A DNA stretch of 64,000 nt from Escherichia coli. GTDB taxonomy: Bacteria; Pseudomonadota; Gammaproteobacteria; Enterobacterales; Enterobacteriaceae. This document shows, one piece after another, positions 1 to 64,000 of the stretch. How positions within the stretch are numbered: the stretch's first letter is position 1; every line of letters starts with the position of its first letter. Below the pieces are notes generated by a model that was given only the letters and a program-made list of their open reading frames with translations, had not been told where the DNA came from and did no database searches. A program made the position numbers and the translations under genes. The stretch lies in assembly GCF_003334405.1 (NCBI RefSeq), contig NZ_QOWM01000001.1. The stretch is one strand, 5' to 3'.

Positions 1-359
1 ATAAAACCGTTTTCTTTCAGGCGAGAGTAGATAAGTTCTGACAACTGGCGGTTCTCTTCGCTGTGCGTCGAGTGATAGTTGTCATAGCTGATGTTAAAGC
101 CTGCGAAATCAGTCTGATGCTCCTGACTCATTTCGCCAATCATCTGCTCCGGGGTGATACCAAGCTGCTGAGCTTTCAGCATGATCGGTGTACCGTGGGC
201 ATCGTCGGCGCAGATGAAGTTGACCTCGTGGCCGCGCATTCGCTGGTAACGGACCCAGACATCAGCCTGGATGTGCTCCAGCATATGGCCGAGGTGGATT
301 GAGCCGTTAGCGTACGGCAGTGCGCACGTCACCAGAATTTTCTTCGCGACTTGAGTCAT
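1..359 (-). CDS. metG: methionyl-tRNA synthetase, N-terminal part (gene continues past window start)
   Basis: Reverse complement from 359 reads ATGACTCAA... = [29 protein letters not shown]..., with the class I aaRS HIGH-type motif (SIHLGH); the + strand ORF 63..302 is its antisense artefact. Confidence 0.93.
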
Positions 360-490
360 AGTAGGCATTACTTCTTAATAGTGAAAAGGGGTTAGATAGT
401 ACCAAATGGGAAAATGTTAAGTAAGTACTTCTCTATATTCTTCAGGTAAACTATCAGCTGATGGTTTATCTATACAAAAAAGGAGTCGGG

Positions 491-1600
491 ATGAACGAAC
501 AATCCCAGGCCAAATCACCAGAAGCCTTGCGCGCAATGGTCGCCGGGACACTGGCCAATTTTCAGCACCCAACCCTGAAGCATAACCTCACCACGCTGAA
601 AGCGTTGCACCATGTCGCCTGGATGGACGACACGTTGCATGTGGAACTGGTTATGCCATTCGTCTGGCATAGCGCGTTTGAAGAGTTAAAAGAGCAATGT
701 AGCGCCGAACTGCTGCGTATCACCGGGGCGAAAGCTATCGACTGGAAACTGTCGCACAATATCGCCACCTTAAAACGCGTGAAGAATCAGCCGGGTATTA
801 ATGGCGTGAAGAACATCATTGCGGTCAGTTCCGGTAAAGGCGGCGTGGGTAAATCCTCCACGGCGGTAAACCTGGCGCTGGCACTGGCGGCGGAAGGGGC
901 GAAAGTCGGCATTCTGGACGCCGATATCTACGGCCCATCAATTCCCACCATGCTGGGCGCAGAAAATCAGCGTCCAACTTCGCCGGACGGTACCCATATG
1001 GCACCGATTATGTCTCATGGCCTGGCAACCAATTCAATTGGTTATCTGGTCACTGACGACAATGCGATGGTGTGGCGTGGACCGATGGCGAGCAAGGCGT
1101 TAATGCAGATGCTGCAGGAAACCTTGTGGCCGGATCTCGACTATCTGGTGCTTGATATGCCGCCAGGCACCGGTGACATTCAATTGACGCTGGCGCAAAA
1201 CATTCCAGTAACTGGTGCAGTCGTGGTCACCACCCCGCAGGACATCGCGTTGATCGATGCGAAAAAAGGCATTGTGATGTTCGAGAAAGTCGAGGTTCCG
1301 GTGCTCGGTATTGTCGAGAACATGAGTGTGCATATTTGCAGTAACTGTGGTCACCATGAACCGATTTTCGGTACCGGTGGTGCAGAGAAACTGGCTGAAA
1401 AATACCATACACAGCTGCTGGGGCAGATGCCGTTACACATCTCCTTACGTGAGGATCTCGATAAAGGCACGCCAACGGTTATCAGCCGTCCGGAGAGCGA
1501 ATTTACCGCTATCTACCGCCAGCTGGCTGACCGCGTTGCAGCTCAGCTCTACTGGCAGGGTGAAGTCATTCCAGGCGAGATTTCCTTCCGCGCGGTCTAA
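491..1600 (+). CDS. apbC: Fe-S cluster carrier P-loop ATPase Mrp/ApbC
   Basis: ORF 461..1600; likely start at internal Met (MNEQSQAKSPE...); Walker A SGKGGVGKSS, C-terminal CSNCGHH cysteine motif. Confidence 0.93.
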   Translation: MNEQSQAKSPEALRAMVAGTLANFQHPTLKHNLTTLKALHHVAWMDDTLHVELVMPFVWHSAFEELKEQCSAELLRITGAKAIDWKLSHNIATLKRVKNQPGINGVKNIIAVSSGKGGVGKSSTAVNLALALAAEGAKVGILDADIYGPSIPTMLGAENQRPTSPDGTHMAPIMSHGLATNSIGYLVTDDNAMVWRGPMASKALMQMLQETLWPDLDYLVLDMPPGTGDIQLTLAQNIPVTGAVVVTTPQDIALIDAKKGIVMFEKVEVPVLGIVENMSVHICSNCGHHEPIFGTGGAEKLAEKYHTQLLGQMPLHISLREDLDKGTPTVISRPESEFTAIYRQLADRVAAQLYWQGEVIPGEISFRAV

Positions 1601-1630
1601 CGCCTATTAACCATTCTGGTTATTCTTCAT

Positions 1631-1671
1631 ACACCGCAGAGATGTTATATTGATGCGGTGTATTTGTTTTT
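1631..1671 (+). terminator. Rho-independent terminator after apbC
   Basis: Inverted repeat acaccgca...tgcggtgt followed by a T-rich run (atttgttttt), 30 bp after the apbC stop. Confidence 0.6.
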
Positions 1672-1862
1672 GCCGCATTAATGAACACTTATTTAATACT
1701 GCGAATATTCTGCGGACCTTCGTCCGAAACTCTACAAAGTCGATTGATCGTACAGGCAATGCTTCATTATCATCCTTCGTGGCTGTGTAGTGGATGTACA
1801 GCTATAGTTTGTTATGCACTCATTCTATCCAGGCATAACCTTTACTACAGGGATAACGTTCA

Positions 1863-2144
1863 ATGAATAAGTATTGGCTGTCAGGAATTATTTTTCTTGC
1901 CTATGGATTGGCTTCTCCCGCGTTCTCTTCAGAGACTGCAACATTAACCATCAATGGCAGAATTAGTTCCCCTACATGCAGTATGGATGTTGTTAATAAT
2001 CATCTTCAGCAACGTTGTGGGCAGTTGTTACAACGAGTTGAAACCAACTATCGTGCTTCTTCTACTGCAAAAGGCGTTACGACAGAAGTGGTAACTGTGG
2101 GTAATAACGACAAACGCAAAATCGTGTTAAATCGCTACGATTAA
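1863..2144 (+). CDS. yehE: small secreted protein YehE, first gene of the yeh fimbrial cluster
   Basis: 93 aa ORF with N-terminal signal-like segment (MNKYWLSGIIFLAYGLASPAFS); position between apbC and yehD matches E. coli synteny. Confidence 0.75.
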   Translation: MNKYWLSGIIFLAYGLASPAFSSETATLTINGRISSPTCSMDVVNNHLQQRCGQLLQRVETNYRASSTAKGVTTEVVTVGNNDKRKIVLNRYD

Positions 2145-2442
2145 TTTGCCAACACCGTTTTAAGCATTAAGCATATTTAAAAAGCCAAAATCATTCCTAT
2201 GAATGATTTTGGCTTTTTTATTCACCTAATGAATGTTATTTACGGTAATTTACGGTAATTAATCAGTTTCAAAAATGTTTGTTATAGCGAATTATTTGTT
2301 GTATTTATATCGCATTAGTTAATTTGTTTTAAATCAACAAAACAATATGTTTACATTGCGGCAACTTTTTTGATGTGAGAAATTTGTTTCCAAGAGATAC
2401 AGACTCTTAACAAAACAAAATAAACTTATTAAGGAATGCATC

Positions 2443-2985
2443 ATGAAACATTCAATTATTGCTGTCGCTGTCTTATCTTCTGTATTTATGAGTGCTGGTA
2501 TTTTCGCTGCTGAAGTAGATACCGGAACTTTAACCATTAAAGGTAATATTGCTGAATCACCATGTACATTTGTCGCTGGCGGTGATTCAGTCAGTATTAA
2601 TATGCCGACTGTACCCACCACTGTATTTGATGGTAAAGCGAAATATTCAACTTATGATGGCGCGGTTGGTGTAACCAGCAGTATGCTGAAAATTACTTGT
2701 CCGAAGACTATTGATGGCGTAAAACTTTCGTTGATCACCAACGAGAAAATTCTTGGTAATGATAAGGCAATATCCAGTAGTAATGACACAGTTGGATACT
2801 ATCTCTATTTGGGAGATAGCAGTGACGTACTGGATATTTCCGCACCATTTAATATTGAAAGTTATAAAACTGCTGATGGACAATATGCAATACCGTTTAA
2901 GGCAAAATATCTGAAGTTGACTGACAGTGGTGTTGCATCTGGTACTGTTAACTCTTCATTGGTTATGCGTGTTGCCCAGGATTAA
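2443..2985 (+). CDS. yehD: fimbrial major subunit (chaperone-usher pathway)
   Basis: 180 aa, signal peptide, conserved Cys pair, pilin-like C-terminal beta-strand region; AAGGA RBS upstream. Confidence 0.88.
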   Translation: MKHSIIAVAVLSSVFMSAGIFAAEVDTGTLTIKGNIAESPCTFVAGGDSVSINMPTVPTTVFDGKAKYSTYDGAVGVTSSMLKITCPKTIDGVKLSLITNEKILGNDKAISSSNDTVGYYLYLGDSSDVLDISAPFNIESYKTADGQYAIPFKAKYLKLTDSGVASGTVNSSLVMRVAQD

Positions 2986-3024
2986 ATATTTAAAATAATC
3001 ATCTTGTTTTTTCAGTAAGTTAAA

Positions 3025-3747
3025 ATGGCCGCCATATTCATGGCGGCCAGCATAAATATAAGAGGCATTAAGATGAAAGGGTTATTATCTTTACTCATCT
3101 CTTCTATGATATTCCCCGTGCATGCCGGAATGGTTATTTTCGGGACCCGTATCATTTACCCGGCAGAGCAGAAAGAGGTCATGGTACAACTGATGAATCA
3201 GGGAAACCGCTCTTCGCTGATGCAGGCGTGGATTGATGATGGCGACACGTCTCTGCCGCCAGAAAAGATTCAGGTTCCTTTCATGTTAACGCCACCAGTA
3301 GTGAAAGTAGCGGCCAATTCTGGGCAACAAATAAAAATTAAAATCATGCCTAATAAATTACCCAGTAATAAGGAAAGTATTTTTTATCTTAATGTTCTGG
3401 ATATTCCACCGAATAGTCCAGAACAAGAAGGTAAGAATGCACTGAAGTTTGCGATGCAAAACAGAATCAAATTGTTTTACCGGCCGGCGGGTATTGCTCC
3501 GGTGAATAAAGCGACCTTTAAAAAGTTACTGATAAATCGCAGTGGCAATGGATTGGTGATAAAAAATGACTCAGCTAATTGGGTGACGATTTCGGATGTC
3601 AAAGCTAATAATGTCAAAGTCAATTATGAAACTATTATGATTGCCCCCTTAGAAAGTCAGAGTGTTAATGTCAAAAGTAATAATGCAAACAACTGGTATC
3701 TGACCATTATCGATGACCACGGCAACTATATTAGTGACAAAATTTAA
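3025..3747 (+). CDS. yehC: periplasmic fimbrial chaperone (PapD-like)
   Basis: ORF 3025..3747; alternative start at 3073 (MKGLLSLLISSMIFPVHA signal peptide); chaperone-type sequence including the LFYRPAG segment. Confidence 0.85.
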   Translation: MAAIFMAASINIRGIKMKGLLSLLISSMIFPVHAGMVIFGTRIIYPAEQKEVMVQLMNQGNRSSLMQAWIDDGDTSLPPEKIQVPFMLTPPVVKVAANSGQQIKIKIMPNKLPSNKESIFYLNVLDIPPNSPEQEGKNALKFAMQNRIKLFYRPAGIAPVNKATFKKLLINRSGNGLVIKNDSANWVTISDVKANNVKVNYETIMIAPLESQSVNVKSNNANNWYLTIIDDHGNYISDKI

Positions 3748-3762
3748 TTGCAGGAGCTGTCT

Positions 3763-6243
3763 ATGTTGAGAATGACCCCACTTGCATCAGCAATCGTAGC
3801 GTTATTGCTCGGCATTGAAGCTTATGCAGCTGAAGAAACCTTTGATACCCATTTTATGATAGGTGGAATGAAAGACCAGCAGGTTGCAAATATTCGTCTT
3901 GATGATAATCAACCCTTGCCGGGGCAGTATGACATCGATATTTATGTCAATAAGCAATGGCGCGGGAAATATGAGATCATTGTTAAAGACAACCCGCAAG
4001 AAACATGTTTATCAAGAGAAGTTATCAAGCGGTTAGGCATTAATAGCGATAACTTCGCCAGTGGTAAGCAATGTTTAACATTTGAGCAACTTGTTCAGGG
4101 TGGGAGCTATAGCTGGGATATCGGGGTTTTTCGTCTCGATTTCAGTGTCCCGCAGGCTTGGGTGGAAGAACTGGAAAGTGGCTATGTTCCACCGGAAAAC
4201 TGGGAGCGGGGTATTAATGCGTTTTATACCTCTTATTATGTGAGTCAGTATTACAGCGACTATAAAGCGTCGGGTAATAACAAGAGTACATATGTACGTT
4301 TTAACAGCGGGTTAAATTTACTGGGGTGGCAACTGCATTCTGATGCCAGTTTCAGTAAAACAAATAACAATCCAGGGGTGTGGAAAAGCAATACCCTGTA
4401 TCTGGAACGTGGATTTGCCCAACTTCTCGGCACGCTTCGCGTGGGTGATATGTACACATCAAGCGATATTTTTGATTCTGTTCGCTTCAGCGGTGTGCGG
4501 TTGTTTCGTGATATGCAGATGTTGCCTAACTCGAAACAAAATTTTACGCCACGGGTGCAGGGGATTGCTCAGAGTAACGCGCTGGTAACTATTGAACAGA
4601 ATGGTTTTGTCGTTTATCAGAAAGAGGTTCCTCCTGGCCCGTTTGCGATTACAGATTTGCAGTTGGCCGGTGGTGGAGCAGATCTTGATGTCAGCGTGAA
4701 AGAGGCGGACGGCTCGGTTACCACCTATCTGGTACCTTATGCAGCGGTGCCAAATATGCTGCAACCCGGCGTATCGAAATATGATTTTGCGGCGGGTCGT
4801 AGCCATATTGAAGGGGCGAGCAAACAAAGTGATTTTGTCCAGGCGGGTTATCAGTATGGTTTTAATAATTTATTGACGCTGTATGGTGGCTCGATGGTCG
4901 CGAATAATTATTACGCGTTCACTTTGGGGACTGGCTGGAATACCCGCATTGGTGCCATTTCCGTCGATGCCACGAAGTCGCATAGTAAACAAGACAACGG
5001 CGATGTGTTTGACGGGCAAAGTTATCAAATTGCCTACAACAAATTTGTGAGCCAAACGTCGACGCGTTTTGGTCTGGCGGCCTGGCGTTATTTGTCGCGT
5101 GATTACCGGACATTTAACGATCACGTTTGGGCAAACAATAAAGATAATTATCGCCGTGATAAAAACGATATCTATGACATTGCCGATTATTACCAGAACG
5201 ATTTTGGCCGTAAAAATAGCTTTTCTGCCAATATGAGCCAGTCATTGCCAGAAGGCTGGGGGTCTGTGTCCTTAAGTACGTTATGGCGAGATTACTGGGG
5301 GCGTAGCGGCAGCAGTAAGGATTATCAGTTGAGTTATTCCAATAACTGGCGGCGGATAAGCTATACCCTCGCGGCAAGCCAGGCGTATGACGAGAATCAT
5401 CATGAAGAGAAACGTTTTAATATTTTTATATCGATTCCCTTTGATTGGGGTGATGACGTTACGACGCCTCGTCGGCAAATATATATGTCTAACTCAACGA
5501 CGTTTGATGATCAGGGGGTTGCCTCAAATAATACGGGATTATCAGGAACCGTTGGAAGCCGGGATCAGTTTAACTATGGGGTCAACCTGAGTTATCAGCA
5601 TCAGGAAAATGAAACGACAGCTGGGGCGAATTTGACCTGGAACGCGCCGGTTGCGACAGTGAATGGCAGTTATAGTCAGTCGAGTACTTATCGACAGGCT
5701 GGAGCCAGTGTTTCAGGGGGCATTGTCGCCTGGTCGGGTGGCGTTAATCTGGCGAACCGTCTTTCCGAAACGTTTGCTGTGATGAATGCGCCAGGAATTA
5801 AAGATGCTTATGTCAATGGGCAAAAATATCGCACAACAAACCGTAATGGAGTGGTGATATACGACGGAATGACACCTTATCGGGAAAATCACCTGATGCT
5901 GGATGTGTCGCAAAGCGATAGCGAAGCAGAATTACGTGGCAACCGGAAAATTGCCGCACCTTATCGCGGCGCGGTTGTACTGGTTAATTTTGATACCGAT
6001 CAGCGCAAGCCCTGGTTTATAAAAGCGTTAAGAGCGGATGGTCAACCATTAATGTTTGGTTATGAAGTCAATGATATCCATGGTCATAATATTGGCGTTG
6101 TCGGCCAGGGAAGCCAGTTATTTATTCGCACCAATGAAGTACCGCCATCGGTTAATGTGGCAATTGATAAGCAACAAGGACTTTCATGCACAATCACCTT
6201 CGGTAAAGAGATTGATGAAAGTAGAAATTATATTTGCCAGTAA
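3763..6243 (+). CDS. yehB: fimbrial outer-membrane usher
   Basis: ORF 3748..6243 (831 aa); start probably MLRMTPLASA... at 3763; size and composition typical of PapC/FimD ushers. Confidence 0.9.
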   Translation: MLRMTPLASAIVALLLGIEAYAAEETFDTHFMIGGMKDQQVANIRLDDNQPLPGQYDIDIYVNKQWRGKYEIIVKDNPQETCLSREVIKRLGINSDNFASGKQCLTFEQLVQGGSYSWDIGVFRLDFSVPQAWVEELESGYVPPENWERGINAFYTSYYVSQYYSDYKASGNNKSTYVRFNSGLNLLGWQLHSDASFSKTNNNPGVWKSNTLYLERGFAQLLGTLRVGDMYTSSDIFDSVRFSGVRLFRDMQMLPNSKQNFTPRVQGIAQSNALVTIEQNGFVVYQKEVPPGPFAITDLQLAGGGADLDVSVKEADGSVTTYLVPYAAVPNMLQPGVSKYDFAAGRSHIEGASKQSDFVQAGYQYGFNNLLTLYGGSMVANNYYAFTLGTGWNTRIGAISVDATKSHSKQDNGDVFDGQSYQIAYNKFVSQTSTRFGLAAWRYLSRDYRTFNDHVWANNKDNYRRDKNDIYDIADYYQNDFGRKNSFSANMSQSLPEGWGSVSLSTLWRDYWGRSGSSKDYQLSYSNNWRRISYTLAASQAYDENHHEEKRFNIFISIPFDWGDDVTTPRRQIYMSNSTTFDDQGVASNNTGLSGTVGSRDQFNYGVNLSYQHQENETTAGANLTWNAPVATVNGSYSQSSTYRQAGASVSGGIVAWSGGVNLANRLSETFAVMNAPGIKDAYVNGQKYRTTNRNGVVIYDGMTPYRENHLMLDVSQSDSEAELRGNRKIAAPYRGAVVLVNFDTDQRKPWFIKALRADGQPLMFGYEVNDIHGHNIGVVGQGSQLFIRTNEVPPSVNVAIDKQQGLSCTITFGKEIDESRNYICQ

Positions 6244-6258
6244 TAGTCAGGTGGTTCT

Positions 6259-7293
6259 ATGGAAATTCGCATAATGCAATTTATATTAATGATGATGGTT
6301 ATGCCTGTGAGCTATGCGGCATGTTATAGTGAGTTATCTGTTCAGCACAACTTGGTTGTTCAGGGGGATTTTGCACTTACTCAAACACAAATGGCGACAT
6401 ATGAGCATACTTTTAATGATTCGTCATGCGTGAGTACAAATACTATCACCCCTATGAGCCCGTCGGATATTATTGTTGGACTTTATAACGATACCATAAA
6501 ATTAAATTTACATTTTGAATGGACCAATAAAAACAACATCACGTTGTCAAATAATCAGACCAGTTTCACCAGTGGTTATTCAGTTACGGTGACACCTGCG
6601 GCCAGTAATGCAAAAGTGAATGTTTCTGCGGGGGGCGGCGGTTCAGTGATGATTAATGGTGTTGCGACATTATCCAGTGCTTCATCATCGACACGCGGGA
6701 GTGCCGCAGTACAATTTCTACTGTGTTTATTAGGTGGCAAGTCATGGGATGCATGTGTAAATAACTACAGAAATGCATTGGCACAAAATGCAGGTGTCTA
6801 TTCCTTTAATCTGACATTGTCATACAACCCGATAACCACAACCTGCAAACCGGACGATTTATTAATTACTTTAGACAGCATTCCCGTTTCACAATTACCA
6901 GCCACAGGTAACAAAGCAACAATAAATAGTAAACAAGGGGATATTATTCTGCGTTGTAAAAGTTTATTAGGTCAACAAAATCAAACATCACGGAAAATGC
7001 AGGTGTATTTATCAAGTTCTGACTTGTTAACCAACAGCAACACAATACTGAAAGGTGCGGAAGATAATGGCGTAGGATTTATTCTTGAAAGTAATGGTTC
7101 GCCAGTCACACTTTTAAATATCACTAACAGCAGTAAAGGATACACAAATTTAAAAGAAATTGCGGCAAAGTCAAAACTTACAGATACAACGGTTTCAATT
7201 CCGATAACAGCCAGTTACTACGTCTACGATACAAACAAAGTTAAATCTGGCGCACTGGAGGCAACCGCATTAATCAACGTGAAATACGACTAA
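6259..7293 (+). CDS. yehA: fimbrial adhesin-like subunit
   Basis: 344 aa, signal peptide, two-domain size typical of tip adhesins; last gene of the operon. Confidence 0.85.
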   Translation: MEIRIMQFILMMMVMPVSYAACYSELSVQHNLVVQGDFALTQTQMATYEHTFNDSSCVSTNTITPMSPSDIIVGLYNDTIKLNLHFEWTNKNNITLSNNQTSFTSGYSVTVTPAASNAKVNVSAGGGGSVMINGVATLSSASSSTRGSAAVQFLLCLLGGKSWDACVNNYRNALAQNAGVYSFNLTLSYNPITTTCKPDDLLITLDSIPVSQLPATGNKATINSKQGDIILRCKSLLGQQNQTSRKMQVYLSSSDLLTNSNTILKGAEDNGVGFILESNGSPVTLLNITNSSKGYTNLKEIAAKSKLTDTTVSIPITASYYVYDTNKVKSGALEATALINVKYD

Positions 7294-7349
7294 TAACAAG
7301 CAAGACGAGCAAGTGGCTAATAATAAAAAATAACAAGGTGTCTGCATTT

Positions 7350-7377
7350 CCCCCTCATGATGAGGGGGCTTTTTTTA
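7350..7377 (+). terminator. Rho-independent terminator after yehA
   Basis: Hairpin ccccctca-tga-tgaggggg followed by seven T; the T-run overlaps the rcnB stop codon on the opposite strand. Confidence 0.75.
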
Positions 7378-7713
7378 GCGATGATAAAAAATCTCACCGT
7401 CGTAGGCTTTAATGATTTTACCGTCGGTGTCGCTGATCAACACGTACGCGCCACCCATATAGGTCCAGTGCGTCCCGGCATCAGGCGCGGGCAGGTTACG
7501 CAACTGCCACTGCTTAATGTTGTACTCATCGGTACGGTACATTTCTGGTACGGTGTCCCCTGGTTTGAAATGCTTAAAGTCAGCAATGAAACTACTTAAC
7601 TCATACTTAGAAATTCCCGAGGTATTGGTCGAACCCGCGGTGGCTGGTGCGGCCCAGGCGGCACTGGTAACCAGCAAAAGCGCACCCAGTAACATCTTAT
7701 TTTTAATGGTCAT
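7375..7713 (-). CDS. rcnB: periplasmic protein RcnB (nickel/cobalt homeostasis)
   Basis: ORF 7375..7938 but product matches RcnB from internal Met (MTIKNKMLLGALLLVTSAAWA..., 112 aa); signal peptide. Confidence 0.88.
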   Translation of the reverse strand: MTIKNKMLLGALLLVTSAAWAAPATAGSTNTSGISKYELSSFIADFKHFKPGDTVPEMYRTDEYNIKQWQLRNLPAPDAGTHWTYMGGAYVLISDTDGKIIKAYDGEIFYHR

Positions 7714-7934
7714 AAACTCTCCACTTTGGGGATCTGTAATATCAGTCGCATATCTTTCCTGCCATACAATATAACTGACAAGCGATATTTTGTTAGTGAT
7801 CCCATGATTTCGTAAAAAGTGTAAATGAAAGGATGCCCTAAAAGCATCCTTAGCGAGCAGAGAGTCAGCGGAAATAGCTGATTTAAGAATCATCCTGGGC
7901 TGAAGATAACATGCAAGCCTAAAGGATTGAGTTA

Positions 7935-8780
7935 TCACATTATGCCCATGAAGCCATGTACGCCCATATACACACCGACTAAGCCAATCAACAGACTGGA
8001 AAAATAGGGGGCGCGTTTAGCGAGAGTGTTAAATCCGCTCCAGCGTTTTGCGACCTGCTGAACGCTGATTGCTGCGCCAACGCCTACGGTGACAAGCGTA
8101 AACGCCAGGCCAATGCTGAAACTGACGACCAGTGTTGCGCCCAGTGTCAGGGCTTTCAACTGAATGCATATCAATAGCACGGTAATTGCTGCCGGGCAGG
8201 GGATAAGGCCACCGGTTAAGCCAAATAACAAAATTTGCCAGTTGGTGACCTCTCTACCATCAAAGCGTCGTTTAATGTCATTGGCATGGGCTCGTGCATG
8301 GGCATCCTGATACTCGCCATGTTCGTGATGGTGATGATGTCCATGGTCGTGGTGATGTTCGTGGTCTTGATGATGTTCGTGATCGTGATGATGGTGATGA
8401 TGCTCATAATCATACTCGTGCATATTCTCCAGCCAGTTGCGTTCGCCGCGCCAGGTACGCCAGAACATCCAGAACGCGGTGCCAATAATGATCACTGCGG
8501 AAATCAGCTGGAGCCACGGTTCTGCTGATTGAGCAGTAAAGCGCTTGCTGATCACCATCCCGCCAAAGGCAATTAACCAGACCACTGCGGTATGCGAAAT
8601 AGTTGCTGCCAGTCCGAGCATCACCGCTTGTTTAATGGTGCCTTTGATGGCGATGATAAACGCCGCCATCATCGTTTTTGAGTGCCCTGGTTCCAGGCCA
8701 TGAAGCGCACCAAGTAAGATGGCGCTGGGGATGAAGAACCAGGCGTTTCCTTGCTGAAGAAGAGTTGTAAATTCGGTCAT
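7935..8780 (-). CDS. rcnA: nickel/cobalt efflux transporter RcnA with His-rich loop
   Basis: 281 aa; MTEFTTLLQQGNAWFFIPSAILLGALHGLEPGHSK...; central loop HEYDYEHHHHHHDHEHHQDHEHHHDHGHHHHHEHGE. Confidence 0.95.
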   Translation of the reverse strand: MTEFTTLLQQGNAWFFIPSAILLGALHGLEPGHSKTMMAAFIIAIKGTIKQAVMLGLAATISHTAVVWLIAFGGMVISKRFTAQSAEPWLQLISAVIIIGTAFWMFWRTWRGERNWLENMHEYDYEHHHHHHDHEHHQDHEHHHDHGHHHHHEHGEYQDAHARAHANDIKRRFDGREVTNWQILLFGLTGGLIPCPAAITVLLICIQLKALTLGATLVVSFSIGLAFTLVTVGVGAAISVQQVAKRWSGFNTLAKRAPYFSSLLIGLVGVYMGVHGFMGIM

Positions 8781-8817
8781 GATAATAATTCTTAGTATTA
8801 ATTCGGCAATCTGATTC

Positions 8818-8852
8818 TACTCCCCCCCAGTACCTGATACTACCCCCCAGTA
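8818..8852. promoter_or_regulatory. tandem RcnR operator sites (TACT-C/G tract-AGTA) in the rcnA/rcnR divergent promoter
   Basis: tactcccccccagta at 8818..8832 and tactaccccccagta at 8838..8852; matches the known RcnR recognition pattern TACT-G6-N-AGTA. Confidence 0.8.
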
Positions 8853-8900
8853 GATTAATAGTGCTATGATTTTTCATATTCTTGTTAACCAGGTGTTGCC

Positions 8901-9173
8901 ATGTCTCATACAATCCGTGATAAACAGAAACTGAAAGCGCGTGCCAGTAAGATTCAGGGCCAGGTCGTGGCGCTCAAGAAAATGCTCGACGAGCCGCACG
9001 AATGCGCTGCAGTTTTACAACAGATTGCTGCTATCCGTGGCGCGGTAAACGGTCTGATGCGGGAAGTGATTAAAGGTCATCTGACGGAACACATCGTTCA
9101 CCAGGGGGATGAGCTAAAACGTGAAGAAGATCTGGATGTCGTTCTGAAGGTGCTGGATTCATATATCAAATAA
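8901..9173 (+). CDS. rcnR: Ni/Co-responsive repressor RcnR (CsoR/RcnR family)
   Basis: 90 aa [22 protein letters not shown]...; divergent from rcnA. Confidence 0.95.
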
Positions 9174-9254
9174 TTTATTAACGCGATTGTAAAACTGCCG
9201 TTTTTCCTCGTTTACAACGGGTGCGCTGGACATTACCATCCTCCTCTGCGATTT

Positions 9255-9395
9255 ATCATCGCAACCAAACGACTCGGGGTGCCCTTCTGCGTGAAGGCTG
9301 AGAAATACCCGTATCACCTGATCTGGATAATGCCAGCGTAGGGAAGTCACGGACCACCAGGTCATTGCTTCTTCACGTTATGGCAGGAGCAAACT
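9255..9395 (+). promoter_or_regulatory. TPP (THI-box) riboswitch in the thiM leader
   Basis: cgactcggggtgcccttctgcgtgaaggctgagaaatacccgtatcacctgatctggataatgccagcgtagggaagtc matches the thiM thiamine-pyrophosphate aptamer; ends at the thiM start codon. Confidence 0.9.
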
Positions 9396-10184
9396 ATGCA
9401 AGTCGACCTGCTGAGTTCCGCGCAATCTGCGCACACGTTACACCTTTTTCACCAACATTCCCCTCTTGTGCATTGCATGACCAACGATGTGGTGCAAACC
9501 TTTACTGCCAATACCTTGCTGGCGATCGGTGCATCGCCAGCGATGGTTATCGAAACCGAAGAGGCCAGTCAGTTTGCGGCTATCGCCAGTGCCTTGTTGA
9601 TTAACGTTGGCACACTGACGCAGCCACGCGCACAGGCGATGCGTGCTGCCGTTGAGCAAGCAAAAAGCTCTCAAACACCCTGGACGCTTGATCCAGTAGC
9701 GGTTGGTGCGCTCGATTATCGCCGCCATTTTTGTCATGAACTTTTATCTTTTAAACCGGCAGCGATACGTGGTAATGCTTCGGAAATCATGGCATTAGCT
9801 GGCGTTGCTAATGGTGGACGGGGAGTGGATACCACTGACGCCGCAGCTAACGCGATACCCGCTGCACAAACACTGGCACGGGAAACTGGCGCAATCGTCG
9901 TGGTCACTGGCGAGGTGGATTATGTTACCGATGGTCGTCGCACCGTTGGCATTCACGGCGGCGATCCGTTAATGGCCAAAGTGGTAGGAACTGGCTGTGC
10001 ATTATCGGCAGTTGTCGCTGCCTGCTGTGCGTTACCAGGCGATATGCTGGAAAATGTCGCATCTGCCTGTCACTGGATGAAACAAGCCGGAGAACGCGCA
10101 GTCGCCAGAAGCGAGGGGCCAGGCAGTTTTGTTCCACATTTCCTTGATGCGCTCTGGCAATTGACGCCGGAGGTGCAGGCATGA
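9396..10184 (+). CDS. thiM: hydroxyethylthiazole kinase
   Basis: 262 aa [33 protein letters not shown]...; follows THI-box. Confidence 0.95.
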
Positions 10185-10981
10185 AACGAATTAACGCTCT
10201 GACGATTGCCGGTACTGATCCGAGTGGTGGTGCGGGGATTCAGGCCGATCTTAAAACCTTCTCGGCACTTGGCGCTTATGGTTGCTCAGTTATTACTGCT
10301 CTGGTGGCGCAAAACACCCGTGGCGTACAGTCGGTGTATCGCATTGAGCCTGATTTTGTCGCTGCCCAGCTCGATTCGGTGTTCAGCGATGTGCGAATCG
10401 ACACCACTAAAATCGGTATGTTGGCGGAAACCGATATTGTTGAAGCGGTGGCAGAACGGTTGCAACGTTATCAGATCCAAAACGTGGTACTCGACACCGT
10501 TATGCTGGCAAAAAGCGGCGACCCGCTGCTTTCACCTTCGGCGGTTGCTACGTTGCGCAGTCGATTATTGCCACAGGTTTCATTAATAACGCCAAACTTG
10601 CCCGAAGCTGCTGCCTTGCTCGACGCGCCACACGCGCGCACCGAACAGGAAATGCTGGAACAAGGGCGATCGCTGTTGGCGATGGGCTGTGGCGCAGTGC
10701 TAATGAAAGGTGGTCATCTGGATGATGAGCAAAGCCCGGACTGGCTGTTTACCCGCGAGGGTGAACAACGGTTTACCGCACCGCGCATTATGACCAAAAA
10801 CACCCACGGCACTGGTTGTACGCTCTCTGCGGCGTTGGCTGCACTACGCCCGCGCCATACAAACTGGGCTGACACCGTACAGGAGGCAAAAAGCTGGCTT
10901 TCATCAGCATTAGCCCAGGCCGACACGCTGGAAGTTGGTCACGGTATTGGTCCGGTTCACCACTTCCACGCCTGGTGGTGA
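10181..10981 (+). CDS. thiD: hydroxymethylpyrimidine/phosphomethylpyrimidine kinase
   Basis: 266 aa [34 protein letters not shown]...; overlaps thiM stop by 4 nt. Confidence 0.95.
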
Positions 10982-11045
10982 GCACCGTACTATAGCTGCT
11001 TTGGTTATTGTCAGCCTTTGGCACTGACATTCAGGGATGAAACCA

Positions 11046-11864
11046 ATGCAGCTGAGAATCACCAGTCGAAAAAAATTCACCGCTTTATTATGCGCTCTTG
11101 GGCTAATTTCCATCGTTGCAATTTGTCCACGTCAGACGGTGAATTTTTTCTATTCGACAGCAGTTCAGATTAAAGACTACATCCACTTCTACGGTTATCG
11201 CCCGGTTAAATCTTTCGCTATTCGCATTCCTGCCAGTTACACCATTCACGGAATAGATGTTTCGCGCTGGCAGGAGCGGATCGACTGGCAGCGGGTGGCA
11301 AAAATGCGCGACAACGGTATCCGCTTACAGTTTGCTTTTATTAAGGCGACGGAAGGCGAAAAGCTGGTGGACCCCTATTTTTCGCGTAACTGGCAACTAA
11401 GCCGCGAAAATGGCCTGCTGCGCGGGGCGTATCATTATTTCTCCCCGTCGGTAGCAGCGCCTGTTCAGGCGCGATTATTTCTGCAAACGGTGGATTTCTC
11501 ACAAGGCGATTTCCCTGCCGTGCTGGACGTAGAAGAACGGGGAAAATTATCGGCAAAAGAATTACGCAAGAGGGTAAGTCAGTGGCTAAAAATGGTCGAA
11601 AAAAGTACGGGGAAAAAGCCGATTATTTACTCAGGAGCCGTTTTTTATCACACGAATCTGGCGGGCTATTTCAATGAATATCCGTGGTGGGTGGCTCACT
11701 ACTATCAACGTCGTCCGGACAATGACGGCATGTCCTGGCGCTTCTGGCAGCATTCCGACCGTGGACAGGTAGATGGCATCAATGGTCCGGTGGATTTTAA
11801 TGTGTTTAATGGCACGGTGGAGGAGTTGCAGGCATTCGTTGATGGGATTAAAGAAACGCCTTAA
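11046..11864 (+). CDS. yegX: glycoside hydrolase family 25 (lysozyme/muramidase-like) protein
   Basis: ORF 11037..11864; GIDVSRWQERIDWQRV...FAFIKATEG motifs typical of GH25; N-terminal hydrophobic segment. Confidence 0.85.
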   Translation: MQLRITSRKKFTALLCALGLISIVAICPRQTVNFFYSTAVQIKDYIHFYGYRPVKSFAIRIPASYTIHGIDVSRWQERIDWQRVAKMRDNGIRLQFAFIKATEGEKLVDPYFSRNWQLSRENGLLRGAYHYFSPSVAAPVQARLFLQTVDFSQGDFPAVLDVEERGKLSAKELRKRVSQWLKMVEKSTGKKPIIYSGAVFYHTNLAGYFNEYPWWVAHYYQRRPDNDGMSWRFWQHSDRGQVDGINGPVDFNVFNGTVEELQAFVDGIKETP

Positions 11865-11915
11865 ATAAGAAGCAGTGATATACTCCCACCAGACTCCCTG
11901 GCAGGAAAAAGACAA

Positions 11916-12662
11916 ATGGAACAAGCGCATACCCAGCTGATTGCCCAACTGAACGAGCGTATTTTAGCGGCGGATAACACGCCGCTTTATATTAAGTTTG
12001 CCGAAACGGTAAAAAATGCCGTGCGCAGCGGGGTGCTGGAGCATGGCAATATTTTGCCCGGTGAGCGTGATTTAAGTCAGTTAACCGGCGTTTCGCGCAT
12101 TACGGTGCGCAAGGCGATGCAGGCGCTGGAAGAAGAGGGCGTGGTGACGCGTTCGCGTGGTTACGGCACGCAGATCAACAACATCTTCGAATACTCGTTG
12201 AAAGAAGCGCGAGGTTTTTCTCAGCAGGTGGTATTGCGCGGGAAAAAGCCCGATACGCTATGGGTTAACAAGCGTGTCGTGAAATGTCCCGAAGAAGTCG
12301 CGCAGCAGCTGGCGGTCGAAGCGGGAAGTGATGTCTTTTTGCTTAAGCGTATTCGCTATGTCGATGAAGAAGCGGTATCGATTGAGGAATCGTGGGTTCC
12401 GGCGCATTTAATTCATGATGTTGATGCCATCGGGATTTCACTTTATGACTATTTCCGCAGCCAGCACATTTACCCACAACGTACGCGTTCCCGCGTTAGC
12501 GCCCGGATGCCGGATGCCGAGTTTCAGTCACATATTCAGTTAGATAGCAAAATACCGGTGCTGGTGATCAAGCAAGTGGCGCTTGACCAACAGCAACGGC
12601 CTATTGAGTACAGCATTAGCCACTGTCGCAGCGATCTATACGTTTTTGTGTGCGAGGAGTAG
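11916..12662 (+). CDS. yegW: GntR/HutC-family transcriptional regulator
   Basis: 248 aa; N-terminal winged HTH (LPGERDLSQLTGVSRITVRKAMQALEEEGVV) plus C-terminal effector domain. Confidence 0.88.
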   Translation: MEQAHTQLIAQLNERILAADNTPLYIKFAETVKNAVRSGVLEHGNILPGERDLSQLTGVSRITVRKAMQALEEEGVVTRSRGYGTQINNIFEYSLKEARGFSQQVVLRGKKPDTLWVNKRVVKCPEEVAQQLAVEAGSDVFLLKRIRYVDEEAVSIEESWVPAHLIHDVDAIGISLYDYFRSQHIYPQRTRSRVSARMPDAEFQSHIQLDSKIPVLVIKQVALDQQQRPIEYSISHCRSDLYVFVCEE

Positions 12663-13601
12663 TTCCTCGCGCGTTGGCGCACAATCACCGCCCCGATGCC
12701 CGACAACCCACGACGCCACTGCATTGCCCAGTAATACGGCATCCGCCAGTGGCAGACCAGAGGCCAGCCCGGCAAGTACGCCACCGGCATGACTGTCGCC
12801 CGCCCCAATGGTGTCGACAACTTGCGTTGGAAATGCCGGAATGCAGCCAGAAGCGTCGTTGCTGAAATACCATGCGCCTTCTTTATCGAGACGAACGATC
12901 AACGGCGCGGCAAATTTCTCCTGCCATTGCTTGCCAAGTGTTGTTATCTCTGCGGATAAAGCAAAACGTTCGGCGGCAATCTCAGCCTCTTGACGATTGA
13001 GCGACACTAAAGGTCGACAGGCCATGATCCGCGCCAGTAATGCATCCGGGATATCGCCAATACGTGGGCCAAAATCGATAAACGGCGTCACGTCTTGCAG
13101 CTCTTCCAGCCATTCCACTAACAATTCGCCGCAGGGCGAGGCCAGTTGATAACCGGAAAAATAGAGCAGGCTGCCAGGCGCAACGGTTAATCGCGCCAGC
13201 CACTGGCGATTCCACTGATTTTCCACACCGCTGAATGACATAAAAGTGCGTTCGCCATCCGGCTCAACCAGCGCCAGACACCAGCCGTTATCACCTTCGG
13301 CGTTATCGATCAGGCTGATTAAGCCCTCTTTTGCCATCCGGTTGCGAATAATCTCCGCCCACACGCCCTGACCGAGCGGCAAGGCATTACCCGCTTCGAT
13401 GCCGAGGCGCTTTAACGCCACGGCAATATTCAGTGCGCAGCCGCCAACGTTAACGCTCTGCTGTTTCAGTTCGATATCGCACCCACGCCAGGGGAGGGCA
13501 TAAGCGTCGGCGATCACGTCAATGACCGCCGCGCCGACGACCATCACCGGCTGACGCGTGGTTAATTCAGGCAGCAGCGTGTGTAATCGAGCGCCGCTCA
13601 T
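12636..13601 (-). CDS. yegV: PfkB-family sugar/nucleoside kinase
   Basis: 321 aa; C-terminal DTIGAGDSHAGG motif of the ribokinase/PfkB family; 3' end overlaps yegW by 27 nt. Confidence 0.85.
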   Translation of the reverse strand: MSGARLHTLLPELTTRQPVMVVGAAVIDVIADAYALPWRGCDIELKQQSVNVGGCALNIAVALKRLGIEAGNALPLGQGVWAEIIRNRMAKEGLISLIDNAEGDNGWCLALVEPDGERTFMSFSGVENQWNRQWLARLTVAPGSLLYFSGYQLASPCGELLVEWLEELQDVTPFIDFGPRIGDIPDALLARIMACRPLVSLNRQEAEIAAERFALSAEITTLGKQWQEKFAAPLIVRLDKEGAWYFSNDASGCIPAFPTQVVDTIGAGDSHAGGVLAGLASGLPLADAVLLGNAVASWVVGHRGGDCAPTREELLLAHKNV

Positions 13602-14602
13602 ACCGCCTCCCGTTGTTGACGATATTTCGCCAGCGCTGTGGCATAGCGGTTGAAATCAAGCTGATTTACCGCATCCAGTTCCGCCTTTAACGCAGGATCG
13701 ATAGCGTTAACGCCATGCAACGCGCCGCAAATTGCCGTCGCCATAGCACCGATGGTGTCTGTGTCGCCGCCAAGGTTAGCGCACAGGACGGCGCAGCGAT
13801 TCGGGTCGGTTTGTGCCAGTTCAACCAGCGCAATGGCGCACGGAACGGACTCAATAGTGCTGGTACCTGCGCCAACGACCTGGTAAAGCTGTTCGCTGGC
13901 GGATTCGGTGCCGTCGGCATTGCGCACAATTTTCAGCGCAATCTCCAGCCGCGCCGCCAGTGAGGCGCTGAACGTAGTGATGCGTTTTTGCTGTGCATGT
14001 CGCGCAATTGAAGGCAGGGAATCAACAATCGCTGACCAGCTTTCTCCGTCAATGGCACGAGAAATCGCCCATGCGATGACTACCGCGCCTGCAACCGCCA
14101 GATCGGATTTATGGGTCGGGCTGGACGCCAGCGCTACATCATCAATAAAGGAATCAACATCACGCGCCGGAAGCAAACAACCTAATGGCGAGACGCGCAT
14201 CGCTGCGCCGTTGGTCACGCCGTTGTTTTCCAGTTCAGCAACGGGTTTACCGTCGCGAATGGCGTTAAGCGCAATCTTCGAGGTCGGACCTAGTACGTTT
14301 TTGTTAAAGGCGTCGAAACGCAGCGCCCAGTCGAGAATATTACGCCCAATCAGATCCGGATCGATCTTGCCTTCACGTTCCAGTAACGCATCCGCCAGAC
14401 ACAGCGCCATCGAGGTATCGTCGGTGAATTCGGCGCGGTTAAAATAACAGGCCGCGTTATTCTCCTTTGGTCCAGGAAGAAAACGGTCAATCCAGCCAAA
14501 GTGTGCTTTAACGCGGCTGCGTGGCCAAAGCTCGGAGGGCATCCCCATCGCATCCCCTAACGCCTGCCCATAAAGAGCACCGAGAATACGTTCTGTTTTC
14601 AT
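13598..14602 (-). CDS. yegU: ADP-ribosylglycohydrolase-family protein
   Basis: 334 aa; N-terminal GALYGQALGDAMGMPSE typical of the ADP-ribosylglycohydrolase fold. Confidence 0.85.
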   Translation of the reverse strand: MKTERILGALYGQALGDAMGMPSELWPRSRVKAHFGWIDRFLPGPKENNAACYFNRAEFTDDTSMALCLADALLEREGKIDPDLIGRNILDWALRFDAFNKNVLGPTSKIALNAIRDGKPVAELENNGVTNGAAMRVSPLGCLLPARDVDSFIDDVALASSPTHKSDLAVAGAVVIAWAISRAIDGESWSAIVDSLPSIARHAQQKRITTFSASLAARLEIALKIVRNADGTESASEQLYQVVGAGTSTIESVPCAIALVELAQTDPNRCAVLCANLGGDTDTIGAMATAICGALHGVNAIDPALKAELDAVNQLDFNRYATALAKYRQQREAV

Positions 14603-15876
14603 TTAACTTCCCCTTGTGTCAACGCAATATCGCGATCATCGACCTTGATAGCCGTAATTTCGTTGTCGGATTCGCGGAAAAAAATCATGAACAGCACGGC
14701 GATAATGGCAATCATCACCGCGCCGAAAGTCCACATCCCGGACCAGTTGAAAGTCAGTCCGTTTACCGGTTCCTGATAAGCGAACATCTTTTCCATCATC
14801 ACACCGCCAAGACGATAGCCGAGCAAACTGCCGAAGCCCTGGCAGCAGAGCGTGATCAGCCCCTGCGCAGCGGTACGCATATGCACGGGGGCTTTTTTAT
14901 CGACATAGATGTAAGCGGTAACGTAGTAAAAATCGTAACTTACGCCGTGAAGCAAAATACCGAGGAACAGTAACGCGTAGGTGAAATATTCATCCGCACT
15001 ACCGTAAATAAAGAAGCCATAGCGGATCGCAGCGGTGACCAGACCAAGCAATAATACCTTTTTGATACCAAAGCGTTTAGTGAAAAACGGCAATGCCAGC
15101 ATAAAGAAGATTTCAGAGAACTGGCCGAGCGTCATCCAGCCGGTGGCGTTTTTCATGCCAACTTCGGTCAGATAACCGTTGGCAAAGATGTAATAGAACG
15201 CCAGTGGCATCGCAAACAGGAATGAACAGAAGAAAAAGACGAGGAAGTTTTTATCGCGCAGCAGGATCAGCGCATCCAGGCCGAGCATGACTTTAATATC
15301 CATTTTGCCGGTGCTTTTTGGTGGCGTGTCGGGCAGGAAAAACGCAAACACACCGAGCAGAGCAGAACTTCCGGCGGTAATCAGCAGCGGGATGTTAGTC
15401 GGTGAGATATCGGCATACCCCAGTATTTGCGGCAAGAAACCACATGCCAGACCGGAGGCAATCCAGCCGATAGTGCCCATCACACGAATGCGCGGGAAAT
15501 CACGCTCAACATCCGGCACGTTGGCAAAAGCGATGCTGTTAGTCAGCGCAATGGTCGGCATATAGGTTAGCGAGTAGGCCAGCAGTAACGGGAAGAACCC
15601 GGCAAAAGTGGTCTGTTGCGCAGCGAAATACATCAGCAGCGCGCCTGCGAACATCAATACCGCCAGCACTTTCTGCGCCGAGAAAAAGCGGTCAGTGATG
15701 GAGCCAACCAGAATTGGCGACAGGATCGCCGCAATGGCGGTACAGGCATACGACCAGCCAATTTCTCCGGCACTAAAACCGCTTTTACTTAACCATAACC
15801 ACAATGGCACAAACCACGCGCCCCAGATAAACCATTCAACAAACATCATGAACGACAGCTTTGCTGTTGTTTTCAT
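14599..15876 (-). CDS. yegT: MFS nucleoside:H+ symporter-family transporter
   Basis: 425 aa, about 12 predicted TM segments, NupG/XapB-like. Confidence 0.85.
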   Translation of the reverse strand: MKTTAKLSFMMFVEWFIWGAWFVPLWLWLSKSGFSAGEIGWSYACTAIAAILSPILVGSITDRFFSAQKVLAVLMFAGALLMYFAAQQTTFAGFFPLLLAYSLTYMPTIALTNSIAFANVPDVERDFPRIRVMGTIGWIASGLACGFLPQILGYADISPTNIPLLITAGSSALLGVFAFFLPDTPPKSTGKMDIKVMLGLDALILLRDKNFLVFFFCSFLFAMPLAFYYIFANGYLTEVGMKNATGWMTLGQFSEIFFMLALPFFTKRFGIKKVLLLGLVTAAIRYGFFIYGSADEYFTYALLFLGILLHGVSYDFYYVTAYIYVDKKAPVHMRTAAQGLITLCCQGFGSLLGYRLGGVMMEKMFAYQEPVNGLTFNWSGMWTFGAVMIAIIAVLFMIFFRESDNEITAIKVDDRDIALTQGEVK

Positions 15877-16132
15877 CTTTTAATTCCTTCATGACAGGTA
15901 ATGTAAGGTACGCGATGACAATACCACTTAATAATACCTTTTAAATACCTTTGCGGTGAAAACTTGACCGCGCTAACATTTTTTCTGATGAATCGAGCCA
16001 ACAGAAAACGCTGAAAAAACATCCAAAAGATGGAAAAACTCGCCCGTAACGACCAGGATTATGATTGCCCGCAAAAGGCGGGCCAGGAAAATCCATAGCC
16101 GATATCCAATCGGAATTTACGGGAGCATAGTA

Positions 16133-17185
16133 ATGACAGATATTGCGCAGTTGCTTGGCAAAGACGCCGACAACCTTTTACAGCACCGTTGTATGACTAT
16201 TCCTTCTGACCAGCTTTATCTCCCCGGACATGACTACGTAGACCGCGTGATGATTGACAATAATCGCCCGCCTGCGGTGTTACGTAATATGCAGACGTTG
16301 TACAACACCGGGCGTCTGGCTGGCACAGGATATCTTTCTATTCTGCCGGTTGACCAGGGCGTTGAGCACTCTGCCGGAGCTTCATTTGCTGCTAACCCGC
16401 TCTACTTTGACCCGAAAAACATTGTTGAACTGGCGATCGAAGCGGGCTGTAACTGTGTGGCGTCAACTTACGGCGTGCTGGCGTCGGTATCGCGGCGTTA
16501 TGCGCATCGCATTCCATTCCTCGTCAAACTTAATCACAACGAGACGCTAAGTTACCCGAATACCTACGATCAAACGCTGTATGCCAGCGTGGAGCAGGCG
16601 TTCAACATGGGCGCGGTTGCGGTTGGTGCGACTATCTATTTTGGCTCGGAAGAGTCACGTCGCCAGATTGAAGAAATTTCTGCGGCTTTTGAACGTGCGC
16701 ACGAGCTGGGCATGGTGACAGTGCTGTGGGCCTATTTGCGTAACTCCGCCTTTAAGAAAGATGGCGTTGATTACCATGTTTCCGCCGACCTGACTGGTCA
16801 GGCGAACCATCTGGCGGCGACCATTGGCGCGGACATCGTCAAACAGAAAATGGCGGAAAATAACGGCGGTTATAAAGCGATTAATTACGGTTATACCGAC
16901 GATCGCGTGTACAGCAAGTTAACCAGCGAAAACCCGATTGATCTGGTGCGTTATCAGTTAGCTAACTGCTATATGGGCCGGGCTGGGTTGATAAACTCCG
17001 GCGGTGCTGCAGGCGGTGAAACTGACCTCAGTGATGCAGTGCGTACTGCGGTTATCAACAAACGCGCTGGCGGAATGGGGCTGATTCTTGGACGTAAGGC
17101 GTTCAAGAAATCGATGGCTGACGGCGTGAAACTGATTAACGCCGTGCAGGACGTTTATCTCGATAGCAAAATTACTATTGCCTGA
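16133..17185 (+). CDS. fbaB: fructose-bisphosphate aldolase class I
   Basis: ORF 16061..17185; product starts [60 protein letters not shown]... Confidence 0.93.
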
Positions 17186-17204
17186 TACGCCTTATACGAA
17201 CAAC

Positions 17205-17335
17205 ACCACCCCGTAGGACGGATAAGGCGTTTACACTGCATCCGGCAACCTATGCCTGATGCGACGCGGAAGCGTCTTATCATGCCTACATAGCACTGCC
17301 ACGTATGTTTACACCGCATCCGGCATAAAAACACG
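17205..17335. repeat. cluster of REP (repetitive extragenic palindrome) units
   Basis: Repeated gcctgatgcgacgc / ccgcatccggca / gtaggacggataaggcg palindromic units between fbaB and gatY. Confidence 0.8.
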
Positions 17336-17437
17336 CGCACTTTGCTACGGCTTCCCTATCGGGAGGCCGTTTTTTTGCCTTTCACTCCTCGAACAATTTT
17401 CATATTGTCGTTTTGTGATCGTTATCTCGATATTTAA

Positions 17438-19637
<2,200 letters not shown>

Positions 19638-19646
19638 GGACGGTAT

Positions 19647-20099
19647 ATGACTAACCTGTTTGTTCGTAGCGGAATTTCTTTTGTCGATCGTAGCGAAGTT
19701 TTAACCCATATCGGTAATGAGATGCTCGCCAAAGATGTGGTTCATGATACCTGGCCACAGGCATTAATTGCCAGAGAAGCAGAATTCCCTACCGGGATAA
19801 TGCTTGAGCAGCACGCCATTGCAATACCGCATTGTGAGGCGATTCATGCTAAGTCGTCAGCCATTTATCTGTTAAGGCCAACAAATAAAGTTCATTTTCA
19901 GCAAGCGGATGATGATAACGACGTGGAGGTATCGTTGGTTATTGCGTTGATTGTGGAAAATCCGCAGCAGCAATTGAAACTTTTACGCTGTTTATTTGGC
20001 AAGTTACAACAGCCCGATATCGTCGAGACACTAATCACTCTTCCTGAAACCCAGTTAAAGGAATACTTCACAAAGTATGTTTTAGATTCAGAAGAATAA
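19647..20099 (+). CDS. gatA: galactitol PTS enzyme IIA
   Basis: 150 aa; gat operon position. Confidence 0.92.
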   Translation: MTNLFVRSGISFVDRSEVLTHIGNEMLAKDVVHDTWPQALIAREAEFPTGIMLEQHAIAIPHCEAIHAKSSAIYLLRPTNKVHFQQADDDNDVEVSLVIALIVENPQQQLKLLRCLFGKLQQPDIVETLITLPETQLKEYFTKYVLDSEE

Positions 20100-20129
20100 A
20101 TCCCTCTGTAACAATAAAAAGGACTATTT

Positions 20130-20414
20130 ATGAAACGCAAGATTATTGTCGCTTGCGGAGGCGCGGTTGCGACCTCTACGATGGCGGCGGAAGAAATTAA
20201 AGAGTTGTGTCAGAATCATAATATTCCTGTTGAATTAATCCAGTGTCGGGTTAATGAAATAGAAACCTATATGGATGGTGTGCATTTGATATGCACCACT
20301 GCCAAAGTGGATCGTAGTTTTGGCGATATTCCGTTAGTTCACGGCATGCCTTTTATTTCTGGTGTCGGTATCGAAGCATTACAAAATAAAATTCTGACTA
20401 TCTTACAGGGGTGA
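20130..20414 (+). CDS. gatB: galactitol PTS enzyme IIB
   Basis: 94 aa [27 protein letters not shown]..., EIIB Cys motif. Confidence 0.92.
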
Positions 20415-20417
20415 CCT

Positions 20418-21773
20418 ATGTTTTCAGAAGTCATGCGTTATATTCTCGACCTCGGCCCTACGGTGATGCTTCCGATTGTCATCATTATTTTTTCTAAAAT
20501 ATTAGGCATGAAGGCAGGCGATTGCTTTAAAGCGGGTCTGCATATCGGGATTGGCTTTGTTGGCATTGGCCTTGTGATTGGCTTAATGCTGGATTCCATT
20601 GGTCCGGCGGCGAAAGCGATGGCGGAAAATTTCGACCTGAATCTGCATGTGGTCGATGTCGGCTGGCCGGGCTCTTCACCAATGACCTGGGCGTCGCAAA
20701 TTGCGCTGGTGGCGATTCCGATTGCGATTCTGGTTAACGTGGCGATGTTACTGACCCGTATGACGCGGGTGGTAAATGTTGATATCTGGAATATCTGGCA
20801 TATGACCTTCACCGGCGCGTTGCTGCATCTGGCAACCGGTTCATGGATGATAGGGATGGCAGGTGTGGTAATTCACGCGGCGTTTGTTTATAAGCTCGGC
20901 GACTGGTTTGCCCGCGATACCCGAAATTTCTTTGAGCTGGAAGGTATTGCTATTCCGCACGGTACGTCGGCGTATATGGGGCCGATTGCGGTGCTGGTCG
21001 ATGCTATCATCGAGAAAATCCCAGGCGTTAACCGAATTAAATTTAGCGCCGACGATATTCAGCGCAAATTTGGTCCATTTGGCGAGCCTGTCACCGTGGG
21101 TTTTGTGATGGGGCTGATTATCGGCATCCTCGCGGGTTACGATGTCAAAGGTGTATTGCAGCTGGCGGTAAAAACGGCGGCAGTGATGCTGCTAATGCCA
21201 CGGGTGATTAAACCCATCATGGATGGTTTAACGCCCATCGCTAAGCAGGCCCGTAGTCGTTTACAGGCGAAGTTCGGCGGTCAGGAGTTCCTGATTGGCC
21301 TGGATCCCGCATTACTGCTGGGGCATACGGCGGTGGTATCGGCAAGCCTGATTTTTATCCCGCTCACCATTTTAATTGCTGTTTGTGTTCCGGGTAATCA
21401 GGTGCTGCCGTTTGGCGATCTTGCCACCATCGGCTTCTTTGTGGCGATGGCAGTCGCCGTGCATCGTGGAAATCTGTTCCGCACCTTAATCTCGGGTGTC
21501 ATCATCATGAGCATCACTCTGTGGATCGCGACGCAAACTATTGGTTTGCACACCCAACTGGCGGCTAATGCTGGGGCGTTAAAAGCCGGGGGTATGGTGG
21601 CTTCAATGGATCAGGGCGGTTCTCCCATTACCTGGTTACTGATTCAGGTTTTCTCCCCGCAAAATATTCCCGGTTTCATTATTATCGGCGCAATTTATCT
21701 GACCGGTATTTTCATTACCTGGCGTAGAGCGCGTGGTTTTATTAAACAAGAGAAAGCCGTTCTCGCAGAATAA
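20418..21773 (+). CDS. gatC: galactitol PTS enzyme IIC permease
   Basis: 451 aa polytopic membrane protein. Confidence 0.93.
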   Translation: MFSEVMRYILDLGPTVMLPIVIIIFSKILGMKAGDCFKAGLHIGIGFVGIGLVIGLMLDSIGPAAKAMAENFDLNLHVVDVGWPGSSPMTWASQIALVAIPIAILVNVAMLLTRMTRVVNVDIWNIWHMTFTGALLHLATGSWMIGMAGVVIHAAFVYKLGDWFARDTRNFFELEGIAIPHGTSAYMGPIAVLVDAIIEKIPGVNRIKFSADDIQRKFGPFGEPVTVGFVMGLIIGILAGYDVKGVLQLAVKTAAVMLLMPRVIKPIMDGLTPIAKQARSRLQAKFGGQEFLIGLDPALLLGHTAVVSASLIFIPLTILIAVCVPGNQVLPFGDLATIGFFVAMAVAVHRGNLFRTLISGVIIMSITLWIATQTIGLHTQLAANAGALKAGGMVASMDQGGSPITWLLIQVFSPQNIPGFIIIGAIYLTGIFITWRRARGFIKQEKAVLAE

Positions 21774-21820
21774 TTTTTAACTGAGGGGGAGTTTATCCCC
21801 CTTAACAATCAGGAGTTTTT

Positions 21821-22861
21821 ATGAAATCAGTGGTGAATGATACTGATGGTATCGTGCGCGTTGCAGAAAGCGTCATTCCTGAAATTAAACATCAGGATGA
21901 GGTACGGGTAAAAATTGCCAGCTCGGGCTTATGTGGTTCCGATTTACCCAAGATATTTAAAAATGGTGCACATTATTATCCAATAACGTTAGGCCATGAA
22001 TTTAGCGGCTATATTGATGCGGTGGGATCCGGTGTTGATGATTTACACCCTGGCGATGCGGTTGCCTGTGTGCCGTTATTACCCTGTTTTACTTGTCCAG
22101 AGTGTTTGAAAGGGTTTTATTCCCAGTGCGCAAAATATGATTTTATTGGCTCGCGGCGTGATGGTGGATTTGCTGAATATATTGTCGTTAAGCGAAAAAA
22201 TGTCTTTGCTCTACCCACGGATATGCCTATTGAGGATGGGGCTTTTATTGAGCCGATTACCGTTGGACTGCATGCTTTTCATTTAGCGCAAGGTTGTGAG
22301 AATAAAAACGTTATTATTATTGGTGCCGGAACCATTGGCCTGCTGGCTATTCAGTGCGCTGTCGCGCTGGGAGCAAAGAGTGTGACGGCTATCGACATTA
22401 GCTCAGAAAAACTGGCACTGGCAAAATCTTTCGGTGCGATGCAAACATTTAACAGTAGCGAAATGAGCGCGCCGCAAATGCAGAGCGTTTTACGCGAACT
22501 GCGCTTTAATCAGCTTATCCTCGAGACGGCTGGCGTACCGCAAACTGTCGAACTGGCGGTAGAGATTGCCGGTCCTCATGCCCAACTGGTGCTGGTGGGC
22601 ACGTTGCATCAGGATCTGCATTTAACATCGGCAACGTTTGGCAAAATATTGCGTAAAGAGCTGACGGTTATCGGCAGTTGGATGAACTACTCCAGCCCTT
22701 GGCCGGGGCAGGAGTGGGAAACGGCGAGCCGGTTGCTGACAGAACGTAAGTTAAGCCTGGAGCCATTAATCGCTCACCGTGGAAGCTTTGAAAGCTTCGC
22801 CCAGGCGGTGCGTGACATCGCTCGTAATGCCATGCCGGGCAAAGTGTTGCTCATTCCCTGA
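21821..22861 (+). CDS. gatD: galactitol-1-phosphate 5-dehydrogenase (Zn-dependent)
   Basis: 346 aa; GHEFSGYIDAVGSGV zinc-ADH signature and GAGTIGL Rossmann motif. Confidence 0.93.
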   Translation: MKSVVNDTDGIVRVAESVIPEIKHQDEVRVKIASSGLCGSDLPKIFKNGAHYYPITLGHEFSGYIDAVGSGVDDLHPGDAVACVPLLPCFTCPECLKGFYSQCAKYDFIGSRRDGGFAEYIVVKRKNVFALPTDMPIEDGAFIEPITVGLHAFHLAQGCENKNVIIIGAGTIGLLAIQCAVALGAKSVTAIDISSEKLALAKSFGAMQTFNSSEMSAPQMQSVLRELRFNQLILETAGVPQTVELAVEIAGPHAQLVLVGTLHQDLHLTSATFGKILRKELTVIGSWMNYSSPWPGQEWETASRLLTERKLSLEPLIAHRGSFESFAQAVRDIARNAMPGKVLLIP

Positions 22862-22864
22862 AAC

Positions 22865-22896
22865 CGCGGGCCAGCGTGATGCTGGCCCGGTATTGT
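22865..22896 (+). terminator. putative terminator hairpin after gatD
   Basis: gggccagc-gtgat-gctggccc hairpin followed by tattgtg; the T-run is weak. Confidence 0.4.
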
Positions 22897-22960
22897 GCAA
22901 AACAGATCATTCACCAATGGTCCCCCTTCGTTTACACTAGCCACAATTGAATATGGGTAA

Positions 22961-23740
22961 ATGACGATGAATTCATTCGAGCGAAGGAATAAGATCATCC
23001 AATTAGTGAATGAACAGGGAACCGTGCTTGTTCAGGATCTGGCGGGAGTATTTGCTGCCTCGGAAGCGACAATCCGTGCCGATTTGCGCTTTCTCGAACA
23101 AAAAGGCGTGGTTACGCGCTTTCATGGCGGTGCGGCGAAAATAATGTCCGGTAATAGTGAAACCGAGACCCAGGAAGTCGGGTTTAAAGAGCGATTTCAG
23201 CTCGCCAGCGCGCCGAAAAACAGAATAGCGCAGGCGGCAGTCAAAATGATCCATGAAGGGATGACCGTTATTCTCGACAGCGGAAGTACCACAATGCTTA
23301 TCGCCGAAGGATTAATGACCGCCAAAAATATCACGGTGATTACCAACAGTCTCCCGGCTGCGTTTGCCCTTTCCGAAAATAAAGACATTACTCTGGTCGT
23401 CTGCGGTGGCACGGTCCGCCATAAAACGCGATCTATGCATGGATCTATTGCTGAACGTTCCCTGCAGGATATTAATGCCGATTTAATGTTTGTCGGTGCT
23501 GATGGTATTGATGCGGTTAATGGTATTACGACCTTTAATGAAGGTTATTCGATTAGCGGTGCGATGGTCACCGCCGCTAATAAAGTGATTGCCGTTCTCG
23601 ATTCATCGAAATTTAATCGTCGCGGTTTTAATCAGGTACTGCCAATCGAAAAAATTGACATTATTATTACCGATGATGCTGTATCAGAGGTGGATAAACT
23701 GGCATTGCAGAAGACACGGGTAAAATTAATTACGGTGTAG
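22961..23740 (+). CDS. gatR: DeoR-family repressor of the gat operon (intact)
   Basis: 259 aa (alternative start 22967 MNSFERR...); N-terminal HTH plus sugar-binding domain; no interruption by an insertion sequence. Confidence 0.9.
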   Translation: MTMNSFERRNKIIQLVNEQGTVLVQDLAGVFAASEATIRADLRFLEQKGVVTRFHGGAAKIMSGNSETETQEVGFKERFQLASAPKNRIAQAAVKMIHEGMTVILDSGSTTMLIAEGLMTAKNITVITNSLPAAFALSENKDITLVVCGGTVRHKTRSMHGSIAERSLQDINADLMFVGADGIDAVNGITTFNEGYSISGAMVTAANKVIAVLDSSKFNRRGFNQVLPIEKIDIIITDDAVSEVDKLALQKTRVKLITV

Positions 23741-23750
23741 TATTGTTCTG

Positions 23751-23786
23751 TATGCCGGATAAGGTATTTACACCGCATCCGGCATT
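23751..23786. repeat. REP element
   Basis: tgccggataaggtatttacaccgcatccggca palindromic unit between convergent gatR and yegS. Confidence 0.75.
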
Positions 23787-23821
23787 TCGGATTCTCCCTG
23801 GTTCAAGAGAGAATAGTTTGA

Positions 23822-24721
23822 TTAACGCAATAATGGACAATCTGGTGGTAATCGACAACGCAACGCCGCCGGAAGTATTTCAATATGAAAGTTTTGTCCG
23901 CTCAACGGTTCGCCATCAAGATTAAAAGTGATTTCGTGTGGGGCTTGTATATCAAACCACGACGAAGCGCCTTCGATAATATTCGGGTTATCTTCGTCAG
24001 ATTTTAAGGTTGATACGAGAGCCGGAAGAATTTCATCGCCGGTAAAAATGCGCAGTTGCAGCAAGCCATCGTTAATTAACGCGTTCGGACACAATTGCTG
24101 ACCGCCACCGGCCTGACGCCCGTTACCAATACCAATGACCAGGGCGTCACCTTGCCAGTGAAAGTTTTCACCGCGGATTTCACAACGGTCCGGTTGCAGA
24201 GTATCCATGCGCATTAAGCCATGAATGATGTAAGAGACGCCACCCAGCGCGGCTTTTAATTTTTCCGGCGTTTCTGTGGTAATACGCGTCCCAAATCCGC
24301 CTGTCGCCATATTAATAAAACAGGTTTGTTTGTTGACCTGCGCCATATCTATCGCAATGGCGTTACCGGCAATTGCCAGTTTCAGCGCCTTATCCAGTGC
24401 CTCAGGAATCCCTACACTGGTGGCAAAATCATTGGCGGTTCCTAATGGCAAAATTCCCAGCGCGGGTATGCCATCCCCCTCACACTGAATCAACGCTGTA
24501 GAAACTTCATTAATGGTGCCATCGCCACCACCGGCAATCACCGTTGCGACGTCCAACTTCCGGGCCTCCTCTACATATCGTGCGGCATCGCCTTTCTCCC
24601 AGGTGACCCGCACATGGATCGTCATTCCTTCCTCACGCAACAGCATAATTGCTTCGCGCAAGGGTAGATTGTCAGTACTTTTGCCATTAAGAATCAGTAA
24701 GCTGGCGGGAAATTCTGCCAT
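23822..24721 (-). CDS. yegS: lipid kinase YegS (DAGK catalytic-domain family)
   Basis: 299 aa [32 protein letters not shown]...; GGDGT motif. Confidence 0.93.
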
Positions 24722-25126
24722 GATCGTATGTGCCTTTATGATTGGTCTGTAGATAGTGTAGAGCAGAAAACAAAAGGTGGAGTCAGAACAGGATGAAAGT
24801 CGGAGGATAAAAAGTCAGTTCAAGTATGGAGGATTCAGTGGTTACCACCAGGAGCTTGCAATGGGGACAGCGAATACTAACGGCTGCCACCGATAAATTT
24901 CAAAAAAGAGCATATACCTAATATTCAACTAAACAGTGGCATCTTCAATATAATATATTAAAGCCCCCATGGAGTTACCCTGAAGGGCCTCAATGTCCGT
25001 AATTCCTACTTATGTAGGAAATGTTGTACAGAACATTTATTATAATCCTATTCAATTATAATAATCATGCCATTATTATATTTAAACACTAGAGAGTGTC
25101 GTTGGTATTTAATGGGGGAAGGTGAG

Positions 25127-25444
25127 ATGAAAAAGATAGCTGCTATATCATTAATTAGTATTTTTCTTATATCTGGTTGTGCTGTGCATAATGATGAAAC
25201 AAGTATCGGTAAATTTGGTCTTGCATATAAAAGTAATATTCAGCGTAAACTCGATAACCAATACTACACCGAAGCCGAAGCTTCTTTAGCCAGGGGTAGA
25301 ATATCTGGTGCAGAAAATATAGTAAAAAATGATGCAGCCCATTTCTGTGTTACTCAGGGCAAAAAAATGCAGATAGTTGACCTGAAGACAGAAGGTGCAG
25401 GATTACATGGCGTCGCTCGTCTGACATTCAAATGTGGAGAGTGA
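25127..25444 (+). CDS. yegR: small lipoprotein YegR
   Basis: ORF 25067..25444; probable start MKKIAAISLISIFLISGCAV with lipobox (LISGC); 105 aa. Confidence 0.8.
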   Translation: MKKIAAISLISIFLISGCAVHNDETSIGKFGLAYKSNIQRKLDNQYYTEAEASLARGRISGAENIVKNDAAHFCVTQGKKMQIVDLKTEGAGLHGVARLTFKCGE

Positions 25445-25601
25445 GAATATTTTTTGGTAAGCATCAAACATGCGCGTTCTGGTTGTGCTTAGCCGGAACC
25501 TGTGCGAGCACGATGCCGTTACGTGAAAGGCATCGTGCTATGAAGGGAGATTCTATCGATGTGGTCAATGGAAGACGGTGACCAGGGATAGGGCTTATGC
25601 A

Positions 25602-25628
25602 TAAAAAATAAGCCCGTGTAAGGGAGAT
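25602..25628. other. 27 bp sequence matching the phage P2 attachment core (unoccupied attB)
   Basis: aaaaaataagcccgtgtaagggagatt overlaps the 3' end of cyaR; no P2-derived genes (ogrK/yegZ) between cyaR and yegR. Confidence 0.6.
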
Positions 25629-25688
25629 TACACAGGCTAAGGAGGTGGTTCCTGGTACAGCTAGCATTTTATGGGTTATGTTTTTCAG
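25602..25688 (-). ncRNA. cyaR: CRP-activated Hfq-dependent sRNA CyaR (RyeE)
   Basis: Reverse complement reads GCTGAAAAACATAACCCATAAAATGCTAGCTGTACCAGGAACCACCTCCTTAGCCTGTGTAATCTCCCTTACACGGGCTTATTTTTT, matching the CyaR sequence, ending in a terminator hairpin and U-run; TGTGA half-site about 40 bp upstream of the 5' end. Confidence 0.9.
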
Positions 25689-25773
25689 CGAAACGGATGA
25701 TAACCTTAATAAATGCAGCTGTATGTGATCGGTTTCTAAGAATTTTCCATCCGGGAAAAATAATCGAAATTAA

Positions 25774-27135
25774 TCACTTACCGTGGGGATTACGCGTGGT
25801 TTCCCCGGAGAAATTACGCATCAGCAGCGCGTAATTGAGCTCAAGATCCTGCGGGACCGGGAGCCACACAGTATAACCATCGCCTGGTGCTATCGGCATA
25901 GCTTCGCCTTTGGCGTTTTCCATGTGCTCAAGGGTAAAATTAATGTTGCCTTGCGGCGTCATCAGCTCAAGGCTGTCGCCAACGGAGAATTTATTTTTCA
26001 CCGCTACCGCCGCGAGGTCCCCCTTGCGCTCACCGGTAAACTCACCAACAAACTGCTGGCGGTCAGAAACTGAATAACCGTATTCGTAGTTCTGATAATC
26101 GTCGTGAGTATGACGACGCAGGAAACCTTCGGTATAGCCACGATGCGCCAGACCTTCCAGAGTTTCCAGCAGGCTGGTATCGAACGGTTTTCCCGCAGCG
26201 GCGTCATCGATAGCTTTGCGGTAAACCTGTGCGGTGCGTGCACAATAGTAGAAAGATTTGGTACGACCTTCGATTTTCAGCGAATGCACGCCCATTTTGG
26301 TCAGGCGTTCTACATGGGCGATGGCGCGCAGATCTTTCGAGTTCATGATGTAAGTGCCGTGCTCATCTTCAAACGCGGTCATATACTCGCCCGGACGCTG
26401 GGCCTCTTCGATCATAAACACTTTGTCGGTTGGTGCGCCGATACCCAGCGTCGGCTCAACATTTTGCACCGGAATCGGCTCGTACTTGTGTACGATGTTG
26501 CCAACATCATCTTCTTTCCCTTCCTGGACGTTGTACTCCCAGCGGCAGGCGTTGGTGCAGGTGCCCTGGTTCGGGTCGCGCTTGTTGATATAGCCAGAGA
26601 GCAGGCAGCGACCGGAGTAGGCCATGCACAGCGCGCCGTGAACGAAGATCTCGATCTCCATATCCGGCACCTGATTGCGGATCTCTTCAATCTCTTCCAG
26701 CGACAGCTCGCGAGAGAGGATCACGCGGGTCAGGCCCATTTGCTGCCAGAATTTCACCGTCGCCCAGTTCACGGCGTTAGCCTGCACCGAAAGGTGGATC
26801 GGCATTTCAGGGAAGTGCTCACGCACCAGCATAATCAGCCCTGGATCGGACATAATCAGCGCATCCGGCCCCATTTCCACCACCGGTTTCAGGTCACGGA
26901 TAAAGGTTTTCAGCTTGGCGTTGTGCGGTGCAATGTTGACCACGACATAAAACTTTTTCCCCAGCGCGTGGGCTTCATTGATGCCGAGCTGAAGATTTTC
27001 GTGGTTGAATTCGTTGTTGCGCACACGCAGGGAATAACGCGGCTGGCCCGCATAAACAGCATCTGCGCCATAAGCGAAAGCGTAACGCATATTTTTCAGT
27101 GTTCCCGCCGGGGAAAGGAGTTCCGGTTTAAACAT
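25774..27135 (-). CDS. trhP: peptidase U32-family protein (YegQ/TrhP, tRNA U34 hydroxylation factor)
   Basis: 453 aa MFKPELLSPAGTLKNMRYAFAYGADAVYAGQPRYSLRVRNNEF... Confidence 0.92.
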   Translation of the reverse strand: MFKPELLSPAGTLKNMRYAFAYGADAVYAGQPRYSLRVRNNEFNHENLQLGINEAHALGKKFYVVVNIAPHNAKLKTFIRDLKPVVEMGPDALIMSDPGLIMLVREHFPEMPIHLSVQANAVNWATVKFWQQMGLTRVILSRELSLEEIEEIRNQVPDMEIEIFVHGALCMAYSGRCLLSGYINKRDPNQGTCTNACRWEYNVQEGKEDDVGNIVHKYEPIPVQNVEPTLGIGAPTDKVFMIEEAQRPGEYMTAFEDEHGTYIMNSKDLRAIAHVERLTKMGVHSLKIEGRTKSFYYCARTAQVYRKAIDDAAAGKPFDTSLLETLEGLAHRGYTEGFLRRHTHDDYQNYEYGYSVSDRQQFVGEFTGERKGDLAAVAVKNKFSVGDSLELMTPQGNINFTLEHMENAKGEAMPIAPGDGYTVWLPVPQDLELNYALLMRNFSGETTRNPHGK

Positions 27136-27237
27136 AATTCTCTCGTTCTGATGACAGGTCAGATCCGCTTCACCTGATGAAGCGGTTAGGGGAGTGCCCC
27201 CACTTTAAGGGCGGGCATTGTAGCGCAATCGGCGGGT

Positions 27238-27534
27238 TTAGCTCCAGTGTAAATGTCTGGTGGCGTCCTGGTTTTGGTTAAGGATACGAATGACGATAAT
27301 TTCCCCTGGTGATTGCAGGAAATAAATGACGTGGCGTTCAAAAGGAAGAACAAAAATACCTTCGCCTAATTCAGGTCTGGGCGTACCTATATTATTGTTA
27401 CTCAGAATCTGGAGAACGTCTGAAAGATGTTCCACATATCTGTCGGCTTGTGGTTCGCCGAAATGGTGATAGCTGTAATACCAGATGCCTTCTAAATCCT
27501 CATTGGCTTTTGGCATGAGTTTAATAATACGCAC
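27238..27534 (-). CDS. ParE/RelE-superfamily type II toxin
   Basis: 98 aa MRIIKLMPKANEDLEGIWYYSYHHFGEPQADRYVEHLSDVLQILSNNNIGTPRPELGEGIFVLPFERHVIYFLQSPGEIIVIRILNQ...; ParE-like size and pattern; starts 1 nt after the upstream antitoxin stop. Confidence 0.8.
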   Translation of the reverse strand: MRIIKLMPKANEDLEGIWYYSYHHFGEPQADRYVEHLSDVLQILSNNNIGTPRPELGEGIFVLPFERHVIYFLQSPGEIIVIRILNQNQDATRHLHWS

Positions 27535-27535
27535 A

Positions 27536-27787
27536 TTATTTCCTTATCCCTGCTTTCACCTTCCGTAAGAACGCGTCCTTTTCCCACGGCTGAGCTTCAC
27601 CACTACTCAACCCTTCTGCGAGCATGTCACGTAACGCTTGCAGGCGAGACTCTGCTTGCTTTTCTCGAAGTAATCGCAGTGACTCACGGATCACTTCGCT
27701 TTGGGTGCGATAGTCGCCGGATTCAATTAAGGACTCGATAAATTCACGCAACTCATCGCCGAGATCAACCGTCATCGTTCTGGCCAT
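27536..27787 (-). CDS. ParD-like ribbon-helix-helix antitoxin
   Basis: ORF 27536..27832; likely start MARTMTVDLGDELREFIESLIESGDYRTQSEVIRESLRLLREKQ... (GGCGGG 8 nt upstream); RHH antitoxin pattern. Confidence 0.75.
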   Translation of the reverse strand: MARTMTVDLGDELREFIESLIESGDYRTQSEVIRESLRLLREKQAESRLQALRDMLAEGLSSGEAQPWEKDAFLRKVKAGIRK

Positions 27788-28040
27788 TTTACGCCCGCCT
27801 GTAAGTAAAAATCTTACATCAGTGTATGTCATAAACCGGATAGCGTCACGAAAGTATTAGAAGATATTTTGGCACATGAACATGTTCAGGAGGATAAGTA
27901 TGGGATGGTAAACAAAGAAAGCACAACGAGTGCTCGTCAGTGCCCACTATTTTAATGGCGGCGGTTACTCTTAATTATTAATAACTAAGCGTTATTTGGA
28001 TATAAAGCCGGACGCCAACAACCCACGCCCGGCATCGTAA

Positions 28041-28373
28041 TTACGTATTGTCTTTCACCGTCTGGCTTGTGCCATTGGCTTTAACGGAGGCAATTCCGGT
28101 TTCACGAGATTGCGCGGTGGCGTACATCTGGCTGGAGCCGATAATTTGATGATTAGCGGCTTTCAGATTGAAATAGAATTTGCCGTTACTTGCCGTTTTT
28201 TTCTCATAGCGTTCTTCTTGCGGGCTGTTGCTACGCACCGACGCGATGCCCTTTTCCGCAGAGGCTTTTGATGTATACAGCTCGCTGGTGAGGATAGTCT
28301 CACCATTGCCCGCTTTTAGCACAAACCGGAACTGATTATCACTGCTCTTACTGAGTTCAAACCAACCAGCCAT
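28041..28373 (-). CDS. yegP: UPF0339/DUF1508 tandem-repeat protein YegP
   Basis: ORF 28041..28412; product from MAGWFELSKSSDNQFRFVLKAGNGE... with an internal duplication (FRFVLKAGNGE / FYFNLKAANHQ). Confidence 0.88.
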   Translation of the reverse strand: MAGWFELSKSSDNQFRFVLKAGNGETILTSELYTSKASAEKGIASVRSNSPQEERYEKKTASNGKFYFNLKAANHQIIGSSQMYATAQSRETGIASVKANGTSQTVKDNT

Positions 28374-28563
28374 AATGACTCCTTGATTGAAATTGTGTAT
28401 CGAAAACAGCATCTAAAGGTGCTGTTTACCGATTAAAGTATGAGCGATTTTCTGATGCCTGCCAGGGCGGAGAGATAATGTCAGTTTGCTGACCATGCGT
28501 GGGATAATGTTGCCGGATCGGGTCTGAACGCCATCTCCGGCTAACAAAATAATGTCGCTAAAA

Positions 28564-29286
28564 CTAAACGATGCGGCAGGCGTCGGCTTCCCAGCGGTAA
28601 CCGACGCTGTAAACGGCGCGGATAAATGACTGTTCGGCGTCGAGAGATTCCAGCTTGCGGCGCAGGTTTTTAATGTGGCTGTCGATGGTGCGGTCGGTTA
28701 CTACGCGGTAGTCGTCATAAAGATGATTGAGCAAATGCTCGCGGGAGAACACTTTTCCTGGTTCATGAGAGAGCGTTTTCAGCAGACGAAATTCCGCAGG
28801 CGTCAGGTCAAGCATTTTACCGCGCCATGAAGCCTGAAAACGACCTTCGTCGATAATCAACGGGCTTTCAGCATCCTGTTGCTGCAACTCGCGCTGCGGT
28901 TTGCAACGGCGCAAAATGGTTTTGACGCGCGCTACCACTTCCCGTGGGCTGTACGGCTTACAGATATAATCATCTGCGCCAATCTCCAGCCCCAGCAGGC
29001 GATCGATCTCTTCGATTTTTGCCGTCACCATCACGATCGGAATGTCAGAAAAACGACGAATTTCCCGGCACAGCGTCAGGCCATCGGTGCCAGGGAGCAT
29101 CAGATCTAACAGGATCAGATCCGGTGGTGTCTGGCGCACATACGGCAGTACCTGATCGCCGTGGCTGATAAGCGTCGGCGCATAGCTCGCAGCACGCAGA
29201 TAATCAATGAGCAACTGCCCCAGCTTCGGTTCATCTTCCACGATCAAAATACGCGGTGTGTTTTCGTCGATTGGTAACTCGGTCAT
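28564..29286 (-). CDS. baeR: envelope-stress response regulator BaeR (OmpR family)
   Basis: 240 aa [26 protein letters not shown]...; receiver plus winged-helix domains. Confidence 0.95.
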
Positions 29287-30686
29287 ACTTCTCTCTGTAA
29301 ATCCCGTTCCAGCGGTAACTCTACTGTAATGCTTACCCCGCCAAAAGGCGAATGGGCAGCAATAATGCGACCATTATGTGCTTCAACAATGTTCAGGCAA
29401 ATCGCCAGCCCCAGCCCGGAACCGCCGCTGGCACGGTTGCGGGAACCTTCGGTGCGATAAAAACGTTCAAACAATTTTTGTAGCTGATCGTCACTGACAC
29501 CTGGCGCACTGTCGGCAAAGGTCAGGCGCACCGTTTTGTCGCGCTGCCCGGCAGAGATTTGCAGGCTGCCGCCGCTGTCAGTGTAGCGCAGGCTGTTTTC
29601 CAGTAAGTTATTGAATAACTGCATTAAACGGTCGCGATCGCCAAATACGGTAATACTGTCTGGCAGGGAAAATTGCAGTTTCAGGCCACGACTGGCGAAT
29701 CGTTCGCGAAATGCGCCGCCCGCCACTTCCAGCAGTGGGATCAAATCTACCGGTGCTTTTTGATAGGCGAGAGCGCCTTCATCAGACATCGACAACTGAT
29801 GGAGATCGTCAACCAGTTTGGTCAGTGTACCGACCTCCGCCTGTAAAGACGCCACCGTCTCCGGCGTGAATTTACGCACGCCATCCTGAATGGCTTCCAG
29901 TTCACCGCGCAGCACCGCTAATGGCGTACGCAGTTCGTGAGAAATATCGGCCATAAAATCGCGCCGCATTTGCTGGTTTTTCTCCAGTGTGCTGGCAAGC
30001 TGGTTGAAGTCTTGCGCCAGTTTGCCCAGTTCATCTTCACTGGTGGGCGTTACGCGGGTAGTGAAATCGCCCGCCGCCAGTTTGTGCGTGCCATCGACAA
30101 GTCGTTTTACCGGTGCCAGTAAACCGCGCGCCAGCAGAAAAGTGGCAAGTGCCGCGAGTAACGTTGCCAGGGCGACAATCAACCAGCTGGTTTGCCGCTG
30201 TTGTTTATCGAAATTGATATCAGTATTGCGCGTTAACCGCTCAACGGGGGAGGCGATCACCGCGCCAACTTCCGCACCGTTGACCAGAATGGGTCGCCGT
30301 GTACCGTCAGGTGGAATCGGCGCTCGCGGACCAACCAGCACTTTGTTGTTTTGATCAACCACCCAGAACTGGGTACGCCAGCCGTGCGGTGGCATACCCG
30401 GGCCGGGTTTATCTTCCGAATTATCGTGTTCAAATGAACGCAGGATCTGAAAGACAAAGCGATCATTGTTGCGCAGGAAGCGCCAGTTGCCATGCTGCGC
30501 ATACTGCTCGCCAAGCGCATCACTTAACAGTTGTAATCGCTGTTCATTACCATGCTTGATGTAATCAATAAAGCCACGCTCAAAACTGATACGCACCGCC
30601 CAGTGCATACTGATCAGCAAGACAATGCAGGTGGCGAAAATCGCCAGAAACAGTTTGCCGGTAATACCGGGTCGCCAGAACTTCAT
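29283..30686 (-). CDS. baeS: sensor histidine kinase BaeS
   Basis: 467 aa; two TM segments, HAMP, H-box (ISHELRTPL), HATPase. Confidence 0.95.
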
Positions 30687-32098
30687 TGCGCGCTCCTTTT
30701 TCGCCGCGAAATAGCTACATTTTGATGCGTATCGTTCGGCACTCTGGCAAAGATGAACGCCGGAAGGGCGATGATCAACGCCATGCTAAGCCAGGTGTAG
30801 ATAAAGACGGTTTGTGTGGTGCCGCTGTCGACGCTGACATGCTGTGAACCAAAAAGTCCCAGCAACAGCCCGGCGATAGTGACGCCGATACTCATCGACA
30901 ATTGCATAATCATCGACAGCAGGCTGTTGCCGCTGCTCGCCAGATTGTCCGGGAGATCTTTCAGCGTCAGGGTGTTCATGGAGGAGAAACGCGTCGAGTT
31001 GACCATCCCTTGTAAAAACAGGACGAACGGCAAAACGTAGTACCAGCCCAGCAGGGCGGTAGTCATAAACAACAGGGTGACCAGCGACAGGCCAAGCGTG
31101 GTTGCCACCAGTACCCGACGATAGCCAAAGCGATTCACCACCTGTACCACAATTCGCTTCATCCCCATGCTGCCGAGCACCATCGGGATCATCATCAGTC
31201 CGGCATGAAAAGGCGAGAAACCGAGGCCAATTTGCAGGAAAACCGGTGTCATAAAGGGCAACATGCCACTGCCAATACGTCCGGCAAAGCTCCCCGCCAG
31301 GCCCAGCGAAAAGGTACGAGTACGGAACAGTTTCAGACTGAACAGGGCACGGTTGTTATTTCTGGCGTGCAGCAGATAAAGCACCAGTGCCACCACGCCA
31401 ACTGCGACCAGGCCAGCAATCGCCAGCGGCGATAAACCTGTAACTTTACTGCCGTCCAGCGCCAGGGTTAATACCGCCATGCCAACCGCCAGCAATAAAA
31501 ATCCGGAGAGATCAAAGCGCCGCGTCTGCATGGTGTAGTTCGGCATTAACAGCAATGTGGCGATCGCACCGATAATCCCCACCGGAATGTTGATCAAAAA
31601 GATCCAGTGCCACGACGCGTACTCCACCAGCAGACCGCCGAGCGCCGGACCGAGCAGCGGACCGACCTGACCGGGTAACGTGACAAAGGTCATCGCCGCC
31701 ATATATTGCTCGCGCGGTACGATTTTCATCACCGTCAATCTGCCGACCGGCACCATCATCGCGCCGCCAACGCCCTGTAACGCGCGTGCCAGCAACAGTT
31801 CGTTCAGCGTGCCGGAAAGCGCGCAAAACAGTGAACCGAGAGTAAACAGCACGATGGCGGTAAAGAAAATATTGCGCACGCCGACTTTGTCCGCCAGCCA
31901 GCCGCTGGCGGGCAGCATCACCGCCACGGTCAGCACATAAGAGACAATGACCATGTGCATATGCAACGGACTTTCCCCGAGGCTTTGCGCCATTGAGGGA
32001 AGGGCGGTGTTTACGATGGTGGTGTCCAGCGACTGCATAAAGAAGCCGAAAGCCACAATCCACAATTGCCAACGGGTGCTGTCGGGAAGATCTGTCAT
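30683..32098 (-). CDS. mdtD: MFS transporter MdtD
   Basis: 471 aa [41 protein letters not shown]... Confidence 0.95.
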
Positions 32099-52213: not shown

Positions 52214-54067
52214 ATGAGACGATTTCTGACGACGCTGATGATACTCCTGGTCGTGCTGGTGGCCGGGTTATCTGCGTTAGTGTTGCTGGTGAATCCGAAT
52301 GATTTCCGCGACTATATGGTCAAGCAAGTTGCTGCACGTAGCGGTTATCAATTGCAGCTCGACGGGCCACTGCGTTGGCACGTCTGGCCGCAGCTTAGTA
52401 TCCTCTCCGGGCGAATGTCTCTCACCGCCCAGGGCGCAAGCCAGCCACTGGTTCGCGCCGACAACATGCGTCTGGACGTGGCGCTTTTACCACTACTGAG
52501 TCATCAACTGAGCGTTAAGCAGGTGATGCTAAAAGGGGCAGTGATCCAACTGACGCCGCAGACGGAAGCGGTGCGCAGTGAAGACGCTCCGGTTGCACCG
52601 CGCGACAATACCTTGCCGGATCTGTCAGACGATCGCGGATGGTCGTTTGATATATCCAGTCTTAAGGTGGCGGACAGCGTGCTGGTGTTCCAGCATGAAG
52701 ATGACGAGCAGGTGACAATCCGCAATATCCGCCTGCAAATGGAACAAGATCCCCAACATCGTGGCTCATTTGAGTTCTCCGGGCGGGTTAATCGCGATCA
52801 GCGCGATCTCACAATATCCCTTAACGGTACGGTAGATGCTTCTGATTATCCGCATGATTTAACGGCGGCTATTGAACAAATTAACTGGCAGTTGCAGGGT
52901 GCCGATTTACCAAAACAAGGTATTCAGGGGCAGGGGAGTTTCCAGGCCCAGTGGCAGGAGTCACATAAACGCCTTTCATTTAACCAAATCAGCTTGACCG
53001 CCAATGACAGTACGCTGAGCGGGCAAGCACAGGTCACGCTGACAGAGAAACCGGAATGGCAGCTGAGACTGCAATTCCCGCAACTGAATCTTGACAACCT
53101 CATCCCGCTTAATGAAACCGCGAATGGTGAAAACGGTGCCGCGCAGCAGGGGCAGAGCCAATCAACGTTGCCGCGCCCGGTCATTTCTTCGCGTATTGAT
53201 GAACCGGCCTATCAGGGACTGCAAGGCTTTACGGCTGATATTTTGTTGCAGGCCAGTAACGTGCGCTGGCGCGGAATGAATTTTACAGATGTTGCCACGC
53301 AAATGACCAACAAGTCGGGTTTGCTGGAAATTACTCAACTGCAGGGCAAACTTAACGGTGGACAGGTTTCACTGCCGGGCACGCTGGACGCGACATCAAT
53401 AAATCCGCGGATAAACTTCCAGCCACGGCTGGAAAACGTTGAGATTGGTACCATTCTGAAGGCGTTTAACTATCCGATTTCGTTGACCGGAAAAATGTCA
53501 CTGGCTGGTGATTTCTCCGGTGCTGACATAGATGCCGACGCATTCCGCCACAACTGGCAAGGACAGGCACATGTCGAAATGACCGACACGCGCATGGAAG
53601 GGATGAACTTCCAGCAGATGATTCAGCAAGCGGTAGAGCGTAATGGCGGTGATGTGAAGGCCGCTGAAAACTTTGATAACGTGACGCGGCTTGACCGCTT
53701 TACCACCGATTTGACGTTGAAGGATGGCGTCGTGACGTTAAACGACATGCAAGGTCAATCGCCTGTGCTGGCGCTGACAGGGGAAGGCATGTTGAATCTG
53801 GCAGATCAAACCTGCGACACCCAGTTTGATATTCGGGTCGTGGGTGGCTGGAACGGGGAAAGCAAACTGATTGATTTCCTCAAAGAAACGCCAGTACCGC
53901 TGCGGGTTTATGGCAACTGGCAGCAACTCAATTACAGTCTGCAAGTGGATCAGTTACTGCGCAAACATCTACAGGACGAAGCGAAACGTCGCCTGAATGA
54001 CTGGGCCGAGCGGAATAAAGATTCCCGCAATGGCAAAGATGTGAAGAAGTTGCTGGAGAAGATGTAG
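52214..54067 (+). CDS. asmA: AsmA-family outer-membrane assembly protein
   Basis: 617 aa; N-terminal membrane anchor MRRFLTTLMILLVVLVAGLSALVLL. Confidence 0.93.
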   Translation: MRRFLTTLMILLVVLVAGLSALVLLVNPNDFRDYMVKQVAARSGYQLQLDGPLRWHVWPQLSILSGRMSLTAQGASQPLVRADNMRLDVALLPLLSHQLSVKQVMLKGAVIQLTPQTEAVRSEDAPVAPRDNTLPDLSDDRGWSFDISSLKVADSVLVFQHEDDEQVTIRNIRLQMEQDPQHRGSFEFSGRVNRDQRDLTISLNGTVDASDYPHDLTAAIEQINWQLQGADLPKQGIQGQGSFQAQWQESHKRLSFNQISLTANDSTLSGQAQVTLTEKPEWQLRLQFPQLNLDNLIPLNETANGENGAAQQGQSQSTLPRPVISSRIDEPAYQGLQGFTADILLQASNVRWRGMNFTDVATQMTNKSGLLEITQLQGKLNGGQVSLPGTLDATSINPRINFQPRLENVEIGTILKAFNYPISLTGKMSLAGDFSGADIDADAFRHNWQGQAHVEMTDTRMEGMNFQQMIQQAVERNGGDVKAAENFDNVTRLDRFTTDLTLKDGVVTLNDMQGQSPVLALTGEGMLNLADQTCDTQFDIRVVGGWNGESKLIDFLKETPVPLRVYGNWQQLNYSLQVDQLLRKHLQDEAKRRLNDWAERNKDSRNGKDVKKLLEKM

Positions 54068-54087
54068 GTTACCAGGTGACCTGTCCT

Positions 54088-54125
54088 GTAGGCCTGATAA
54101 GACGCGTAAAGCGTCGCATCAGGCG
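54088..54125. repeat. REP element after asmA
   Basis: gtaggcctgataagacgcgtaaagcgtcgcatcaggcg. Confidence 0.75.
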
Positions 54126-54340
54126 TTCGCGGCGGCACCATTATATTCTGAATATGTAAGATCGAAGGCTGTTCCGTTCACTTGATGTTCCTCACTACTA
54201 TGGAACGCTCAAGCCGGTGAACGTGCCAGGGTGGCTCAATCGCCACCACCCTGGCAACCCGGGCTCCCGGCGGTAAATCGCCGCTGGCGCGGTTCCCTCA
54301 TCTTATTCCTTTCGGCTATCGGGTAAAATGACCGATACCA

Positions 54341-55924
54341 TCACACCTCGTACTTCAACTCGCCATCCTTATGCAGCGGAATAATCTGCACCTTCTGCAC
54401 GCGATGGCTTTCCACCTGCAACGTTTTAAGCAAATAATCCCCCACCTGAACTTCTTCGCCAGGTTTTGGAATACGCTGTAAATATTCCATCAACAGCCCG
54501 GCAATGGTGTGATATTCACGTTTTTCATCCAGCGGCAGCGGCACATATTGCACCAGATCTTCCAGCGGCATATGACCATTCGCCGTCCAGGAACCGTCCG
54601 CATTCTTCTGAATATCATGGCGGGCGTCGATCTCTTCCACTTCGTTCGGTAAGTTACCGGCAATGGTTTCAGTGACGTCACTTAATGTCACAATCCCTTC
54701 CACCGAGCCAAACTCATCCACCACAAAAGCAAAGTGTGTGCGGGCATTACGGAACTGCTCCAGGGCAGGTAACAACGGCAAGGTTTCCGGGAACACCAGC
54801 GGCTGGCGAATCAACACCCGCAGGTTGAGCGGTTCGCCGCGCAGTGACTGTTGTAGCAGGTCGATAACGTGAACAACACCGAGCAAATCTTCTGCGTCAT
54901 CACCGTCGGTAACCACCAGCCGCGTATGCTGATTTCGCTCCAGCAACTGGCGGATTTCTTCTTCCGGCGCGTTGAGATCGATATGCTCAATATCGTGGCG
55001 CGACGTCATAATGCTGCTGACAGTACGCTGGTTAAGATTAAGTACCCGCTCAATCATCCGCCGTTCCTGCGGATTAAAGATCTGCTGGTTACCATGATCG
55101 ACCAGCATGGACGCGGTTTCGGCGTCCAGTTCCGCATCTTCTTTTTGCCCGCTAAGCAGGCGCATTACCGCTTCGGTAGTCCGCTGGCGTAGCGTCTGGT
55201 TAGCGGAAAGAAAACGTCGCCGGTTAAAGATAGCCAACTGATTGAGCGCCTCGATCATCACCGAGAAACCAATGGCAGCGTACAGGTAGCCTTTCGGAAT
55301 GACGAAGCCGAAACCTTCTGCCACCAGGCTAAAGCCAATCATCAACAGGAAGCTTAAGCAGAGAATAACGATGGTCGGGTGGCTATTAACGAACTGGGTT
55401 AACGGCTTGCTGGCCATCAACATCAGGCTGATAGCGATAACCACGGCGGCCATCATGACCAGTAAATGGTCGACCATCCCGACGGCGGTAATCACTGAGT
55501 CGAGTGAGAAAATGGCGTCCAGCACCACAATTTGCGTCACCACGCCCCAGAACTTCGCACCTTTGCGTTGTGTGGGATTATTGCTGTCTTTCCCTTCCAG
55601 CCGTTCGTTCAGCTCCATCGTGGCTTTGAACAACAGGAAGAAACCACCAAACAGCATGATTAAGTCGCGGGCGCTAAAGGTAAACGAGCGGAAGCTGAAC
55701 AGCGGTTGAGTCAGGGTGACCAGCCAGGAGATTGACGCCAGCAGTAACAGGCGCATTAACATCGCCAGCAGCAGCCCGGTAACCCGTGCGCGGTCGCGCT
55801 GCTTCGGCGGTAGTTTTTCGGCGAGGATGGCAATAAAGACCAGGTTATCAATGCCGAGGACCAGTTCGATCACAATCAGCGTGATTAACCCGGCCCAGAT
55901 AGACGGATCGGCAATCCATTCCAT
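54341..55924 (-). CDS. yegH: TerC-family membrane protein with CBS and CorC/HlyC domains
   Basis: ORF 54341..55990; product from [35 protein letters not shown]... (TerC-type TM region) with C-terminal CBS pair. Confidence 0.9.
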
Positions 55925-56392
55925 AGTAAGTACAAAACCTATTCGTTGTATGACAAATGTCACAATTCGATCATGGATAAATCGGGGCAAAAATGCAATG
56001 TTGCAGCACTATTTATCTCATATTATTTGAGGGTAATAACCTTACATTATCCCTGAATTAAAAGTAGTAATAATAAAACATTATTTAAGAAATATCGCAT
56101 GTGGAGACGCAATATTAAATATTGTCAACCTAAAGAAACTCCTAAAAACCATATTGAATGACACTTAATATAATTCTTAAAAATAGCCAATTGCCGAATT
56201 GTTACCTTGCCTGCTATTCCGTTAGCTGTAACACTTCCTCCTGCATTATTGGAGAGCCAATATTCAATTACCATAATGTCACCTTATATTCGGAAGTTAA
56301 TTTCCGCAATAACCCTTTCTCATCAACAATTGTATGCAGAGAGGGTTTGAAAAATTAAGCTAAATCAGTGTATTGGTAGCTAAAAAGCCAGG

Positions 56393-56404
56393 GGCGGTAG
56401 CGTG
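56393..56404 (+). promoter_or_regulatory. ops element (RfaH recruitment site) within the JUMPstart of the colanic acid operon leader
   Basis: ggcggtagcgtg, exact ops consensus, about 180 bp upstream of the wza start. Confidence 0.85.
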
Positions 56405-56582
56405 TCTGGATGCCTGAAAGACCAGTCTGAATTATTCTGTCAATAGCCTGCGGATGAAATCAATTTTTTTAGGACTGATGCCAGTTAAATTTTTATTCAA
56501 TTAACTGCAAGGTAAATGTGCATGGCGACATTGCTATTAATAGTGCACAGGATAATTACTCTGCCAAAGTGATAAATAAACA

Positions 56583-57722
56583 ATGATGAAATCCAAAATG
56601 AAATTGATGCCATTATTGGTGTCAGTAACCTTGATAAGCGGTTGCACAGTACTTCCGGGCAGCAATATGTCGACGATGGGCAAAGACGTCATCAAACAGC
56701 AGGACGCTGATTTCGATCTCGACAAAATGGTGAATGTTTATCCGCTGACCCCGCGCCTGATTGACCAATTACGCCCACGCCCGAATGTAGCGCGCCCCAA
56801 TATGACGCTGGAAAGCGAGATCGCGAATTACCAGTATCGCGTCGGGCCGGGGGACGTTCTTAATGTCACCGTCTGGGATCACCCGGAACTCACCACGCCA
56901 GCCGGTCAGTACCGCAGTTCCAGCGACACCGGCAACTGGGTACAGCCTGACGGCACTATGTTTTACCCGTATATCGGCAAGGTTCACGTAGTTGGGAAAA
57001 CGCTCGCTGAAATCCGCAGTGATATTACCGGGCGCTTAGCGACGTACATCGCTGACCCGCAGGTGGACGTTAATATCGCCGCCTTCCGCTCACAAAAGGC
57101 CTATATCTCCGGACAGGTGAATAAATCCGGCCAACAGGCGATCACCAACGTGCCACTGACCATTCTCGACGCCATCAACGCCGCAGGTGGCCTGACCGAC
57201 ACCGCTGACTGGCGCAACGTGGTGTTAACACACAATGGTCGTGAAGAACGCATTTCTTTGCAGGCGCTGATGCAAAACGGCGACCTCAATCAGAACCGAC
57301 TGCTTTACCCCGGCGATATTCTCTATGTGCCGCGTAATGATGATCTGAAAGTATTTGTGATGGGTGAAGTGAAGAAACAGAGCACCCTGAAAATGGACTT
57401 TAGCGGCATGACCCTGACTGAAGCTCTGGGCAATGCCGAAGGTATCGACATGACCACCTCCAACGCCAGCGGCATCTTTGTCATTCGTCCGCTGAAAGGC
57501 GAGGGCGGGCGTAACGGCAAGATTGCCAATATCTACCAGCTGGATATGTCCGATGCGACGTCGCTGGTGATGGCGACAGAATTCCGCCTGCAACCTTATG
57601 ACGTGGTGTATGTCACCACCGCCCCGGTTTCCCGCTGGAACCGTCTGATCAATCAGTTGCTGCCAACTATTAGCGGTGTCCGTTACATGACGGATACAGC
57701 CAGCGACATTCATAACTGGTAA
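56583..57722 (+). CDS. wza: outer-membrane polysaccharide export lipoprotein Wza
   Basis: 379 aa [21 protein letters not shown] (lipobox)... Confidence 0.95.
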
Positions 57723-57727
57723 TCGTC

Positions 57728-58171
57728 ATGTTTAACAACATCTTAGTTGTCTGTGTCGGCAATATTTGCCGTTCCCCGACGGCGGAACGCTTACTGCAAC
57801 GTTATCACCCGGAGCTGAAAGTGGAGTCCGCTGGACTCGGCGCGCTGGTCGGTAAGGGCGCTGATCCTACCGCTATCAGCGTCGCCGCAGAACATCAACT
57901 GTCTCTGGAAGGTCACTGTGCACGGCAAATCAGCCGCCGCCTGTGTCGCAACTATGACCTGATTTTGACCATGGAAAAGCGCCATATCGAACGCTTATGC
58001 GAGATGGCACCTGAGATGCGCGGCAAAGTGATGCTGTTTGGTCACTGGGATAACGAATGTGAAATCCCCGATCCGTATCGCAAAAGCCGGGAAACGTTTG
58101 CAGCGGTGTACACATTACTTGAACGGTCTGCCCGCCAGTGGGCGCAGGCATTGAACGCAGAGCAGGTATAA
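57728..58171 (+). CDS. wzb: low-molecular-weight protein-tyrosine phosphatase Wzb
   Basis: 147 aa; CVGNICRSP (CX5R) active-site motif. Confidence 0.95.
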   Translation: MFNNILVVCVGNICRSPTAERLLQRYHPELKVESAGLGALVGKGADPTAISVAAEHQLSLEGHCARQISRRLCRNYDLILTMEKRHIERLCEMAPEMRGKVMLFGHWDNECEIPDPYRKSRETFAAVYTLLERSARQWAQALNAEQV

Positions 58172-58173
58172 GA

Positions 58174-60336
58174 ATGACAGAAAAAGTAAAACAACATGCC
58201 GCTCCGGTAACGGGCAGTGATGAAATCGATATTGGTCGCCTGGTCGGCACCGTCATTGAAGCGCGCTGGTGGGTGATTGGCATCACCGCTGTATTTGCCC
58301 TCTGTGCCGTGGTTTACACCTTCTTCGCCACGCCGATTTATAGTGCCGACGCACTGGTACAAATCGAGCAAAACAGCGGCAATTCGTTAGTGCAGGACAT
58401 TGGTTCGGCATTAGCCAACAAACCGCCTGCATCGGACGCCGAGATCCAGTTGATTCGTTCGCGTCTGGTGCTTGGTAAAACGGTGGACGATCTCGACCTC
58501 GATATTGCGGTGAGCAAAAACACGTTCCCGATTTTCGGTGCGGGCTGGGATCGTTTGATGGGACGTCAGAACGAGACGGTGAAAGTGACCACCTTTAACC
58601 GCCCGAAAGAGATGGCGGACCAGGTGTTTACGCTTAATGTGCTGGACAATAAAAACTACACCCTGAGCAGTGATGGCGGCTTTAGCGCCCGTGGGCAAGC
58701 GGGCCAGATGCTGAAAAAAGAAGGCGTCACGCTGATGGTTGAAGCCATTCACGCCCGCCCGGGCAGTGAGTTTACCGTCACCAAATACTCCACGTTGGGG
58801 ATGATCAACCAACTGCAAAACAGCCTGACGGTAACGGAGAACGGCAAAGACGCTGGCGTACTGAGCCTGACTTATACCGGTGAAGATCGCGAACAGATCC
58901 GCGACATTCTTAACAGTATCGCTCGTAACTATCAGGAACAAAATATTGAGCGCAAATCGGCGGAAGCGTCGAAAAGCCTCGCCTTCCTCGCGCAACAGTT
59001 ACCGGAAGTACGTAGCCGCCTTGATGTTGCCGAAAACAAACTGAATGCCTTCCGTCAGGATAAAGATTCTGTTGATCTGCCGCTGGAAGCAAAAGCGGTG
59101 CTCGATTCGATGGTGAACATCGACGCGCAGTTGAACGAACTGACCTTTAAAGAAGCGGAAATCTCCAAGCTGTACACCAAAGTTCACCCGGCGTACCGCA
59201 CGCTGCTGGAGAAACGGCAGGCGCTGGAAGACGAAAAAGCCAAACTTAACGGTCGCGTAACGGCGATGCCGAAAACCCAGCAGGAAATTGTCCGTCTGAC
59301 CCGCGATGTCGAGTCTGGTCAACAGGTCTATATGCAACTGCTGAATAAAGAGCAGGAGCTGAAAATCACCGAAGCCAGCACCGTCGGCGATGTGCGCATT
59401 GTTGACCCGGCAATCACCCAGCCTGGCGTGCTAAAACCGAAGAAAGGGCTGATTATCCTCGGCGCGATTATCCTCGGCCTGATGCTCTCTATCGTGGGTG
59501 TGCTGCTGCGCTCGTTGTTTAATCGCGGTATCGAAAGCCCACAGGTGCTGGAAGAACACGGAATCAGCGTCTATGCCAGCATCCCGCTGTCGGAGTGGCA
59601 GAAAGCGCGCGATAGCGTCAAAACTATCAAAGGGATTAAACGCTATAAACAGAGCCAGCTACTGGCGGTGGGGAATCCAACCGATCTGGCGATTGAAGCC
59701 ATCCGTAGTCTGCGTACCAGTTTGCACTTCGCGATGATGCAGGCGCAGAACAATGTGTTGATGATGACCGGGGTTAGCCCGTCAATCGGTAAAACCTTTG
59801 TCTGCGCCAACCTGGCGGCGGTGATCAGTCAGACCAATAAACGGGTGTTGTTGATCGACTGCGATATGCGCAAAGGCTACACCCACGAGCTGTTGGGCAC
59901 CAATAACGTCAATGGCCTGTCGGAAATTCTGATTGGTCAGGGCGATATTACTACCGCTGCTAAACCGACCTCTATTGCCAAATTTGACCTGATCCCGCGC
60001 GGTCAGGTGCCGCCAAATCCTTCTGAACTGTTGATGAGCGAACGCTTTGCCGAACTGGTGAACTGGGGGAGTAAAAACTACGACCTGGTGTTGATTGATA
60101 CGCCGCCGATTCTGGCAGTGACCGATGCGGCAATTGTTGGTCGTCATGTCGGAACCACGTTAATGGTGGCGCGTTATGCGGTCAACACATTGAAAGAAGT
60201 GGAAACCAGTCTGAGCCGCTTTGAGCAAAACGGTATTCCGGTGAAAGGGGTGATTCTGAACTCCATCTTCCGCCGCGCCAGCGCGTATCAGGATTATGGC
60301 TATTACGAATACGAATATAAGTCGGATGCGAAATAA
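58174..60336 (+). CDS. wzc: tyrosine autokinase / polysaccharide co-polymerase Wzc
   Basis: ORF 58138..60336; product from MTEKVKQHAAPVTGSDEIDIGRLVG...; Walker A GVSPSIGKT; C-terminal Tyr cluster YQDYGYYEYEY. Confidence 0.95.
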   Translation: MTEKVKQHAAPVTGSDEIDIGRLVGTVIEARWWVIGITAVFALCAVVYTFFATPIYSADALVQIEQNSGNSLVQDIGSALANKPPASDAEIQLIRSRLVLGKTVDDLDLDIAVSKNTFPIFGAGWDRLMGRQNETVKVTTFNRPKEMADQVFTLNVLDNKNYTLSSDGGFSARGQAGQMLKKEGVTLMVEAIHARPGSEFTVTKYSTLGMINQLQNSLTVTENGKDAGVLSLTYTGEDREQIRDILNSIARNYQEQNIERKSAEASKSLAFLAQQLPEVRSRLDVAENKLNAFRQDKDSVDLPLEAKAVLDSMVNIDAQLNELTFKEAEISKLYTKVHPAYRTLLEKRQALEDEKAKLNGRVTAMPKTQQEIVRLTRDVESGQQVYMQLLNKEQELKITEASTVGDVRIVDPAITQPGVLKPKKGLIILGAIILGLMLSIVGVLLRSLFNRGIESPQVLEEHGISVYASIPLSEWQKARDSVKTIKGIKRYKQSQLLAVGNPTDLAIEAIRSLRTSLHFAMMQAQNNVLMMTGVSPSIGKTFVCANLAAVISQTNKRVLLIDCDMRKGYTHELLGTNNVNGLSEILIGQGDITTAAKPTSIAKFDLIPRGQVPPNPSELLMSERFAELVNWGSKNYDLVLIDTPPILAVTDAAIVGRHVGTTLMVARYAVNTLKEVETSLSRFEQNGIPVKGVILNSIFRRASAYQDYGYYEYEYKSDAK

Positions 60337-60340
60337 CGAC

Positions 60341-60398
60341 GCCTGCATTCGCACCGCCCCGTAGGCCGGATAAGCCGCTCACGCCGCATCCGGCAAGC
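60341..60398. repeat. REP elements between wzc and wcaA
   Basis: gcctgcattcgcaccgccccgtaggccggataagccgctcacgccgcatccggcaagc. Confidence 0.75.
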
Positions 60399-60428
60399 AA
60401 ACCAGCTCATAAGCCGGGAGAACAACCT

Positions 60429-61268
60429 ATGAAAGACAATCCGCTGATCTCAATCTATATGCCGACCTGGAACCGCCAACAACTGGCGATTCGGGCGATA
60501 AAATCGGTTCTGCGCCAGGACTACAACAACTGGGAGATGATCATCGTGGATGATTGCTCCACCTCCTGGGAACAACTGCAACAATACGTCACCGCCCTCA
60601 ACGATCCGCGTATTACCTACATTCACAACGACATTAACAGCGGAGCGTGCGCGGTACGTAACCAGGCAATTATGCTGGCGCAAGGGGAATACATCACCGG
60701 GATCGATGATGATGATGAATGGACACCCAACCGCCTGAGCGTCTTCCTCGCCCATAAACAGCAACTGGTCACACACGCCTTTTTGTACGCTAACGACTAC
60801 GTTTGCCAGGGCGAAGTTTATTCCCAACCGGCAAGCCTGCCGCTGTATCCCAAATCGCCGTATTCACGCCGCCTGTTCTACAAACGCAATATCATTGGCA
60901 ACCAGGTCTTTACCTGGGCATGGCGTTTCAAAGAGTGCTTGTTTGATACCGAACTGAAAGCGGCACAGGATTACGACATCTTCCTGCGGATGGTGGTGGA
61001 GTACGGCGAACCGTGGAAAGTGGAAGAGGCGACGCAGATCCTGCATATCAATCACGGCGAAATGCAGATCACCTCGTCACCGAAAAAATTCTCCGGATAC
61101 TTCCACTTTTACCGCAAGCACAAAGACAAATTCGACCGTGCCAGCAAAAAATATCAGCTGTTTACCCTCTACCAGATCCGCAATAAACGTATGACCTGGC
61201 GCACTTTGCTGACGCTGCTGTCGGTGCGTAACGGCAAACGTCTGGCTGATGGTATTCGGGGGCGCTAA
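60429..61268 (+). CDS. wcaA: colanic acid biosynthesis glycosyltransferase (GT2)
   Basis: 279 aa MKDNPLISIYMPTWNRQQLAIRAIKSVLRQ..., GT2 family with DxD-type region. Confidence 0.93.
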   Translation: MKDNPLISIYMPTWNRQQLAIRAIKSVLRQDYNNWEMIIVDDCSTSWEQLQQYVTALNDPRITYIHNDINSGACAVRNQAIMLAQGEYITGIDDDDEWTPNRLSVFLAHKQQLVTHAFLYANDYVCQGEVYSQPASLPLYPKSPYSRRLFYKRNIIGNQVFTWAWRFKECLFDTELKAAQDYDIFLRMVVEYGEPWKVEEATQILHINHGEMQITSSPKKFSGYFHFYRKHKDKFDRASKKYQLFTLYQIRNKRMTWRTLLTLLSVRNGKRLADGIRGR

Positions 61269-61270
61269 AG

Positions 61271-61759
61271 ATGCTGGAAGATCTGCGCGCCAACAGCTGG
61301 AGTTTACGCCCGTGCTGCATGGTGCTTGCCTATCGCGTCGCCCATTTTTGTTCAGTGTGGCGCAAAAAGAACGTTCTCAACAATCTGTGGGCGGCTCCGC
61401 TGCTGGTGCTGTATCGCATTATCACCGAATGCTTTTTCGGTTATGAAATCCAGGCCGCCGCGACCATTGGCCGCCGCTTTACTATCCATCACGGTTACGC
61501 CGTAGTGATCAATAAAAACGTGGTAGCGGGGGATGATTTCACCATTCGCCACGGCGTCACTATCGGCAATCGTGGTGCCGATAACATGGCATGTCCACAC
61601 ATTGGCAACGGCGTCGAACTCGGTGCCAACGTCATTATTCTTGGTGATATCACGATTGGTAACAACGTCACCGTGGGCGCGGGCAGCGTGGTGCTCGACT
61701 CTGTCCCGGACAACGCGCTGGTGGTGGGAGAAAAAGCGCGAGTGAAGGTAATTAAATGA
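61271..61759 (+). CDS. wcaB: colanic acid biosynthesis acetyltransferase (hexapeptide repeat)
   Basis: 162 aa; left-handed beta-helix hexapeptide repeats (IGNRGADN..., IGNNVTVGAGSVV). Confidence 0.93.
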   Translation: MLEDLRANSWSLRPCCMVLAYRVAHFCSVWRKKNVLNNLWAAPLLVLYRIITECFFGYEIQAAATIGRRFTIHHGYAVVINKNVVAGDDFTIRHGVTIGNRGADNMACPHIGNGVELGANVIILGDITIGNNVTVGAGSVVLDSVPDNALVVGEKARVKVIK

Positions 61760-62973
61760 ATATTCTGCAATTTAATGTGCGACTGGCGGAAGGCGGGGCA
61801 GCAGGTGTGGCGTTAGATCTCCACCAGCGCGCGCTGCAACAGGGGCTGGCGTCACATTTTGTCTACGGCTACGGCAAAGGCGGCAAAGAGAGCGTCAGCC
61901 ATCAGAACTATCCGCAGGTCATCAAACATACGCCGCGGATGACCGCGATGGCGAACATTGCGTTGTTTCGTCTGTTTAATCGCGATCTGTTTGGCAATTT
62001 CAATGAGTTATATCGCACTATTACCCGCACACCGGGTCCGGTGGTCCTGCATTTTCATGTGCTGCACAGCTACTGGTTGAATCTTAACAGCGTGGTGCGC
62101 TTTTGCGAAAAAGTGAAAAACCACAAACCGGATATCACACTGGTCTGGACGCTGCACGACCACTGGAGCGTTACCGGACGCTGCGCCTTTACCGACGGTT
62201 GCGAAGGCTGGAAAACAGGCTGCCGGAAATGCCCGACCTTAAATAATTATCCGCCGGTGAAGATTGATCGCGCGCACCAGCTGGTGGCGGGCAAACGCCA
62301 GTTAGTCCGTGAGATGCTGGCGCTGGGCTGTCAGTTTATTTCCCCCAGCCAGCATGTGGCTGACGCTTTCAATAGCCTGTACGGGCCAGGGCGTTGCCGG
62401 ATTATCAATAATGGCATTGATATGGCAACCGAAGCGATTCTGGCGGATCTGCCTCCGGTGCGCGAAACTCAGGGCAAGCCGAAAATCGCGGTGGTGGCGC
62501 ATGACCTGCGTTACGACGGCAAAACTAACCAGCAACTGGTGCGCGAGATGATGGCGCTGGGCGACAAAATCGAACTGCATACCTTTGGTAAGTTCTCGCC
62601 GTTCACCGCTGGTAACGTGGTTAATCACGGCTTTGAAACCGACAAGCGTAAGTTGATGAGCGCGCTCAATCAGATGGATGCGCTGGTGTTCAGTTCTCGC
62701 GTCGATAACTACCCGCTGATTTTGTGTGAGGCGTTATCAATTGGTGTACCGGTAATAGCCACCCATAGCGATGCGGCGCGTGAAGTGCTGCAAAAATCCG
62801 GCGGTAAAACCGTCAGCGAAGAAGAGGTGCTCAAACTGGTGCAGTTAAGCAAACCGGAAATCGCGCAGGCGGTATTTGGTACCACGCTGGCTGAGTTCAG
62901 CCAACGCAGCCGCGCCGCCTACAGTGGACAACAGATGCTGGAGGAGTATGTCAACTTCTATCAGAATCTGTAG
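61756..62973 (+). CDS. wcaC: colanic acid biosynthesis glycosyltransferase (GT1/GT4)
   Basis: 405 aa MNILQFNVRLAEGGAAGVALDLHQRALQQGL... Confidence 0.93.
   Translation: MNILQFNVRLAEGGAAGVALDLHQRALQQGLASHFVYGYGKGGKESVSHQNYPQVIKHTPRMTAMANIALFRLFNRDLFGNFNELYRTITRTPGPVVLHFHVLHSYWLNLNSVVRFCEKVKNHKPDITLVWTLHDHWSVTGRCAFTDGCEGWKTGCRKCPTLNNYPPVKIDRAHQLVAGKRQLVREMLALGCQFISPSQHVADAFNSLYGPGRCRIINNGIDMATEAILADLPPVRETQGKPKIAVVAHDLRYDGKTNQQLVREMMALGDKIELHTFGKFSPFTAGNVVNHGFETDKRKLMSALNQMDALVFSSRVDNYPLILCEALSIGVPVIATHSDAAREVLQKSGGKTVSEEEVLKLVQLSKPEIAQAVFGTTLAEFSQRSRAAYSGQQMLEEYVNFYQNL

Positions 62974-64000: not shown

Follow-up and report, generated by a model that had tools for sequence, protein, structure and literature searches.

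The 658-bp spacer between yegH and wza very probably serves the colanic-acid operon as its regulatory region and 5′ leader, acting through an H-NS/RcsAB/RfaH mechanism; we put the probability of this reading at about 0.88. An initial annotation of the window (the whole 64,000-nucleotide stretch of Escherichia coli DNA that was analysed) had proposed RfaH-dependent antitermination here and expected an RcsAB box. The annotated observation is real and its main claim is correct, and the biology is already known. The elements on which this reading draws are as follows.

55925..56582, no strand assigned: yegH-wza divergent intergenic region, from the open reading frames and the K-12/O157 annotation; 658 bp, AT-rich, H-NS-type composition
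55956..56000, minus strand: yegH-proximal conserved block, GATCATGGATAA...AAAATGCAA; 70-100% column conservation in 77 aligned sequences
56086..56099, plus strand: box 1, TAAGAAATATCGCA; best canonical RcsAB-box match, 9/14 to TaAGaatatTCctA
56123..56147, plus strand: invariant block TGTCAA..T......A.TCCTAAAA, containing box 2, TAAAGAAACTCCTA, at 56131-56144
56166..56182, plus strand: box 3, TAATATAATTCTTA+AAA; RcsAB-like, 10/14, T in place of G4
56207..56235, plus strand: predicted cps (wza) sigma-70 promoter; -35 TTGCCT at 56207-12, 17-bp spacer, extended -10 TGn AACACT at 56227-35
56366..56404, plus strand: JUMPstart element, 39 nt; Rfam RF01707, 57.3 bits (gathering score 35), E = 6e-12
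56393..56404, plus strand: ops, GGCGGTAGCGTG; exact 12-mer at the 3′ end of the JUMPstart match; RfaH loading site
56405..56582, plus strand: distal leader, from ops to wza; fixed length, conserved blocks at ~56430-45, 56466-90 and 56535-82
56583..57722, plus strand: wza, first gene of the wza-wzb-wzc-wca operon; 379-aa open reading frame, Wza in K-12 and O157

The yegH-wza spacer and its conservation

On the minus strand, yegH begins with an ATG complementary to 55922-55924, and the wza ATG lies at 56583 (plus strand), so that the spacer covers 55925-56582 and the approximately 650 bp first reported become exactly 658 bp. The description as AT-rich also holds, as the G+C content ranges from 0.275 to 0.39 along the spacer versus 0.50-0.58 in both flanking genes, which is the relative AT-richness expected of an H-NS-silenced locus. 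The gene order around the spacer is asmA, yegH, wza, wzb, wzc, and Wza homologues carry the Pfam domains Poly_export, SLBB and Wza_C. Alignment with the K-12 MG1655 cps/wza region (wza being b2062; NC_000913.3, 2137244-2137901), which had been suggested as a check, identified an orthologous locus of the same length with the same flanking genes in the same orientation. The two spacers are ~98% identical, with 14 substitutions and no indels; the substitutions cluster where the leader is variable (56307-56359), and none falls in boxes 1-3, the predicted -35 and -10 hexamers, the JUMPstart element or the distal leader. Identity to O157 is 99.5%, and positions 56366-56582 are the same in the window, K-12 and O157. 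It is on this identity, together with the neighbouring genes, that the spacer is assigned to the colanic-acid (cps/wca) operon. Of 5426 complete E. coli genomes, 4819 contain it (match over at least 80% of its length); the closest has 99.5% spacer identity and none 100%.

What the sequence elements are, where they lie, how conserved they are and to which families they belong comes from our own comparisons. A scan with one genome per species yielded 80 Wza loci from Enterobacteriaceae, with yegH divergently upstream of wza in 76. Nearly all of these 76 spacers measure ~650-760 bp; the outliers are 475-476 bp (n = 3) or 806-935 bp (n = 4). We aligned 77 spacers, i.e. the window and 76 Enterobacteriaceae species, with MAFFT and counted bases per column. 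Conserved blocks emerged at 55956-56000, 56086-56099, 56123-56147, 56164-56182, 56205-56237 and 56366-56404, with three more in the distal leader, while conservation collapsed, with large indels and insertions, at 56250-56360, just 3′ of the predicted promoter. Among the matches listed in the Wza and YegH protein searches, all relatives were at least 82% identical, and amsG of Erwinia/Pantoea was not reached. When metagenomes were scanned for the box 2 pattern, the yegH-wza architecture came up again along with chance matches, and nothing else.

The block at 55956-56000 presumably belongs to yegH, as its promoter or 5′ UTR, and not to the control region of cps; it is kept even in Klebsiella yegH-galF spacers that are otherwise non-homologous. 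The 5′ half of the spacer is a divergent regulatory region shared with yegH, and the 650 bp are not leader throughout. In O157, a 49-aa 'hypothetical protein' is annotated on the minus strand at 56125-56274; because this reading frame is intact in only two of the 77 sequences, we regard it as a spurious call over the regulatory boxes.

The Klebsiella/E. coli group 1 capsule locus likewise lies next to yegH and has an RcsAB box and a JUMPstart upstream of wza-wzb-wzc. In Klebsiella, the two signals occupy separate spacers, with the RcsAB box at galF P1 and the JUMPstart at P2 before wzi, separated by galF and a PAP2 gene. Save for the yegH-proximal block and the JUMPstart, neither the yegH-galF nor the orf2-wzi spacer shows homology to the window.

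Candidate Rcs sites upstream of wza

The RcsAB consensus, which goes back to Wehland and Bernhard (2000), is TaAGaatatTCctA, with T1, A3, G4, T10 and C11 the most strongly conserved (PMC4325325, PMC3950696); the RcsB homodimer box reads TN(G/A)GAN4TC(T/C)NA (PMC7913699). The initial annotation expected an RcsAB box in this region, and box 1 answers that expectation, as all five of these positions are present in it and it is the sole match to TAAGANNNNTCNNA in the 64-kb window. Wehland and Bernhard (2000) reportedly found that capsule production is abolished when the wza RcsAB box is mutated, and box 1 would be the box concerned. Box 1 shares a T.RGA-N4-TC..A pseudo-palindrome with the boxes of rcsA (TAAGGATTATCCGA), yjbE (TGAGGTTAATCCTA) and galF (TAAGATTATTCTCA), the last of which we found 187 nt before galF in one Klebsiella locus. 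Its right half is TCGCA, not TCCTA. Box 1 lies far upstream, as do the rcsA sites (~170 bp before the start); action of RcsAB from ~-170 at rcsA sets a precedent for such distant sites.

Of the 77 sequences, 53 conform at the box 1 site to the relaxed pattern T.RGA....TC..A. A second site, at aligned positions 56007-56020, fits it in 37 (e.g. TGAGATTTATCTCA) and is degenerate in the window (CACTATTTATCTCA). The columns of box 1 are conserved in 55-73 of 77 sequences (G or A allowed at position 3), which is lower than for boxes 2 and 3. In box 2, an RcsB-type right half-site is followed by an A-tract, and TGTCAA, T56131, A56138 and TCCTAAAA are present in 72-77 of the 77 sequences.

The weak RcsAB candidate of the initial annotation, taatataattcttaa, corresponds to box 3. 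It lies at 56166-56180, 5 bp upstream of the ~56171-56185 first given, and satisfies four of the five key positions, G4 being the exception, so that it falls short of a canonical box. The site itself is nonetheless nearly invariant across the 77 sequences and across genera, and it shares 12 identical nucleotides, TTAATATAATTC, with the E. coli rcsA upstream region (a 12-mer match was reached in 18 of 2000 shuffles). The rcsA stretch overlaps the YdaT footprint and the upstream 'box1' where RcsA/B binds, ~170 bp before the rcsA start (PMC11879457). In view of its near-invariance and its match to this Rcs-bound promoter stretch, box 3 is probably an auxiliary Rcs site.

Box 2 and box 3 each finish with TCYTAAAA, and the TCCTAAAA-type halves at wza fall in these two boxes, both of which are without a canonical left half. 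At rcsA the canonical box has TCCGAAAA as its end, and at yjbE a canonical-looking box has TCCTAAAA, of which a second copy lies closer to the gene. Over the wza, rcsA and yjbE upstream regions, TC[CT][TG]AAAA was observed five times versus 0.17 expected, a count that is partly post hoc in that the motif was derived from wza; the yjbE upstream region alone gave two versus 0.06 expected. Three of the four copies of this extended half-site motif in the 64-kb window fall within the yegH-wza spacer.

Could box 3 (56166-56180) instead be the principal RcsAB operator, centred ~70 bp upstream of the start, with box 1 secondary or irrelevant? We consider this unlikely. Box 3 exceeds box 1 by one consensus match and is almost invariant where box 1 varies, its half TCTTAAAA resembles the canonical halves of yjbE (TCCTAAAA) and rcsA (TCCGAAAA), and the 12 nucleotides shared with rcsA overlap a bound site; with a start at ~56242, its centre would be at ~-69.5, the classical position of a class I activator. 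However, G4 occurs in none of the 75 sequences scored at box 3. This base is among the five most conserved of the consensus, and in the GAD box, mutation of the equivalent G abolishes RcsB/GadE binding (PMC2887963). The G is also capitalised in the published consensus, which would favour box 1 as the published wza site, and a canonical T.RGA....TC..A box is present further upstream, at the box 1 site and/or at aligned 56007-20, in 64 of 77 sequences. Our reading is that box 1 would be the canonical RcsAB operator, with boxes 2 and 3 as putative auxiliary elements of the half-site type; the choice of box 1 as the wza RcsAB site is inferred from conservation and consensus logic.

A more speculative extension, possible in our view but held only tentatively, is that cps control relies on a rigid, genus-spanning array of three RcsAB-shaped 14-mers (45- and 35-bp spacing) and the invariant extended -10 promoter, within which the canonical box shifts position. 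In Escherichia the canonical full box would sit at 56086-99, and many genera would have it at aligned 56007-20, while 56131-47 and 56166-82 would carry an RcsB-type half-site extended by an A-tract (TCYTAAAA) and nothing more. TCYTAAAA, which is shared with the RcsA-dependent promoters of rcsA and yjbE, could then separate RcsA-dependent targets from RcsA-independent ones. If this were true, the Rac prophage factor YdaT might enter at cps as well as at rcsA; the counterpart of its rcsA site is 56152-56176.

The predicted promoter and the extent of the leader

In a position-weight scan for sigma-70 promoters, TTGCCT-17-TGnAACACT at 56207-35 scored highest on the plus strand of the spacer. In 76 of the 77 sequences a promoter at this aligned position ranked in the top three; its -35, TG and -10 columns are invariant and the spacing is fixed at 17 bp. 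The -10 hexamer is AACAAT in most genera and AACACT in the window, where it is weak, with a match to the consensus at three of six positions. Conservation and position-weight scoring together place the predicted wza start at ~56241-56243 (near 56242; ~2137583-2137585 in K-12), which would give a leader of ~341 nt with ops at ~+152. The leader is therefore likely to comprise only about the last 340 nt of the spacer, and the initial annotation went too far in treating the whole ~650 bp as leader, the 5′ half being shared with yegH.

A start site for the K-12 cps/wza promoter-leader region was reportedly mapped by Stout in 1996; outside that study, our full-text literature search returned no mapped wza start coordinates, and a search with the box, promoter and leader sequences gave no relevant match. 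For this operon RegulonDB, as cited in PMC9764084, records two promoters, one for sigma-70 (from Stout, 1996) and one for sigma-E, the latter as a prediction. By eye, a loose sigma-E-like match, GGAAGTT...TCTCA, is seen near 56292-56322, within a non-conserved stretch. A simple promoter scan made a single call, a non-conserved site at 56250-77.

An alternative start near 56179-56183, from the TATAAT at 56169-74, would imply a leader of ~400 nt, with box 1 at ~-88, box 2 over the -35 region (class II) and 56205-37 as a transcribed leader element. In Escherichia this TATAAT is a perfect -10 hexamer, with a start near 56181, and activator-dependent promoters often have no -35; moreover, a half-site centred at ~-43 would mimic the RcsA-independent RcsB promoters rprA and osmC, which counts for this start. 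In most genera, however, the hexamer reads TATTAA or TATTAT (56172 is T in 74 of 77 sequences, 56174 is A in 42 of 77), so that the perfect TATAAT is specific to Escherichia and the surrounding block must be invariant for other reasons. It was also outside the top-scoring promoters of the window and the sites most frequently in the top three across the 77 sequences, and the simple scan missed it, as against the invariant elements and fixed spacing at 56207-35. We thus judge a start near 56181 to be quite unlikely and retain 56207-35 as the predicted promoter.

JUMPstart, ops and a proposed model for cps control

The ops 12-mer was reported as exact at 56393..56404, and this is confirmed: it forms the 3′ end of a full-length RF01707 match (model positions 1-38) that scores well above the gathering threshold. 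The JUMPstart is on the same strand as wza, its 3′ end 179 nt before the gene, and the ops core GGCGGTAG (12-mer GGCGGTAGnnTG) is found on the wza coding, i.e. non-template, strand. JUMPstart matches above the gathering score were obtained in 18 of 20 related loci, the Klebsiella copy being upstream of wzi. Apart from GGCGGTAGCGTG, GGCGGTAGNNTG has no match in the 64-kb window; of 100 shuffles, 24 give at least one. Intact ops was present in 73 of the 77 aligned sequences (window and 76 species), and almost all loci have it 186-199 nt before the wza ATG. Its full JUMPstart embedding and its conservation at a near-fixed distance from the ATG argue that ops is not a chance match. The Pseudescherichia vulneris clade has lost the JUMPstart by deletion and kept the operon, boxes 1-3 and the promoter; ops is hence not indispensable everywhere.

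A transcription start downstream of ops would have spoken against an RfaH-dependent leader. We found no evidence for one; every wza candidate promoter considered (starts near 56242 and 56181) is upstream of ops, and no conserved open reading frame runs over it.

RfaH loading at the wza ops, H-NS silencing of wza and its RcsAB dependence are known from the literature. As described in PMC9976346, transcription of wca involves JUMPstart-RfaH antitermination (for which Stout, 1996, and Hobbs and Reeves, 1994, are cited there) and positive regulation by RcsA/RcsB. In CFT073, where RfaH, RNA polymerase, sigma-70 and H-NS were mapped by ChIP-seq (PMC9765446), an identical ops lies 190 bp before wza (Data set S2). 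In wild-type CFT073, wza is bound by H-NS/StpA and initiation is silenced (PMC9765446). The RfaH signal over wza-wcaL was seen solely in the Δhns ΔstpA background of this other strain, together with a sigma-70 signal at wza, and it was gone in ΔrfaH (PMC9765446). This RfaH signal implies that the ops site is transcribed. At CFT073 wza and three other newly found RfaH-bound loci, initiation was also silenced and an activator was needed (PMC9765446). Control of colanic acid synthesis by RfaH in E. coli K92 is the subject of Navasa (2014), to judge by the title as cited in PMC9765446. Together with the identity of the locus and the JUMPstart/ops on the non-template strand, the CFT073 data support the assignment to an RfaH-controlled colanic-acid operon.

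That ops might be a fossil or chance element, with elongation through the operon independent of RfaH, is very improbable and already largely refuted: the shuffles show that the 12-mer alone is not unexpected, the E. coli K-12 studies that PMC9765446 quotes detected RfaH at no more than two operons in standard conditions, and one clade retains the operon without JUMPstart, but the full covariance-model match, the conservation of ops and of its ATG distance across genera, the RfaH-dependent ChIP signal at wza and the K92 title all point the other way.

The arrangement at wza resembles that of other RfaH operons (rfaQ/waaQ, O-antigen wzx/rfb, hlyCABD and kps; RF01707), which likewise have ops on the non-template strand, in an untranslated leader (predicted in the case of wza), at an H-NS-bound locus. 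In CFT073, the ops of rfaQ and wzx are the same 12-mer as that of wza. The distances differ: the wza ops is predicted at ~+152 from the start and lies 190 nt before the first gene; the corresponding two distances are 67 nt and 71 nt for the wzx ops (CFT073), and 135 nt and 634 nt for the hly ops.

Downstream of ops, no conserved RNA fold was detected: RNAalifold gave no consensus structure for the region 3′ of ops, and the single-sequence z-score was -0.57. A candidate leader peptide (ATG at 56478, MPVKFLFN) was not convincing, its ATG being ATA or ATT in about a quarter of species. A scan for intrinsic terminators found none within the yegH-wza spacer, and, with a GC skew of -0.21 over 56100-56299, the predicted leader begins in DNA that is rich in C and poor in G; these two features would fit Rho-dependent polarity of a kind that RfaH can suppress. 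Judged by eye, positions 56563-56582 (GCCAAAGTGATAAATAAACA), immediately before wza, contain no GGAG, GAGG or AGGA and offer no more than a weak GUGAU, 9 nt ahead of the ATG. Recruitment of ribosomes by RfaH is established for the family, and the apparent lack of a canonical Shine-Dalgarno sequence at wza is consistent with such assistance.

We propose that H-NS silences the AT-rich spacer DNA. When envelope stress switches on the Rcs phosphorelay and RcsA is stabilised, RcsA-RcsB would bind the canonical box at 56086-99, and the invariant half-site-type boxes at 56131-47 and 56166-82 would be likely auxiliary sites. RcsA-RcsB would then activate the weak, conserved sigma-70 promoter at 56207-35, with a start near 56242. 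RNA polymerase would pause at ops, ~150 nt into the ~341-nt untranslated leader, where the exposed non-template strand would recruit RfaH. RfaH would exclude NusG, suppress pausing and Rho-dependent polarity and counter H-NS roadblocks, and would probably also help ribosomes to load on wza, which seems to be without a good Shine-Dalgarno sequence; the RfaH-bound polymerase could then finish the ~20-kb operon. The exact start site, the occupancy of the boxes and the ribosome-recruitment step are the conjectural parts of this scheme.

As all three layers of control were already described at this locus, our analysis mainly confirms the annotation of the window. Its added value is modest and consists of a comparative map of 77 sequences, which gives the invariant bases, a predicted promoter and two extra Rcs-like boxes and could be of use in designing reporters or engineering capsules. 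Among the exopolysaccharides that Rcs controls in E. coli and its relatives, colanic acid is the main one, and the spacer upstream of wza integrates H-NS silencing, activation of initiation by RcsAB and control of elongation by RfaH.

An annotated reading frame over the control region

RefSeq annotates a short gene on the strand opposite to wza, at the following position:

56125-56274, minus strand (2700-2849 in the O157 locus, L001): 49-aa 'hypothetical protein', WP_162829205.1

This annotation is found in O157 and in many other E. coli genomes (RefSeq). Only two of the 77 aligned yegH-wza spacers keep the reading frame intact, and the frame directly overlaps the predicted promoter as well as the conserved Rcs-like boxes. 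WP_162829205.1 is almost certainly an annotation artefact rather than a real gene.

Rcs-type sites and likeness to the rcsA upstream region

At the position aligned to 56007-56020, an RcsB/RcsAB-type box that forms a near-perfect palindrome (TGAGATTTATCTCA, TGCGATTTATCTTA) is present in many other members of the Enterobacteriaceae (L010, L015, L061, L064, L067 and others); in the window, the left half of this box has decayed (CACTATTTATCTCA). This looks like binding-site turnover between 56007-56020 and box 1, the first of the candidate RcsAB-type sites.

The wza stretch TATTGAATGACACTTAATATAATTC (56152-56176) is similar to TAGTGAATTGCCATTAATATAATTC upstream of K-12 rcsA (L210 358-382), which includes the mapped binding site of YdaT, a regulator from the Rac prophage. 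Given this resemblance, the cps promoter might also be touched by YdaT.

Conserved blocks near yegH and wza

Close to yegH, a block running from GATCATGGATAA to AAAATGCAA (55956-56000) has been kept across genera, including Klebsiella, which retains it though the rest of its spacer is unrelated. No Rfam family matched this block, which is presumably a promoter or 5′ UTR element of yegH. In the distal leader, 56467-56504 holds a conserved TTTTAGGA, which is an inverted copy of TCCTAAAA and at the same time an SD-like AGGA. Three nucleotides after TTTTAGGA lies an ATG that opens an eight-codon ORF (MPVKFLFN*); this ATG is present in about three-quarters of the species and is replaced by ATA or ATT in the remainder.

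Rearrangements in and around the spacer

The spacer seems to be a target of IS1. In the urinary isolate E. coli KE51 (L083 5072-6108), IS1 lies 71 bp from yegH and the colanic acid cluster is deleted from the promoter region through most wca genes; all that remains ahead of galF is a partial glycosyltransferase pseudogene and wcaM. IS1 inserted between JUMPstart and wza has been reported to enhance a capsule phenotype (PMC8117528). Between asmA and yegH, the O157 locus encodes a RelE/ParE toxin paired with an HTH antitoxin (L001 223-841); in the window this interval is only ∼270 bp long (54068-54340), as it is in K-12-type strains. A Sib antitoxin RNA (Rfam RF00113) with an Ibs toxin ORF near the Klebsiella aerogenes locus (L089 14303-14449) is unrelated to the wza leader finding.

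In Pseudescherichia vulneris and relatives (L036, L037 and L040), JUMPstart/ops is deleted (aligned to 56376-56407), as are other variable segments, giving a spacer of 475 bp. These three genomes retain yegH, wza, candidate boxes 1-3 and the predicted promoter; their locus is a natural ops-less colanic acid operon.
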